64,000 nucleotides of DNA from an uncultured Chloroflexia bacterium (lineage in GTDB: Bacteria > Chloroflexota > Limnocylindria > Limnocylindrales > CSP1-4). This document shows, piece by piece, positions 1 through 64,000 of the stretch. The stretch lies in NCBI GenBank assembly GCA_963824735.1, contig CAWGQH010000014.1, forward strand, positions 74,853 to 138,852, written 5' to 3'. The notes beneath the pieces were generated by a model. That model was not told the DNA's origin. It saw nothing but the letters and a program-made list of their open reading frames with translations, and ran no database searches. The first letter of the stretch is position 1, and each line of letters begins with the position of its first letter. The translations under genes were made by a program, and so were the position numbers.

Positions 1-37
1 CTGCAATCACAACGATCGATGCGGACTACCAACGCCA

Positions 38-321
38 GGTGCATGGGTGGGAGCGCCCCCTCAACCACCGCATTCCTCACAGGTCTATCGAACGGCATTT
101 CGTGCCGGCGAAGGCCCGCTATGGCCGTTCCCATGCACCGTGGGTATGCGCACGCCGATATCGAGCCGCCATCGCCTCAATTGAGGCCGATTTCCTGCCA
201 GCAGGCCGTTTGGTAGACCTGCTGTGCATGCCGCGTGCCCGGACCTCCGTCCGGTGGACCCGGACCAACTGCCACGCTATGATCCCGTGACCATGCAGAC
301 TGCATAGGATTTATGCGTCTG
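38..321 (+). promoter_or_regulatory. structured non-coding leader upstream of kamA (several stable helices; function unknown)
   Basis: No convincing ORF in 1-349 and visibly lower GC than the flanking genes. Perfect 10-bp helix GGTGCATGGG 38-47 / CCCATGCACC 130-139 encloses AACGGC 91-96 / GCCGTT 124-129. Palindrome GCCTCAATTGAGGC 174-187. Hairpins CAGCAGG 199-205 / CCTGCTG 218-224, CCGGAC 239-244 / GTCCGG 249-254, and CAGAC+GCAT 296-305 / ATGC+GTCTG 313-321. Confidence 0.3.
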
Positions 322-349
322 GCAGCCGGAACGGGAGACGATCGAACGA

Positions 350-1936
350 GTGGACGCCCAGGAGATCAAGGCGGCGGTCGCGCACCAGGACGCCGCGCGC
401 GCCGCAGCAGAGACCCCGTTCGTCAACCGGCGTGACCCGGCGAAGGCACTCGGCCCTGATGGCCGCCCGGCGGTCAGCCGGCGCGCCCCGACCTTCGAAG
501 ACGTCCCCGACGAGAAGTGGAACGACTGGCGCTGGCAGCTCAGCAACCGCGTCAACGACCTCGAGGAGATCGAGGGGATCCTCAACCTGACCGACGAGGA
601 GCGCGCCGGCCTCTCCGCGCCGGACAAGTTCCGGGTCGACATCACGCCGTACTTCATCAGCCTGATCGACCCTGACGACCCGGACGACCCGATCCGCCGC
701 CAGGTCATCCCGCTCGGGCGCGAGCAGCAGGCGTTCACCGCGATGATGGAGGACTCGCTCGCCGAGGACCGCCACTCCCCGGTGCCCGGCCTCGTCCACC
801 GCTACCCGGACCGCGTCCTGATGCTCGTCACGACCCAGTGCGCGAGCTACTGCCGCTACTGCACGCGGAGCCGGATCGTCGGCGACCCGACCCAGAACTT
901 CAACCGCAAGGACCACGAGGCGCAGCTCGACTACCTGCGCCGGACGCCGCAGGTCCGCGACGTCCTGATCTCCGGCGGTGACGGCCTGACGCTGGCCCCG
1001 AAGCTCTTCGAGTCGATCCTCCGCGGGCTGCGCGAGATCCCGCACATCGAGATCGTCCGGATCGGCTCGCGCGTGCCGGTCTTCCTGCCCCAGCGGATCG
1101 ACGACGAGCTGTGCGAGATGCTCGAGAAGTACCACCCGCTGTGGATCAACCTCCACTTCAACCACGCCAACGAGATCACGCCCGAGGTGTCGCGCGCCGT
1201 CGACCGGCTGACGAAGGCCGGCCTGCCGGTGGGCAACCAGTCGGTGCTCCTGGCCGGCGTCAACGACTGCGTGAACATCCAGCGCGACCTCGTCCACAAG
1301 CTGGTCGAGAACCGGATCCGGCCGTACTACCTCTACCAGTGCGACCTGGTCGAGGGCTCGGGCCACTTCCGGACGCCGGTCGGCAAGGGGCTCGAGATCA
1401 TCGAGGGCCTGCGCGGGCACACCTCCGGCTACGCGGTTCCGACCTACGTCATCGACGCGCCCGGCGGCGGCGGCAAGATCCCGGTCATGCCGAACTACCT
1501 GATCAGCTACTCCGACCACAAGGTCGTGCTGCGCAACTACGAGGGCTACATCACGACCTACGAGGAGCCGCTCGAGTACAAGTCGCACGACAAGGCGACC
1601 TGCGCGTCGTGCCAGCACACCCGCCCAGAGCCGGGCCAGTCAGGCGTCCACGGCCTGCTCCAGGGCGAGCAGATGTGGATCGAGCCGCGCGGGTTCGAAG
1701 ACGTCCACACGCGCGGCAACACGGAGCAGCACCGCCTGCAGGATCCGTCGAAGTGGGTGCCGTTCGGGGTCGGCGCGATCGAAGGCCAGGCGCAACCCCC
1801 GCTGCGCGTGCTCCAGGCCGGCGAGGTGGCCCAGGACGAGGCGGCTCCGGAGGAGCCATCCGAGTACGGCCCGGGCGAGGAGCCGCGACCGCGCGAGGGC
1901 GAGCCGACGGCCTCGGCGCACGGAGAACTGCTCTAG
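350..1936 (+). CDS. kamA: lysine 2,3-aminomutase (radical SAM, KamA/AblA type) with an acidic/Pro-rich C-terminal tail
   Basis: 528-aa ORF. Radical-SAM motif CASYCRYCTR. Full-length KamA-like sequence including the C-terminal GLLQGEQMWIEP segment. GGGAGA at 333-338 upstream of GTG 350. Confidence 0.9.
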   Translation: MDAQEIKAAVAHQDAARAAAETPFVNRRDPAKALGPDGRPAVSRRAPTFEDVPDEKWNDWRWQLSNRVNDLEEIEGILNLTDEERAGLSAPDKFRVDITPYFISLIDPDDPDDPIRRQVIPLGREQQAFTAMMEDSLAEDRHSPVPGLVHRYPDRVLMLVTTQCASYCRYCTRSRIVGDPTQNFNRKDHEAQLDYLRRTPQVRDVLISGGDGLTLAPKLFESILRGLREIPHIEIVRIGSRVPVFLPQRIDDELCEMLEKYHPLWINLHFNHANEITPEVSRAVDRLTKAGLPVGNQSVLLAGVNDCVNIQRDLVHKLVENRIRPYYLYQCDLVEGSGHFRTPVGKGLEIIEGLRGHTSGYAVPTYVIDAPGGGGKIPVMPNYLISYSDHKVVLRNYEGYITTYEEPLEYKSHDKATCASCQHTRPEPGQSGVHGLLQGEQMWIEPRGFEDVHTRGNTEQHRLQDPSKWVPFGVGAIEGQAQPPLRVLQAGEVAQDEAAPEEPSEYGPGEEPRPREGEPTASAHGELL

Positions 1937-2022
1937 GCGCAGCGAGGGGCTACGCGGCACGTTCGCAACACTTCGGCCCGGCAACCGTCATTCCGGGAGA
2001 AACCACTCGGAGGGGCCGTCCA

Positions 2023-3198
2023 ATGCAGTTGATCCTCGATCGCATCGCCGGCTGGGAGGCGGCCGGCCTCATCGACCCGAGCACGGCGTTACGCCTGCGC
2101 TCGGACGAGGAGGAGCGGCCGCAGCCCGAATTGCCCGCAGCGGTCGACGAGACAACCGTCACGGAACGCCGCGGCGGACCGTCGGCCATTGCCCAGATCG
2201 TCGGGCCCGGGGTCACGATCGTCGAGATGTTCGCCTACCTCGGCGGGGCGTTCCTTCTCGGCGCGCTGGACCTGTTCATTGCAGAGTCGGCCGGCTTCGA
2301 TGCCGATGGCGGCGTCGGCCTTGCCATCGGGTACGGGCTTGTCGCGGTCGCATTGATCGCGATCGGCAGGTTCATGGCGCAGGGGGATGCCCGCGAGCGC
2401 CGAGCGGCCGGGGTGCTCTTCGCGGTCGCCGTGGCCCACGTCGCGACAGCCGGCTACGCCCTCACCACGGCGTTTGACCTGGACTTCCAGGTCGCCGGCG
2501 TGATCGTCGCCGCCTGGGCAGCGGTCGTTGCGGTCGGCCTGCGGCTCTATCTCCCGGCGCTCACGACGCAGTTCACGCTGCTCGCGAGCCTGACCGGTCT
2601 CGCGGCCGCGCTGCTGAGCCTGATCGAGCACACGGTCGTGCCCGAAACGGTCTTCACGGACTCCGGTGCGGTCGTTCCGAGTGGCGGGCCGAACCCGCTA
2701 CTCATCCTCCTCGCCTCGGCGGCGTGGTGGCTTGGGTTCGCGGCCCTCCTCGGCATCCTCGGGCTGATCGAAGCCCGCAGCAGCGACGACCCGGCCACCG
2801 GTCGGCGCGCGGCAATGACCCGGCTCTGGGCGGGGATCGCTGCCGTCGGCGGCCTCGCGATGGCCGTCACCCAGTCGGCCTACGACCCGCAGACCGGCGA
2901 ATGGGGCCGAGTCCTCGAGCCCTGGATCGGCGATCTCGCGCTGGTCGTGCTCGCGCTGATCCTCGTGGAGCGAGCCTTCCGGCGGGGCGCGAACACGTTC
3001 GTCTACGCGGCCGCGCTCGCCCTGATCATCGCCTTGACGGACTTCAACTTCAGCTACCTGAGCGACAGCACCGAAGTGGGGCTGCTCATCGAGGGGTTGA
3101 TCCTGCTGGGCGCCGGGTTCGCGGTGAGCAAGCTCCGTCGGCGGATCGGCGGCGACGAGACGCCCGTGGAGACCGCCACGCTTCCGACGCCGGCCTGA
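2023..3198 (+). CDS. polytopic membrane protein (DUF2157-like, tentative)
   Basis: In-frame ATG 2023 preceded by GGAGGGG (2009-2015). The upstream part of the listed 695-aa ORF overlaps kamA out of frame. Short soluble N-terminus followed by about 10 hydrophobic helices. Confidence 0.75.
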   Translation: MQLILDRIAGWEAAGLIDPSTALRLRSDEEERPQPELPAAVDETTVTERRGGPSAIAQIVGPGVTIVEMFAYLGGAFLLGALDLFIAESAGFDADGGVGLAIGYGLVAVALIAIGRFMAQGDARERRAAGVLFAVAVAHVATAGYALTTAFDLDFQVAGVIVAAWAAVVAVGLRLYLPALTTQFTLLASLTGLAAALLSLIEHTVVPETVFTDSGAVVPSGGPNPLLILLASAAWWLGFAALLGILGLIEARSSDDPATGRRAAMTRLWAGIAAVGGLAMAVTQSAYDPQTGEWGRVLEPWIGDLALVVLALILVERAFRRGANTFVYAAALALIIALTDFNFSYLSDSTEVGLLIEGLILLGAGFAVSKLRRRIGGDETPVETATLPTPA

Positions 3199-3225
3199 CC
3201 GGCCACCTGGCGTACGCTTCGCCCC

Positions 3226-3444
3226 GTGGCGAAGCGCAGCAAGCGCCCGAGCGGCGCGCAGACGATCGGTGGGATTCTCGCGGGGTTCGACGGCCAGGTG
3301 TTCCGGACGACCCCGCCGCCGCACGAGCTGGTACGGAAAGGCGATCGCCTGCCGTCGATCCCGGCCGGCGACGGTGGCACGCTGATCGTCGACCTGCCTG
3401 ACGACGCCCAACCGCCCGCCCCCGAGCCGAACTCCGCCGACTAG
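3226..3444 (+). CDS. small hypothetical protein (72 aa)
   Basis: ORF with the high third-position GC typical of the coding frames here. No clear RBS and no recognisable domain. Confidence 0.45.
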   Translation: MAKRSKRPSGAQTIGGILAGFDGQVFRTTPPPHELVRKGDRLPSIPAGDGGTLIVDLPDDAQPPAPEPNSAD

Positions 3445-3463
3445 GCTGAACCAGGCTCCGACC

Positions 3464-4702
3464 GTGCGTTCCCGATTCTTCTACGGGTGGGTCGTCGTCG
3501 CGGTCGCGGCCACCGTCGTCCTCGTGACGGCCGGCGTCCGGGCGGCGCCCGGAGCGTTCCTCCTGTCGATGACCGACGAACCCGGCTGGTCGACCGCCTC
3601 GGTGTCGTTCGCCGCCGCCGCGGGCCTCGTGCTGTACGGACTCGCCGGCCCGCTGTCGGGCTCGTTGATGGGGCGCCTCGGGGTCAAGCGCGTCGTGGTC
3701 GTCAGTCTCGTGGTCACCGGCGTCGCGCTGCTCGTGTCGAGCGTCGTCACCGAGATCTGGCAGCTCACGCTGTCGTTCGGCCTGCTCGCGGGCATCGGCA
3801 CGGGGCTGGTGGCGAGCGTCCTCGGCCCGACCGTCGCCACGCGCTGGTTCGTCCACAACCGCGGGCTCGTCAACGGGATCTTCGGCGCCAGCAGCTCGGC
3901 GGGACAACTGGTGTTCATCCCGGTCCTCACCGTGCTCGCGATCGCATTCGACTGGCGAGTCACGGCGATCGCGTTGGCGGTCCTCGCGTTCATCCTCGTG
4001 GCGCCCGTCCTCGTCCTCGTCCGCAACGACCCCTCCGAGGTCGGCGAGCGGCCGCTCGGCGCGCCCGATGGACCGGTCCGGCCGCCGCCACCTCCCGACG
4101 CCGGGATCATGCGCCGTGCAACTCGCACCTCCGATTTCTGGTTCCTCGCCGGGACGTTCTTCGTCTGCGGCGCGACGTCGAACGGGCTCGTCGGCCAGCA
4201 CTTCATCCCGCACGCCGTCGAGCATGGCTTCACCCAGTCGGCGGCGGCATCCGCGCTCGCGGTGATGGGCGTGTTCAACTTCATCGGGACGATCGCAAGC
4301 GGCTGGCTCACCGACCGCTACGACCCACGCAAGCTCCTGCTGATCTACTACGGGTTCCGGGGCATCAGCCTGCTGTTCCTCCCGTTCGTGCACGACACGA
4401 TGACCATCGCCGCGTTCGCGATCCTGTTCGGGCTTGACTACATCGCGACCGTCCCGCCGACCGTTGCCCTGGCCGCGGACCGCTTCGGCGCCCACAACGT
4501 CGGGGTCGTGTACGGCTGGATCTTTGCCGCGCACATGCTCGGCGCGGCGATCGCGGCGTGGGTCGCCGGGGTCGTCCGCGAGAGCGTCGGCGACTACGCG
4601 ATCGCGTTCGTCGCCGCGGGCTGGATCGCGATCGTCGCCGGCTTCGCCGCGCTGATGATCCGAAGGCGCGAGCCGGCTTCAGCCGCTCTGCAGGCGGCCT
4701 GA
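3464..4702 (+). CDS. MFS transporter
   Basis: 412 aa with about 12 hydrophobic segments. N-terminus FFYGWVVV...LYGLAGPLSGSLMGRLG is typical of oxalate/formate-antiporter-like MFS proteins. Confidence 0.9.
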   Translation: MRSRFFYGWVVVAVAATVVLVTAGVRAAPGAFLLSMTDEPGWSTASVSFAAAAGLVLYGLAGPLSGSLMGRLGVKRVVVVSLVVTGVALLVSSVVTEIWQLTLSFGLLAGIGTGLVASVLGPTVATRWFVHNRGLVNGIFGASSSAGQLVFIPVLTVLAIAFDWRVTAIALAVLAFILVAPVLVLVRNDPSEVGERPLGAPDGPVRPPPPPDAGIMRRATRTSDFWFLAGTFFVCGATSNGLVGQHFIPHAVEHGFTQSAAASALAVMGVFNFIGTIASGWLTDRYDPRKLLLIYYGFRGISLLFLPFVHDTMTIAAFAILFGLDYIATVPPTVALAADRFGAHNVGVVYGWIFAAHMLGAAIAAWVAGVVRESVGDYAIAFVAAGWIAIVAGFAALMIRRREPASAALQAA

Positions 4703-4706
4703 CCGG

Positions 4707-6041
4707 TCAGTCCGCCTCGACGAGCTCCAGCGCCCGCTCGAGCTGCGCGTCCACGGTGGACGCCACCTTCGCCGGTGCGACGTCCCGCAGGTCGACGGGG
4801 AGCGTCGGCAGCGCTTCGGTCGCCCTGGCCACCGCGACGTCCGGCTCGATGCCCTCGTGCCAGATGCGCCGCCCGTCCGGGGTCAGCCACTCGACGGTCC
4901 CGATGCGCAGCGCCGAACCGTCCTCGAGCGCGTACTCGCCGAGGACCGTGCCGGTGCCGAACGTGACCGCGCCGACGACCTTGGCACGGTCGTTGTCCTG
5001 GAGGGCGCCCGCCACGATCTCGGACGAGGACGCGCTGCCCTCGTCGACCAGCACGATCAGCGGCAGGTCGGTCCACGCGCCGTCGGGGGAGACCGGCGTG
5101 GCCTTCTCTTCGCCCTCGGCGTTGCGCTCGACGTAGACGGTGCCCGACGAAAGGAACTGGCTCGCGGTGCCGACGGCCTCGCCGACGTAGCCGCCGGGGT
5201 TGCCGCGGAGGTCGAGGACCAGCCGGTCAGCGCCCTCCTTGCGCAGCTCGCGGAGCGCCGCCTGGACATCCTCGGCCACGCGGTGCGAGAACTGCTCGAT
5301 CCGGAGCAGGCCGGTGGTCGTGCCCGGGATCATCGTCGAGGACACGGCGTCGATCTCGACCTCGCCGCGCACGATCTCCAGGGTCCTCGGCGTGCCGTCC
5401 TCGCCCGTACGGACCGTGAGCTCGACGGCGGTTCCCGATTCGCCGCGGATCCGCTCGATGACGTCGTCGAGCGAGCTGCCGGCGGCAGGGACGCCGTCGA
5501 CCTCGAGGATGACGTCCCCGGTGCGGAGGCCCGCCTTGTCCGCGGGGCTGTCGTGGAACACGGTCACCACGCGCGGCTCGTCGCTGTCGGTGTTGTCGAG
5601 CTGGACGCCGATCCCCACGTACGACCCGGACAGGGCGTCGTTGCGCGAGGTGCGTTCCTCCGGGGTCATGAAGTCGGTGTGGCCGGTGTCGCCGACGGCG
5701 CCGGCCAGGCCGTCGATCGCGCCATACGCGAGCTCACGGTCGTCGAGCGTGTCGCGGCCGACGTACTTCTCGTGGAGCAGGTCCCACGCCTCGCGGACCA
5801 GGCCGAAGTCGTCGACGCCGTCGTCGGTCGGGCCGGCCGCGGCATCCGGGCTGGCGGCCGGTGCTCCGGAGCTGGCGGCAAACGGCTCGAGACGGCCGAC
5901 ACCGACCCCCGCGACAAAGGTGACGGCAATGAGGATGCCGGTCGCCGGGCCGCGAAGGCGGGGCATCCGCCGTCGCTTCGCGGGCGCAGGAGGGGGAGGG
6001 GTGGGCACGACGGGTTCGGGGGCGTGTTCGTTCGGCAACAT
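4707..6041 (-). CDS. S41 family C-terminal processing peptidase (PDZ + tail-specific protease domain), membrane anchored
   Basis: Motifs LVLDLRGNPGGYV and GSASSSEIVAGAL; PDZ-like GLRTGDVILEVDG; N-terminal TM ILIAVTFVAGVGV. Start set at ATG 6041; the upstream part of the 555-aa ORF is Arg/Ser/Gly-rich and not coding-like. Confidence 0.85.
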   Translation of the reverse strand: MLPNEHAPEPVVPTPPPPAPAKRRRMPRLRGPATGILIAVTFVAGVGVGRLEPFAASSGAPAASPDAAAGPTDDGVDDFGLVREAWDLLHEKYVGRDTLDDRELAYGAIDGLAGAVGDTGHTDFMTPEERTSRNDALSGSYVGIGVQLDNTDSDEPRVVTVFHDSPADKAGLRTGDVILEVDGVPAAGSSLDDVIERIRGESGTAVELTVRTGEDGTPRTLEIVRGEVEIDAVSSTMIPGTTTGLLRIEQFSHRVAEDVQAALRELRKEGADRLVLDLRGNPGGYVGEAVGTASQFLSSGTVYVERNAEGEEKATPVSPDGAWTDLPLIVLVDEGSASSSEIVAGALQDNDRAKVVGAVTFGTGTVLGEYALEDGSALRIGTVEWLTPDGRRIWHEGIEPDVAVARATEALPTLPVDLRDVAPAKVASTVDAQLERALELVEAD

Positions 6042-6165
6042 GGCTTGCCAAGCATGCCGGGTGCGGGTTGCCCGGGGGTTGCGGCCGGATGAAGGTTCGT
6101 TCGCTCGACCTCCAACCGGCGGAGTGGTACAGTCGCCAATCCCTAGTGGTTCACTCGGAGTTGAT

Positions 6166-6627
6166 GTGCCCGTGCCCGACACCGCCACCGGGACCATCGG
6201 CCTTGGCCCGCTGCGGCCCGCGCCGCCTGGTCTGCCCGACCCGTCGATCCGCCCGCCGGTCGAGGCCGAGGCCGGCGACCCGTTCACGGCCGTTCGCGTG
6301 ATCGATCTGCTGGCGCGCATCGAACGCGGCCGGCCCATCCGCCTCGCCGACATCGCCGACCGGCTCAACGCCACGTACCTCGACTGGCTCTTCCCGGTCG
6401 ACGCGATCCTCGCCGTGGCGGTGCAGCTCCAGGCGAACTGGATGGCCGACTACCGCAACAGCTCGGGCGTCGTGCTCGAGGACGGCCCGCATGGCCCGAC
6501 CCTGACACTCGAGGACTCGAGCCGCGTCGATCCGTGGATCGTTCGCCAGGCACAACGTGAAGCCGAGTCCTGTCGTCGGCGGCTCGCCGAGTTCAGCCGC
6601 CGGGATCACCCGTCGGCCGATGGCTGA
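6166..6627 (+). CDS. hypothetical protein
   Basis: Only the C-terminal ~150 aa of the listed 475-aa ORF is free of overlap with the S41 gene. GTG 6166 follows GGAG 6157-6160. No recognised domain. Confidence 0.5.
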   Translation: MPVPDTATGTIGLGPLRPAPPGLPDPSIRPPVEAEAGDPFTAVRVIDLLARIERGRPIRLADIADRLNATYLDWLFPVDAILAVAVQLQANWMADYRNSSGVVLEDGPHGPTLTLEDSSRVDPWIVRQAQREAESCRRRLAEFSRRDHPSADG

Positions 6628-6767
6628 GCCGCGAACCCGACCCGTAAAGGGACTTCGCCGCTGAAAGCAAGGGGAGCCAGCCCCGGATTCGGACAGATGT
6701 CCCGATCCCGACCAGCAAGGTCACCCGTAACGTCAACCCGTCATCCAAATCGGAAGGAGGACCATCC

Positions 6768-7649
6768 ATGGGTCATCACGATTACGCGAACCCGAGCGCC
6801 CTGGTCGAAGCCGACTGGGCCCAGGAGCACCTCAGCGATCCGAGCGTCCGCTTCGTCGAGGTCGACGTCGACACCACCGCCTACGAGCAGAGCCACCTGC
6901 GCGGCGCGGTCGGCTGGAACTGGACGAGCCAGCTCGCCGATGGGGTCCGTCGCGACATCGCGACGAAGGAGGACCTGGGCGAGCTCCTGTCGCAGAGCGG
7001 GATCAGCCCGGACACGACGATCGTGCTGTACGGCGACAACAACAACTGGTTTGCCGCCTGGGCGTACTGGCAGCTGAAGCTGTTCGGGCTGCGCGACGTG
7101 CGCATCCTCAACGGCGGCCGCAAGTACTGGCTGGACAACGGCCTGCCGGTGACGACGGACGTCCCCGACTATCAGCCGACCGGCATCCAGCTCGGCGACC
7201 CGGACTTCAGCCTGCGCGCGTTCCGTGACGACGTCCTGCCGCGGATCGGTGACTCGACGCTGGCGCTCGTCGACGTGCGCAGCCCGGCCGAGTTCAACGG
7301 CGAGGTCATCGCCCCGCCCGGCATGAGCGAGACCGCGCAGCGTGCGGGGCACATCCCCGGCGCGGCGTCGATCCCGTGGGCGCAGACCGTCCGCGAGGAC
7401 GGCACGTTCAAGAGCCGCGAGGAGCTCGCCACGCTCTACGAGGGCAAGGGCATCACGGCCGACAAGGACATCATCGCCTACTGCCGGATCGGCGAGCGGT
7501 CGAGCCACTCGTGGTTCGTCCTCCACGAGCTGCTCGGCTACCAGCGTGTCCGGAACTACGACGGCAGCTGGACCGAGTACGGCAGCCTGGTCGGCGTGCC
7601 GATCGAGAACCCGGCGCTGCAGCAGGTCGCGGCGGGCGTCGCTTCCTGA
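6768..7649 (+). CDS. thiosulfate sulfurtransferase (tandem rhodanese, SseA/CysA-like)
   Basis: 293 aa. Active-site loop YCRIGERS. N-terminal ...SALVEADWAQEHL...VRFVEVD typical of actinobacterial CysA/SseA. GGAAGGAGG RBS. Confidence 0.9.
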   Translation: MGHHDYANPSALVEADWAQEHLSDPSVRFVEVDVDTTAYEQSHLRGAVGWNWTSQLADGVRRDIATKEDLGELLSQSGISPDTTIVLYGDNNNWFAAWAYWQLKLFGLRDVRILNGGRKYWLDNGLPVTTDVPDYQPTGIQLGDPDFSLRAFRDDVLPRIGDSTLALVDVRSPAEFNGEVIAPPGMSETAQRAGHIPGAASIPWAQTVREDGTFKSREELATLYEGKGITADKDIIAYCRIGERSSHSWFVLHELLGYQRVRNYDGSWTEYGSLVGVPIENPALQQVAAGVAS

Positions 7650-7673
7650 GGCTTCCGCGCAGGTCCTGGCCCG

Positions 7674-8837
7674 CTACCGCCCTCGGGCGTAGCGGGCCAT
7701 CGCGTCGGCGAGCAGGTCATGCGGCAGCGCGTGCGCCGTGTGGCCGTCGCGACCGGTCATCGTCTCGGCAGCGACCAGCGCGTTGATGACCGCCTCCTCC
7801 GTCGACTCCACGGTGGCCATGAAAAGCGGGTCGATGTAGTCGTCGTCGAGCATCGTGACCGCGACCGCCGGTTCCGCGCCATGGTTCGCGGTGAGCTGGT
7901 TGCCGGTCGCGAAGCACAGGAAGAGCTCGCCGCTCGTATGGCCCCCGATCGAGCCGGCCCGCGCCAGCCCCAGGCCGGCTCGCTGGGCCAGGCGCTGACA
8001 TTGATGCGGCAGCAGCGGCGCGTCGGTCGCGACGACGACGATGATCGATCCCGAGCCGGGGGTCGGTCGCCGGTCGCCGTACCGTCCGCCCGGACTGGCG
8101 TGGCGCTTCTCCCCGTAGGCGCTCGGGACGACGTCGTCATTGATGACCTCGCCGACCGGCACCCCGTCGACACGAAGCCACTCGCGATAGCCGAAATTCG
8201 TCTGGACGAGGGCGCCGACAGTGAACCCGCCGTCGCGTTCCTCGATCACCCGTGACGCGCTCCCGATCCCGCCCTTGAACTCGAACGAGATCGCGCCCGT
8301 GCCGCCACCGACGTTGCCTTCGGCGACGGGACCGGCGGTCGCCGCGTCCAGCGCAGCCCGAACGTGTTCGGCGCGGACGTGGAAGCCGTTGATGTCGTTC
8401 ATGTCGCCGTCGAAGATCTCGCCGACCACCGGCAGGAACCACCACGTCTCGTCGAGACCCTCCGTCTCGAGCGAGGCGCCGATCAGCGCATCGTGGACGA
8501 CGCCGACGCTGTGGGTGTTGGTGAGACCGATCGACCCGCCGAGCTGGCCCGCCTCCCGGATCCATTCGAGCCCGGTCATCTCGCCGTTCCCGTTCAGGCT
8601 GTGGGAGCCGGCGAAGAAGCGCGTGGACGGATCGGGGCCGGGCACGATCACCGTCACGCCCGTGCGGATCGGCCCCTCGCCGACCCGCAGCGGACCCTCG
8701 CCCTCGATGAGCGTCGTGTGCCCGACGGTCACACCCGCAACGTCGGTGATGGCGTTGTTGGGTCCGGGCGTCCCGCGCCCGATCGCGATGCCGAGGTCCC
8801 TCGCTCGCATCCGGGCATCGTACCGGCGGCCCGTCAC
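7674..8837 (-). CDS. P1/DmpA family aminopeptidase (peptidase S58)
   Basis: N-terminus ...GTPGPNNAITDVAGVTVGHTTL...RTGVTVIVP is characteristic of DmpA/BapA-type Ntn hydrolases. Confidence 0.85.
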   Translation of the reverse strand: MTGRRYDARMRARDLGIAIGRGTPGPNNAITDVAGVTVGHTTLIEGEGPLRVGEGPIRTGVTVIVPGPDPSTRFFAGSHSLNGNGEMTGLEWIREAGQLGGSIGLTNTHSVGVVHDALIGASLETEGLDETWWFLPVVGEIFDGDMNDINGFHVRAEHVRAALDAATAGPVAEGNVGGGTGAISFEFKGGIGSASRVIEERDGGFTVGALVQTNFGYREWLRVDGVPVGEVINDDVVPSAYGEKRHASPGGRYGDRRPTPGSGSIIVVVATDAPLLPHQCQRLAQRAGLGLARAGSIGGHTSGELFLCFATGNQLTANHGAEPAVAVTMLDDDYIDPLFMATVESTEEAVINALVAAETMTGRDGHTAHALPHDLLADAMARYARGR

Positions 8838-8862
8838 CGCGGACCGGCCGTATCATCCGGCG

Positions 8863-10317
8863 GTGACCCAGCCCAACATCCGGTCTGCCACGCCGGCATC
8901 GCCCCGCATCCGAGCCCGCCGCCTCCCGGCGTCCATCGCCGCGGCACGACCGATCGATGTTGTCGAAGCGTTCGGCGACCTGCCCGGGATCTGCCTGCTC
9001 GAAAGCGCGCGCCCGGGACGCAATGCGCGGTGGACCTACTTCACGGCCGACCCGGTGGCCGTCCTGGAGTCGCCTGCCGCGGGATCGGACCCGTTCGCCG
9101 TAGCGCGCCGCCTCGTCGCCCGGCTCGACGCGTCGCCACTCCCCGCCGAATCCCCGCCGTTCGCCGGCGGGCTCGTCGGCTTCCTCGGGTACGACCTCGG
9201 CCATGCCTTCGAGCGGCTGCCGTCGCTTGCGGTCGACGACCAGGAGCTGCCGCCGCTGCGGCTCGCGCTGCACGACTGGGTCGTGGCGTGGGATCGCCGG
9301 TCGGGGACGGCCTGGCTCTGTGGCCGGGCGCTGGACGGCGACGAGCGCCGGCTGGCCCGTCGCCTCGACGAGGTCCATGCGCGCCTGACCGAGCCGCGAC
9401 GTCCCGTCGTCTCGGCCGACGCCGAACTCGCCGACACGCACACCGACACCGACGAGCCCCTCCGCTTCGTGTCGGGCCTCGACCGGGCCGCCTACGAGGC
9501 GGGCGTCGACGTCATTCGGGCGCGCATCGCCGCCGGCGAGATCTACCAGGCGAACCTCACCCGGCGGCTCGAGACGCCGTTCGACGGCCGGCCGTGGGAA
9601 CGCTACCGCCACCTGCGGACCGGCGACCCGTCGCTCTTCTCGGCGTACCTCGACCTCGGTCCGAGCCCGCTGACCGGGCGGCCCCGTGCGCTGCTGTCCG
9701 CCTCGCCCGAGCCGTTCCTGTCCGTCGATCGGAAGGGCGTCGTGACGACCGACCCGATCAAGGGCACGCGGCCGCGGGGTCGCGATCGGGCGACCGACCG
9801 CGCGCTCGCGTGCGAGCTGCTCGCGAGCGCCAAGGATCGCGCCGAGAACGTGATGATCGTGGACGTCCTGCGCAACGACCTCGGTCGCGTCTGCCGTCCG
9901 GGCAGCGTCCGGGTCCCGCGCCTGTGCCGGCTCGAGCGGACGGTCGCCGTGCAGCACCTCGTGTCGACGGTGACCGGCGTCCTCGCCGACGGCAACGACG
10001 CCTTCGACCTCCTCGCCGCGTCGTTCCCCGGCGGGTCCATCACCGGCGCGCCAAAGATCCGGGCGATGGAGATCCTCGAAGGCCTGGAGCCGGTGCGACG
10101 CGGCCCGTACACGGGCGCGCTCGGCTGGATCGGCCCCGACGGCGCGATGCAGACCTCGATCCTGATCCGGACGTTCGTGGCCGACGGCCGGCGGCTCACG
10201 CTGCACGTCGGGGGCGGCATCACGTGGGGCAGCGAGCCGGCCGCGGAATGGGCCGAGACCGTCGCGAAGGCACGCGGCCCGCTCGAGGCCGTCGGAGGCG
10301 TCGAAGTCCCCGCCTGA
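8863..10317 (+). CDS. pabB: aminodeoxychorismate synthase component I
   Basis: Chorismate-binding family motifs (PGGSITGAPKIRAMEI, GPYTGALGW). GTG 8863 chosen because the upstream part of the 698-aa ORF is antisense to the DmpA gene. Followed by a class IV aminotransferase (pabC). Confidence 0.85.
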   Translation: MTQPNIRSATPASPRIRARRLPASIAAARPIDVVEAFGDLPGICLLESARPGRNARWTYFTADPVAVLESPAAGSDPFAVARRLVARLDASPLPAESPPFAGGLVGFLGYDLGHAFERLPSLAVDDQELPPLRLALHDWVVAWDRRSGTAWLCGRALDGDERRLARRLDEVHARLTEPRRPVVSADAELADTHTDTDEPLRFVSGLDRAAYEAGVDVIRARIAAGEIYQANLTRRLETPFDGRPWERYRHLRTGDPSLFSAYLDLGPSPLTGRPRALLSASPEPFLSVDRKGVVTTDPIKGTRPRGRDRATDRALACELLASAKDRAENVMIVDVLRNDLGRVCRPGSVRVPRLCRLERTVAVQHLVSTVTGVLADGNDAFDLLAASFPGGSITGAPKIRAMEILEGLEPVRRGPYTGALGWIGPDGAMQTSILIRTFVADGRRLTLHVGGGITWGSEPAAEWAETVAKARGPLEAVGGVEVPA

Positions 10318-10340
10318 GGCCGCGACCCTATCATCGAGTG

Positions 10341-11246
10341 ATGCAGCCAGGACATGTGTGGGTTGACGGCGAGGTGCTGCCCGGCGACGGGCCACATCTG
10401 TCCGTCTTCGATCGAGGCTTCCAGCTCGGCGATGCCGTGTTCGAGACGCTCCGCGCGCGGGCCGGCCGCGTGACCGAGCTCGACGAGCACGTCGCGCGGC
10501 TCAGGCGCTCCGCCAACGGGCTGGGGATCGAGCTGCCGGCCGACATCGCGGATCGTGTGGCGCGCGGGATCCGTGACCTCCTGGCCGCCGACGCGCTCGA
10601 CAAGCCCGATGGCGATGCCTCGATCCGGATCACGGTGTCCCGCGGGGTCTACCACGGACGCGGCCTCCTGCCACCCGAGGTGCGCACGGCACCGACGATC
10701 GCGATCCAGGCGTGGCCGGTCGTGCCGCCGCCGGCGGGCCATCTCGAGCAGGGAATTCATCTCGCGTCCTCGTCGGTCCGCCGCGATCCGCAGAACCCGC
10801 TGGCCATGCTCAAGACGACGTCCCGTGCCGACTACGTCTACGCTCGACTCGAGGCGCGGCGCGCCGGCGCTGACGACGCGCTGTTCCTGACGATCGACGG
10901 GCTCCTCTCCGAGGCGACCAGCGCCAACATCTTCCTCGTCCGTCACGCCCCGAACGGCGAGGCCGAGCTGGCAACGCCGGCGCTCGATTGCGCGATCCTG
11001 CCCGGCACCACGCGCTCGTGGCTGCTCGGCTGGGCCGAGCGGGTGGGCCTCCGGCCGGTGGAGGCGTGGCTGACGCCGCGCGACCTGGCTGCCGCCGACG
11101 AGGCGTTCGTGTCGTCGAGCGTGGCCGGGATCCTGCCGGTGACGCGCTTCGACGGACGTGAGATCGGCAGCGGACGGCCCGGACCGTGGACCCGCCGCGC
11201 CCGCGAGGACCGCGAGGCCTTCATTCGCGACGGGGTGCCGGCATGA
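10341..11246 (+). CDS. pabC: aminodeoxychorismate lyase / class IV aminotransferase
   Basis: ATG 10341. N-terminus VFDRGFQLGDAVFETLRA is typical of the fold-type IV PLP family. Lies immediately downstream of pabB. Confidence 0.8.
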   Translation: MQPGHVWVDGEVLPGDGPHLSVFDRGFQLGDAVFETLRARAGRVTELDEHVARLRRSANGLGIELPADIADRVARGIRDLLAADALDKPDGDASIRITVSRGVYHGRGLLPPEVRTAPTIAIQAWPVVPPPAGHLEQGIHLASSSVRRDPQNPLAMLKTTSRADYVYARLEARRAGADDALFLTIDGLLSEATSANIFLVRHAPNGEAELATPALDCAILPGTTRSWLLGWAERVGLRPVEAWLTPRDLAAADEAFVSSSVAGILPVTRFDGREIGSGRPGPWTRRAREDREAFIRDGVPA

Positions 11247-11737
11247 CCCGCGACGAGCTCATCGCCCGGACCCGGCAGTTGATCGACGAGGGTGACCGGC
11301 TGGCGGCCGACCCGTCCCTCGGCGCCCTCCAGGTCTGGCTGCAGCTGTCCGACGACCTGCTGTCGACGGCGTGGGGGAGCATGGACCGCTACCACCTCGC
11401 GTGGCTGCTCGTCGGGAAGCCGAAGGGCACGATCCGGGGTCGCGAGATGACCGCCGAGGAGGAGGCGGCCTACGTCCGTGAGGTCGCGGAGCAGAAGACG
11501 GCCGCGCTGCGCATGAGCCTCGACGCGGTGGAGCGGCAGGGCATGCCGTTCCTCGGCGAGACCGGCGGCGTGGGACACGGCCCGGCCGCCGCGACGACCA
11601 CCGGGCCGCCCGTCAGGCCGGAGCTGCCCCAGGACCCGTCGCTCGCCGAGCGCCTGGCCGACGCCCGCCGCCAGGCCGAAGAGCACCTCGACCACGATGC
11701 GCCGCGCGCCCCACGTCCCGAGCGCATGCAGCGGTGA
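11243..11737 (+). CDS. hypothetical protein (translationally coupled to pabC)
   Basis: ATG 11243 overlaps the pabC stop (ATGA). Coding-like composition; no recognised domain. Confidence 0.55.
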   Translation: MTRDELIARTRQLIDEGDRLAADPSLGALQVWLQLSDDLLSTAWGSMDRYHLAWLLVGKPKGTIRGREMTAEEEAAYVREVAEQKTAALRMSLDAVERQGMPFLGETGGVGHGPAAATTTGPPVRPELPQDPSLAERLADARRQAEEHLDHDAPRAPRPERMQR

Positions 11738-13014
11738 CGGCGGAACGGCGCGTCCCGGCGGTCGGCGGAACGCGGACGGTCCCCGAGCCGGATCCGATCG
11801 CGAGTGACTATCTGCTCCTCGGCCTGCGCCTCGACCAGCACGTCCCTGGCCTGATCGACGCGTACTACGGCCCTGCGTCGCTCAAGGCGCAGGTCGAGCT
11901 CGAACCGAAGCGCTCGCCGGCGGCGCTGCGTGACGATGCCGCATCGCTTCGCGCGCGCGTGGCCGAGGAGATCGACGCCCCCGATCGGCGGACGTGGCTC
12001 ACGGCACAGCTCGTGGCGCTCGAAGCGCAGGCCGGCACGCTCGCCGGCGATCCGCTTCCGTACGTCGAGCACGTCGCCCGGGCATTCGACTTCACCCCCC
12101 AGCGCATTCCTGACGAGGCGCTCGAGGCCGCCGCTCAACGGATTGACGAGCTGCTCCCCGGCGACCAGGACCTGATCTCCCGCATCGACGCCTGGGACGC
12201 GAGCCTGGAGATCCCCGAGGATCGCAGGTCCGCGGTCATGGACTGGCTGCTGGACCGGTTCCAGGCCCGCTCCGCCGAGCTGTTCGGCCTCCCGCCGGGC
12301 GAACGCCTGCACGTCTCCTTCGTGCGCAACCAGCCGTGGTCCGCCTACAACTGGTACGACGGCGGGCTCCGGTCGCGGGTCGACGTCAACACGGATCTTC
12401 CGACGCACCTGCCGGGGTTTGCCCATACCGTCGCCCACGAGGCGTATCCGGGACACCACCTCGAGCACGCCTGGAAGGAAGCCGACCTCGTCGAACGCGG
12501 CCGGGTCGAGTGCAGCCTGCTGCTGATCAACACGCCCGAATGCTTCATCAGCGAGGGTCTTGCCGACCTGGGGTTCGAGTTCGCCTCGCCGCCTGCGGAG
12601 CGCCCGGCCCTGCTCGACGAGGTGTTCGAGCTGGCGGGGATCCCGCAGGGTGCCGGCGCGGAGCGACGCCGGGAGGTGGCCGCGCGGGCGGCCGCACTGA
12701 TGGGACCGCGAGAGACGTTGCGGACGTCACGCGTCAACGCGGCGCTGATGCTCCACGCCGATGGTGCTCCGCGAGCGGAGGTTCTGGACTACCTGGCGTC
12801 CGCCGGCCGCTATCCGCGGGCCATCGCGGAGAAACGGCTCGAGTTTCTCGAGCACCCCCTGTGGCGGACGTACATCTTCGTCTACAGCGAGGGTGAGGCA
12901 CTCCTGCGGCGCTGGGTGGACTCGGTTCCGGAACGGGATCGCCCCGGGCGCTTCGCCCGTCTCCTCCACGAGCAACTGACGCCCGGGACGATCCGCTCCG
13001 ACCTTCGGGACTAG
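11734..13014 (+). CDS. DUF885-like putative metallopeptidase-fold protein
   Basis: GTG 11734 overlaps the preceding stop (GTGA). Motif HTVAHEAYPGHHLEH resembles the HExxPGHH signature of the DUF885 family. Confidence 0.7.
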   Translation: MTAERRVPAVGGTRTVPEPDPIASDYLLLGLRLDQHVPGLIDAYYGPASLKAQVELEPKRSPAALRDDAASLRARVAEEIDAPDRRTWLTAQLVALEAQAGTLAGDPLPYVEHVARAFDFTPQRIPDEALEAAAQRIDELLPGDQDLISRIDAWDASLEIPEDRRSAVMDWLLDRFQARSAELFGLPPGERLHVSFVRNQPWSAYNWYDGGLRSRVDVNTDLPTHLPGFAHTVAHEAYPGHHLEHAWKEADLVERGRVECSLLLINTPECFISEGLADLGFEFASPPAERPALLDEVFELAGIPQGAGAERRREVAARAAALMGPRETLRTSRVNAALMLHADGAPRAEVLDYLASAGRYPRAIAEKRLEFLEHPLWRTYIFVYSEGEALLRRWVDSVPERDRPGRFARLLHEQLTPGTIRSDLRD

Positions 13015-13778
13015 GTCGTCACGGGCTTCCCGCTGGGGGCCGCGTCGTCCTCGACGGCCACCGGCTCGCGGCGCTGCCCGAGCCACGCCATCGCGAAGCC
13101 TGCCAGCGCCCCGCCGAGCACCGCCAGCGCCACCACGCCGAGCACAGGGATCTCGTTCGGTGCCGAAGCCGCCGCGCCCGAGGCCAGCTCGTCGCGTTGC
13201 TGCGTCAGCGTCTCAACCTCGGCCCGCAGGGTCGTCGCCTGCTCCTCGAGCCCACCGAGGTCGCGTTCGAGCCGATCGATCCGCGGGAGCAGCTCGTTGC
13301 GCAGCGAAGCCGCCACGTCGGTCTTGGCGCGTTCGATCGCCGCGAAACCCGCCGTCATCTCCATGACCGGAGCCGAGCCGTCGGCTTCGAGCACGATCCC
13401 GGTGACGGGCTGCGTCTCGACCATCAGGTCGCGCAACTGGACGCCATAGCTCCAGCTGCCCGCGCTGGGGAACGCGAACCGCGCCACGAAGTGGCCGGCG
13501 GGGCCGCTCGGCTCGGCCGGTACGTCGAACGTCTCGCCGGTGATGGTGTTGGTGAGGCGCAGGGTTGGATCCTCGAAGCCGGCCGGCGTCTCGCCGTGCT
13601 GGAGGACCGTGAAGCCGTACTCGATGTCCTCGCCGGCGCGCGGCTCGGGCGGGGAGGCGTCGTCGGCGGCGATCGTGGCCCAGCCGCCGGCCAGCACCGC
13701 GGTCGCACCGAGCGTCAGGAGCAGGGTCGCGGCAGCAGCCGCGCGCAGGATCCGGGTCGTCATGGTGGTGTCCTCCAA
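13011..13778 (-). CDS. secreted, C-terminally membrane-anchored protein with a coiled-coil segment
   Basis: Signal peptide AAAATLLLTLGATAVLAGG; beta-rich domain; heptad-like RIDRLERDLGGLEEQATTLRAEVETLTQQRDEL; C-terminal TM VLGVVALAVLGGALAGFAMAWL. Confidence 0.7.
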   Translation of the reverse strand: MEDTTMTTRILRAAAAATLLLTLGATAVLAGGWATIAADDASPPEPRAGEDIEYGFTVLQHGETPAGFEDPTLRLTNTITGETFDVPAEPSGPAGHFVARFAFPSAGSWSYGVQLRDLMVETQPVTGIVLEADGSAPVMEMTAGFAAIERAKTDVAASLRNELLPRIDRLERDLGGLEEQATTLRAEVETLTQQRDELASGAAASAPNEIPVLGVVALAVLGGALAGFAMAWLGQRREPVAVEDDAAPSGKPVTT

Positions 13779-13831
13779 TCGAGCGTCGACGGACCAACTA
13801 CACCGCGACGGCCGCGGCGGTTCCCGGAGGG

Positions 13832-14335
13832 CTAGGCGCGCTGGCCATCCAGGACGCGGATGAGCAGGACGCGGTCCTCGCCGTCACCGTCGTAGTGGGG
13901 GTGGGCGGGGACGCCGTAGATCGGCTTGGTGCCCGGTCCGTCATCGGCCCGGAACCCGAGGTGCCGATGGAAATCGATCGACACGCGATTGCCGGCCCAC
14001 GTGATCGCATGGACCTCGCGGGCCCCGGCCGCCCGCGCATCGCTGAAGAACTGCTCGTACAGCGCCCGGCCGATCCCGCGTCGCCGGTGGTTCGGGTTCG
14101 TCGCGACCATGTGCGCGTACGCGATCTCGGGATGGTCCGGGCTGATGAACCCCACGAGGAACCCGGCCAGCTGGCCGCGCTCGTCCTCGGCGATCCACGA
14201 GGTGCCGCTGAAGTGGCCGAACCAGAGGCGCGGCAGCAGCGCCCGCATCCTGCGGCCGCCCCACCACTCGTCCACGAGGTCGACGACCTGCGCATGGTCG
14301 GCTTCGGTGGGCCGACGGAACTGGAGCGCGCTCAT
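13832..14335 (-). CDS. GNAT family N-acetyltransferase
   Basis: ATG 14335. Acetyl-CoA motif HRRRGIGRALY. The upstream part of the listed 398-aa ORF overlaps the next gene out of frame. Confidence 0.85.
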   Translation of the reverse strand: MSALQFRRPTEADHAQVVDLVDEWWGGRRMRALLPRLWFGHFSGTSWIAEDERGQLAGFLVGFISPDHPEIAYAHMVATNPNHRRRGIGRALYEQFFSDARAAGAREVHAITWAGNRVSIDFHRHLGFRADDGPGTKPIYGVPAHPHYDGDGEDRVLLIRVLDGQRA

Positions 14336-14844
14336 CGGGCGGCCAGCCACGCGGCCGCGGTCGCGAACAGGAACTGGAGCGGGACGAGCAACTCGAACGT
14401 CTCCGCGAGGTAGTCGACCGGGCCGAGCACGCCGCCCTCGTACCGGGCGAACAGCCACAGCCCGAGCTGCCCGGCGAGGACGGCGGCGGCAGCGAGCCCG
14501 ACCGCCAGCGCGCGTCGCCGCGACGGCGCCACTGCGTCGAGCCCTCCGGCCCGCACGGCGACGGCGATCGCCCAACCGCCGAGGCCGGCGACCGCGATCA
14601 GTCCGGCCGTGATCAACAGGATCCCGCCGAGCACCGTGATCGCCGCGGCGAGGACCAACCCCGTCAACGCACCGAAGGCGATCGCGCGCCCGAGCGACCC
14701 GCGGGCTTCCGCCTGATCGCCGTCGACCGCCGATGCCGCCGGCGCCGCGGTGCGATAGCGGTCCGAGGGAGGCCGTGCCAGGCGGCGCTCGCCGCCGTCC
14801 TGGCGCTCGGGTGCGGTTCCGCCCGGGGTCGTCATCCGAGGCAT
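14332..14844 (-). CDS. membrane protein (4 predicted TM helices)
   Basis: Its stop overlaps the GNAT start (ATGA at 14332-14335). Hydrophobic Ala/Gly/Leu-rich helices. Confidence 0.65.
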   Translation of the reverse strand: MPRMTTPGGTAPERQDGGERRLARPPSDRYRTAAPAASAVDGDQAEARGSLGRAIAFGALTGLVLAAAITVLGGILLITAGLIAVAGLGGWAIAVAVRAGGLDAVAPSRRRALAVGLAAAAVLAGQLGLWLFARYEGGVLGPVDYLAETFELLVPLQFLFATAAAWLAAR

Positions 14845-14891
14845 CGTACGCGTGCTGCTCCTGGCCCACGATCCCGGCTACACTCGCGGTC

Positions 14892-15374
14892 GTGAGCCAT
14901 CCAAGCCTCGGTCGCCAACCGCCCGACCTGACCGCCGGCTTCCCCGACGCGGCCGAACGCCTCCGGACGTCCGGCGGGCGCATCGCCGCACGGGCGCTCG
15001 ACATCGCGCTGGCGGATCGGAAGGGCATGCGCGAACGCTACGACGAGCTCGGCCTGCGCAGGCTGCTGCGCGACGCCGAGCTGCTGGTCGATCGCCTGGC
15101 CCTGTCCGTCGCCGCGAACGACGCGTACTTCCTGCGCGAGTACGCGGTCTGGACGGACATCGTCTACCGCCGCCGGCGCGTCCCGATGGATGACCTCGTC
15201 GCGTTGTGCGAGGGGATCCGCACCGCGTCGGCGAGCGTGCTGTCGACGGCGGAGCAGGCGGCCGCGAACAAGGCGCTCGACGAGGCCATCGAGGTCTACC
15301 GCTGGTCGCGCCGCCTCGCCGGCGACGCGCGCAAGAAGAACGCGTTCCTGCAGTTCCTCTACAAGGGCGGCTGA
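14892..15374 (+). CDS. hypothetical helical protein
   Basis: GTG 14892 in the frame of the listed 213-aa ORF. Coding-like; no recognised domain; ends ...FLQFLYKGG. Confidence 0.55.
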   Translation: MSHPSLGRQPPDLTAGFPDAAERLRTSGGRIAARALDIALADRKGMRERYDELGLRRLLRDAELLVDRLALSVAANDAYFLREYAVWTDIVYRRRRVPMDDLVALCEGIRTASASVLSTAEQAAANKALDEAIEVYRWSRRLAGDARKKNAFLQFLYKGG

Positions 15375-15376
15375 GC

Positions 15377-15631
15377 GTGACGATCAAGTGGGTCAAGGTG
15401 GATCCGCTCGTCATGAACGGCGAGCCGTTCTGCTACGGCTCGCGCCTCACGGTGCGCCAGCTGCTGGAGCTGCGCTCGAACGGCTACGGCCTGACGGAGC
15501 TGCTCAAGGACCACCCGGAACTGCGCGTCGTCGGGATCGCGGCCGCCTTCACGTTCGCTGCCAACCACCCGGAGCGCTACGCGGAATTCATCGAGGCCGA
15601 CGGATCGCTGGCCGGCCCCGGCTACAGCTGA
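15377..15631 (+). CDS. DUF433 domain protein
   Basis: GTG 15377. VDPLVMNGEPFCYGSRLTVRQLLEL...DHPELRVVGIAAAFTFA matches the DUF433 pattern (dP.i..G.P...GtRi.V..il). Confidence 0.8.
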   Translation: MTIKWVKVDPLVMNGEPFCYGSRLTVRQLLELRSNGYGLTELLKDHPELRVVGIAAAFTFAANHPERYAEFIEADGSLAGPGYS

Positions 15632-15765
15632 GGTGGAGGCCGCGCGCCTGCCCGAGCAGTACCGCCTGCCGGGGATCGTGATCAAGCCGCGCGTACCGGC
15701 GGCCACCTGATCAAATCCGAGTCCGGCGCAAGGGTTTCCGGCCGTTCGGTGCTACCCTCAGCGAC

Positions 15766-16098
15766 ATGACCGATCAGCAGACGACCACCGCCGACGCCGC
15801 CCCGCCCGCCTTCGACACTGAGCGACGGGCCACGGAGCTGGCGATCCTCGACGCCCTCCGTTCGGTCGTCGACCCGGAGATCGGGATGAACGTCGTCGAG
15901 CTGGCCCTGATCAAGCAGATCATCCTCGGGACGGACGAGACCGAGATCAAGATGATCCTGACCACGCCGTTCTGCCCGTATGCCGGGTCGATGATCGCCC
16001 AGGTCAAGGAGCAGGTCGAGTCGGTCGTCGAGCACGACGTCAAGGTGACCCTGCTGGCCGAGCGCTGGGATCCGCGCGACGCCGGCCTCATGTGGTGA
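15766..16098 (+). CDS. DUF59/MIP18 family Fe-S cluster assembly protein (SufT-like)
   Basis: 110 aa. DALRSVVDPEIGMNVVELALI...TTPFCPYAG motif. Confidence 0.85.
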   Translation: MTDQQTTTADAAPPAFDTERRATELAILDALRSVVDPEIGMNVVELALIKQIILGTDETEIKMILTTPFCPYAGSMIAQVKEQVESVVEHDVKVTLLAERWDPRDAGLMW

Positions 16099-16105
16099 GC
16101 GCCCG

Positions 16106-16763
16106 GTGACCGACGCGTCGCGGCGCGCGAGTCCCGGCTTCGACTCGGCCGTCGCGACCGGCAAGGGCGACGACGGCACGACCGGCCTCCTCTACGGCGG
16201 GGAGCGGATCGCCAAGGACGACCCGCGGGCCGAGGCCTACGGCACGATCGACGAGGCCGTGGCCGCCCTCGGGCTCGCCCGCGCCGAGCTTGGCCTCAAG
16301 CAGGAGCTCGACGTGGTGCCGCCGGGGCTGGCCGGGATCGCCGACCTCGTCCTGCGCCTCCAGCGCGAGCTGTTCGTCGTCGGTGCAGAGCTCGCCACAA
16401 ACCCACAGGCATGGGACCGCCTGCAGGACGGCACGACGCGGGTCTCGGCGGACATGGTCGAGGGGATCGACGCGCTCCTGCGGGACCTCGAAGCACACGT
16501 CGAGATGCCGCGCGAGTTCATCGTCCCGGGCGAGTCGCGCACCAGCGCGGCCATCGAGCTCGCGCGGACCATCCTCCGCCGCGCGGAGCGGCGCGCCGTG
16601 GCGCTCAGGCGCGACGGCATTGGTTCCGGGACCCCATCTGGTACCGTATCTGAACCGGCTCGCCGATCTGCTGTGGGTCCTTGCCAGGGCCGTCGAGCAG
16701 GCAGAGTCCCGGCGAGCGCCGCCCTCACGACCGGTGAAGCGGCGCAACTCGGAGGAGAACTAG
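16106..16763 (+). pseudogene. PduO-type ATP:cob(I)alamin adenosyltransferase, frame-shifted in this sequence
   Basis: The N-terminal ~170 aa (TGKGDDGTTGL...RELFVVGAELA...RRAERRAVAL) read in the frame of ORF 16106. The conserved C-terminus HLVPYLNRLADLLWVLARAVE reads in the frame of ORF 16290..16763. The switch lies between about 16610 and 16640. The corrected stop at 16763 removes a 46-nt overlap with the next gene. Confidence 0.8.
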
Positions 16764-16770
16764 GAACACG

Positions 16771-17526
16771 ATGGGCCCGAACCAGAATCCCCTGGTCCCG
16801 AACCAGAACCCGTTGACCCCGAACCAGAGTCCCTACGCCACGCCATCGACGCCGTCGAACCTCGGCGTGCGTCCGGCCGCCCAGCTCTCGGCAGCGTTCC
16901 TCACCCAGGCATTTGCCTGGATGTTCGTCGGACTGCTGCTGACCGCCGGCGTCGCCTATGTCGTCCAGAGCAACCCGCGCCTGCTCGAGTTCGCCGGCGA
17001 GTGGACGTTCCTGCTGATCATCGCCCAGCTCGGCCTGGTCTTCGCGATCGCGGGGGCCATCAGCCGGATCAGTGCCACGGTCGCCCTCGGCCTGTTCTTC
17101 GTGTACGCCGCTTCGGTCGGCCTGACGATCGGGCTGATCGTCAGCTACTACACGACGGCCTCGGTCGCCACGGCATTCCTGTCCGCGTCGGCCATGTTCG
17201 GAGCGGCCGCCATCTACGGAGCCGTGACCAAGCGCTCGCTGGCCGGGCTCGGCGGGATCCTGTTCATGGGCCTGATCGGGCTCATCGTCGCCTCGGTGAT
17301 CAACATCTTCATCGGCGGCGAGCAGCTCAGCTTCATCATCTCGCTCGTCGGCGTCGTGCTCTTCACGGCACTCACGGCGTACGACGTCCAGCGCATCCAG
17401 CGGGGCGACATCGCAGCCGGTGTCGGGTCGATGGAGAAGGCCGCGGTCATCGGCGCGCTCTCCCTGTACCTCGACTTCATCAACCTGTTCCTGTTCTTCC
17501 TTCGCCTCTTCGGCTCGCGCGACTAG
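16771..17526 (+). CDS. Bax inhibitor-1/YccA family membrane protein
   Basis: 251 aa with 7 TM helices. C-terminal ...LSLYLDFINLFLFFLRLFG is typical of BI-1/UPF0005. Confidence 0.9.
   Translation: MGPNQNPLVPNQNPLTPNQSPYATPSTPSNLGVRPAAQLSAAFLTQAFAWMFVGLLLTAGVAYVVQSNPRLLEFAGEWTFLLIIAQLGLVFAIAGAISRISATVALGLFFVYAASVGLTIGLIVSYYTTASVATAFLSASAMFGAAAIYGAVTKRSLAGLGGILFMGLIGLIVASVINIFIGGEQLSFIISLVGVVLFTALTAYDVQRIQRGDIAAGVGSMEKAAVIGALSLYLDFINLFLFFLRLFGSRD
16777..16839 (+). repeat. three tandem 21-bp coding repeats (PNQNPLV / PNQNPLT / PNQSPYA) at the 5' end of the BI-1 gene
   Basis: Direct reading: CCGAACCAGAATCCCCTGGTC, CCGAACCAGAACCCGTTGACC, CCGAACCAGAGTCCCTACGCC. Confidence 0.8.
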
Positions 17527-17550
17527 CGCGGACCTGTTCCCGCGAACCCG

Positions 17551-17580
17551 ACGGCGGCCCTCCGGGGCCGCCGTTCTGCA
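17551..17580 (+). terminator. putative intrinsic terminator after the BI-1 gene
   Basis: ACGGCGGCCC 17551-17560, loop TCCG, GGGCCGCCGT 17565-17574, followed by TCTGCATT (weak T tract). Confidence 0.55.
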
Positions 17581-17741
17581 TTCCCGACGGTGTAACAGTC
17601 CGAGGGGCCGTGCGTCATCCGAATGGATGAAGCGGCACGCGTCGTTGCATGGCACAGTTCGCGCGGGGACAACCACCGGAGCCGGCGCGCCGTCACATCG
17701 TTCGCGCTGCCGCACCGCACCTATCACTGGAGGAAGGCGAG

Positions 17742-18503
17742 ATGCCTGACAATTCCACCCCCCGATCCCGTCGTGCCCTGCTTGCGGCCGCCGCGGGAGG
17801 GGCAGCGGCCCTGGCCGCACAAGCGGCCCTGCCACTTACCGCCATGGCGGCTGATCCGAACGACGTCGTGCTTGGGGCCGCCAACGCATCGACGGCGACC
17901 ACCTCGATCGCCAATTCGACAAACGGCAGCGACGCCTTTGCCGCGACGTCTAATGGGCTTGGCATCGGTGTGTCCGCCACCAGCGGCGGGTCCGCCGGTG
18001 TCAAGGGCATCAGCATCGACGGAACCAGCGCTGCCACCGCGGACCTCACCTCGTACACCGGCGTGTACGGCTGGTCGCCCGCGTTCCCCGACAGCACCGG
18101 CGTGGGGACCGGCGTGTGGGGTGACAGCGAGGACTTCGGTGTCTACGGCAGCGGCTCGGTCGGCGTGTACGGCTGGGGCAGCGTCGGCGTCATCGCCGAG
18201 TCGGACAGCACGTCAAGCCCGGCCCTCATCGCCTACGGCGCCACGGAGAGCAGCCCGGCGCTCGAGGTCAACGGCAAGATGAAGTTCAACCGGGCGGGTC
18301 GCAAGACGATCGGCGCGGGCAAGTCGACCCTTGTCGTCACGATGGCCGGCGTCACGACCACGAGCAAGGTCCTCGCGGTCCTCAACAGCAACCGCTCGAG
18401 TCGCTACGTCCGGGCGGTGGTTCCGTCGACCGGCAAGTTCACGATCTACCTGAACTCGTCGGTCAGCTCGTCCACCTACGTCGCCTACTTCGTGTACGAC
18501 TGA
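17742..18503 (+). CDS. Tat-signal secreted Gly/Ser/Thr-rich repeat protein
   Basis: AGGAAGG RBS then ATG 17742. Twin-arginine motif SRRALLAAAAGGAAALAA. Repeated G(V/I)(Y/W)G units (GVYGWSP, GVWGD, GVYGSG, GVYGWG). Beta-rich C-terminal domain. Confidence 0.7.
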   Translation: MPDNSTPRSRRALLAAAAGGAAALAAQAALPLTAMAADPNDVVLGAANASTATTSIANSTNGSDAFAATSNGLGIGVSATSGGSAGVKGISIDGTSAATADLTSYTGVYGWSPAFPDSTGVGTGVWGDSEDFGVYGSGSVGVYGWGSVGVIAESDSTSSPALIAYGATESSPALEVNGKMKFNRAGRKTIGAGKSTLVVTMAGVTTTSKVLAVLNSNRSSRYVRAVVPSTGKFTIYLNSSVSSSTYVAYFVYD

Positions 18504-18504
18504 G

Positions 18505-18723
18505 ATGGACGACACGAAGCTCACAGCGATGCGCGCTGCCGCGGCCGCACGAGGCGCCCGAGGCATCGAGCGCGCCTCGACGGCCCCCGTAGAGAACGTC
18601 CTCAGGGCCGGCAGCTCGCGACGCGGCGATCGGTCGAACCGCAGCATCCGCTCGGTTGAGGCAGTGCTGCGCAAGGGCGGTCGCTCCGGTGCGCACCGGA
18701 AGCTGGACGCCGTAGCGGAGTAA
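18505..18723 (+). CDS. small basic hypothetical protein (72 aa)
   Basis: ATG lies 1 nt after the preceding stop. Moderate coding-like third-position GC. Lies upstream of the shared terminator. No domain. Confidence 0.35.
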   Translation: MDDTKLTAMRAAAAARGARGIERASTAPVENVLRAGSSRRGDRSNRSIRSVEAVLRKGGRSGAHRKLDAVAE

Positions 18724-18751
18724 GCCGGGACCGGCATTCGGGCCCGCTGGA

Positions 18752-18785
18752 CGCCGGGAGCTGCGAGGCTCCCGGCGTTTCGATT
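18752..18785. terminator. putative bidirectional terminator between convergent genes
   Basis: CGCCGGGAGC 18752-18761, loop TGCGAG, GCTCCCGGCG 18768-18777, then TTTCGATT. Confidence 0.55.
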
Positions 18786-18792
18786 CCGCCCG

Positions 18793-20124
18793 TCAGACTC
18801 CCAGGATCGCCTTCGCGATGAGGAAATAGATCACGAGGCCGCTGGTGTCGACGATCGTCGTGATGAACGGCGCGGACAGCACGGCCGGGTCGAGGCCGAG
18901 GCGGCCCGCGAGCAGCGGCAGCAACGAGCCGACGGTCGAGGCGAACGTGCAGATCGTGGCCACGGAGAGCGACACGACCGCGCCCATCTGCGTTCCGAAG
19001 AGGAGCGACACGGGGACGAATGCGATCAGGCCCAGCCCGACGCCGAGCATCAGGCCGACGCGCGCTTCGCGGAGGACGACCCGCGGCAGGTCCTCGAAGC
19101 GGACTTCGCCGACGGCCAGCGCGCGCACGACGGTGGTCGCCGACTGCGCCCCGGTGTTGCCGCCCGTGCCGATGAGCAGCGGGATGAACAGCGACAGCGT
19201 CACGACCGTCTCGAGCGCCAGCTGGAAGTAGTCGAGCACGCTGACCGTCAGGCTGGCCGCGACGATGAGCAGGAGCAGCCACACGATCCGCGTCCGGGCC
19301 AGGCGGAACACCGACACGGAGAAGTACGGCCGTCCGACCGGCTCCGAACCGCCGGACCGGGCGATGTCCTCGGTCTCCTCCTCCTCGAGGACCTCGATCG
19401 CGTCGTCGACGGTGACGATGCCGACGAGCCGGTTCTCGGTGTCGACGATCGGCAGCGCGAGCAGGTCGGCCTCGCCGATGAGGCGGGCCACGACCTCCTG
19501 GTCGTCGTCGACCCGCGCCGAGTAGACCTCGGCCTCGGTCTCCATGAGGTCGCCGATCCGCTGGTCGGGCTCCGCCATCACCACGTCGCGCAGCCCGATC
19601 GCACCGATCAGGTGGCGCTGGTCGTCGGTGACCGGCAGGGCGTAGACGGTCTCGGCGCTGCTCCCCGCCTGGCGCACCTTGTCGAGCGCCTGCTCGGCGC
19701 TCATGCCGGCCCGCAGGCTGACGTACTCCGGCGACATGATCCGGCCGGCCGTGTCCTCGGGGTAGCCGAGCAACGTGGCGGTGAGCACGCGCTCCCAGGG
19801 GCTCAGCCCGGCCAGGAGACGGCGTGCGACCTTGGCCGGCATCTCGTCGACGAGTCGTGCCCGGTCGTCGGGGTCCATCGCCTCGAACAGCTGGACGACG
19901 CGCTCGTCCCGCAGGCTGTCGAGCAACGCCTGCTGGTCGGCCGGGTCGAGCGCCTCGAAGACCTCGATGGCGCGGTCCTTCGCGAGCAGCCGGAAGGGAA
20001 CGGCGCGCTGCTCGGGATCGAGGCGCGCCAGCTCTTCGGCGATCTCGACCGTGTTCAGTTCGTTGAGCCGGTCGTTCAGGCGCTCGATGTCGCCGCTCTC
20101 GACGAGCTCCTCAAGGGTCGGCAT
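18793..20124 (-). CDS. mgtE: magnesium transporter MgtE
   Basis: 443 aa with N-domain, tandem CBS and TM domain. GTGGNTGAQS motif. Confidence 0.95.
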   Translation of the reverse strand: MPTLEELVESGDIERLNDRLNELNTVEIAEELARLDPEQRAVPFRLLAKDRAIEVFEALDPADQQALLDSLRDERVVQLFEAMDPDDRARLVDEMPAKVARRLLAGLSPWERVLTATLLGYPEDTAGRIMSPEYVSLRAGMSAEQALDKVRQAGSSAETVYALPVTDDQRHLIGAIGLRDVVMAEPDQRIGDLMETEAEVYSARVDDDQEVVARLIGEADLLALPIVDTENRLVGIVTVDDAIEVLEEEETEDIARSGGSEPVGRPYFSVSVFRLARTRIVWLLLLIVAASLTVSVLDYFQLALETVVTLSLFIPLLIGTGGNTGAQSATTVVRALAVGEVRFEDLPRVVLREARVGLMLGVGLGLIAFVPVSLLFGTQMGAVVSLSVATICTFASTVGSLLPLLAGRLGLDPAVLSAPFITTIVDTSGLVIYFLIAKAILGV

Positions 20125-20215
20125 GGGACTGTTCCGTCGGCAGCGGCGCCAGGCGCCGGGGAGGGATGCCGCGCGGGCGGCCCCGCGAATGATAGGCGGC
20201 GCGGCGCCCGTCAGG

Positions 20216-21625
20216 TCAGCGTGCGGGTGCCGGCGCCACGTTCTGGTTGCGGCGGAACACGTTGTCGGGGTCGTACTCCCGCTTGAGCTCGGCCAGCCGG
20301 TCGTAGGTGGGACCGAAGCTGTCGCGGATCATTGAGGTTCCTTCCTCGAGCATGCCCGGGAAGTTGAGGTAGGTGCCGCCGGTCGCCTCGGATGCCACGG
20401 ACGCGAGGACGTCTCGGGCCCACGCAATGTTGGCGTCGTCGTCGGCCGGATGCTCCCAGTTGGCCTCGGGGCTCAGGAGGTAGCCGGGATCGCGCGGCCC
20501 GAACCCGGTCGCCTCCGCCGGCACGGCGCTCATCTGCCCGCCGTTCAGCCACAGGTCGATCGTCGAGTGGCCCGACGGGGCGGCCTCCATCCGGCCGACG
20601 AGCGCGTCGATCGCGGCGTCGCTCAGCGCCGGCAGCCGCGTGGACTTCCAGTAGTAGCGATGGCCGGCCGGATAGTCGGCGTCGAAGACGGTCTGTGCCT
20701 CGATGTAGGGCATCGTCCCGCTGAAGTCCACGAGCGGTGTTCCCAGCTCGCGGAGCGGCCGGAGCGCGGTCATCCCCTGGTCCGGCGGGCCCGCGAACAT
20801 GCCGAGGACCGCCGCGAACGGGGCGCCGTGGAGCGACGTGTCGAAGGCGTCGAGCGGCGGGATGTGCCCGAGCACCGCGATCGTGCTGATGTCGCCGGCC
20901 GGGTCCGCGGCCACGAACTGCTCGTGCCCGCGCAGCACGTCGTGCGCGGCCGCGAGCGGGTAGAGGACGTTCGCGAAGGCCACCTCCGGCCCGATCGGGT
21001 GGAGGCGGAACTCGAAGGTCGTCACGACCCCGAAGTTCCCGCCGCCGCCACGCAGGCCCCACAGCAGCTCGGGTCGCTGGGTTGCGCTCGTCCAGACGAT
21101 GCGCCCGTCGGCGAGCACCACCTCGGCGCCGATCATGTTGTCGGCGCTCAGCCCGTGCCGGCGTCGCAGCCAGCCCATGCCGCCGCCGAGCGTGAGGCCA
21201 CCGATCCCGGTATCGCTGACGACGCCGCCCGGCGTCGCGAGTCCGAACGGTTGGGTGGCCGCGTCGAGCTGGCCCCAGGTGACGCCGCCACCGACCGTGG
21301 CGGTGCGGCGGATCGGATCGACCTCGATCCCGTGGATCGAGGACAGGTCGATGACGAGGCCGTCGTCGACGTTCGCGAGGCCGGCGACATTGTGGCCGCC
21401 CCCGCGAACGGCGATGGGCAGGTTGCGCTCGCGCGCGAAGCGGATCGCCGTGGCCACGTCGATGGCGGTGCTGGGGCGGACGATCAGCGCCGGGCGGGGA
21501 TCGATCATGCCGTTCCAGATACGGCGGGCCTGGTCGTACTCGGGGTCGGCCGGCTCCGTGACGGTGCCGGTGATGAGCGCGCGCAGCGCTCCGGCCGCAT
21601 CGCCTGCGGTCGGTGTGAAGGTCAT
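20216..21625 (-). CDS. FAD-binding oxidoreductase (VAO/PCMH fold with BBE-like C-terminus)
   Basis: ATG 21625. ...AIRFARERNLPIAVRGGGHNVAG... FAD-binding pattern. C-terminal YDRLAELKREYDPDNVFRRNQNV is typical of BBE-like proteins. Confidence 0.85.
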   Translation of the reverse strand: MTFTPTAGDAAGALRALITGTVTEPADPEYDQARRIWNGMIDPRPALIVRPSTAIDVATAIRFARERNLPIAVRGGGHNVAGLANVDDGLVIDLSSIHGIEVDPIRRTATVGGGVTWGQLDAATQPFGLATPGGVVSDTGIGGLTLGGGMGWLRRRHGLSADNMIGAEVVLADGRIVWTSATQRPELLWGLRGGGGNFGVVTTFEFRLHPIGPEVAFANVLYPLAAAHDVLRGHEQFVAADPAGDISTIAVLGHIPPLDAFDTSLHGAPFAAVLGMFAGPPDQGMTALRPLRELGTPLVDFSGTMPYIEAQTVFDADYPAGHRYYWKSTRLPALSDAAIDALVGRMEAAPSGHSTIDLWLNGGQMSAVPAEATGFGPRDPGYLLSPEANWEHPADDDANIAWARDVLASVASEATGGTYLNFPGMLEEGTSMIRDSFGPTYDRLAELKREYDPDNVFRRNQNVAPAPAR

Positions 21626-21795
21626 GGTGTGGGGGCTTCCTCTCTGAGGGTGAAACGGGACGACGGCCGGCCGGATACAGGCGGGGCCGTCCATTGAACT
21701 TCGGGCGAGTAACGCATGTCCATGGACAAACGCCAATCACAAAAGTGACAAACGCAGCCAGTCTGTGCCGGAAGACGCGCTTCAAGCCTTGCGGT

Positions 21796-21912
21796 TCCGA
21801 AATCGGACAGCGAGGGAAGTCAGTGTCGCCTGCCCGCGGATTCCGAAATCGGACTCCGAAATCGGCATGGTCGGCCGGAGCGGACTGACTTCGCCAACCG
21901 TCCGAAATCGGA
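21796..21912 (+). repeat. 117-nt quadripartite palindromic element, copy A
   Basis: Cores TCCGAAATCGGA at 21796, 21842 and 21901, and TCCGAAATCGGC at 21855 (spacing 46/13/46). Spacer pairing GAAGTCAGT 21816-21824 / ACTGACTTC 21884-21892. Confidence 0.85.
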
Positions 21913-21940
21913 CGCGGCGAGCCCACCAGCCCAGGCTCGA

Positions 21941-21969
21941 TTGACGCTCCAGCCTGGCGCCCGTAGACT
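21941..21969 (+). promoter_or_regulatory. candidate sigma-70-type promoter of the Rrf2-sufCS operon (near-leaderless)
   Basis: TTGACG 21941-21946, 17-nt spacer, TAGACT 21964-21969. ATG 21983 is only 13 nt downstream of the -10 box. Confidence 0.3.
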
Positions 21970-21982
21970 CAATCCCGACGAA

Positions 21983-22510
21983 ATGACTCGGAATTCCACG
22001 CTCCTCCCCACGCATCGGCCTGCCTTCCACGGAAGCGGCGCCCTCGCCTTCTCGACCAAGGGCGAGTACGGCGTCCGGCTCATGGTCCAGCTCGGCCGGC
22101 ACTACGGCAGCGGCCCGGCGTCGCTCGCCGAGATCGCCGCCGAAGAGGACCTCCCGCGGGCCTATCTCGAGCAGCTCGTGACGAGCCTCCGGGATGCCGG
22201 GCTCGTAGTCAGCACGCGCGGTGCGCGTGGCGGCTACGAATTGTCGCGACCACCGATCGAGATCGGGATGGGCCAGGTCCTGCGCGCCCTCGAGGGCCCG
22301 ATCGCGCCGATGTTCTGCGCATCGGACGACCCCGAGCACGCCCTGATCTGCGATCGCTCGTCGCGCTGCACGGTGAACCTGCTCTGGGTCCGTGTCCGCG
22401 ACGCAGTGACGAACGCGGTCGATTCGATGACCCTGGCCGATCTCGTGCCGCTCCCCGGCACGCCGGCCGTGACGACCCCCGCACTGACTGGAGCCGTGAC
22501 CCCCTCGTGA
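21983..22510 (+). CDS. Rrf2 family transcriptional regulator with a three-Cys putative Fe-S site
   Basis: FSTKGEYGVRLMVQL...LPRAYLEQLVTSLRDAGLVVSTRGARGGYEL wHTH. Cys cluster FCASDDPEHALICDRSSRC. Start uncertain (ATG 21983 or TTG 21941). Confidence 0.85.
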   Translation: MTRNSTLLPTHRPAFHGSGALAFSTKGEYGVRLMVQLGRHYGSGPASLAEIAAEEDLPRAYLEQLVTSLRDAGLVVSTRGARGGYELSRPPIEIGMGQVLRALEGPIAPMFCASDDPEHALICDRSSRCTVNLLWVRVRDAVTNAVDSMTLADLVPLPGTPAVTTPALTGAVTPS

Positions 22511-23403
22511 CCGAACAAGAACTCGTCATCCGCGGCCTGCGCGTCGCGCCAGTCGGCGACCCCACCAATGAGATCCTGCAGGGCATCGACCTCGCCGTCG
22601 GCAAGGGCCAGGTCCACGCGATCATGGGCCCGAACGGTTCGGGCAAGACGACCCTCGCCTACGCATTGATGGGTCACCCCGCCTACAAGGTGACCGGCGG
22701 CGAGATCTCGTTCAAGGGCCGCGACGTCCTCGCGCTGTCACCCGACAAGCGGTCGCGCCTCGGGCTCTTCCTCGCCTTCCAGTACCCGACCGCGATCCCC
22801 GGCCTGAGCGTCGCGTCGTTCATCCGTTCGGCGCTCAACGCCAAGCTCCAGGGCGTCGACAAGACGACCGACGTCGACCCGACCGACCCGATGCGTGGCG
22901 GCATCTCGATGCGCGACTTCCGCACGAAGATGCGCGAGAAGATGGCCCTCCTGCGCATGGACGAGGGCTTCGCCAGCCGCTACGTCAACGAGGGCTTCTC
23001 GGGCGGTGAGAAGAAGCGCCTCGAGATGCTCCAGCTGGCCATGCTCGAACCCGAGATCGCGATCCTCGACGAGACCGATTCGGGCCTCGACATCGACGCC
23101 CTGCGGATCGTCGCCGAGGGCGTCAACGCGATGCTCAGTCCAGACATCGGCGTGCTCCTGATCACGCACTACCAGCGGCTGCTCAACTACATCACGCCCG
23201 ACGTCGTCCACGTCCTCGCCCAGGGCCGGATCGTGAAGAGCGGCGGCAAGGAGCTGGCGCTCGAGCTCGAGGAGTTCGGCTACGGGCCGATCCTGCGCGA
23301 GGCCGGCCTGTCCATCGACGCGCCGGACGAGGCGCTTCACGTGCCGCAGTCCCCCGACGAGGAGCCGGTCGAAGTGGGCGGCCCGGCCGGCGGCCGCGGA
23401 TGA
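22507..23403 (+). CDS. sufC: Fe-S cluster assembly ATPase SufC (with ~40-aa C-terminal extension)
   Basis: GPNGSGKTT Walker A, FSGGEKKRLEMLQL signature, LDETDSGLD Walker B. Confidence 0.95.
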   Translation: MTEQELVIRGLRVAPVGDPTNEILQGIDLAVGKGQVHAIMGPNGSGKTTLAYALMGHPAYKVTGGEISFKGRDVLALSPDKRSRLGLFLAFQYPTAIPGLSVASFIRSALNAKLQGVDKTTDVDPTDPMRGGISMRDFRTKMREKMALLRMDEGFASRYVNEGFSGGEKKRLEMLQLAMLEPEIAILDETDSGLDIDALRIVAEGVNAMLSPDIGVLLITHYQRLLNYITPDVVHVLAQGRIVKSGGKELALELEEFGYGPILREAGLSIDAPDEALHVPQSPDEEPVEVGGPAGGRG

Positions 23404-24653
23404 CGCTGACCTCGGAGCCGGCGAAGGCGATCGACCCGCAGGTGCTGCGGGCCGACTTCCCGATCCTGCGCACGACGGTCCACGGCAAGCCGCTGATCTA
23501 CCTCGACTCGGCGTCGACGAGCCAGAAGCCGCAGGTCGTCATCGACGCCGTCGACGAGTTCTACCGCGAGTACAACGCGAACGTGCATCGCGGGATCTAC
23601 GAGATCGGCGAGCGCTCGACCGCCGCCTACGAGAAAGCGCGCGCGCAGATCGCCCGGTTCATCGGCGCGTCGGACGCGCACGAGGTCGTCTTCACGCGCA
23701 ACGCCACCGAGGCGATCAACCTCGTGGCCTATTCATGGGGCCGCAAGTCGATCGGCCGCGGCGACGTGATCGTGCTCACCGAGATGGAGCACCACGCGAA
23801 CCTCGTTCCGTGGCAGCTCCTCGTCCAGGAGAAGGACGGCGATCTCGAGTTCATCCCGATCACCGACGACGGCGTGCTGCGCCTCGACGTGTTCGAGGTG
23901 CTGCTCAGGCTCAAGCCGAAGCTCGTCGCGTTCACCCATGTCAGCAACACGCTCGGCACGATCAACCCGGTCGAGGAGCTGACGCGGATGGCCCACGACG
24001 CCGGGGCGCTCGTCCTCATCGACGGGGCGCAGGCCGTCCCCCACGTGCCGGTGGACGTCGAGGCGATCGGGGCCGACTTCTACGCGTTCTCCGGCCACAA
24101 GATGCTTGCCCCGACCGGCTCGGGCGTCCTGTGGGCGCGCCGCGAGCTGCTCGAGTCGATGCCGCCGTTCCTGGCGGGCGGCGAGATGATCCGCGAGGTC
24201 CACCTCCGCCGGTCCGAATGGAACGACATTCCGTGGAAGTTCGAGGCGGGCACGCCGGACGTGGCCGCGGCCATCGGCCTGGGTGCTGCTGCGGACTATC
24301 TTCGCGGCCTCGGCATGGACTCGGTCCGCGAGCACGAGCGCGAGCTCGTTGGGTACGCGCTCGAGACGCTGGCCCGCGACGTGCCCGGCATCGAGCTGTA
24401 CGGTCCGCCCGCCGATCAGCGCGGCGGTGTCGTGCCGTTCAACCTGCCCGGGATCCATCCCCACGACGTGGCCCAGGTGCTCGACCGGTTCGGCATCGCT
24501 GTCCGTGCCGGACACCACTGCACGATGCCGCTCCACGAGCGGCTCGATCTCGCCGCCACGGCGCGCGCGAGCTTCAACGTGTACTCGACACGCGAGGACA
24601 TCGACGCGCTGACGAACGGACTCAAGGAAGTCCAGCGCGTCTTCGACGTCTAG
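23400..24653 (+). CDS. sufS: cysteine desulfurase SufS (group II)
   Basis: SGHKMLAPTGSGVLW (PLP Lys) and RAGHHCTMPL (active Cys). Start overlaps the sufC stop. Confidence 0.95.
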   Translation: MTLTSEPAKAIDPQVLRADFPILRTTVHGKPLIYLDSASTSQKPQVVIDAVDEFYREYNANVHRGIYEIGERSTAAYEKARAQIARFIGASDAHEVVFTRNATEAINLVAYSWGRKSIGRGDVIVLTEMEHHANLVPWQLLVQEKDGDLEFIPITDDGVLRLDVFEVLLRLKPKLVAFTHVSNTLGTINPVEELTRMAHDAGALVLIDGAQAVPHVPVDVEAIGADFYAFSGHKMLAPTGSGVLWARRELLESMPPFLAGGEMIREVHLRRSEWNDIPWKFEAGTPDVAAAIGLGAAADYLRGLGMDSVREHERELVGYALETLARDVPGIELYGPPADQRGGVVPFNLPGIHPHDVAQVLDRFGIAVRAGHHCTMPLHERLDLAATARASFNVYSTREDIDALTNGLKEVQRVFDV

Positions 24654-25606
24654 GTTCCGGCGAGCTGCTCCACGAGCGGCGCCAGCTGGGCGAGCTCGGG
24701 CTCGTCGTGCCAGCCGACGAGATACGAGTTGATGCCCCAGCGATCGCGCGAGCGGCGCAGCTTGTCGACCAGGCTCGGGATCGTGCCGATCATCGAGTAG
24801 GGCGACTCGATGATGTCGTCCGGTTCGATCTCCAGCCCCGTCGTCGCGCGATAGGCATCGGCGACGCGTTGGGCTGCCGCGCGGGCGTTCGGCGTGATCG
24901 AGATCGGCCCGACGAGCCGCAGCACGCTCAGGTCGAGCTGCTCGAACCGGGGCCCGGCCTCGTCGCGCACCCAGTCGACCCGCGTATCCATGCGCCGCGG
25001 CCACGCGTCGTGCAGTGACTCGCGGTCCTGGCGCAGATCGACCCCGACGATGTCGCCCTCGCGGGCGGCGATCCGGAGGACGCGTTCCTTCGTGCCGCCG
25101 ACAATGAACGGCGGGTGCGGTCGCTGGACGGGCTTCGGCTGGCCGTCCAGGTCGCTGATCGTGTAGTGGCGGCCCGCGAAGCTGAACGGCCCGTCGGCGA
25201 ACAGCCCGCGGAGGATGGCGATCGCCTCGGTCATCCGCTCGATGCGCACGCCGGGCGGGTCGAACTGCATGCCGATCGCCTTGTACTCGGGTTCGTTCCA
25301 GCCCGCCCCGATCCCGACGTCGAGCCGGCCGTCACTGATGACATCGAGCGTCGCGAGATCCTGGGCGACGACGGCTGGGTGGCGCAGGTCGTTGTTCAGC
25401 ACGAGCGGGCAGACGCGGAGTCGTTCGGTCGCGACCGCGGCGGCAGTAAGCATCGGGATCGCCGCAAGCTGCGGCTCCAGGTGGTCGTGGATGCAGAGAT
25501 GCGTGTAGCCGATGGATTCGACCGTGCGGGCATGCTCGACGAGCGTCGCCCCATCGACGACCTGGCGGAGTCCGGCGATCAGCTGGAACGGGCGTGGCAT
25601 GCGCAC
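24650..25606 (-). CDS. LLM class (luciferase-like) F420-dependent oxidoreductase
   Basis: 318 aa. ...LNNDLRHPAVVAQDLATLDVISDGRLDVGIGAGW... is typical of the LLM family. Confidence 0.85.
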   Translation of the reverse strand: MRMPRPFQLIAGLRQVVDGATLVEHARTVESIGYTHLCIHDHLEPQLAAIPMLTAAAVATERLRVCPLVLNNDLRHPAVVAQDLATLDVISDGRLDVGIGAGWNEPEYKAIGMQFDPPGVRIERMTEAIAILRGLFADGPFSFAGRHYTISDLDGQPKPVQRPHPPFIVGGTKERVLRIAAREGDIVGVDLRQDRESLHDAWPRRMDTRVDWVRDEAGPRFEQLDLSVLRLVGPISITPNARAAAQRVADAYRATTGLEIEPDDIIESPYSMIGTIPSLVDKLRRSRDRWGINSYLVGWHDEPELAQLAPLVEQLAGT

Positions 25607-25633
25607 ACGGTAGCCGGTTCGCGACTGCCGGTC

Positions 25634-26917
25634 CTAGCCCGGGACGAGACCCCGCCACGTGTCGAGCGCCCAGTGCCAGTCCTCGGCGTCGTCGAACGTG
25701 ATCCGCACGACGGCGCCCGAACCGCGGACGGCCATGAAGCCTTCGACGACGCCGATCTCGACGCCCGAGCTCGAGTCGGTCATCAGCCGGGCGCGGCCGA
25801 GGAGCGGACCGGCGCGATGCATGAGGGCCTTCGACCCGAGGTTGCCCGCGACCTGATCGAGGAAGTCCTGGGCGCCCATCGGACCCGATGGCGTTCCGGT
25901 CGCCGTCGCCGCCAGCGTGATCGTCCGTCCCGCCCCGCCGACCCACAGCTCGTCCTCGGTGCGGACCTCGGCGAAGGAACCCGGCACCTCGAGCACCCAG
26001 CCGCCGTGGGTAAGGACGACCGGGGCGCGCCGGTAGCCGATGAGGGTCGATGGCGCCAGCATGGTCTTGGCGCGGTCGATCATCTGCCCGGCCATGTGGT
26101 CGTACAGGCCGCGGACTCGAGCCAGCTCCCGCCAGGCATGCCACGGGTAGGGGAGGCCCGGTTCGAGCGGGAAGGCCTTGCTGAGCAGCCGGTGGACCTC
26201 GTCGATGAGCTCGGCCTCGCCCTGCACCGCGGGGGCGCGCCAGCGAACGTCGAGCCACATCAGGCACAGCGCCCGGTTCAACAGGTAGCGCCCGTCGGTC
26301 GCGTCCGCCCACCACGGGGTGACATCGACGGCCACGCGGGGATCCGCGATGGCCGCCTCGAGCCATGCGGCGTCGCGGGGACCAAGCGCCGTGGCAATCG
26401 CACCATCGAACGTGTAGCGGGTACCCACCGGCAGCCCGAGTTGCGGTGCGGGCCGACCGGCAGCGGCCGCCTTGTGGGCCCTGACCAGCCTTGGCCCGAG
26501 CCACGTCAGGTACGCCTGCTCGACCACGGGCCGCTCGCCGAACGTGACGTCGAGCGGGTCGGCACGCGACCACGCGATCGATTGCTCGAGCCCCAGGCGC
26601 TCGAGGACGCGGCCGACAAAGCGGTGGTAGCCCGGCCCGGCGGTGACGGTCTCGGCGACGACGTCGACGCGGCCGTTGTCCCACGCGAGCATGCGCAGGT
26701 CCGGCGCGGCGGGGTGGAGGGCGACGGTCAGCTGCGCCTGGTCATTGCCCGTGGGCCGCACGTGCGTCCGCCGCACGGCATCCGGATACTCGACCAGCAG
26801 CCATGCCTCGACATCCGCGAGCAGCTGCTCTCCCGAGGGCTGGCGCAGGATCAGCCCCCGACGAGAAGCCTGGCCCGTGGCGCGGGCAATGAGCTGACGA
26901 TCGAGTAGGGAAGCCAC
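25634..26917 (-). CDS. hypothetical protein (~428 aa), no recognised domain
   Basis: Long coding-like ORF. The listed ATG 27094 lies in an AT-richer stretch with poor third-position GC, so GTG 26917 is preferred. Start uncertain. Confidence 0.55.
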   Translation of the reverse strand: MASLLDRQLIARATGQASRRGLILRQPSGEQLLADVEAWLLVEYPDAVRRTHVRPTGNDQAQLTVALHPAAPDLRMLAWDNGRVDVVAETVTAGPGYHRFVGRVLERLGLEQSIAWSRADPLDVTFGERPVVEQAYLTWLGPRLVRAHKAAAAGRPAPQLGLPVGTRYTFDGAIATALGPRDAAWLEAAIADPRVAVDVTPWWADATDGRYLLNRALCLMWLDVRWRAPAVQGEAELIDEVHRLLSKAFPLEPGLPYPWHAWRELARVRGLYDHMAGQMIDRAKTMLAPSTLIGYRRAPVVLTHGGWVLEVPGSFAEVRTEDELWVGGAGRTITLAATATGTPSGPMGAQDFLDQVAGNLGSKALMHRAGPLLGRARLMTDSSSGVEIGVVEGFMAVRGSGAVVRITFDDAEDWHWALDTWRGLVPG

Positions 26918-27286
26918 CGGTCGGCCGACGATACCGGCGCACCGCCGAGCGCGGGCACGTCGCTTGGTACCGCGGGGGAGGCCCAGTGGTACCGGCTCGT
27001 CGAGGCCCAGGTTTCGGCCAAATATCAGCCGTGGTGATTGAAGGTCAAGAGTTTGGCCACAGAGCGAGGCTCGGAGTGGTCGCTTAGTGGCCAAATCAGC
27101 GCCAGAGCGAGTATCTGGCCGGTAACTGGGCGTGCTGGGTGACCAGACCTCTGACTTTCATTACGTGGGCGAAATTTGGCCAGGTTCTGGCGCCAGCGCG
27201 CGCTGGCCGCCGCGTTGCCGGCGGTCCCTCGCCATATCCGACCCCAGTAGTCGGAATTCAGGTGGCGCGCTACACTCAGCGGAGCC

Positions 27287-27679
27287 ATGGACGACCTGTA
27301 TCGCGACTACATCCTCGAGCACTACCGGCGGCCCCACAACTTCGGGGTCATCGACAATCCCGACGCGTCCTACGAGGGCGCCAACCCGCTGTGCGGCGAC
27401 CGGATCACGCTGATGCTCGGCGTGAAGGACGGGATCGTGGACCGCGTCGCGTTCACGGGCCGCGGCTGCGCGATCAGCCAGGCCAGCGCCTCGTTGCTGA
27501 CCGACGAGATCAAGGGCAAGCCGGTGGCCGAGGTGGCCGCGTTCGGTGCCGACGATCTGCTTGACCTGCTCGGGATCGAGATCAGCCCGGCCCGCCTGAA
27601 GTGCGCGATGCTCAGCCACGACAGCCTCCAGCACACGCTGACCGACCTCGGCGTGGCGGAGCAGCAGGCGACCGCATGA
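27287..27679 (+). CDS. sufU: SUF-type Fe-S scaffold/sulfur acceptor SufU (NifU N-terminal family)
   Basis: NPLCGD, GRGCAIS and LKCAML Cys motifs. 130 aa. Confidence 0.9.
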   Translation: MDDLYRDYILEHYRRPHNFGVIDNPDASYEGANPLCGDRITLMLGVKDGIVDRVAFTGRGCAISQASASLLTDEIKGKPVAEVAAFGADDLLDLLGIEISPARLKCAMLSHDSLQHTLTDLGVAEQQATA

Positions 27680-27826
27680 CCACCTGCCCGCCGACCCGGA
27701 TCGAGCGCCGCTGCAGGTGTAACCCGCCGGCCTGATCGCCGGCTCTCCCGGTCGCACCGCCGACCCCCTTTCGCCCTGGCGCCATCGAAACGCCAGCCCG
27801 TCGACCCGTTTGGAGTCCCCACCCAC

Positions 27827-29065
27827 ATGCCAAAGTCATACGGCGACCTCCTCCGCGAGGCCCGCGCGACGATCCGCGAAGTGACGCCCCAGGAAGTCGA
27901 AGCACTCCCCGGGGGCAGCGTCACGCTCGTCGACGTCCGCGAGGCCTCCGAGTGGGAGCAGGGCCACCTGCCCGGGGCCGTGCATATCAGCAAGAGCTAT
28001 GTCGAGCAGCAGATCGAGGCCGCCGTGCCCGATCGCGATTCCGAGGTGATCCTGTACTGCGCCGGCGGCGTCCGCTCGCTGTTCGCAGCCCAGACCCTCG
28101 AGCAGATGGGCTATACGAACGTCGCCTCGATGTCCGGCGGGTTCCAGCAGTGGAAGGGCGCCGGTCTGCCGTGGGAGGCGCCGACCGTCCTGACCGCCGA
28201 GCAGAAGCAGCGCTACAGCCGGCACCTGCTCATCCCCGAGGTCGGGGCCGACGGCCAGGCAAAGCTCCTCGACTCGAAGGTCCTGCTCATCGGCGCGGGC
28301 GGGCTCGGCTCGCCGGCGTCGCTGTACCTCGCGGCGGCAGGCGTCGGGACAATCGGCATCGTCGACTTCGACGTCGTCGATCTGTCGAACCTCCAGCGCC
28401 AGGTCGTGCATACCAGCGATCGGGTCGGGGAGCGCAAGGTCGAATCGGCGCGCAAGACGATCAACGCCCTGAACCCCGACGTGACCGTCGTGGCGCACGA
28501 GGAGATGCTCGTCGCCGAGAACGTCGAGCGGATCATCCACGGCTACGACGTGATCCTCGACGGGACCGACACGTTCGAGACGCGCTACATCCTCAACGAC
28601 GCTGCGGTTGCGGCCGGCATCCCGGTCGTTCACGCGTCGGTCTTCCGCTTCGAGGGCCAGCTCACGACGTTCATCCCGTACGAGGGGCCGTGCTATCGCT
28701 GCCTCTACCCGACGCCGCCCCCGCCGGAGCTCGCTCCGGGTTGCTCGGTGGCGGGCGTGCTCGGGGTCGTGCCCGGGATCATGGGCCTGCTCCAGGCCAA
28801 CGAGGTGCTCAAGGTTCTGCTCGGGCTCGGCGAGACGCTCGCCGGCCGGCTGCTCCTGTTCGACGCGCTCGAGTCAACGTTCACCGAACTGAAGCTCCGC
28901 CGCGACCCGAACTGCCCGGTCTGCTCGACCGAAGCCGTGGAGGCGCGCCGGCTCGGCCGGCCGCTCACGATGGCCGGCGCCGCGGACGCGCCGTTCCTGC
29001 TCGGTGGCTCGTTCACCGCGCTGCCAGCCGACGACGACTCGGTCCCTGCCAAGGTGGACGCGTGA
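27827..29065 (+). CDS. rhodanese + ThiF/MoeB E1-like adenylyltransferase (MoeZ-like, with rhodanese N-terminal)
   Basis: Residues ~1-110 are rhodanese (active loop YCAGGVRS). Then GAGGLGSP nucleotide loop, and CYRC ... CPVC zinc motifs of MoeB/ThiF. Confidence 0.9.
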   Translation: MPKSYGDLLREARATIREVTPQEVEALPGGSVTLVDVREASEWEQGHLPGAVHISKSYVEQQIEAAVPDRDSEVILYCAGGVRSLFAAQTLEQMGYTNVASMSGGFQQWKGAGLPWEAPTVLTAEQKQRYSRHLLIPEVGADGQAKLLDSKVLLIGAGGLGSPASLYLAAAGVGTIGIVDFDVVDLSNLQRQVVHTSDRVGERKVESARKTINALNPDVTVVAHEEMLVAENVERIIHGYDVILDGTDTFETRYILNDAAVAAGIPVVHASVFRFEGQLTTFIPYEGPCYRCLYPTPPPPELAPGCSVAGVLGVVPGIMGLLQANEVLKVLLGLGETLAGRLLLFDALESTFTELKLRRDPNCPVCSTEAVEARRLGRPLTMAGAADAPFLLGGSFTALPADDDSVPAKVDA

Positions 29066-29334
29066 GCACGGTCTTCATCCCGACCGTGCTCCGCCCGAAC
29101 GTGGGTGGCGCCAAGCGGCTCGACCTCGCCGGCGACACGATCCGTGGCGTCGTCGACGAGCTGGTGATGCGCCATCCCGCCATCAAGCAGCAGCTGCTCA
29201 CCGACCAGGGCGATCTCAACCGGTTCGTCAACGTGTACGTGAACGGCCAGGACGTCCGGTATCTCCAGGGCCTCGACACGCCGGTCACGCCGTCCGACGA
29301 AGTGCGGCTGCTCCCGGCGATGGCCGGCGGATGA
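29062..29334 (+). CDS. cysO: MoaD/ThiS/CysO family sulfur carrier protein (C-terminal GG)
   Basis: 90 aa ending ...LLPAMAGG. GTG 29062 overlaps the E1 stop (GTGA). Followed by cysM with an ATGA overlap. Confidence 0.85.
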   Translation: MSTVFIPTVLRPNVGGAKRLDLAGDTIRGVVDELVMRHPAIKQQLLTDQGDLNRFVNVYVNGQDVRYLQGLDTPVTPSDEVRLLPAMAGG

Positions 29335-30365
29335 GGGTGGCCCTTCCGAAGGAACTCCGGCGCGAGGCGCTGCACCCGGCGGCGCACGACCATTTCCACG
29401 CGCACGAGAGCCTGGCCCGCCACGGCGGCCGCTATGCCGACGTGCTCGAGGCGATCGGGCACACGCCACTCGTCGAGATCCCGCGCATGTCGCCCAACCC
29501 GGACGTGCGCATCCTCGCGAAGCTCGAGATGGTGAACCCGACCGGCTCGGTCAAGGATCGCGTCGCGAAATACCTGATCGAGGACCTCGAGGACCGCGGC
29601 CTCCTGCGCGAGGACTCGATCATCCTCGAGCCGACGTCGGGCAACACCGGCATCGCGCTGGCGATGATCGGCCGGCGCAAGGGCTATCGCGTGGCGCTCG
29701 TCATGCCCGACAACGTGACGAACGAGCGCCGCCAGATGGCCGCACTGTTCGGCGCCGAGGTCATCGACTCGCCGGGCCACCTCGGGTCCAACGGCGCGAT
29801 CGACCTCGCCAAGCACCTCGTCGCGAAGGACGAGCGGTTCGTGATGCCGTACCAGTACGGCAATCCCGCCAACACCCGGGCGCACTACGAGACGACCGGG
29901 CCCGAGGTCCTCGCCGACTGCCCGGAGATCGACGTGTTCGTCGCCGGAATGGGGACGTCGGGCACCCTGATGGGCGTGTCGCGCTACCTGCGTGAGCGGA
30001 AGCCGGGCGTGCGAGTCGTGGCCGCCGAGCCACTCCCCGGGGAGCAGGTGCAGGGACTGCGCTCGCTCGAGGAAGGCTTCATCCCGGAGATCTTCGAGCC
30101 CGCCATGCTCGATGCGAAGTACCTCGTCTCGAACCGCGACTCGATCGCGGCGCTGCGCGACCTCGTCTTCAAGGAGGGGATCTTCGGCGGCCCGTCGTGC
30201 GGGGCGGTGCTGGTGGCCGCGGCCCGCGAGGCGATGACGATGACGTCCGGCACGGTGGTCGCGCTGCTCCCGGACGGTGGCTGGAAGTACCTGTCGGCGG
30301 GCACGTTCTCGGCGAACCTCGACGAGATGGACGAGGCGCTCGAGGGCGGCGTCAACTGGTGGTGA
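29331..30365 (+). CDS. cysM: cysteine synthase B-type (CysM, presumably CysO-thiocarboxylate dependent)
   Basis: NPTGSVKDR (PLP Lys) and TSGNTG loop. About 30-aa N-terminal extension relative to typical CysM, so the start is somewhat uncertain. Confidence 0.9.
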   Translation: MRVALPKELRREALHPAAHDHFHAHESLARHGGRYADVLEAIGHTPLVEIPRMSPNPDVRILAKLEMVNPTGSVKDRVAKYLIEDLEDRGLLREDSIILEPTSGNTGIALAMIGRRKGYRVALVMPDNVTNERRQMAALFGAEVIDSPGHLGSNGAIDLAKHLVAKDERFVMPYQYGNPANTRAHYETTGPEVLADCPEIDVFVAGMGTSGTLMGVSRYLRERKPGVRVVAAEPLPGEQVQGLRSLEEGFIPEIFEPAMLDAKYLVSNRDSIAALRDLVFKEGIFGGPSCGAVLVAAAREAMTMTSGTVVALLPDGGWKYLSAGTFSANLDEMDEALEGGVNWW

Positions 30366-30388
30366 GGGGCGGCGGTCGCCGCCGTCGT

Positions 30389-30505
30389 TCCGAAATCGGA
30401 CGCTTGGCAAGATCACTTCCATCCAGCGCGCGATTCCGAAATCGGATTCCGAAATCGGAAGGCAGGTGGTGGGGGGTGTCTCGTCGCCGCCCATCCGATC
30501 TCGGA
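30389..30505 (+). repeat. 117-nt quadripartite palindromic element, copy B
   Basis: Cores TCCGAAATCGGA at 30389, 30435 and 30448, and TCCGATCTCGGA at 30494 (spacing 46/13/46). Fills the cysM-mec gap with 23 nt on either side. Confidence 0.85.
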
Positions 30506-30528
30506 AGCGCCACGCCTGGCGGCGGGCG

Positions 30529-30954
30529 ATGACCGAACACCCAGGACCCGAATCGGTCGAGCTGCCGGCGGCCATCCGTACCGCGCTGATCGACCACGCC
30601 AGGGCCGAATACCCGAACGAGATGTGCGGCGTCATCGTCGGTGACGGGGACGCGGCAACCGGCGGCCGCGCACTCCGTTGGGAGCCCGCCCGCAACGCCG
30701 AGGCGTCGCCCATGCGCTACGTCGTGCACCCAGAGGACCTGCTCCGCCTGACGATCGAGACCGACGACGCCGACGAGGTGTTCTGGGCGATCGCCCATTC
30801 GCACGTTCGCTCGCCTGCCGTGCCCTCACCGACGGATATCGGCGCGGCGCAGTACCCGGACGCGCTGTACATCCTGGTCTCGTTGAGCGAGGACGACGTC
30901 CGCGCATGGCGGATCGTCGACGGGACGAGCCACGAGGTGGCGATCACGGACTGA
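30529..30954 (+). CDS. mec: JAMM/MPN+ metalloprotease Mec (CysO-cysteine hydrolase type)
   Basis: EMCGVIVG and AHSHVRSPAVPSPTD (HxH...S..D JAMM motif). 141 aa. Confidence 0.85.
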   Translation: MTEHPGPESVELPAAIRTALIDHARAEYPNEMCGVIVGDGDAATGGRALRWEPARNAEASPMRYVVHPEDLLRLTIETDDADEVFWAIAHSHVRSPAVPSPTDIGAAQYPDALYILVSLSEDDVRAWRIVDGTSHEVAITD

Positions 30955-31016
30955 GCGCTGCGGCCCGACGCGGAGCACCAGCGTTGCGTATCCTCCGCCG
31001 CGAGGAGGGCACACGG

Positions 31017-31484
31017 ATGGACGACAACATCTACCGGGCCATCGTCTACACGCACATCCTGGCCGCCATGGCGTGGGTCGGCGGGGCGTTCTTCATCCAG
31101 CTGCTGGGTATCAGGACGGCGCGGTCGACGGATCCGCAGGATCTGCCCAAGCTCGGACGGCAGATCGAGTGGTTCGGCATGCGCTATTTCCTGCCGGTTT
31201 CGATCGTCACGTTCGCGGCGGGCGTCATCCTGGTCAGCCAGCGCTGGCAGTTCAGCCAGCTGTGGATCTCGCTGGCGATGCTGTTCTGGCTGGTGTCGGT
31301 GATCATCGGCGCGCTGTACATCGGGCCGCGCTCGAAGAAGGTCGCCGAGATGTTCGAAGCGCAGGGACCGACGTCCTCGGAGGCACGCGCCGCGTCGGCA
31401 CGCCTGTTCATGGTGTCGCGGATCGACCTCGTCTTGTTCTTCGTGATCGTCGGGCTCATGGTGTGGAAGCCGGGCGGCGGCTGA
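31017..31484 (+). CDS. membrane protein (4 TM, DUF2269-like, tentative)
   Basis: ATG 31017 after GAGGAGGG. Hydrophobic helices THILAAMAWVGGAFFIQLL and others. Confidence 0.7.
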   Translation: MDDNIYRAIVYTHILAAMAWVGGAFFIQLLGIRTARSTDPQDLPKLGRQIEWFGMRYFLPVSIVTFAAGVILVSQRWQFSQLWISLAMLFWLVSVIIGALYIGPRSKKVAEMFEAQGPTSSEARAASARLFMVSRIDLVLFFVIVGLMVWKPGGG

Positions 31485-31506
31485 TACCTGACTCCGCGGC
31501 GTCCCG

Positions 31507-31917
31507 GTGAGGGACCGCCGCGGGACCGTCGCCGCCCTCGTCGGCGGCATCGCCGCGCTGGTCATCGGCATCGTCGCCGCCTCGAACGAGGCGTTCCTCG
31601 AGGCGATCGTGTCGCCACCCGCGTTCGTCCGCGCGGTGCTCATCGCGCTGAGCGTCGTCGGTGGCGTCGCCCTCCTGGCTGCCGCGGCCGCGGGGATCTC
31701 CGCGGCAGGCGATTCCGACAACCCTGAGCGCGACCTGCCGGGCATGATCCGCGGCGTCCGCCTGATCTTCCTCGCGGTCGCCGCGTTCGCGGCCGCGGCC
31801 GGCTGGGCCCTCGCGCACCCGTTGCCGCTCGTCGTCGCGCTCGTCATCGCCGCGATCGACGTCATCGAGACGTCGTTCCTGCTGCTGGTCGTCACGGTCC
31901 GCGGCGACCACGCTTGA
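31507..31917 (+). CDS. membrane protein (4 TM)
   Basis: GTG 31507. Ala/Val/Leu-rich helices with near-100 percent GC at third positions. Confidence 0.6.
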   Translation: MRDRRGTVAALVGGIAALVIGIVAASNEAFLEAIVSPPAFVRAVLIALSVVGGVALLAAAAAGISAAGDSDNPERDLPGMIRGVRLIFLAVAAFAAAAGWALAHPLPLVVALVIAAIDVIETSFLLLVVTVRGDHA

Positions 31918-31960
31918 CGGCCACATAGCGGCGGCCTACGGTCGGGTCACGCCGGAGGGG

Positions 31961-33487
31961 ATGGAGGTTCTCGATGACCCGCTCCAGCTGCGCTTCGAGC
32001 ACTGCTCGCATTCCTGGCCGGCGTCGCTTTCGTCGGCGCTGTCGCCGTTGTCGACCAGTCATTCCAGGACCGGATGAGCGACGTCCCCGCAGGCCGCCCG
32101 TGGTGGACCGCCGGCGGCGGAACAGGACGAGGGCGAGGACGAGAACGAGGAGAAGGAAGAGCAGGCCGAGAAGCTCGAGCGGAGACTCGAGGCGCTCGAG
32201 GCGGCCGAACAACGAGGCGAGGTCGGACAGAGCCGGCCCGCGGCTGCCGGGCCTCCGTCAGCGGGTTGGGCCGGCGAGACGCCCTTCGACCCGACGGCCG
32301 ACGACTGGGAGCCTGCGATCGCGGCAGATCCGTCGGCGCCGTGGGTCTATGCGCTCGTCACCCGCTACGGCGCGGGCAAGCCGTGCAAGGGCAACTGCCC
32401 GACGCCGTATACCGCCCTGCGGATCAGCAGCGACGGCGGAGCGACGTGGGGACCGTCGAAGCCCCTGTGTGCCTGCAAGGGCGGTGGCCAGTTCGACCCG
32501 ATCATCGAGGTCGTCCCGCGGACCGGCAGCGTCTACGCGCTGTACATGAACGGCTTCAACGTGGTCTTCGTGAAGTCGACCGATCACGGCGCGACGTGGT
32601 CCGCTCCGGTCAAGACGTACGGCAACGTCAGCTGGAACGACAAGCCGGTCATCGCCGTCAGCGATGACGGGCGGGATGTCTACGCGACGTTCAACGGGCC
32701 GACCGGCGGCGATCCGTGGCTGGCGCAGTCGCACGACTTCGGGGCGACGTGGACGCAGACGAAGCTCGTGAACAGCGACCGGTACTACTTTGCGTTCGAC
32801 GCGGACGTCGCGCCCGACGGCACGGCGTATCTCTCGCAGTCGAGCCTCCTGTATGGCGGCGGTGGCAACAAGGGGACTCCGCCAAGCGGGACGATCGACC
32901 ACCACGTCTTCGTGTCAACAGACCGCGGAGCGACGTGGACCGACCGGAACGTGGCGCAGGTCCAACCAGGACTGGCCTGCACGGCGGCGGGCTGCTCCCC
33001 CGACTTCTACCTCGGCCACAGCGCCCTGTCGGCCGACGCCGGCGGCGCCCTCTCCCTGCTGTACGACGGAGCGTCCACTGCCGGCGGGCAGCAAACCATT
33101 GTCGCCCGGCGCTCCACCGACCGGGGCGCGACCTGGACCGCGCCGGTGACGCTCTCGAAGGCGGGCGAGATGGCGACGAGCCCGGCGGTCGAATCGCGGG
33201 GCAGCGGCGACGTGCGGGCGTGGTGGATGGAGACGAACGGCGGCAACGTCGACGCATGGAACGTCTGGTATCGCCGTTCGACCGACGGGGGCGTGACGTG
33301 GGCGTCGCCGGTGAAGCTGTCCGACGCCACGGCAGGTGCCGCGTACAAGACCCCGGCCGGCTTCCTCGAGATCTACGGTGACTACGGGGAGGTGGCGATC
33401 AACAGCGCGGGCAAGACCGTCGCGATCTGGGGCGAGGGCGCCAGCTTTGACGGTCCCGGGGGCGCCTGGTTCAACCGGGAGCAGTAG
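31961..33487 (+). pseudogene. BNR/Asp-box (sialidase-like beta-propeller) protein with a disrupted 5' region (in-frame TGA 32075-32077)
   Basis: Six SxDxGxTW Asp-boxes. The first (32426-32449) lies upstream of the first in-frame start codon (ATG 32546). The frame is open and coding-like back to 32078 with no ATG/GTG/TTG. TGA 32075 is in frame with ATG 31961. Confidence 0.6.
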
Positions 33488-34391
33488 CCGGTTCGCCGAG
33501 CGCGGCCCGCACCTGGTCCCAGGTCGGCAGCCCGGCCTGTGCGCCCGGGACGAGCGTCGACAGGGCGGCCGCGACATTGGCCGCGCGAAGCGCCTCGGGC
33601 ACGCTCGCGTTGGCCGCGCGGAGCAGCGCGAAGCATGCGACGAACGCGTCGCCGGCCCCGGTCGTGTCAACCGGCGTGACCGGGTAGGCCGGCGCACGGA
33701 TCACCTCGCCGGACCGGTCGACTGCCAGTGAGCCGCCCTCGCCGAGCGTCACCACCACGAGGTTCGGGCCTCGCTGGAGAAGGGCATGCGCCGCACGCTC
33801 GGGATGGTTGGGCACGCCCGAGAGCAGCGAAGCTTCGACCTCATTGACGACGAGGACATCGGCCAAGCGGAGCAGGTCGCCGGGGATCGTACGGGTGGGG
33901 GCCGCGTTGAGGACGCGCAGGGTCCGTCCGCTCGTGGCGACCCGGAACGCCTCGTCGACCGCCTCGAGTGGCACCTCGAGCTGGGCGACGAGCAGGTCCG
34001 CGGCTTCGATGCGCGGTGCCGCGGCGCGGACGATCGCCGGCGTGCACGCGCCGTTGGCGCCCGGCGTCACGACGATCGTGTTCTCGCCGCGCGCGTCGAG
34101 GGTGATCGCGGCGAGCCCGGTCGGTCGGTCCGGATCCACGTGGAGACCGGCCAGGTCGATGCCGGCCGATGCGACGGCGCCCGCCGCGGCCCGCCCATCG
34201 TCGTCGTTCCCCACCGCGCCGATCAACGACGTCGCGGCCCCGAGGCGCGCCAGCGCGACCGCCTGGTTGGCGCCCTTGCCGCCGATCGCCCGGCTCGTGC
34301 CGCTCCCGAGCACCGTCTCGCCGCGTGCCGGCAGCTGGTCGACGTGGAGGAACAGGTCGACGTTGACGCTGCCGACGACGAATGCACGCAT
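33471..34391 (-). CDS. rbsK: ribokinase
   Basis: ATG 34391. GGKGANQAVA and DTTGAGDAF motifs. It is the C-terminal part of the listed 753-aa composite ORF. Confidence 0.9.
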   Translation of the reverse strand: MRAFVVGSVNVDLFLHVDQLPARGETVLGSGTSRAIGGKGANQAVALARLGAATSLIGAVGNDDDGRAAAGAVASAGIDLAGLHVDPDRPTGLAAITLDARGENTIVVTPGANGACTPAIVRAAAPRIEAADLLVAQLEVPLEAVDEAFRVATSGRTLRVLNAAPTRTIPGDLLRLADVLVVNEVEASLLSGVPNHPERAAHALLQRGPNLVVVTLGEGGSLAVDRSGEVIRAPAYPVTPVDTTGAGDAFVACFALLRAANASVPEALRAANVAAALSTLVPGAQAGLPTWDQVRAALGEPATAPG

Positions 34392-34615
34392 GGGACGCGG
34401 CGACGGACCAGGCATCCTCACCGGCGGATCATCACAGATTGCGGGCCGCGCCACCGACACCGAATGGCAATCGGAACGTGACGAATGGATGCTGTTCGGG
34501 CGACCCGGGGAGGCACAGGATGCGCGCGTTGCCCGTCTCGCGCGGGCCCTGCGGTGCGTGTCGTGCAGTGAGGCAAGCCGTCGGGAAAGCTCGCGCGGGG
34601 CGGGCCGCCACGTTC

Positions 34616-35732
34616 TCAGTCGAGCAGTCGGCGGGTCGCCTCCGCGATGACCAGGTCCTCGCGGGCGGCGACGCGCAGGACGGCCGGACCTGCTCCGCGG
34701 GACGTCAGGACGGCATCCTCCTCCGAATCGCCGAGCGACGTGGGCAGGCCCAGGACCCCCAGCCGGCCGACGATCCGCGCGCGGACCGGCGCCGCGTGCT
34801 CCCCGATCCCGCCGGTGAACACGAGGGCGTCGAGGCGCGGGAGCGCGGTGGCCGCCGCCGCGATCCATTCCGCGGCGCGTCGCACGAACAGCTCGATCGC
34901 CAGCGCGGCGCCCTCGTCGCCCCCCGTCTCGCGCTCGAGCAGCTCGCGCATGTCGGCGCTGCCGGCGACGCCGAGGAGGCCGGATTCGTGTTCGAGACCT
35001 TCGTCCAGCTCGTCGGGCGTGACGCCGGCATGCAGCAGGCGGACGAGGATCCCCGGGTCGACGGAGCCCGAGCGGGTCCCCATCATCAGGCCCTCGAGCG
35101 GGGTCATGCCCATCGACGTCCAGGCCGAGCGACCGGCGTCGACGGCCGTCACCGAGCAGCCGCTGCCGAGGTGCGCGACGACGAGCGCGAGGTCGTCGGA
35201 CGGTGTCTCGAGCAGCTCGGCAGCTCGTCCCGTGGCCCATTCGACCGACAGCCCGTGGAAGCCGAACCGGCGCAGGCCGTGCCGCTCGGTCCACGCGGCG
35301 GGCAGCGGGTAGGTGAACGCCGGCGGCTGGCAGCGTCGCGTGGAATGCCGTGTCGAAGGCGGCCGCCTCGGGTACCCCGGGGAGTGCCACCAGCGCCGCG
35401 CGGATCGTCTCGACCGCGACCGGGTTGTGGAGCGGGGCGAGGTCGGCGAGCCCATCGAGCTCATCGAGCACCTCGTCGTCGATGAGCGTCGGGGCCGTGA
35501 ACCGCGTCCCGCCGTGGACCACGCGGTGACCGATCGCCTCGATCGAGCCAACGGGGATGCCCTCGACCACGAGACGCTCGAGGAGGGCTTCGAAGTCGGC
35601 ATCGCGCCCCTCGGCCCGGGTCGCGTCGGCACCCCATTCGAGCGTGGTCGCGAACAGGGCATCCCGGCTGTCGCCATCCAGCACGCTCGCCTTGAGCGTG
35701 CTCGAGCCGGCGTTCAGGACGAGAACGCGCAT
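34616..35732 (-). pseudogene. ackA: acetate kinase, frame-shifted in this sequence
   Basis: The N-terminus MRVLVLNAGSSTLK...AFDTAFHATLP reads in one frame. AFTYPLPAAWTERHGLRRFGFHGLS... to the stop at 34616 reads in another. The switch lies within about 35318-35332. Confidence 0.85.
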
Positions 35733-35751
35733 CGGGCGGCGAACCGTGCCG

Positions 35752-38157
35752 TCAGTCCCGCTGCCAGCGCCAGGAGGTGATGTCCTCCGAGTCGTGGCCG
35801 TGCCCGACGATGAACTGGCGGTGCTCCTCCATCAGGAGCAGGTAGCGGTCCACCGCCCGGGCCCCTTCGTGCGTCTCCGCCCGTCCGCTGCGCCGGATCG
35901 CCTCGATCGCCAGCTGGTAGCGGCTCGCGCCGTTGCGGATCAGCATGTCGAAGGGCGTGGTGGTGATGCCCTCCTCGACGTAGCCGCGGACATGGAAGCG
36001 GGTCGGGTTCGCGCGCGCCGAGATCAGCTGGTGGATCGCCGACGGGTAGCCGTGGAAGCTGAACACGACCGGCTTGTCGGCCGTGAACAGCGCGTTGAAC
36101 GGCTCGGTCTCGAGCGCGTGCGGGTGCGACCTCCGCGACTCGAGGCGCATCAGGTCCATCACGTTGACCATCCGCACGCGCAGGTCGGGCACGTCGGCGG
36201 CCAGCAGGTCGATCGCGGCGAGGATCTCGTTCGTCGGCATCATGCCGGCCGCGGCCATCACGACGTCGGGGTCGATCCCCTCGTCGGTCGACGCCCAGCG
36301 CCAGATCGAGGCGCCCGCGTCGGCATGGGCCTTGGCCTCGTCCATCGACAGCCACTGCGGCAAGGGCTGCTTCGTGGCGATCACCAGGTTGATGTAGCCG
36401 GTGGAGCGCAGGCAGCGGGCGACGGTCTCGGCGAGCGTGTTCGAGTCGGGCGGCAGCGTGATCCGCAGGACCGTGCCCTTCTTCGTGAGCAGGCTGTTGA
36501 TGAAGCCCGGGTTCTGGTGCGAGTAGCCGTTGTGGTCCTGGCGCCACGCGTCCGACGTGAGCAGGATGTTGAGCGACCCGAGCGGCAGCCGCCACGGGAT
36601 CTCGTTCGACACCTTGAGCCACTTGGCGTACTGCGCGATCTGCGAGTCGACGATCTGGATGAACGCCTCGTAGCACGGGAACAGGGCGTGCCGGCCGGTC
36701 TTGAGGTAGCCCTCGAGGAAGCCCTCGCAGAGGTGCTCGGCGAGGACCTCGACGACCCGCCCGTCGGGCGTGAAGCGGCTGTCGGCCTCGTCTGACCAGA
36801 GGTGCGCGCGCCCGGTCACCTCGAGCACCGCCCCGAGCTTGTTCGATTCGAGCTCGTCCGGGCAGAAGATCCGGAAGTTGCGGTCATCCTCGGTGCGCCG
36901 CATCACCTCGCGCAGGTAGGCCCCGACCTGGTCGAGCGCGCCGGCGTCCGACGCGCCGGGCTGGTCGACCGGGACGGCCACGATCGACGCGTCGGGCAGA
37001 TCCATCGGCCGCCGCACCCGTCCGCCGATCGCATCGTCGACCATGCCCAGCCGCAGGTCGCCCTTCGGCACGAACTCCTGGATGTCGGGGGCCGGGCTGC
37101 CGTCGATCTCGAACAGCTCCTCGGGCTTGTACGAGCGCAGCCACGCCTCGACGATCGCGAGGTGGTCCGGGTTCGTCTTGAGGTCGCCGGCAGGCACCTG
37201 GTGGGCACGGAACGAGCCTTCGACCTTCTTGCCGTCGACCTCCTTCGGCCCGGTCCAGCCCTTCGGCGTCCGCAGGACGATCATCGGCCACGCCGGCTTC
37301 AACTCCGTGGTGCCCGAGCGGGCCTGGCCCTGGATCCGGCCGATCAGCTCCCAGGCCTCGTCGAGCGCCGCGGCCATCCGGGCGTCGACGCCATCGTCGT
37401 CACCCGAGACCACGAGCGGGGTCCAGCCGAGGCCGCGGTAGAGCGTGAGCAGCTCGTCGTCGCTCATCGTCCCGGCGATCGTGGCGGAGCTGATCTTGTA
37501 GCCGTTGACGTCGAGGATCGGCAGGACGGCACCGCCGGTCCGCGGGTCGAGGAAGCGGTTGCTGTTCCAGGAGCCGGCCGTCGGTCCGGTCTCGGCCTCG
37601 CCGTCGCCGACGATGCACGCCACCAGCAGGTCCGGGTTGTCCATCGCCGCCCCGAACGAGGTCGCCAGCGCATAGCCGAGCTCGCCGCCCTCGTGGATCG
37701 TGCCCGGCGTGCCCGGCGTCAGGTGGCTCGGGAAGCCGCCCGGCCAGGAGAACGAACGGACGAAGCGCTCGACGCCGGCCGCGTCGCGCGTCATGTCCGG
37801 GTAGAACTCCTCGAGCGACCCGTCGAGGTAGTGGTTGGCAAGGTTCGCCGCGGCGCCGTGGCCCGGACCCGTCACCAGCAGGACGCGCGCCTGGCGCTCG
37901 TTCACGAGCCGGTCGAGGTGGGCGTAGACGAGGTTGATCGCGGGCGCCGCGCCCCAGTGCCCGAGCAGGCGCGGCTTGATGTCGTCGGCACTGAGCGGCT
38001 CGCGCAGCAGCGCGTTCGACTTCAGGTAGACCTGGGCGGCCGCGAGGAAATTCGTCGCGCGCCGGTAGCGGCGGATGATCGCGTACGGGTCGCCGGTCTC
38101 GAGCGCCTCGCGAGCAGCCGCGGCGGCGGTGGAAGGCTGGACGGTTGGGGTGGTCAT
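35752..38157 (-). CDS. xfp: phosphoketolase (xylulose-5-P/fructose-6-P)
   Basis: About 800 aa with LLGHWG and HEGGELGY motifs. ATG 38157 preceded by AGGAGA. Confidence 0.95.
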   Translation of the reverse strand: MTTPTVQPSTAAAAAREALETGDPYAIIRRYRRATNFLAAAQVYLKSNALLREPLSADDIKPRLLGHWGAAPAINLVYAHLDRLVNERQARVLLVTGPGHGAAANLANHYLDGSLEEFYPDMTRDAAGVERFVRSFSWPGGFPSHLTPGTPGTIHEGGELGYALATSFGAAMDNPDLLVACIVGDGEAETGPTAGSWNSNRFLDPRTGGAVLPILDVNGYKISSATIAGTMSDDELLTLYRGLGWTPLVVSGDDDGVDARMAAALDEAWELIGRIQGQARSGTTELKPAWPMIVLRTPKGWTGPKEVDGKKVEGSFRAHQVPAGDLKTNPDHLAIVEAWLRSYKPEELFEIDGSPAPDIQEFVPKGDLRLGMVDDAIGGRVRRPMDLPDASIVAVPVDQPGASDAGALDQVGAYLREVMRRTEDDRNFRIFCPDELESNKLGAVLEVTGRAHLWSDEADSRFTPDGRVVEVLAEHLCEGFLEGYLKTGRHALFPCYEAFIQIVDSQIAQYAKWLKVSNEIPWRLPLGSLNILLTSDAWRQDHNGYSHQNPGFINSLLTKKGTVLRITLPPDSNTLAETVARCLRSTGYINLVIATKQPLPQWLSMDEAKAHADAGASIWRWASTDEGIDPDVVMAAAGMMPTNEILAAIDLLAADVPDLRVRMVNVMDLMRLESRRSHPHALETEPFNALFTADKPVVFSFHGYPSAIHQLISARANPTRFHVRGYVEEGITTTPFDMLIRNGASRYQLAIEAIRRSGRAETHEGARAVDRYLLLMEEHRQFIVGHGHDSEDITSWRWQRD

Positions 38158-38256
38158 CGGGGCGTCTCCTGGAGGTCGCGTCGTACCCGTGTTCCGCGGT
38201 TCCACCCTAGCCCATCCCGCTGTGGCCGTCACAGGGGCGTACGACCCTCGAGTGGG

Positions 38257-39216
38257 TCAGACGTCCCTCCCCGCCATCTGCTCAATCAGCGCTTCGGCGT
38301 TGGTCGGCGGGGCCACCGTCTCACGGACGACCAGCACGGAGCACGGCGCATGCAGCAGCACGTTGCGCGCCACGCTTCCCAGGAGCAGTCGTTTGAGTCC
38401 GGTGTTCCCGCGAGTGCCGAGTACCAGCAGCCCTGTCCGGTTCGCCTTCGTATACGCAACGATTTCGTGGGCCGGTTCGCCGGCGCGGACGACAGGGTTC
38501 GCCCGGTGGCCGAGCTGCTCGAACCGGGCGACAGCCGCAGACGCAACAGCGCGCGCCTCCCGATTGGCTTCGCCAATGCCCTCCCGATAGAGCTCCATCG
38601 TCTCGTTGTAGAGGGCCGGGGAGGCCGCGGTCTCGAAGGGGAGAACGGTGTCGGTGACCGTGAGCACCGTGATCGGGGCATCGGGCGGAAGGCTCAGGCC
38701 TTCGAGGACGGTCGCCGCGACCCGTGCGCTCGGCGACCCGTCGTCGGCGAAGACGATGGGGCTGGTCTCCGAGGATCGCGCCACCAGCACCGCGCAGGGA
38801 GCGTGGTCCACGACCTCTGCGGAGACCGAGCCGAGCACCATCGTTTCGATCGTCCCGTGGCCGCGGCTTCCCACCACGATCAAATCCGCCCGTAAGGCAC
38901 GCGCCTCCCGGAGGATCAGGCTGGCCGGGCGGCCGCGGAACAGGAACCGCTCGATCATGGCATCGGGATGGGCCAGGCTGAGGCTGCGCTCCGCGTCGGC
39001 GAGCGCCACGGCGTGAACCCGGGCGTCAGGATCGCGGTAGCGGTCCTCCTCTGGCTCGTGCGCGGTCTCGGGCGTCCAGCTGGCCGCGATGTTTGCGCCG
39101 CGTGGGGCGACGCTCACTATTCGGATCGTCGTGCCCGCCGGCACCGGCATGGCCGAGACCAGATCTCGAGCTCGTTCGGCAGACTGGGACCCATCGGTCG
39201 CAAGCAGGATTCGCAT
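38257..39216 (-). CDS. universal stress protein (tandem USP domains)
   Basis: MRILLATDGS... and ...GSRGHG / GTRGNTGLKRLLLGSVA motifs, each twice. AAGGAGG RBS before ATG 39216. Confidence 0.85.
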   Translation of the reverse strand: MRILLATDGSQSAERARDLVSAMPVPAGTTIRIVSVAPRGANIAASWTPETAHEPEEDRYRDPDARVHAVALADAERSLSLAHPDAMIERFLFRGRPASLILREARALRADLIVVGSRGHGTIETMVLGSVSAEVVDHAPCAVLVARSSETSPIVFADDGSPSARVAATVLEGLSLPPDAPITVLTVTDTVLPFETAASPALYNETMELYREGIGEANREARAVASAAVARFEQLGHRANPVVRAGEPAHEIVAYTKANRTGLLVLGTRGNTGLKRLLLGSVARNVLLHAPCSVLVVRETVAPPTNAEALIEQMAGRDV

Positions 39217-39332
39217 CTGAAGGCCTCCTTCGGGCGCCCTCATCGTCGCGCATGCCCGGCGCCTCGCAACGTGACGAAGGGCCCGATTCCACGCACCTTG
39301 CGGCCCCTCAATTCCTCGAACCCCGCCGGGTG

Positions 39333-41043
39333 TCAGCCCCGTCCGGCCAGATCCCGCAGCAATGCCTCAGCGTCGGCCGGGACGAGCGGCAGGCCCATCG
39401 CCGCGGCGACACGCGCCGCAGGCGGCGGGCGCAGGCCGGTCGACGCGAGCAGCTCGAGATGTGCCGGCGCAAACACGCTCGACGGTGGCCCGTCCGCCAC
39501 GACCTCGCCCTGGCGCATCACGACGATCCGCTCGAAATGTGCGGCTGCGAACTCCATGTCGTGGGTGATGGCGACGATCGACTTGCCGGCCGCCTGCAAG
39601 GCGTCGATGATCCGGCCCACCCGTGCGACGCCCGGTGCGTCCTGGCCCGTCGTCGGCTCGTCGAGCACGACCGCGGCGGGATCGGCCGCCAGCACCGAGG
39701 CAAGCCCGACGAGCTTCCTGGTGGACAGGTCCAGGTCGTAGGGGTTCGTGGCGCGCACCGCGTCCAGCCCACAGAGCTCGATGGCCTGCCCGACGAGACG
39801 AGTCACCGTCTCGAGAGGCAGACCCATCCGCCGCGGCCCGAAGCCGACCTCCCGTTCGACGCTCCGCTCGAAGAGCTGGTCGTCCGGGCTCTGGAAGACA
39901 AACCCGACGCGCTCCGCCAGGCGGTTGATCGGCTCCGCAGCGGTGTCCTCGCCTCCGAGCAGGACACGACCGGCAGTCGGTCGCAGCAGGCCGTTGAGAT
40001 GCTTCACGAGCGTGGTCTTGCCTGACCCGTTCTGACCGACGATCGCGACGGTCTCGGTCGGCTCGATCCGGAGCGACACCGAGCGCAGCGCCTCGACGCC
40101 GCTCGGGTAGCTGAATCGGACCTCTTCCAGCGCGATCGCCACCGGCTGACGGTCCCGGACCGGCGTCCACTCGAGAGCGGCTGGCGGGGAGTCGGAGCCG
40201 TCCAGCGGCCACGGCCCGCGACGCGCAGCCAGCGCCGCCGCCACGAACGACTCGTCGAACGCCCGCGCCGGATCGGCCCCGGCAGCTTCCGCGAGCCGGA
40301 CCAGCGTCGGAGGCTGGAGCCCGTCGGGGAGTCCGCCCGTGCCGAGCGCCCTGCCCGGAATGTCGAACGCCGCCAACCGGCCTGTCTCCAGGACGGCCAC
40401 GCGGTCCATGGTCCGCAACACGGCCGGGTCGTGTTCGGTGCACAGCACCCCGGCCCCGTCCCGTGCCAGCTCGGCCAGCAGGTCGGCGATCGCCTCGCTG
40501 CCGGCCGGATCGAGCTGCGCGGTCGGTTCGTCCAGCACCACCACGCCCGTGCCCATCGCGACGATGCTCGCAATGGCAACACGCTGCTGCTCGCCACCGG
40601 ACAGGGCGAACGGCTCGCGCTCCGCGAGGTGCGCGATCCCGAGCCGCGCGAGGACCGCGTCGATCCGGGCGTCCATCTCCGACCGCGGCACCGCGAGGTT
40701 CTCCAGCCCGAAAGCGAGCTCCTCGCGAACAGTCAGCTTCGAGGCGGAGAGCTGGTTGGCGGGAGTGGCGAAGACGATTCCGACCCGCCCGAGGAGGTCC
40801 TTCGACGCCGGCCGTCACGAGGTCCGTGTCGCCGAGCATCGCGCGGCCCTCGACCTTCGCGCGCACGACCCGCGGGATGAAGCCCGCCGCAAGCAGCGCG
40901 AGCGTCGACTTGCCCGCGCCGGTCCGCCCGGCGACGCCGATCCGCGTGCCAGGAGCAATGGAGACACTGACGCCGTCGAGCGCGTCGGCGCGTGCAGCCG
41001 GGTAGCGCACCCGCACGTTCTCGAGCGTGACGTTGTCGGTCAT
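39333..41043 (-). pseudogene. fused double ATPase of an ECF transporter (EcfA-EcfA', YkoD-like), frame-shifted in this sequence
   Basis: The first Walker A (GRTGAGKST) and MTDNVTLENV start at ATG 41043, in one frame. DLLGRVGIVFATPANQL onward (Q-loop, LSGGEQQR, second GQNGSGKTT) is in another frame. The switch lies at about 40797-40802. Confidence 0.85.
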
Positions 41044-41819
41044 CCGGGGAGCACGCCGGCCAGGGCCACGACGACGACCGCGACCATCGCCGCGATCAGC
41101 GCGAAGCGTGCCACCCGGTCCATGGGCGGGTCCGCCACGACCCGGTAGGCCGTGCGGTCGGGCCGCGCGCCGAAGCCGCGCGCCTCGAGCGCGAACGTCC
41201 GCTCGCGCACGTCGATCAGCGAGCCGAGCAGCACCGGCCCGACCAGCGGCAACAGGGCCCGGATCCGCGTCCCGATCGAGCCGGTCACGGGCAGTCCGCG
41301 AGCCTGTTGCGCCTCGAGGATCGAACCGGCCCGCGCCTGGAGTCGAGGGACCATCTGGACCGCGGACAGCACGACGAACGCGATCCGGTGGCTCGCGCCC
41401 CGGGCAATGAGGGACTCGAGCAGGTCGTCGGCGAGCGTCGAAAGGAGGAACGTCACCGAGGCGAGGAACGCGACCAGGACGCGCCCGGCCGAGATCAGCC
41501 CGAACGTCAGCCCTTCGCGAGTGATCCCGAACGGGCCGATCCCGACGATCTCGTCGGTGGCGCCGGGGAAGAGGAACGCGTTGACGACGAGGATCGACAG
41601 GAGCAGGACGGCCGGGATGCGCATCGCGCGGACCAGGTTGGACAGGATCCCCGCCGACCAGGCAATCAACACCACGACGAAGATCAGGATCGGCAGGACC
41701 CACGGCGGCAGCAGGAACGCGGCCAGCAGCACCCAGCCGAGCGCGAGCAGTTTCGTCAGCGGGTTCCGCCGATGGAGCCAGCTGTCGCCGGGCAGGTAGT
41801 AACCGGTCGCCGCGGGCAT
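41040..41819 (-). CDS. ecfT: ECF transporter T component (EcfT/CbiQ family)
   Basis: 259 aa with 5-6 TM helices. Conserved ARG-type coupling helices (EAQQARG..., ALEARGFG). Its stop overlaps the ATPase start (ATGA). Confidence 0.85.
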   Translation of the reverse strand: MPAATGYYLPGDSWLHRRNPLTKLLALGWVLLAAFLLPPWVLPILIFVVVLIAWSAGILSNLVRAMRIPAVLLLSILVVNAFLFPGATDEIVGIGPFGITREGLTFGLISAGRVLVAFLASVTFLLSTLADDLLESLIARGASHRIAFVVLSAVQMVPRLQARAGSILEAQQARGLPVTGSIGTRIRALLPLVGPVLLGSLIDVRERTFALEARGFGARPDRTAYRVVADPPMDRVARFALIAAMVAVVVVALAGVLPG

Positions 41820-41864
41820 CCTGTGCTGCAGGCCGTCAGCCGGCCGAGGCGTTTACGGCGAGCA

Positions 41865-43082
41865 TCACGCGCTGACTGCTGCCTCGCCGCGGCTGAACAT
41901 CGTGCGAACCGTGATCGGGAGCGCCCCGAGGATGAAGAAGACGATCGTGTAGCTGATCGTCTTGTCGAGCGGGTCGCTCGTCAGGCCCTGCGCGAAGACC
42001 GACTGGAATACGCCCAGCCCGAGCGCTCGGTAGGCCGACACGAGGATGTCCGTCCCGGTTCCGGTAACACCGCCGAACACGCCGGCGGCGATCGGCGCCG
42101 AGATCACGGCCGCGACGATGCCCGTGGTGATCCCGCCGACCCACACCGGGAACAGGCGGGCATTCTCGCCGCGCCGCGCCCATGTCCAGGCCAGGAACCC
42201 GACGACCGCCGCGAAGACGAGCACGATGATGAGGCCGAGTGGATCCTGGATCGCGAGCCCGGTCAGGTTCGCGCCGCCGAGGAAGCCGTCGGGCGTGCCT
42301 TCGTCGGTCAGGCCGTCGATGCCGGAGAAATAGCCGTTCGGTGCGAAGAGCAGGCGGAGGAACGCGAACAGCAGCGCGAACGCGCTGATGGCAGTTGCCG
42401 CGGACAGGTAGGGATGGATCCGCGAATCGTTCGGCTCGAAGGCGAACACGCTGCGTCCGGTGAGCCACGCCACGGCCACGCCGATCGCGACGATGAGCAG
42501 GCCGAGAGTCACGAACCGCGTCTGCGAGCCAAGGTCCTCGAAGTCGAACGTGAGCCCGATCGTCTGCTGGATCACGAGCATTGCGATCGCGGCCGCGCCG
42601 ATCCCGGCGGCCAGCGCGAGGAAGCGACCCACTCGTTCGTCGTCCGTCCGCAGGCGGAAGACCCCCTGACTTGCCCAGAAGCCGGCCATGAGGCCGATCA
42701 CGCCGGCGACCGGGGCGAAGAACGCGATCGTCGGGCCGGCGCCGCCGGGTACCGGCAGGATCGACCAGATCAGGTTCGACAGCAGGCCGGTCAGGGCGCC
42801 GGCCCACGGCCCGGCAAGCACGCCGACGAGCACGGTCCCGATCGAGTCGAGGTAGATCGGCACGCGCAGTGCGACCGCGATCGCGCCGACGGCGATGTTG
42901 ATCGCGATCGCCACGGGCATGAGCGACAACGTGGACGTCTCAAGGTCACGCGAGCGGCGGCCGATGATGGCGACAAGGACCACGCCGACGATGACCGCGA
43001 TCAGGTAGATGACCTGGACCGTGGGGATGCAGCCCTCGGTCTGCCCTTCGCCACAGACCTGCAGCCAGCTCAAGCTGTCCAT
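41865..43082 (-). CDS. oversized ECF S-component-like membrane protein (~405 aa)
   Basis: PIYLDSIGTVLVGVLAGPWAGALTG and C-terminal ...GLTSDPLDKTISY resemble S components, with extra TM helices in between. GGAGG lies 6 nt upstream of ATG 43082. Confidence 0.65.
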   Translation of the reverse strand: MDSLSWLQVCGEGQTEGCIPTVQVIYLIAVIVGVVLVAIIGRRSRDLETSTLSLMPVAIAINIAVGAIAVALRVPIYLDSIGTVLVGVLAGPWAGALTGLLSNLIWSILPVPGGAGPTIAFFAPVAGVIGLMAGFWASQGVFRLRTDDERVGRFLALAAGIGAAAIAMLVIQQTIGLTFDFEDLGSQTRFVTLGLLIVAIGVAVAWLTGRSVFAFEPNDSRIHPYLSAATAISAFALLFAFLRLLFAPNGYFSGIDGLTDEGTPDGFLGGANLTGLAIQDPLGLIIVLVFAAVVGFLAWTWARRGENARLFPVWVGGITTGIVAAVISAPIAAGVFGGVTGTGTDILVSAYRALGLGVFQSVFAQGLTSDPLDKTISYTIVFFILGALPITVRTMFSRGEAAVSA

Positions 43083-43146
43083 CAATTCCCTCCTCGGGGC
43101 ATCGGCTGCTGGGGCATGCCGAATGCCGGGCCCGAATCCTCCCGCG

Positions 43147-44184
43147 CTAGCGTGCCACGTTCGCCCGGCTCGCCGCTAGCCCACCGACGCGCTCGACGAA
43201 CCGGTCGAGGAACTCAGCCGCATCGCCCTCGACCGCGACGTCGACGTTCGGCGGCCTGCCCCACACCCGGCGCCAGTCGGTGACGGTCTCGCCGGCGGTC
43301 AGGGTGCCGGCCAGCTCCACGTCCACGGTCAGTGCCTCGGTCCGGACGAGGCTCCGGTCGAGGGTTGCGGCGACCGCGAACGGGTCGTGCACGAACGCGC
43401 CGTAGAACCCGTCGTAGCGGCTGTGGAACTCCATGTAGAAACGGAGCGCGTCGGCGAGGAAGCGGACGACCGGGTTCGAGGCCACCGAACCGTCGCGCTC
43501 GTCGGCCGACTCGTCCGCCTCGCTCCCGGCACGCTGGGCGAGCGCCGTCATGTGTTCCGGGGTGAACCTGGCCTTCTCGGTCACGTCGAGCCCAAGCGCA
43601 AGCGGGCGCGGCACGTCGTCGCCAGTCGCCGACCAGGCGTCGAACGAACGCTTCGCGGCCTCGGGATCGCAGTGGATGTTCCATTCGGTCGTGGGCGCGG
43701 TGTTGCCGGGAATGCGGTACGCGCCACCCATCAGCACCCACGAGCGCAGCAGCCGCGGCAGGTTCGGCTCGCGGTCGAGCGCGATGGCCAGGTTCGTCAG
43801 CGGACCGAGCGTGACGAGGGTCACCTCCCCGGGGCGGGCCCGCGCCGTCTCGACGATGACGTCGGCGCCGTGCCGCTCCGAGACCGGGCGCCGCGGCGGC
43901 GGCAGCTCCGCGTAGCCGATCCCGCGCGGCCCGTGGGTCTCGGGTGTCGTCTCCAGGGTGCGGACCAGCGGCACCTCGCGCCCGAGCGCCACCTCGATGT
44001 CGTCGCGTCCGGCGAGCTCGAGCACGGCCAGGGTGTTCTCGACGACCTGCTTCGCCTCGACGTTGCCCGAGCAGCACGTCACGGCGAGCAGCTCTGCCTC
44101 GGGCGAGGCGCAGGCGTACAGCAGGGCCAGACTGTCGTCGATGCCGGTGTCGACGTCGAGGAGGAGGGGAGCACGCGGTGTCAC
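43147..44184 (-). CDS. nucleoside hydrolase (IUNH family)
   Basis: GTG 44184. N-terminal LLLDVDTGIDDSLAL (DxDxxxDD) and ...WNIHCDPEAA motifs. Confidence 0.85.
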   Translation of the reverse strand: MTPRAPLLLDVDTGIDDSLALLYACASPEAELLAVTCCSGNVEAKQVVENTLAVLELAGRDDIEVALGREVPLVRTLETTPETHGPRGIGYAELPPPRRPVSERHGADVIVETARARPGEVTLVTLGPLTNLAIALDREPNLPRLLRSWVLMGGAYRIPGNTAPTTEWNIHCDPEAAKRSFDAWSATGDDVPRPLALGLDVTEKARFTPEHMTALAQRAGSEADESADERDGSVASNPVVRFLADALRFYMEFHSRYDGFYGAFVHDPFAVAATLDRSLVRTEALTVDVELAGTLTAGETVTDWRRVWGRPPNVDVAVEGDAAEFLDRFVERVGGLAASRANVAR

Positions 44185-44278
44185 GGCGCGGAATCGTAGC
44201 GGATGCCGGTGGTATCCTCGCGGCCGGGCGGCCCACCGCGACGCACCAGGTCGCCCAGGGAGGGTTGGACGGCGGCCC

Positions 44279-45886
44279 ATGCGCGTCCCACGACGGTCGA
44301 TTCCGTTCCTCGTCGCTGCCCTGACGATCCTCGTGCTTGCCGCTGCCGTGCCCGGCGCGTTCGCCGCGGACCCGAAGGTGCCGATGATCGTCGTACTCGA
44401 GAAGGGTGCCGACGTCGACGCCGCCGTCACGCGCGGGAAACGCGAGCATGCCGTCAAGCCAACCAACGTCTTCAAGCACGCGGCGCGTGGCTACGCCGCG
44501 AATCTGAGCCGCGGACAGGCCAAGGCGATCGACCGCGACCCTGGCGTGGACGCGGTCGTCCCGGACGCGGTCGTGGAGTTGGCGGCCCAGGTCACGCCGG
44601 CCGGAGTGCGCCGGGTGGGGGCGACGCGGTCGCCGCTAACGCACATCGACACGAATGACCTGGCCTCGCACCGCGCGAACGTCGACGTGGCGATCATCGA
44701 CACCGGGATCCAGCCCGACCATCCCGACCTGCGTGTCGTGGGCGGCTACGACTGCACTCGCCCCGGCACGAGGACGGAACGATCCAGGTCCTCGCGCTGG
44801 CGCGACGGCCACGGCCACGGCACGCATGTCGCGGGGATCGTTGGCGCGCTCGACAACGACCGGGGCGTCGTCGGGGTCGCGCCCGGGGCGCGCCTGTGGT
44901 CGGTCCGCGTGTTCGATGCCACCGGCTTCAGCCGGATCTCGTGGATCACCTGCGGGATCGACTGGATCACGTCCAAGCGCACGTCGAGCGGCAAGCCGCA
45001 GATCGAGGTGGCCAACATGAGCCTCCGCGACGACGGTCTCGACGACGGCAACTGCGGCTACTCGAACGCGGACATCGAGCACCGCGCGATCTGCCGGTCG
45101 GTGGATCGCGGGACGACCTATGTTGTCGCCGCCGGCAACGACCGCAACTTGGCGGGCAACTGGCGGCCCGCGTCGTACAACGAGGTGATCACGGTCTCGG
45201 CGATGGCCGACTACGACGGGAGGCCGGGCGGTCTCGCCGGCGCGCCGTGCATCGCCTTCGGAAAGCGCGACAGCGATGACACGTACGCCGACTTCAGCAA
45301 CTACGGCCGCGACGTCGACATCGCGGCACCCGGGGTGTGCGTCCGGTCGACGTGGCCGGGCAGCACCTACGCGACGATCTCGGGCACGTCGATGGCCACG
45401 CCGCACGTCGCCGGTGGGGCAGCGCTGTATCTGATGGCCCATCCGGGTGCGCCGCCGGACGAGGTGCGCTCGGCGCTGCGTGCTGCAGGCCTGTTCGACT
45501 GGAAGACCAGCACGGACCGCGACAGCACCATCGATCCGCTGCTCGACGTCTCGTCGTTCGGCGGCGGTGAAGGGCTCCGCCTCCGCTCGTCGACGACGTC
45601 CCTTCGCATCCGCGCCGGCGGCGCGGCTGCGAAGGTCCGCTTCCGGTTGACCCGTCTCGACGGGCAAACCGGGGACGTCACGATGTCGATCGCCGGGCGT
45701 CCACCAGAAGTCATCACGACGTTCACGAGGACGACGTTCGGCGGCCGATTCTTCGGCGAGGCGTCGGTCTACGTGCGAGCGGACCCGGAGGCGCCGGCAG
45801 CCGACAAGAACATCGCGATCGTCGCCTCCGCCGGGGACATCGAGGCGCGCCACACCATCCGCCTGAGGGTCGACCCCGCGCAGTGA
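44279..45886 (+). CDS. secreted S8 (subtilisin-like) serine peptidase with inhibitor-I9-like propeptide
   Basis: Signal peptide FLVAALTILVLAAAVPGAFA. Catalytic DTGI, HGHGTHVAG and SGTSMATPHVAG motifs. Confidence 0.9.
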   Translation: MRVPRRSIPFLVAALTILVLAAAVPGAFAADPKVPMIVVLEKGADVDAAVTRGKREHAVKPTNVFKHAARGYAANLSRGQAKAIDRDPGVDAVVPDAVVELAAQVTPAGVRRVGATRSPLTHIDTNDLASHRANVDVAIIDTGIQPDHPDLRVVGGYDCTRPGTRTERSRSSRWRDGHGHGTHVAGIVGALDNDRGVVGVAPGARLWSVRVFDATGFSRISWITCGIDWITSKRTSSGKPQIEVANMSLRDDGLDDGNCGYSNADIEHRAICRSVDRGTTYVVAAGNDRNLAGNWRPASYNEVITVSAMADYDGRPGGLAGAPCIAFGKRDSDDTYADFSNYGRDVDIAAPGVCVRSTWPGSTYATISGTSMATPHVAGGAALYLMAHPGAPPDEVRSALRAAGLFDWKTSTDRDSTIDPLLDVSSFGGGEGLRLRSSTTSLRIRAGGAAAKVRFRLTRLDGQTGDVTMSIAGRPPEVITTFTRTTFGGRFFGEASVYVRADPEAPAADKNIAIVASAGDIEARHTIRLRVDPAQ

Positions 45887-47056
45887 CCCAACCTACCTCG
45901 CCGCTCCTTCCGCCGGCAATGGTCGGCATTCTCGGCGGCGGTCAGCTGGGCCGCATGCTGGGGTTCGCGGCCCGTGCGATGGGCTACCGGATCGTCGTGC
46001 TCGACCCCGATCCCGAGTGTCCTGCCGCCGCGGTCGCGGACCGGGTCGTGGTCGGTGCCTACGACGACGCCGACGCGGCGCTCGAGCTCGCAGCGGACGC
46101 GGATGTCGTGACCTACGAGCTCGAGCACGTCGCGCTCGACGTCGTCCGCGCGATCATCAAGCGGACCCCGGTGCGCCCTGGGATCGAGCCACTGCGCGTC
46201 ACGCAGGACCGGCTGGCAGAGCGCCGATTCGTGGAGCGGGCCGGGATCGCGGTCGCCCCGTGGCGGGCCGTTGCGACGACGGCGGCGCTGGCATCAGCCG
46301 CCTCGGACCTCGGCACGCCGCTCCGGCTCAAGGCGCCGACCGGCGGGTACGACGGCCGCAGCCAGGTCCGCGTCGCCGGGGCGGCGGACATCGAGATCCG
46401 CGATCGGTCGCTTCGGCCGACCGGAGGGCGTGCCGCTGCTCGCGGAGCGCGAGCTCGACTTCGAGGCGGAGCTGTCGGTGATCGTCGCGCGCGGCATGGA
46501 CGGAAGACCCGCGATCTTCCCGCCTGCCCGAAATCTCCACGACGCGGGCATCCTCGTCGAGTCGGTCACGCCGGCCGACCTGCCGGCAGCGGCACTGCGT
46601 GAAGCCACCGCGATCGCGCTCAACCTCGCCGCGTCGATGGACCTGGTCGGGACGCTCACCGTCGAGCTGTTCCTGCTGCGCGACGGGTCGCTCGTCGTGA
46701 ACGAGCTTGCGCCGCGGGTCCACAACAGCGGCCACTGGACGATCGAGGGCGCGGCGACGTCCCAGTTCGAGCAGCACGTTCGTGCGATCTGCGGCCTGCC
46801 CCTCGGCGCGGCCAATGCGCGCGGTCCGACGGCGATCGTCAACGTGCTCGGGACCGGCGAGGAGCGCGAGGCGCGCCTGCTGGGCGTCGCCGAGGCGCTC
46901 GCGGTGCCCGGCAGCCACCTCCACCTCTATGACAAGCGACGGGTCTTCGAGCGGCGCAAGATGGGCCACGTGACGGCTCTCGGAGCGACCCCGCTGGAGG
47001 CCCTCAACCGTGCCCGGACCGCGCGTTCGTGCCTGCGCTGGGCGGACGGCTCGTGA
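45883..47056 (+). pseudogene. purK: N5-carboxyaminoimidazole ribonucleotide synthase, frame-shifted in this sequence
   Basis: GILGGGQLGRM...GGYDGRSQVRVAGAADIE reads in frame 1. AIGRFGRPEGVPLLAERELDFEAELS...ELAPRVHNSGHWT... reads in frame 2. The switch lies at about 46393-46402. Confidence 0.85.
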
Positions 47057-47572
47057 GCGTGCCGCGCGTCGGCGTGGTCGGTGGGAGCCGCTCGGACTTC
47101 CCGGTGCTCGAGGCCGCCGTCACGGTCCTCGACGAGCTCGGCGTTCCGTCGGAGCTGCGGGTTGTCTCGGCCCATCGGACCCCGGACCACCTGTTCCGCT
47201 ACGCGGAGACGGCCGCGGAGCGCGGCATCCGGGTGATCATCGCGGGCGCCGGCGGGGCCGCCCACCTCCCCGGGATGCTCGCCGCGAAGACGACCCTGCC
47301 GGTGATCGGCGTCCCGATCCCGACCAAGCAGCTCGGCGGGCTGGACTCGCTGCTGTCGATCGTCCAGATGCCGAAGGGGATCCCGGTCGCGACCGTCGCC
47401 ATCGGCAACGCCACGAACGCCGGGTTGCTCGCGGCCGCGATCCTCGCCGTGTCCGACGAAGACGCTGGGACAGCGACTGGCCGCCTGGCGTGAACGCCAG
47501 ACGGCGGGCGTCCTCGACGACCCATCCAATGCGGCGCCACTGGCGCCGGAGGTCAGCTCCCGGTCACGGTGA
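47053..47572 (+). pseudogene. purE: N5-CAIR mutase with a frame-shifted C-terminus in this sequence
   Basis: GGSRSD...SAHRTP...[10 protein letters not shown] is intact. After ...AILAVSDE the conserved tail [20 protein letters not shown] continues in the +1 frame to TGA 47570-47572. The annotated frame stops early at 47493. Confidence 0.85.
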
Positions 47573-48506
47573 CTCCGCCGCCCAGCATCGGGCCGACCTC
47601 TCGCACGAAGCGGACGAGCGTCTCGTTGTCGTACGGGGCGGGCATGTCGAGGTAGATCTCGCGGAAGCCGAGCTCCACGTATGGCGCGAGCTTCTCGGTC
47701 AGACGCTTCGGGGTCCACGCCTGGCCGGGGCCTTCCCAGCCTCCGTTGTGCCGCCCGATCTCCTGGGCAACCCGTTTGGCCTCCGACTCCGAATCGCGCA
47801 GGACACTCGCCTCGGCACTGAAGACCCATCGGATGTCAGACGGGTCTCGGCCGACCTCGTCGCACCAACGGCGCAGCGTCTCGGCAGCATCGCGGACGAC
47901 GTCGAGCTCTCCGAACGTGGCCCACATGTCTGCCGATCTGGCCACGGTGCGGAGCGTCCTGCGCTTGCCCTTGCCGCCAATGAGGATCGGCAGTCGCCTC
48001 TGAACCGGTCGGGGCAGATTCCGGACGGATCGATTGGTGTAGTGAGGTCCGCGGGCGCTCGCCTCGGTGCCGTCGAACATCGCCCGAACGAGCTCGACGG
48101 CCTCGTCGAGCCACTCCAGTCGCTCGCCCATCGATCGCCCGGCCTCGACGCCAAGGGCTTCGAACTCGGCGGTGTTCCAGCCGCCCCCGATCCCGAGGAT
48201 GGCTCGGCCGTTGCTCATGTGATCGAGCGTCGTGACGATCTTCGCGAGCATGGCCGGGTTCCGCAGCGGGTTCGCCGTCACCATATGGCCGAGGGTGACG
48301 CGGGTCGTGACGCCGGCCCAACCGGCGAGCGTCAGATATCCCTCGAAGCTCGGTCCGTGGACGTCGCCGCGGATCGGATACGGATGGTCCCACGTCCAGA
48401 GCGCGTCGTAGCCAAGCTCGTCGACGCGCTGCCCGACCCGGAGGAGCGCGGCCCAATCCGTGTATTGCGGCCACGCCAGCACGCCAAGCCGGACCCTGTC
48501 CGCCAT
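47553..48506 (-). CDS. LLM class F420-dependent oxidoreductase
   Basis: 317 aa. ...GRAILGIGGGWNTAEFEALG... luciferase-like pattern. Confidence 0.85.
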   Translation of the reverse strand: MADRVRLGVLAWPQYTDWAALLRVGQRVDELGYDALWTWDHPYPIRGDVHGPSFEGYLTLAGWAGVTTRVTLGHMVTANPLRNPAMLAKIVTTLDHMSNGRAILGIGGGWNTAEFEALGVEAGRSMGERLEWLDEAVELVRAMFDGTEASARGPHYTNRSVRNLPRPVQRRLPILIGGKGKRRTLRTVARSADMWATFGELDVVRDAAETLRRWCDEVGRDPSDIRWVFSAEASVLRDSESEAKRVAQEIGRHNGGWEGPGQAWTPKRLTEKLAPYVELGFREIYLDMPAPYDNETLVRFVREVGPMLGGGVTVTGS

Positions 48507-48510
48507 GGCG

Positions 48511-51500
48511 TCAGCTGCGGACCAGCTGGGATGCCGAGGATCGGAGCTGCACGCCAGGCGCCTCGGCGAGGTGGAGCGCGATGGGCTCCGTGTAGGCGAG
48601 GCGACCGAACCACATGACCTTCACCAGGGCCCAGTACGTTCCACCAGCGGTGTCGAACGGTGGCGAGACCTTGAAGTCGATCTCCAGCTCCTCACCAGCG
48701 CCAACCGCGAACCCCTGCGTCCACGGCTCGGTGAATCCCCAGGTCTCGTGCGGACTGAGAACCTGTGCCTCGCCGCGGATCTCGCTCTGCGCGCGGCTGC
48801 GCAGCCGCACGCGCAACGACGCCTGTTCCCCGGCGGTCAGCCTCAGATCCCGGCTGAGGACAAGCGCTTCCAGCTCTTGGTCTGGCGGGTCGTCCCCGGG
48901 CTCGGTGGCAGCTTGGCCGGCACGTCCGTCGATATCGGCAGTACGGAGCGCGCGCTCGATTGCGAACGTGAGCGGCGGCATGCTTGCCTGCCCGTCTGCA
49001 GATGGGCCCGCATCACCGCCCGTCGCCGTGAGATCGACCCGTACGACGTCCTCGTGGACCTGGCCGGCCTCATCGCCGATCTGGGCGGAGACGAAGTAGC
49101 GCCCCGACGGCGCGTCGGTCGCCGGCACGACCTGGGCTTCGAAGTCGAGGTGGGCGCCTGGCGCAAGTCGGTACGGTCGCTCCGCGGGCGAGACCTGCCA
49201 GTCGGGTGGGGAGACGATCGAAACGGTGCCGGCAACGGGCGCGTCCGTCCGCTCCGAAGCGACGATCACCCGTACGACGAAGGGACCGGGTCCCTCGAGC
49301 CGCCAGGGCCGGGCCTGCACGGTCAGCGGCTGGTAACCCATCGGCGCCGGACCCTTGTTGTGCAGCCAGTAGCCCGCGAAGAGCGGTTGTGCGGCCTCGC
49401 GTCCTGGCCCGAGCTCCGCGCCCGTGGGCGCCTCCGGCCTGATCGTGGGCTTGATCTGCACGGTCGCGATCTCGAATGGTTCGAGCTCGACATTGACGCT
49501 GCCGTCGACGACCGTCAACGATCGATGGCCCTCTTCCGCCACGTTCGTGATCGCGGCATCGCCGATGGGCCAGGCGCAGCTGATCCGAGCTGTGGTCGCC
49601 CTGCCCGCCGACTCGTACAGGCGCAGCACGAGCCCATTCGCGGGGTCGACGTCGGGCCCAGCCATCCGGGCGAGCGGGTTGCCGGCTGGCTTGACCGCGG
49701 TCAGGACGACCGAGGACGGCTCGACCAGGATGAGCCTGGCAGTCGCGGGCATCTCGCCCTGATGAGGGTCTGGCACTCGCACGATCAGCGGATTGTTGAA
49801 TTCGTGCCCCGACCGCACCGTCTGCCCGGCTCGCCAGTCGCCGGCCGAGGATGTCAGCGCGTACTCAAAGGTGTGGCTCCAGTGCTGGAACTGGAAGTTC
49901 GATCCGTCGGGCAAGGAACGACGCGGTGGATCGATCCACACGCCGGCCGGCCAACCGCTGCATGACCGCAGCAGAGACAGGTAAAGGCTCCCGTCCGCGT
50001 CGACATTGAACCCGGGAAGGCCACGGTTCAGCACGGCGACCGTGTGGTTCTCGACTTTGCCCGTCACCTCGCCTAGGTCGCCCGGCTGCTCGACGACGAC
50101 GACGCCGTCGGCCAGGTCGGCAATCAATGCCTCGACGGCCTGTGTGGTTCGCGTGGTGTCGCCGCCGGACACGACGAGGACCGGCAGGTCGCGGACGCCC
50201 CGCAGATCGGGGATCGGCTCGGGCCGTCGGCCGGACAGAACCTCGGCGGGCACCCACATCCGGGCCGAGCCTTCCTCGGACACCTGGCGATCGAGCTCGT
50301 CGGCGTATCGCGGACCGACGTCCTCGAGGAGCCGGTCGAGGAACGCGTTCTCGCCACGACGCCCGATCACCAGCCGGACATCCGGCAGGTTCGAGTCGAT
50401 GTGGAGGACGCCGTATCGGCTGCCGTCGTGGCGCGTCACCGTCGAGGTGATGCCCTGGCGGACCAGCGCCACCACGAGATCGCGGACCGCACCGTCGTAG
50501 GCCACGTCATCGACGACGATCACTTCCGCAACGCCGATCGCCGTCGCCCGAGGCCGCTCCTTGGGCGACCCCGTCGCGCTCAGCTCGACGCGCGCGGTGA
50601 CGCCAAGGCCGAACCAGTTGTAGGCCGGGTTGTCGAGCGTGAACGGGGCCAGTCCGACATCCACGTTCGGAAAGCCGAACGGCCGCGCAATGACGGCGTT
50701 CCCGACCTCGGAGACCGGGCGGCCACCTTCGACATCGATCGGGAACCGGACCCGGAACAGTCGGTCATGGCCCGCGAACTCGTCGAGGCGGGTCGTGAAA
50801 TCGACCCGGTCAACCCCGTCCCAAAGGACGATCTCTTGCCGAAGGCTGCAACCCTCGATCTCGCCCTCGACGATGGCCCGCTGGCCTATGGCCGAATCCT
50901 CGACGACCACCTTGGCGGGATGCTCCGAAGATGACGACCACGTGCCAGATGGGGTGAGGTGCCACGGGCCTTCGCCGAAGATTGGGTGGTTCGGGTACTC
51001 GCGGTAGGCGATGACCTCGTTGGCGACGCGCCCGGGCCGGATGAGTTCCTTGCCGGCGCGCGTGTCGTACAGGCTCCGGATCGTGCCGCCGAAGCCTTTG
51101 TCGACCGCCAGCCGGAAGCCCTCGTTCGCGATGGCATCGCCATCGGTGGCTCGCCAGGACATCTCGTCCAGCGGCCTCGGGCTCGACAGCGCTCGGTACG
51201 TCCGGTAGCCGAGGGCAGGCACGTCACGCGCCAGGAAGGCGATCCTTGCCCGTGCCGGCGCACGATCGTTGCTGGGCTCCACGGCTTCCGCCACGAAGGC
51301 CACTGCGGACCCTGACTCGTCGTGGAGCTCGATGCCCAGTGCACCGTCGGTCAACTCGACCACGACCCTGGCGACATCGGTCCGGGGCCACGCCATCGGG
51401 TTGAACACGACGACCGGCCGACCCTCCCCCGCGGTGGAAACCCGTTCGGCGAGGTAGCCCAATGCTCCATCCAGGCTCGCCTTCCCGAGCTCGAGCGCCT

Positions 51501-53007
51501 CTCGCCACCCGCCGAGGAGGTCGAGGTAGACCTGGTCCGATTCGGAGCCGGTGATCCCGTCGTGGTGGGCGCCGAACAGCAGCTGGCGCCAGGCCTTGTC
51601 GATCGCCTGCGCCGGGAACCGCGCCCCGAGGAGCATCGCCAGCGAGGCGAATTTCTCGGCGGCGAGGAGCGTGTTCTCGGCGGCTCGTTGGGCCTGCTTG
51701 GTGTCGATGAACGACACGTCCTTGCCGGTGTAGACCGGGTTCATGTCCCGCGTCTGCGGTGCGAACGACCGACCGCTCGAAGCTCGCTCGTCGCGCACGG
51801 CGTCGAAGAACTCCCGCGGGATCGCGGCCAGGAACTTCGGCCAGACGTAGCGCCGAGCCCAGTCGCGGTGGATCGCTGTCAGCCATTTGTTCGGCGGCGA
51901 GTAGTCGGTCCCCACGGGCAACAGGACGTTCTTCGTTGCAGCCAGCGCCGCGAGATCGGTAAACAGGCGATGGACTTCGAGCTCGGCCTCCTCGAGCGTC
52001 GTCGCCGCATCCATCCACCAGCCTGCCGAGTAATGGTTGGCCTGGTACGACGTGAGCAGCCCTCGCCCGCTTGGGGCAACCCACTCGAACTCGCTTTCGA
52101 ATTGCATCCGCGGCGTGTCGCCCGGCGCCAGCTTCTCGAAGCCGGTGCGTGCCGGCCCTCGTACCCAGTGTGGGCCCCACTCATGGAACGGCCCGCGGGC
52201 CCACGAGCTCGACGTCATGCCGGCGTCGGCCATGATCGCCGGGAATTGAGGAGCGTGGCCGAAGGCATCGAGCTGCCAAGCCGTTGCCGGAGCGCCGCCC
52301 AGGACGTCGCGCTGGTACGCGACACCGTAGATGGCGTTGCGGATCGTCGACTCGTCACTGGTCAGGTTGGTGTTCGGCTCGTTGTACGTGCCGCCCATGA
52401 ACTCGAGTCGGTCCTCGGCGAGCAGCTGCCGGATGTAGGCGCGATCCTCGGGGAACACTGCCCAGTAGGGCTTGAGATAGTCGAGCTCGGCCAGAACGAA
52501 CTTGTAATCGGGATCTCGCCGACAGGTCTCCAGATGGGCCTTGACCAGGGCCAGCCCCGGTTCCTGGAACGGCACGCGATACTGGATTGCCGTGCCCCAC
52601 GTTTCGGTGTACGCCGCCTGGGTGTTCCACCAGACCGGGTCATAGTGGAAGTGCGAGATCATGAACATCCGCCAGCCGGGCTCGACGACGACGAACGAGA
52701 ACGGTCGGCGGAGGGTCGCCGCACCGTTCTCGACGATGGCGGTCGCGTCTCGAACCTCCCCCGCAACGATCACACCGTCCACGATCACGCCAATCTCCAG
52801 CCCGACCTCGTCGCCGCGCCCGAGTGGCCCGACGATCAGTGGTTCGGGGGAGCGGAGCCGGTCGCCTTCCACTCGAACTCTCGCCGGTTCGCGGTCGTCC
52901 GGCTCGGGGGCGCCGCGCAGCCTGAGCCGCACGACCTGCCGCGCCGATTCCTCGGTCCCGACGAAGAGGTTGGTGCTCTCAGCGGCGACGATCTCCACGG
53001 TCCTCAC
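48511..53007 (-). CDS. glycoside hydrolase family 38 alpha-mannosidase, very large (1498 aa), no signal peptide
   Basis: ISHFHYDPVWW and WQLDAFGH catalytic-domain motifs. About 110-aa N-terminal extension. About 450-aa C-terminal region with two similar beta-sandwich-like modules. Confidence 0.9.
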   Translation of the reverse strand: MRTVEIVAAESTNLFVGTEESARQVVRLRLRGAPEPDDREPARVRVEGDRLRSPEPLIVGPLGRGDEVGLEIGVIVDGVIVAGEVRDATAIVENGAATLRRPFSFVVVEPGWRMFMISHFHYDPVWWNTQAAYTETWGTAIQYRVPFQEPGLALVKAHLETCRRDPDYKFVLAELDYLKPYWAVFPEDRAYIRQLLAEDRLEFMGGTYNEPNTNLTSDESTIRNAIYGVAYQRDVLGGAPATAWQLDAFGHAPQFPAIMADAGMTSSSWARGPFHEWGPHWVRGPARTGFEKLAPGDTPRMQFESEFEWVAPSGRGLLTSYQANHYSAGWWMDAATTLEEAELEVHRLFTDLAALAATKNVLLPVGTDYSPPNKWLTAIHRDWARRYVWPKFLAAIPREFFDAVRDERASSGRSFAPQTRDMNPVYTGKDVSFIDTKQAQRAAENTLLAAEKFASLAMLLGARFPAQAIDKAWRQLLFGAHHDGITGSESDQVYLDLLGGWREALELGKASLDGALGYLAERVSTAGEGRPVVVFNPMAWPRTDVARVVVELTDGALGIELHDESGSAVAFVAEAVEPSNDRAPARARIAFLARDVPALGYRTYRALSSPRPLDEMSWRATDGDAIANEGFRLAVDKGFGGTIRSLYDTRAGKELIRPGRVANEVIAYREYPNHPIFGEGPWHLTPSGTWSSSSEHPAKVVVEDSAIGQRAIVEGEIEGCSLRQEIVLWDGVDRVDFTTRLDEFAGHDRLFRVRFPIDVEGGRPVSEVGNAVIARPFGFPNVDVGLAPFTLDNPAYNWFGLGVTARVELSATGSPKERPRATAIGVAEVIVVDDVAYDGAVRDLVVALVRQGITSTVTRHDGSRYGVLHIDSNLPDVRLVIGRRGENAFLDRLLEDVGPRYADELDRQVSEEGSARMWVPAEVLSGRRPEPIPDLRGVRDLPVLVVSGGDTTRTTQAVEALIADLADGVVVVEQPGDLGEVTGKVENHTVAVLNRGLPGFNVDADGSLYLSLLRSCSGWPAGVWIDPPRRSLPDGSNFQFQHWSHTFEYALTSSAGDWRAGQTVRSGHEFNNPLIVRVPDPHQGEMPATARLILVEPSSVVLTAVKPAGNPLARMAGPDVDPANGLVLRLYESAGRATTARISCAWPIGDAAITNVAEEGHRSLTVVDGSVNVELEPFEIATVQIKPTIRPEAPTGAELGPGREAAQPLFAGYWLHNKGPAPMGYQPLTVQARPWRLEGPGPFVVRVIVASERTDAPVAGTVSIVSPPDWQVSPAERPYRLAPGAHLDFEAQVVPATDAPSGRYFVSAQIGDEAGQVHEDVVRVDLTATGGDAGPSADGQASMPPLTFAIERALRTADIDGRAGQAATEPGDDPPDQELEALVLSRDLRLTAGEQASLRVRLRSRAQSEIRGEAQVLSPHETWGFTEPWTQGFAVGAGEELEIDFKVSPPFDTAGGTYWALVKVMWFGRLAYTEPIALHLAEAPGVQLRSSASQLVRS

Positions 53008-53915
53008 CTCGGTCGGGTCGCCCCGGCCGGGACCGGGACGGTGTCACGCCAGGAATGGGTCGGCTCGTAGCCGAGCAGTGAGCGAGCCTTGTCGATCGCC
53101 AGAAGCGTGTCGTGCTCGCCCGTTCCGTCGCGGAGCGGGACCGACGGGAAGCATTCGGCGACGAGTTCCGAGTTCGGCCGGTCCATCACCGTGTCGGCGG
53201 CGGCAACGATGAAGACCTCCGCGCCCGTGGTGTCCGCCGTGACCGCCAGTCGGCACGCCTGAGCGACGTCGCGGGCATCGACGTAGCCCCAGGCGTTCCA
53301 TTCGCCCCGATGCGGGTCGGACCAGTCGTCGGGGAACCGCTCGTATTCCGCAGGCTCACGAATGGCCGAGAAGCGAAGCCCGATGAATGGAATCCTGGTC
53401 CAGCGTGCAAACTGCCGAGCCATCTCCTCGCCAAGAACCTTGGACAGCGAGTAGGACGAATGTGGCCGGACTGGATGCGACTCGTCGATCGGCAGATAGT
53501 CGGGTTGCGGGTGGTGTCCGGGCGCGGCAACCGGATCGAGCAGGTTCCGAGCATGGCGCCAGCCGAACGGCAGGCCGAGAACCGTCTCGCTGGAGGCCCA
53601 CACGACCCGCCCGACCTTGCAGACCTCGGCGGCGCTGAACACGTTATAGGTGCTTCTCACGTTGATGTCGAAGGTGCGTTCGATCGTCCGGATGCCGGGC
53701 GCAGGAATGGCCGCGAGATGGATGACGGCGTCAGCGCCCCGGAGGGCGCCCACCGTTTCGCCGAAGTCCGTCAGGTCTGCCCTCACCGAACGCAGCCGCC
53801 CATCGGCGGCCGGGACCACATCGATGTTGACGACATCGAAGTCGTGGTCGATGAGATCCGACATAACCGCGCGGCCGGCCTTCCCGCTTCCGCCTGTCAC
53901 GACGATCCTGGTCAT
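53004..53915 (-). CDS. NAD-dependent epimerase/dehydratase (extended SDR)
   Basis: ATG 53915. VTGGSGKAGRAV Rossmann motif and YSLSK (YxxxK). Confidence 0.85.
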   Translation of the reverse strand: MTRIVVTGGSGKAGRAVMSDLIDHDFDVVNIDVVPAADGRLRSVRADLTDFGETVGALRGADAVIHLAAIPAPGIRTIERTFDINVRSTYNVFSAAEVCKVGRVVWASSETVLGLPFGWRHARNLLDPVAAPGHHPQPDYLPIDESHPVRPHSSYSLSKVLGEEMARQFARWTRIPFIGLRFSAIREPAEYERFPDDWSDPHRGEWNAWGYVDARDVAQACRLAVTADTTGAEVFIVAAADTVMDRPNSELVAECFPSVPLRDGTGEHDTLLAIDKARSLLGYEPTHSWRDTVPVPAGATRPR

Positions 53916-53925
53916 CGGTGGGCCG

Positions 53926-54651
53926 TCAGTGCCTGTGGCCCAACGAACCCTGGCCGGGATGGCCGGGATGCTCGAAGCCCGGAGCCAGGCGAGCGAGGGC
54001 GCGGCGACGGCCACTCAGCCACTCGTCGAACGCGACCAGCCGGGCAGCGCGAACGAGCTCCGCCTCGATCTCCCGACGCACCTCGCCGAACGGCAGCGTC
54101 GACTCCGCCATGACTTCCTCGACACGGGCGGTGTGCCAGCCGAGGTCGGTTTCGATCGGCCCGACGAGCGCCCCGACGTCCGCACCGAAGATCGCGTCCT
54201 CGAGGTCGCCGACCAGCTCGCCCCGCCGCATCGTCAGCGGAGCGACCTCGAGGAGATCGACGGCCCTTACGGCGGCCTCGCTCGAGCACGTGGCCAACCG
54301 TACCGTCCGCGTCGCCGGGCGCCGAAAGAGGTCATGGTTGCGCTCGAAGTAGCCACGGACCTCGGCCTCGCCCACGACGACGCCGTCCGTGACGAGCTCG
54401 ACGAGGCGAGCGACGTCGCCCGCGGTCAAGGTCTTGGCGCTGCTCCCACTAACGCCGGCGCCTCGGGCCTCCTCCAACAGGATCGCCTCGTCGACCATCT
54501 CCCGCAGGATCCAGGCCCGAATGCCTGTGGCGCCGGTGTTGGCGGGCGGGATATGGCGTCCCCGGGGGCCCCGCGCAAGCTTGGCGATCCGGCGGTCGAG
54601 CTGCGCCGTCGAGATCGGCCGACCCGCCACGGAGGCAACGGTGTCGCTCAA
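53926..54651 (-). CDS. PpiC/parvulin-like peptidyl-prolyl isomerase domain protein (divergent)
   Basis: C-terminal ...LEDAIFGADVGALVGPIETDLGWHTARVE resembles a rotamase domain. No signal peptide seen. Confidence 0.6.
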   Translation of the reverse strand: MSDTVASVAGRPISTAQLDRRIAKLARGPRGRHIPPANTGATGIRAWILREMVDEAILLEEARGAGVSGSSAKTLTAGDVARLVELVTDGVVVGEAEVRGYFERNHDLFRRPATRTVRLATCSSEAAVRAVDLLEVAPLTMRRGELVGDLEDAIFGADVGALVGPIETDLGWHTARVEEVMAESTLPFGEVRREIEAELVRAARLVAFDEWLSGRRRALARLAPGFEHPGHPGQGSLGHRH

Positions 54652-55562
54652 CCCTTGACTCCGCCCACCGAGACTCCCTCGACGAAGAACCGCTGTGTGA
54701 ACAGGAAGATGATGACGACCGGCAAGACCACGAGGGTCGACGCGGCCATCAGGAGGTTGTAGGCAACGTCGTGCTCACTCGTGAAGAAGGCCAGCCCGAC
54801 CGCCAATGGGTACTTCGACTGCTCGTGAAGATAGAGGAGTGGCAACAGGAACTCGTTCCACGCCGCGACCGCAGCGAAGATCAGGACGACCGCGATCGCC
54901 GGCGAAGTCAGCGGGAGGATCACGCGCCAGAAGGTCTGGAATTCGCTCGCCCCGTCGACCTTGGCGGCGTCCGACAGTTCGCGCGGGATGCCGAGCATGA
55001 ACTGACGCAACAGGAAGATGTAGAACGGGTTGCCGAAGAACGCCGGGACGATCAGCGGCAGGAACGTGTTCACCCAGGAGTCTGAGCCCTGGATCCCGAA
55101 CGCGGGCAGCCTGCCGAAGATGTCGAACAGGGCAACGAGGATGACGGGATAAGGCAGGAAGATCGTCGCGATGCAGAGATAGAAGACCTTGTCGCGCCCG
55201 GGCCACTCGATTCGGGAGAAGCCGTACGCGACGAGCGTGTTCGACAGCACGGCGCCGATCGTGATGCCCACCGTGAGGATCAACGAGTTGAGGGCGAAAA
55301 CCCCGAACGGGATGAAGTTGATGGCATCGGGGAAGTTCTGCCAGACCCAGGTCTCGGGGATCAAGGTCGGCGGGAACCGGGCCCCTTCCTGGGGTGTCTT
55401 CACCGCACTGATGAACATCCAGTAGAACGGCGCCATGAATGCGATCAGGCCCACGATCAGGACGATCCGCGGCAGGATCCCGCGGGTCAGGAGACGACTG
55501 GCGTGGCGGCGGCGCCCCGGTACCGTGGTGGGGATCGGTGCCGTCGTGTCGGTCGTCGCCAT
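54648..55562 (-). CDS. carbohydrate ABC transporter permease (MalG-like)
   Basis: 6 TM helices. EAA-type loop ...PRELSDAAKVDGASEFQTFWRVILP. Confidence 0.9.
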   Translation of the reverse strand: MATTDTTAPIPTTVPGRRRHASRLLTRGILPRIVLIVGLIAFMAPFYWMFISAVKTPQEGARFPPTLIPETWVWQNFPDAINFIPFGVFALNSLILTVGITIGAVLSNTLVAYGFSRIEWPGRDKVFYLCIATIFLPYPVILVALFDIFGRLPAFGIQGSDSWVNTFLPLIVPAFFGNPFYIFLLRQFMLGIPRELSDAAKVDGASEFQTFWRVILPLTSPAIAVVLIFAAVAAWNEFLLPLLYLHEQSKYPLAVGLAFFTSEHDVAYNLLMAASTLVVLPVVIIFLFTQRFFVEGVSVGGVKG

Positions 55563-56519
55563 CTACGAACGCTCCGACTCGTAGTAGACCCAGCCGCCCG
55601 CCCACTTGAAGACGGCCCAGGCGAGGAGAAGGCTGACGATGAACAGCACGACCGAAAGCGCGGCCGCATAGCCCATCTGGCCGAACTGGAAGGCCTGCCG
55701 GTACAGGAAATACACGAACATCAGCAGCGAGTTGTCGGGGCCGGCAGACCGTTCGCCGCCGCCGGTGAGGATGTACGCCGGAGTGAAGATCTGGAGCGCC
55801 AGGGACAGGCCGATGACGATGTCGAACAGGATCACCGGGGTCATGAGCGGCAGGGTGATGCTGAAGAACTTGCGGATGGCGCCCGCGCCATCGAGCGAGG
55901 CCGATTCGTACAGCTCCGCCGAGATGCCCTTGAGGCCGGCCAGGAAGATCAAGGCGTACTGGCCGGCGCCCAGCTGGGCGATCATGACCAGTGCGAGTTT
56001 CGTGTAGGCGGGATCCCCAAGCCAGTTGGGGCCTTGCAGCCCCACGGCGGACAGGACGTGGTTGACCAACCCGTATCCGGGGTTGAGCATCACGATGAAG
56101 ATGAACGAGATCGCAAACACGGGCAGGATCGAGGGCAGATAGAACCCCGCCCGGTAGAACCCGATCTCTCTCATCTTCCGATTCATCGCCAGCGCGATGA
56201 CCATCGCAACGACGACCCCGATCGGGACGGCAAGGAGCGTGTAGTAGAGGGTGTTGTAGACCGCTTTCCAGAACTGCGGATCGTCGGCCATCCGCTGATA
56301 GTTTTCGGGTCCGATGAAGATCGGATCACGCAGCCCCGAGTAACGCGTCAGGCTCAGGTAGAACGTGTACAGGATCGGAAAGACGCCGAGGGCCACGAAA
56401 CCGAACAGCCACGGGCTGATGAACAACAGGCCGAGCCGAAGGTTGCGTCGCTCGATCGCTCCCAGGCGACGCAGGCCAAAGCGGCGGACAGCCGGCAGCG
56501 CGGCGCTGGGCTGACTCAC
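55563..56519 (-). CDS. carbohydrate ABC transporter permease (MalF-like)
   Basis: 6 TM helices. ...ELYESASLDGAGAIRKFFSITLP EAA loop. Confidence 0.9.
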   Translation of the reverse strand: MSQPSAALPAVRRFGLRRLGAIERRNLRLGLLFISPWLFGFVALGVFPILYTFYLSLTRYSGLRDPIFIGPENYQRMADDPQFWKAVYNTLYYTLLAVPIGVVVAMVIALAMNRKMREIGFYRAGFYLPSILPVFAISFIFIVMLNPGYGLVNHVLSAVGLQGPNWLGDPAYTKLALVMIAQLGAGQYALIFLAGLKGISAELYESASLDGAGAIRKFFSITLPLMTPVILFDIVIGLSLALQIFTPAYILTGGGERSAGPDNSLLMFVYFLYRQAFQFGQMGYAAALSVVLFIVSLLLAWAVFKWAGGWVYYESERS

Positions 56520-56583
56520 GCGTTCCGGGTCCAGGGTGCGGGGACCGGGATCCGGTCCCCGCGTGAATCGATCGTTGAGGTGG

Positions 56584-58014
56584 TCAGCACCCGACCGTGT
56601 CGAGCTGTGGTTGCACCGAGTCCTGGGCCTCCTGCAGCGCCGCCATCGGCTCCGCGGTGTTGAGCTCCACCGAACCCTGTGCCTGGGTCAACGCATCCCA
56701 GTAGATCGCCCCGACCGCGAGCGGCGGTCGACTGTGGGCGACCCCGAGGAAGTCGAGGAACTGGGCATGCTGCTCGTCGTACAACGACGTGTCTGCGAGC
56801 AGGGCCTCGAGCGTCGGCATGTGGGCCGTGTCCTGCGTGTAGGTTGTCTGACCTTCGGTGCCGGCGATGTACTGCATGAACCGCCACGCCTGCTCGGGCA
56901 CCTGCGAATCGGGGATCATGGCGACCGACCAGCCACCTGCCCATGTGGACGGCTCGTCACCATCGTTGGGAACCGGGATGTACGTGATGCCGTACTCGAC
57001 GTCCGGCTTGTACTGTGCCATCTCGGCGATTCGCCAGTCACCGGTGACGACCATCGCCAGTTTTCCGGTGACAAATGCTTGCTGGCTGCCCGACGGGCTG
57101 GGAGGCACATTCGTGCTGGCCCAGCGGGTCAGCTTCTCAGGATCGCGCTGCTGCGCGAAGTCATAGAGGAACTGGAAGCCGGCCACGACGCCGGGGTCGG
57201 TCGGCGTCACCTTGCAGGCTGCCGTATCGGCGAAACTCCCGCCGAATGCGAAGCCCCAGGTGTAGTGCCAGCCCTGGTCGATCGCACCCGGCTGTCCGCC
57301 CGGACCCGGGCCTCCTGGGAGCCAGCCGAGGACGTCGTAGTTCCCATTGGCGTCCTCGGTGGTGACCGCGTCGGCGATCGCGAGGACTTCATCGATCGTC
57401 GCCGCGCCGTTGGCGATGTCGAGCACGGCAGGATCCTGACCGGCGGCCGTGATCAGATCCTTGTTGTAATAGAGCGCCCGGGCGTCGGTATCGAACGGCA
57501 GGGCGTAGGTCTTGCCTTGGAACTGTGTCTCGGCCCAGGCGAAGTCGAGGTAGTCGCCGGCCATCGCCGCGGCGTCGGGGAGCTCGGCCAGCACGCCTTC
57601 GTTCGCACGCTGCGGAACCGTGAAGCGGTCCACGAGGTAGACGTCTGGAGCCGCGCCTCCCCGGATTGCGGTCAGCAGCTTGGCGATGTCCGTCTCGCTG
57701 CCGGGCACGATCTCCATCGTTACGCAGACATCCGGGTTGGCGGCGTTGAAGTTGTCCACGATCTTCTGGAGGGTGTCCGAAGCGGGCGGGGTGTGCTCGG
57801 TCCAGAATTTGACCGCCGTCGCCCCGGACTGGCACGGCTCGCCCGCGACCGCGGACGTACCGGGACTCGCGCCCGGGGACGCGGCGCCGGCTGGGGATCC
57901 GGCGGCGGGCTGACCCGGGCTTGCCGCCGGGCTCTGTGTTGCGCCGCTGCACGCCACGGCCAGAACTGCGGCCGTCACGACCAGCACCGGGATGCGGCCG
58001 ACAAACCGACTCAT
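56584..58014 (-). CDS. extracellular solute-binding lipoprotein of the sugar ABC transporter
   Basis: ATG 58014 after AGGAGG. Lipobox LAVACSG. Family-1 SBP-like sequence. Confidence 0.9.
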   Translation of the reverse strand: MSRFVGRIPVLVVTAAVLAVACSGATQSPAASPGQPAAGSPAGAASPGASPGTSAVAGEPCQSGATAVKFWTEHTPPASDTLQKIVDNFNAANPDVCVTMEIVPGSETDIAKLLTAIRGGAAPDVYLVDRFTVPQRANEGVLAELPDAAAMAGDYLDFAWAETQFQGKTYALPFDTDARALYYNKDLITAAGQDPAVLDIANGAATIDEVLAIADAVTTEDANGNYDVLGWLPGGPGPGGQPGAIDQGWHYTWGFAFGGSFADTAACKVTPTDPGVVAGFQFLYDFAQQRDPEKLTRWASTNVPPSPSGSQQAFVTGKLAMVVTGDWRIAEMAQYKPDVEYGITYIPVPNDGDEPSTWAGGWSVAMIPDSQVPEQAWRFMQYIAGTEGQTTYTQDTAHMPTLEALLADTSLYDEQHAQFLDFLGVAHSRPPLAVGAIYWDALTQAQGSVELNTAEPMAALQEAQDSVQPQLDTVGC

Positions 58015-58350
58015 TGCTCCTCCTTCCGCTCCTCGGATCGGCGTTCGAGAAGGAGTCGCGGCCGCCTGCACATCGCGTGAGGCCTGTATTCGGCCGAATC
58101 TCTCGGAGTAGCTCTCAACCAGCGGCGAAAGCAGAATTCGGTCATCGCGTCGAAGGCGGATCGGCGGCGGGCGCTTCTCTCCAGCGGCGATCGTCCGAGC
58201 GAGAAACCCAAAAGGGTCCTTAAGCGGTGCTTGCCCCATAGGGTTGCACCAACGAAACAGGATGGAGCGCATTCCTGAACGGACCATCTCTCGATGCCGC
58301 TCCGACCTTTCGATTTCGAATCAACTGTCGCTCTCGCGCCAGCCACGCGC

Positions 58351-59373
58351 CTAGCCGATGGATCCGACGGCGGTGCCGACCGCCCGCAGGCGATCGTGCG
58401 CCCCGCCCATCCACGGGACGTCCGGCAGGTACCGCTTCGGCATCTTGGCGACGATCGTGTAGTTCGCGTCGACGACATTCGCGATCGGCGAGCGGGAGCC
58501 CTGCGTGACGAGCTGGTACGTGTCCATGGCGGACAGCCCTGTCTGGCTGGAGATCCAGGCGATCAGCTGGGTGTGGGCGATCCGGAAGGCGTCTTCGAGA
58601 GGTCGATAGGACCCGGCCACCATGATCGTGTCGTCGTCCTCCAGCCGCGGCCAATCACAGTAGGTTGCCTTGACGAGGTCAACCGTCAGCCGGCTGTTCA
58701 TGGCGCCCTCGACGGCCACACCACAAACCTCCCCCTCGCCCATCGTGTAATGGCCGTCACCGATCGAGAAGAGCGCGCCCTCGACGTTGACGCCGAGATA
58801 GATCGTGGTTCCGGCGCGTGCCTCCGGCGTATCCATGTTGCCGCCGAACGCCTCGGGCACGAGCACGTTCCGGACCTCCCCTGCAGCGGGAGCGACGCCG
58901 ATCGTGCCGAGGAAGGGCTGGAGTGGCAGCTTGACTGAATAGTCGGAATCGAGCGCTCGGTAGGTGACCTCCCCGGCTGATCGATCCACCGAGTACAGCC
59001 ACGTCTTCTCGGGGAGAGCAGGCTGCAGCGTCGGAGTGAACTTCGTGCTCGTCAATGCGCCGAAGAGCGGAACGGTCGTCGAAACGGCCCAGTCGCGAGC
59101 AGGCTGGACATCGATGAGATGAATCGCGAGCGTGTCGCCGGGCTCCGCCCCGTCCACGTAGAACGGCCCCGTCTGAGGATTGATGTAGGGATACTCGATC
59201 GACCTGCTGGGAAGGTCGTTGCTGGACCTGATCCGCCCCGCAAAGGCATCCTCGGTGAACAGGTCGAGAACGTCACCGGGCTGGACATGCAGGACTGGCT
59301 CGTATCCACCGAACGTCCAGGCGAACTGATCCTCGGTCGGTACGAAGCGGGTCACGGTCGGCTGCGTAGTCAC
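58351..59373 (-). CDS. acetamidase/formamidase family protein
   Basis: 340 aa. ...GGNMDTPE...DGHYTMGEGEVCGVAVE... is typical of the FmdA/AmdA family. Confidence 0.9.
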   Translation of the reverse strand: MTTQPTVTRFVPTEDQFAWTFGGYEPVLHVQPGDVLDLFTEDAFAGRIRSSNDLPSRSIEYPYINPQTGPFYVDGAEPGDTLAIHLIDVQPARDWAVSTTVPLFGALTSTKFTPTLQPALPEKTWLYSVDRSAGEVTYRALDSDYSVKLPLQPFLGTIGVAPAAGEVRNVLVPEAFGGNMDTPEARAGTTIYLGVNVEGALFSIGDGHYTMGEGEVCGVAVEGAMNSRLTVDLVKATYCDWPRLEDDDTIMVAGSYRPLEDAFRIAHTQLIAWISSQTGLSAMDTYQLVTQGSRSPIANVVDANYTIVAKMPKRYLPDVPWMGGAHDRLRAVGTAVGSIG

Positions 59374-59449
59374 GACGTGCCTCCGTCGACATTGCTGGCT
59401 CCGACCATCCTACCGAGCGATGCCGAGATCGCAGCTCCGCATTGCGCGG

Positions 59450-60436
59450 CTAGACGAGCTCGGTCGGGGCGAGGTCGAGCTCGATGAGCCGGCCGTCGCG
59501 GGCCACGTCGAGCTGCACGCGGCGGCCGACGAGATCCCCGACGAGGAGCCGCTGGAGGTCGCCGACACCTTCGACCGCGCTGCCGTCGAGGCCGACGATC
59601 AGGTCGCCGGCGCGCACGCCGGCCGTCGCCGCGGGGCTGCGATCGAGGAGCTGCACGACCTCGAGTCCGCGGACACGGCCGAGGCTCGCGGCCAGCGTAC
59701 CGGGCAACGCCTTGGTGCCGCCGACCACGCCGAGATACGCCCGCCGAACCCGGCCATCGCGCATCAGCGCCCCGAGGATCGGTCGAGTGGTGGCGTCGAT
59801 CGGCACGGCCAGGCCGAGCCCGATCCCGGCGACGGCCGTGTTGATGCCCACGACACGAGCACGGGAGTCGGCCAGCGCTCCGCCCGAGTTGCCCGGGTTG
59901 AGCGCGGCGTCGGTCTGGATGACGTTCTCGACGAGGCGCGTGGCGCGCCCATCCCGCGTGCCCAGGGACCGGCCGAGCGCGCTGACGACACCTGCCGTGA
60001 CCGAACCGCCGAAGCCGAGCGGGTTGCCGATCGCGACCACGAGCTGGCCGACCTTGAGCCGGCCGGCGTCGCCGAGCCGAGCGGCCGTCGTGTCACCTTC
60101 GGCCCGGACGACGGCGAGGTCCGAGAGCGGGTCACGGCCGACGACCCGGAACGGCTGCTCGGTTCCGTCGACGAACGTGGCACTCCCACGATCGACGCCG
60201 GCCACGACGTGCGCCGACGTGACGAGGTAGCCGTCGGGGGTGAAGGCGACCGCCGAGCCGGACCCGGCCGCGGACCAGCCGCCGCCCTGCCGGGAGACGC
60301 GAAGGCTCGAAACCGAGGGGATCAGCGCCTCGGCGACGGCCGAGACCGCCGCCGAGTACGCGTCGAGGATGCCGCTGTCGTCGACCTCGTCGGTGACGTC
60401 GAACGGCGCGTCGCGGGTTGGTTCAGCGATGGCCAT
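59450..60436 (-). CDS. trypsin-like (S1C, HtrA-type) serine protease with PDZ domain, no signal peptide
   Basis: Triad contexts TSAHVV, DLAVV and GNSGGAL. C-terminal PDZ (GVRAGDLIVGLDG). ATG 60436 preferred over 60466 to avoid overlap. Confidence 0.85.
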   Translation of the reverse strand: MAIAEPTRDAPFDVTDEVDDSGILDAYSAAVSAVAEALIPSVSSLRVSRQGGGWSAAGSGSAVAFTPDGYLVTSAHVVAGVDRGSATFVDGTEQPFRVVGRDPLSDLAVVRAEGDTTAARLGDAGRLKVGQLVVAIGNPLGFGGSVTAGVVSALGRSLGTRDGRATRLVENVIQTDAALNPGNSGGALADSRARVVGINTAVAGIGLGLAVPIDATTRPILGALMRDGRVRRAYLGVVGGTKALPGTLAASLGRVRGLEVVQLLDRSPAATAGVRAGDLIVGLDGSAVEGVGDLQRLLVGDLVGRRVQLDVARDGRLIELDLAPTELV

Positions 60437-60440
60437 GGGC

Positions 60441-61337
60441 TCAGGCCTCGCCGGTGGCCTCGCCACCGCCGACGCTCACGGTGCGCTCTTCCGTGCCGCG
60501 AACGACCTTCACCTCGAAGGTATCGCCCGCGCTGGCGAGCACCTCGACCAGCTCGTCGCCGTCGGTGATCGGCGTGCCCGCAGCCTCGACGATGAGGTCA
60601 CCGGCCTGGATACCGGCACGGGCGGCCGGGCTGCCGTCCTCGACGTCACGGACCAGCAGGCCGTCGCGCTCCGGCAGGCCGACCGACCGCCGAAGGCGGC
60701 GTGCGACGTACGACGGGGCGACCGACACGCCGAGGCGCGCTCGCTTCGGTTCCTCGCCGCGACCGAGCGCATCCACCCGCTCGCGCAGCGCGCCGTCCGC
60801 CGGCAGGGCCAGGTAGAAGCCATCGCCGATCCGGTTGGTGTTGAGCCCGACGAGCCGCCCGTCGGCGTCCAGCAGGGCACCGCCCGACGAGCCCGGGGCG
60901 AGGGGAGCAGTGTGCTCGATGCTGCCGGCGATCCGCCGGCCGCCCGGTCCGCGGAACGCACGCTCGACCGCCGACACGGTCCCGAACGTGATGCGCGTGC
61001 CGGAACCGTTCGCGGCAGCGGCCCCGAACACCGCGGCACCGAGCTGGACGCCGTCGGCGGCGCCCCATTCGAGCGGTGTCGCGCCCTTGGTCTCGACGCC
61101 GATCACGGCCAGGTCGCCGTCGCCGTCGACCGCCTTGACGGTCCCGATCTCGCGACGCCCGTCGGCGAAGGTGACAGTCACCTCGCTGCCGCGCAGGTTG
61201 TGGGCATTGGTGAGGACGTCGCCGTCGCCGATGACGACGCCGGATCCGCGCTGGTGGCGGCCGATCGCGACGATCGACGGGCCGGCGCGCTCGGCAAGGG
61301 TTGCGATGGAGGACTGGAGCTCTTCGAGCAGGGTCAT
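60441..61337 (-). CDS. second trypsin-like (S1C) serine protease with PDZ domain, no signal peptide
   Basis: TNAHNL, DLAVI and GSSGGAL. PDZ (GIQAGDLIVEAAG). ATG 61337. Confidence 0.85.
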   Translation of the reverse strand: MTLLEELQSSIATLAERAGPSIVAIGRHQRGSGVVIGDGDVLTNAHNLRGSEVTVTFADGRREIGTVKAVDGDGDLAVIGVETKGATPLEWGAADGVQLGAAVFGAAAANGSGTRITFGTVSAVERAFRGPGGRRIAGSIEHTAPLAPGSSGGALLDADGRLVGLNTNRIGDGFYLALPADGALRERVDALGRGEEPKRARLGVSVAPSYVARRLRRSVGLPERDGLLVRDVEDGSPAARAGIQAGDLIVEAAGTPITDGDELVEVLASAGDTFEVKVVRGTEERTVSVGGGEATGEA

Positions 61338-61355
61338 GGTGGCGCTGTCTCCGTG

Positions 61356-61378
61356 GTAACTTGTGACTTGCAATGTAC
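61356..61378. promoter_or_regulatory. imperfect 23-bp palindrome in the protease/hxlR divergent region (candidate operator)
   Basis: GTAACTTGTGACTTGCAATGTAC, symmetric as GTA-N2-TTG...CAA-N2-TAC (14 of 23 positions self-complementary). AT-richer than its surroundings. Confidence 0.3.
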
Positions 61379-61429
61379 TACCGACCATTCGGGAGCGCAA
61401 TCCCCGTTCGGCAGCGCGCGTCGCCTACG

Positions 61430-61885
61430 ATGGCGCCGATGCCGGAGAAGCCCGCTCCCTACGGAACGCCCGCGGATCCACGACCGCTGGAGGCCGCCCT
61501 CGACCGCGTCGGGGACCGCTGGAGCCTGCTGATCGTGGAGGCGCTGCTCGACCGTCCGCGGCGGTTCGGTGAGCTGACCGAGGCGCTGCCCGGAATCGCC
61601 CCGAACATCCTGTCCGACCGGCTGCGGCGCCTGGAGCGCGAGGGGATCGTTCGGGCGACGCCGTACCAGCAGCGGCCCGTGCGGATGGCGTACGCCCTGA
61701 CGGCCGAGGCGCGCGATCTCGCGAGCGCCCTGCGGCTCCTCGCCGACTGGGGCGCGCGCCGCACCGGCGGCGCCGAGCCGATCCGCCACGAGCTGTGCGG
61801 CACGCCGCTCGAGGCGCACTGGTACTGCCAGACCTGTTCGGTCGTCGTCGACGAAGCCCAGGCCTCGGAGACGCGCGTCGTCTAA
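61430..61885 (+). CDS. HxlR family transcriptional regulator with a Cys/His-containing C-terminal extension
   Basis: DRVGDRWSLLIVEALLDRPRRFGEL...GIAPNILSDRLRRLEREGIV wHTH. Extra tail HELCGTPLEAHWYCQTCS. Confidence 0.85.
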   Translation: MAPMPEKPAPYGTPADPRPLEAALDRVGDRWSLLIVEALLDRPRRFGELTEALPGIAPNILSDRLRRLEREGIVRATPYQQRPVRMAYALTAEARDLASALRLLADWGARRTGGAEPIRHELCGTPLEAHWYCQTCSVVVDEAQASETRVV

Positions 61886-61910
61886 GGGGCCTCGTGGCCG
61901 GCCGGGCCAT

Positions 61911-62027
61911 TCCGATTTCGTACGCCCATGCCGGAACCACCCCCTCCCACCTCGCTTCCGATTTCGGACTCCGATTTCGGATGGCATCGTGGAGGGGGTG
62001 TGCCTTCCACTAGCTTCCGATTTCGGA
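61911..62027 (-). repeat. 117-nt quadripartite palindromic element, copy C (inverted orientation)
   Basis: Plus-strand cores TCCGATTTCGTA at 61911 and TCCGATTTCGGA at 61957, 61970 and 62016 (spacing 46/13/46). Spacer pairing CACCCCCTCC 61938-61947 / GGAGGGGGTG 61991-62000. Confidence 0.85.
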
Positions 62028-62064
62028 CTCGGGGCCTTCGAGCGGCCCTCGGTACACTCCCCAC

Positions 62065-62490
62065 GTGATGGATGACGAACGCTGGGAACCGGGGATGCCG
62101 GCCCTGGACCGTCAGGCCGTGCGCCAGCCGGTCCTGCCGCCCAGCCTCCAGGGCCTCCCACCGCGCTCCGTGCCGGAGACGAAGCCCACCCCGCTCCAGC
62201 CCTACTACGTCTACCTCTCGGTGGTCGTGCTGTTCTGCGGGGTCATCGCGATCACCGCGCTCGAGCTCGGCGCGCCGCTCGGCAGTCCACTCGTCAAGCT
62301 GTGTGCCCTCATCGGCCTGCCGCTCCTGGTCGCGACGACCGGGGACGCGACGCTCCGCATCTGGCGCTCGGCCTGGGCGTGGCTGCCGGTCGACCGCGGC
62401 AAAGGCCTGTTCCGCTTCGCGTGGGTGGGCGCGGCGCTCGTCGGGCTCTTCGCCCTGACGGCGGCGTCGCTCATCGTGATCCTCGCCTGA
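62065..62490 (+). CDS. membrane protein (3 TM)
   Basis: 141-aa ORF (GTG 62065 / ATG 62068). Hydrophobic helices [19 protein letters not shown] and others. No domain recognised. Confidence 0.6.
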
Positions 62491-62500
62491 GCGGGCCGCG

Positions 62501-63127
62501 ATGACCGGGAACCACGAGTTCGAACGGGGGCGCGACGGGCGCTCCACCGACATCGAGACCGGCGGAGGCACGCCCGGCTGGCTGGCCTCGCACCTCAACT
62601 ACTGCTCGCGCTGCGGGTCGCGGCTCAGGTTCGGCGCCGTCGACGGCGAGCATCGCGAGCGGCTCATCTGCGACAACTGCGGTCACATCGTCTACGTCAA
62701 CCCGCGCCTGGTCGTGACCACATTCCCGGTCACGGACGACGGGGAGCTCATGCTGCTCCGGCGGGGGATCGAGCCGGGCTACGGCACGTGGGCCCAGCCC
62801 GGCGGCTTCCTCGAGGTGGACGAGACCGTCAACCAGGCGGCGATCCGCGAGACCCTCGAGGAGACCGGCCTCATCATCGAGCCGACAGAGATCATCGGGC
62901 TGTACACGCGGCTCGAGGCGGCCGTCGTGACGATCGCGTTCGAGGCACGGATCGTCGGGGGCGTCCCGATGGTGACGCCCGAAGCGCTGGAAGTTCGGTC
63001 GTTCTCGCCGGCCGACATCCCGTGGGACGGGATCGCCTTTAGCACGACGCAGTGGGCGCTGCGCGACTGGCTCGCCCTCCGCCACCCGGACCTCACCGCG
63101 CCCGAAACAACGCACGCGACCTTCTGA
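62501..63127 (+). CDS. NUDIX hydrolase with N-terminal zinc ribbon
   Basis: CSRCGS...CDNCGH zinc ribbon. Nudix box [24 protein letters not shown]. Confidence 0.9.
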
Positions 63128-63325
63128 CCGGCCGGGCCCGGGCCCGGTGCTCGTGGAGCAACAAATCGCGTGAACCGGACCCGGTCACCCTACGCGTCTG
63201 GCCGTTCGGTGCGCACCGGGCACCGATTGCCCGGAATCCACAACGATCTGCCGATCGACCGCGCCCGAATCAGCCGATCTGTTGTCCTGGGAGCACCCCG
63301 ACCGTAGCACCCCGTCCGGACCCGC

Positions 63326-64000
63326 TCAGCCCAGGTCGATGAAGATGCTCTTGGTCTCCGTGTAGAGGTCGAGCGCGTGCATCCCGAGCTCGCGGCCGAT
63401 CCCCGACAGCTTGTAGCCGCCCATCGGCGCCTCGACGTGGACGGCCTCGTTCGAGTTGATGCTCAGCGTTCCGGAGCGGATGCCCTTCGCGGTCCGCAGC
63501 GCCCGCCCGATGTCGCGGCTCCAGACCGAGCCCGACAGGCCGTACGGCGTCGCGTTGGCCAGGCGGATCGCCTCGTCCTCGGTGTCGAAGGCGAGGACCG
63601 ACACGACCGGACCGAAGATCTCCTCGCGCGCGACGCGCATCTCGGGCGCGACCGCGTCGAGGATGGTCGGCAGGTAGTAGGCGCCGTCCGCCAGCGCACC
63701 ATCATCTGGTGCCCGGCCGCCGGTGACGACCGTGGCGCCTTCGGAGCGTGCCGAATCGACGTACTCGGTGACGCGCTCGCGCTGCTTGGTGCTCACCAGC
63801 GACCCGACCTGGGTCGCGTCCTCGGTCGGATCGCCGACGACGAGGGCCTCGGTCGCGGCCGTGAGCAGCTCGACGACCCGGTCGTGGACCGAGCGCTCGA
63901 CGATGATCCGGCTGCGCGCCGTGCAGTCCTGGCCGCAGTTCCCGAACACCGCCGGTGCGGCCTCACGGGCGAACTTCTCGAGATCGGCGTCCGCGAAGAC
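63326..64000 (-). CDS. aldehyde dehydrogenase (C-terminal part; gene continues beyond the window end)
   Basis: FGNCGQDCTA catalytic-Cys motif and EEIFGPV motif. The reading frame is open to position 64000. Confidence 0.85.
   Translation of the reverse strand, partial: VFADADLEKFAREAAPAVFGNCGQDCTARSRIIVERSVHDRVVELLTAATEALVVGDPTEDATQVGSLVSTKQRERVTEYVDSARSEGATVVTGGRAPDDGALADGAYYLPTILDAVAPEMRVAREEIFGPVVSVLAFDTEDEAIRLANATPYGLSGSVWSRDIGRALRTAKGIRSGTLSINSNEAVHVEAPMGGYKLSGIGRELGMHALDLYTETKSIFIDLG

Follow-up and report, generated by a model that had tools for sequence, protein, structure and literature searches.

The cysM-mec gap of a Limnocylindrales bacterium holds one copy of a dispersed repeat built on four short palindromes

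The non-coding stretch that parts cysM from mec in an uncultured Limnocylindrales bacterium is filled for most of its length by an element, copy B, that belongs to a repeat family of about 118 bp dispersed in this order; it has probably passed down vertically since its entry, its palindromic sites probably bind a symmetric protein, and whatever it does to cysM and mec is likely incidental. The cysM-mec gap would then be a lineage-specific insertion of generic repeat DNA rather than a conserved regulatory feature of CysO-dependent cysteine synthesis, and should therefore not be annotated as a cis-regulator. The family belongs to an abundant, essentially uncultured class of soil bacteria and combines four short palindromes frozen at fixed spacing, neutral drift between them and deep orthologous persistence. 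With this unusual pattern the family offers a clean test of whether REP-like repeats persist to the benefit of the host or to their own.

The gap lies in a window of 64,000 nucleotides, the whole stretch of DNA that was analysed, and the genes and flanking features on which the argument depends are these.

27827-29065, plus strand: E1-type adenylyltransferase with an N-terminal rhodanese domain, MoeB/MoeZ-like (NCBIfam PRK08762, E 8e-169)
29062-29334, plus strand: cysO-like sulfur carrier of the MoaD/ThiS fold with a C-terminal Gly-Gly (PF02597 on orthologues)
29331-30365, plus strand: cysM, CysO-thiocarboxylate-dependent cysteine synthase (by family search)
30368-30383, plus strand: GC-rich hairpin GGCGGCG-GT-CGCCGCC in the 3' flank of cysM
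30506-30528, plus strand: 23-nt right flank before the mec ATG, restricted to element-bearing alleles and variable among them
30529-30954, plus strand: mec, JAB/MPN metalloprotease, desampylase-like (JAB/Prok-JAB; PF14464, E 3e-20), with the start MTEHPGP common to orthologous Mec proteins

The E1 stop and the cysO start overlap as GTGA (29062-29065), cysO and cysM overlap as ATGA (29331-29334), and the cysM stop (30363-30365) and mec ATG (30529) leave a gap of 163 nt (30366-30528), in which copy B takes up 117 nt (30389-30505) with 23 nt remaining on either side. An earlier note on this DNA had described this chaining, the gap and the way the element fills it, and the coordinates are confirmed, as are its identifications of the four genes, with which the family searches agree. 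It had also placed the element within a cysM-mec transcript; the two genes are co-directional, and together with copy B they probably form a single transcript. The gene order in the window is E1-cysO-cysM-mec, and that of Mycobacterium tuberculosis is mec-cysO-cysM; the rhodanese domain of the E1 protein is N-terminal to its ThiF domain, and that of mycobacterial MoeZ is at the C-terminus.

The window holds three copies of the element, and the coordinates of all of them are given without strand.

21796-21912: copy A, between an FAD oxidase gene (minus strand) and the Rrf2-sufC operon (plus strand), with an orthologous copy in locus L097
30389-30505: copy B, with S1 at 30389-30400, S2 at 30435-30446, S3 at 30448-30459 and S4 at 30494-30505, and spacers at 30401-30434 (left) and 30460-30493 (right)
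61911-62027: copy C, between an HxlR-type regulator gene and a membrane-protein gene, with orthologous copies in L111, L075 and L101

Each copy is composed of four 12-nt palindromes TCCGA-NN-TCGGA (S1 to S4) whose centre is mostly WW, the duplex of the site being written TCCGAWWTCGGA / TCCGAAATCGGA. The distances are 46-47 nt from S1 to S2, 13 nt from S2 to S3 and 46-47 nt from S3 to S4, giving a whole unit of about 118 bp. Both arms share the half-element consensus TCCGAwwTCGrA-CGCCGCCGGAAGTCACTTCCC in inverted orientation, and in the favoured explanation they descend from an inverted repeat. Position-by-position composition has a sharp conservation edge at the outer border of S1 and of S4; beyond the 12-mer nothing is conserved except a T at position -3 in 55% of copies and CG after the site. 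The 13-mer TTCCGAAATCGGA, with up to 2 mismatches, has 15 matches in the window where 1.0 is expected, all of them in clusters A, B and C. A family profile based on 88 copies from elsewhere recovers these three copies and nothing else in the window, and its scores for the two strands of each copy are nearly equal. For copy B the two strands score 81.2 and 80.1 bits (E 2e-24 and 5e-24), which leaves the "sense orientation" that had been ascribed to it without meaning.

The family extends well beyond this genome. A pattern scan of metagenome-assembled genomes matched seven stretches from Chloroflexota, mostly Limnocylindrales, together with one contig binned as Verrucomicrobiia, and a pattern scan of metagenomes matched at least 120 contigs, mostly from soil samples; together the soil metagenomes and the Chloroflexota/Limnocylindrales genomes provide at least 105 non-redundant complete four-site elements. 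Distances between neighbouring sites, among the matches listed, peak at 13 nt (151 cases) and at 46-47 nt (133 cases). A motif search of the literature gave no match, and a search for repeats of Limnocylindria or REPs of Chloroflexi returned only the GTAG REPs of Thermomicrobium. At the gathering thresholds Rfam has no match in the window, the best sub-threshold match being the Acido-1 RNA (RF01686) with 20.5 bits against the 50 required. The family thus appears to be undescribed and REP/REPIN-like. A phage origin was rejected, as viral contigs gave no family match. The contig binned as Verrucomicrobiia (L005, DATLVO010000148.1) has near-identical sequence in the soil contigs L066 and L103, and its binning could reflect either mis-binning or horizontal spread beyond Chloroflexota.

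The history of the cysM-mec junction can be read from the close CysM homologues, which are labelled 'Candidatus Limnocylindrales' and 'Chloroflexi bacterium'. The element is carried at this junction by L003 (CysM identity 97%), L021 (96%), L133 (95%), L125 (93%), L045 (89%) and L015 (88%), and it is missing from L130, L128, L129, L131, L132, L134, L135, L136 and L138. An unbiased sample is provided by the 12 junctions reached through CysM proteins alone, where the full element is present in L133, a solo S site in L137 and neither of the two in the other 10. The cysM tree places L128, L129 and L130, which have no element, in the midst of carriers, with a bootstrap of 0.995 for the inner clade. 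In more distant relatives cysM and mec overlap or lie 7 nt apart; the element thus parts genes that overlap or almost touch in relatives. Empty alleles are without the element and also without the 23-nt right flank (30506-30528), which is probably old intergenic DNA. The GC hairpin at 30368-30383 is also found in the element-less L128, L129 and L130 and is therefore native to the junction; it is present where the earlier note had placed it, but it lies outside the repeat.

Two of the empty junctions retain traces of how they arose. That of L130, cgTTCCGAATGACC / cgccgTTCCGAATGACC, corresponds to an L021-like allele deleted between two CCGA(A) repeats, with endpoints at the CCGA(A) in S1 and at the gCCGAATG of the L021-like right flank, and that of L128 and L129, gtcgccgccgATG, corresponds to a window-like allele deleted at a CG microhomology. 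The element was thus probably lost by deletion at short microhomologies. L137 and L138 have an identical CysM protein and junctions that differ by 62 nt containing the solo S: L137 (1900-1955) has a single TCCGAAATCGGA in a 52-nt gap, and in L138 (2156-2165) the genes overlap. This looks like an element that collapsed to one site and was then lost completely. The simplest history for these alleles would start from a single old insertion, perhaps two, after which the element was inherited vertically and repeatedly lost or collapsed, and as judged from them the element is dispensable at the cysM-mec junction in close relatives. Its presence or absence among relatives with 95-98% identical CysM is the kind of variation that the earlier note had itself held against its regulatory proposal.

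Other changes are seen at the same junction. In L132 (2005-2661; CysM 90% identical) a methyltransferase gene lies between cysM and mec and overlaps both, so that the junction is evolutionarily plastic. The mec homologue of L129 (7049-7500) aligns in two frames and its gene call has just 89 residues, and L128 has no mec gene call, yet its mec region gives an unbroken alignment with Mec; such oddities represent frameshifts or assembly errors in two element-less alleles. Insertion beside hairpins, an idea that arose from the GC hairpin next to copy B, was rejected, the flanks of elements folding at -8.3 and other intergenic sequence at -8.0 kcal/mol (p=0.24).

Gene contexts across the family, taken from a crude in-house GC3-based gene caller, are varied. 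Among the matches listed the elements are intergenic, in 44 co-directional, 15 convergent and 6 divergent contexts; the gene ends that face them are 3' ends in 86 cases and 5' ends in 54, and many copies lie a few tens of nucleotides past a stop codon. Clustering of the 168 proteins encoded beside the same matches gives 107 clusters whose functions are unrelated, and the elements therefore do not define a regulon. The sulfur/Fe-S regulon hinted at by copies A and B is ruled out by these varied flanking genes, and sites limited to the promoters of related genes, as would be expected of a regulon-specific operator, are not what is found, since the sites are mostly downstream of genes. Copies A and B do bracket a sulfur/Fe-S cluster (21796-33500) of Rrf2, sufC, an aminotransferase-type gene, NifU, E1, cysO, cysM and mec; the diversity of flanking genes across the family speaks for a coincidence. 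The orthologue of copy A in L097 also lies upstream of Rrf2, and the orthologues of copy C in L111, L075 and L101 lie between HxlR and the membrane protein, down to about 78% protein identity; in more distant orthologues of copy C the S sites are kept and the spacers are unrecognisable.

How selection has acted on the element is best seen by comparing six orthologous cysM-mec junction copies with copy B as reference. Identity to copy B is 97.5-100% in the S arms and 53-82% in the spacers, and cysM third codon positions compared in the same way with the copy B locus are 68-85% identical; five of the six orthologues were found through a pattern demanding intact S2 and S3, so the conservation figures unaffected by this bias are those for S1 and S4 and for locus L133. 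Because spacer identity resembles that of synonymous sites, the spacers evolve approximately neutrally. The paralogues A, B and C of the window have spacers that are 47-60% identical, against 42% for shuffled sequence, and there has therefore been no recent copying in this genome. The lengths of left and right arms co-vary (r=0.70, permutation p<0.0002). In these comparisons constraint is limited to the S arms and to arm lengths and geometry. A and T make up 89% of the NN centre, against a genomic G+C content of about 70%, and show no preferred orientation, AA occurring 127 times and TT 117 times, so that all constrained features are strand-symmetric. From strand-symmetric constraint a symmetric dimer reading duplex DNA is to be expected, and an RNA signal is not.

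The explanation that we favour joins these observations as follows. The module would have entered the cysM-mec junction in the ancestor of a subclade and then been inherited vertically, with later loss, or collapse to a single S, in some lineages. Its S sites are putative duplex-DNA sites for a symmetric, dimeric, sequence-specific protein, which may be the enzyme that once spread the family, in a REPIN/RAYT-like or MITE-like manner, or a host DNA-binding protein. At this junction the element would uncouple two genes that abut or overlap in relatives and add a hairpin-prone, possibly protein-bound stretch to the mRNA and the operon, an effect that is likely incidental. Former mobility of the family is suggested by its dispersal and discrete ends. 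The strong conservation of S arms in old, static copies is unlike that of decaying selfish DNA and leans towards a host function. Whichever protein is concerned, the S site is a precise 12-bp bait for the partner.

A tentative alternative, which we consider rather unlikely, takes this host function further and sees the four-site units as domesticated: chromosomal binding platforms selected for a host protein of Limnocylindrales, acting, in a high-GC lineage without U-tract terminators, as insulators or protein-dependent roadblock terminators where genes end, or as nucleoid or topology sites. The bound protein would, at cysM-mec, dampen read-through into mec. The retention of S arms while spacers and synonymous sites drift to 53-85%, the persistence of copies at orthologous sites down to about 78% protein identity, the lack of recently duplicated paralogues and the strand symmetry of the constraints would all fit, as would the excess of 3' over 5' gene ends facing the elements and the lack of an intrinsic terminator signal in the gap. 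Against it, the copy is dispensable at cysM-mec in close relatives, partial, collapsed and tandem-expanded copies resemble unstable repeat DNA, no candidate protein was found, and the 3'-end bias is also expected from selection against promoter insertions. A non-systematic look over about 0.7 Mb of loci noticed no binding-protein, transposase or RAYT gene beside the elements, and no parent insertion sequence with matching ends was seen in the loci.

That the element acts as RNA, a generic hairpin of the REP/ERIC type that either stabilises the mRNA upstream of it or serves as a substrate of RNase III or RNase E, with a shifted cysM:mec ratio as a side effect, seems improbable. Its placement would suit such a role, copy B lying between co-directional genes that are probably co-transcribed, many copies following a stop codon by a few tens of nucleotides, and REPs of other bacteria being placed alike (PMC3733652). 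Element copies also fold better than shuffled sequence, with z of -3 to -6, but the details of folding speak for something other than a selected structure. RNAalifold on seven orthologues gives a covariation term of 0.04, with spacer pairs often broken. In chimera folding an element's own right arm is just 1.6 kcal/mol better than swapped-in arms (better in 51 of 91, p=0.048). The NN centres of S1 and S4, and of S2 and S3, are complementary no more often than by chance, and in a hand count of pairs the covariation at one variable arm position vanishes within the subfamily that carries it. Spacer identity is 0.61 within elements and 0.59 between them, a comparison of low power in which shuffled sequence gives 0.54. 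The sense strand has no folding advantage: relative to the direction of transcription, folding favours sense in 30 cases and antisense in 26 (p=0.78), and for copy B the minus strand reaches -86.1 and the plus strand -83.9 kcal/mol. The two G-U pairs that had been taken as a mark of the plus-strand RNA do occur in its fold; folding of the minus strand is, however, no less favourable, and orthologues carry C at one of the positions. Arms under selection for structure would co-vary; these stay invariant, a sign that sequence rather than structure is read out. With no Rfam match, no covariation and no sense-strand bias a structured RNA was rejected.

The proposal of the earlier note, that the element is a purpose-built processing, attenuation or operator signal decoupling the dosage of Mec from that of CysM, is hardly credible: the element does fill exactly the one non-overlapping junction of the operon, is kept in six relatives with CysM 88-97% identical and has a counterpart of related theme in copy A upstream of the Rrf2-suf operon, but the same module sits beside about 100 unrelated gene families, is absent from 10 of the 12 CysM-reached junctions (one has it and one a solo S), is dispensed with by relatives whose CysM is identical or 98% identical, and shows neither strand specificity nor covariation. 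From 30200 to 30700 there are no terminator-like or promoter-like (sigma-70-like) sites, nor the GC-rich stem with a T run that marks an intrinsic terminator or attenuator. A role specific to the cysteine operon is thus not supported. What survives of the suggested internal operator is its more general part, a protein-binding site, which agrees with the most marked feature of the data, the four invariant 12-bp palindromes.

The closest known systems are the REP doublets, or REPINs, that are mobilised by RAYT transposases (PMC3116915, PMC3733652). Like them, the present family has short conserved palindromes in inverted arrangement around a less conserved spacer, in a whole unit of about 110-120 nt that is capable of forming a hairpin. 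The elements lie outside genes, usually downstream of one and seldom between two that diverge; they show no target-site duplication, persist vertically at orthologous sites for long periods, and when deleted can leave behind some bases of the conserved end, of which the L130 remnant is an example. The differences are as clear: a REPIN has two REPs where this family has four identical 12-bp palindromes at base and tip, the GTAG/CGTC tag is absent, paralogues within the genome are highly diverged (spacers 47-60% identical), and the compensatory hairpin changes of REPINs are not found. The search for target-site duplication, as direct repeats of 3-9 nt at offsets 0-3, returned none; the sole flank-repeat signal is the dinucleotide AT, itself palindromic, which 26 of 91 copies have at offset 2.

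Other small repeats may be regarded as functional analogues with other differences. The ERIC or IRU sequences of enterobacteria are imperfect palindromes of about 127 bp that lie in transcribed intergenic regions, including those within operons, may be present at a junction in one genome and absent from it in a relative, and can alter the relative expression of flanking genes, with effects that depend on RNA and orientation. The present elements resemble them in size, imperfect palindromy, transcribed intergenic or in-operon location and presence or absence at a junction, but have no sequence relation to them; ERIC is conserved along its whole length, whereas this family conserves just four short sites with their spacing and is strand-symmetric. 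With MITEs such as the Correia elements of Neisseria the family shares small, non-coding, dispersed and intergenic copies with inverted ends and discrete boundaries, and with Correia elements also co-transcription with neighbouring genes; it differs in lacking target-site duplication, in repeating the end motif internally and in having old, diverged copies with no recent bursts. The BIMEs of Escherichia coli are REP mosaics bound by IHF and gyrase, and are similar in having several palindromic units at fixed spacing at gene ends and, if the present reading holds, in offering a platform of duplex DNA to proteins; here the units are of one type and there is no IHF-like motif. Several conserved 12-bp palindromes per module with an A/T-rich, orientation-insensitive centre also recall a multi-site operator for a dimeric protein, but the present sites lie beside unrelated genes, mostly at gene 3' ends instead of promoters, and on a discrete unit of repeat-like origin. 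IS1535 carries four directly repeated 9-bp motifs (PMC6188088). An IS607-type end, with helically phased 9-bp direct repeats and a serine transposase, was ruled out for this family, which has 12-bp palindromes at 46/13/46.

A transposase carried between paired elements was likewise rejected: in three loci two elements lie about 5.3-5.5 kb apart with housekeeping genes inside (CO-dehydrogenase-type subunits), and the 490 nt between two elements of L100 encode a small protein that is not transposase-like.

Variant forms of the element are scattered through the loci. Half elements of S2-S3-spacer-S4 occur in L036 (300-420), L037 (1215-1330) and L049 (3579-3660), and in the first two of these loci the upstream gene ends with its stop codon directly against S2; the genes beside truncated elements are ordinary. 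Parts of elements are amplified in tandem in L014 (422-668 and 5715-5930), L067 (2739-2954) and L083 (1620-1900), with site-plus-spacer units of 64-nt and 48-nt period and, in L083, a long array of the 13-nt unit TCCGAGGTCGGAT, and some elements have three or four central sites. The half elements, solo S sites and tandem expansions look like ordinary repeat DNA. A last observation concerns the gene next to copy A. In the listed Rrf2 reading frame (21941-22510) the Pfam match does not begin until residue 37, so the true start is probably about 100 nt further downstream than listed. This puts copy A at a distance of over 100 nt upstream of that start; the conserved ctcgaTTGACG that follows copy A may be a -35 box rather than a start codon.
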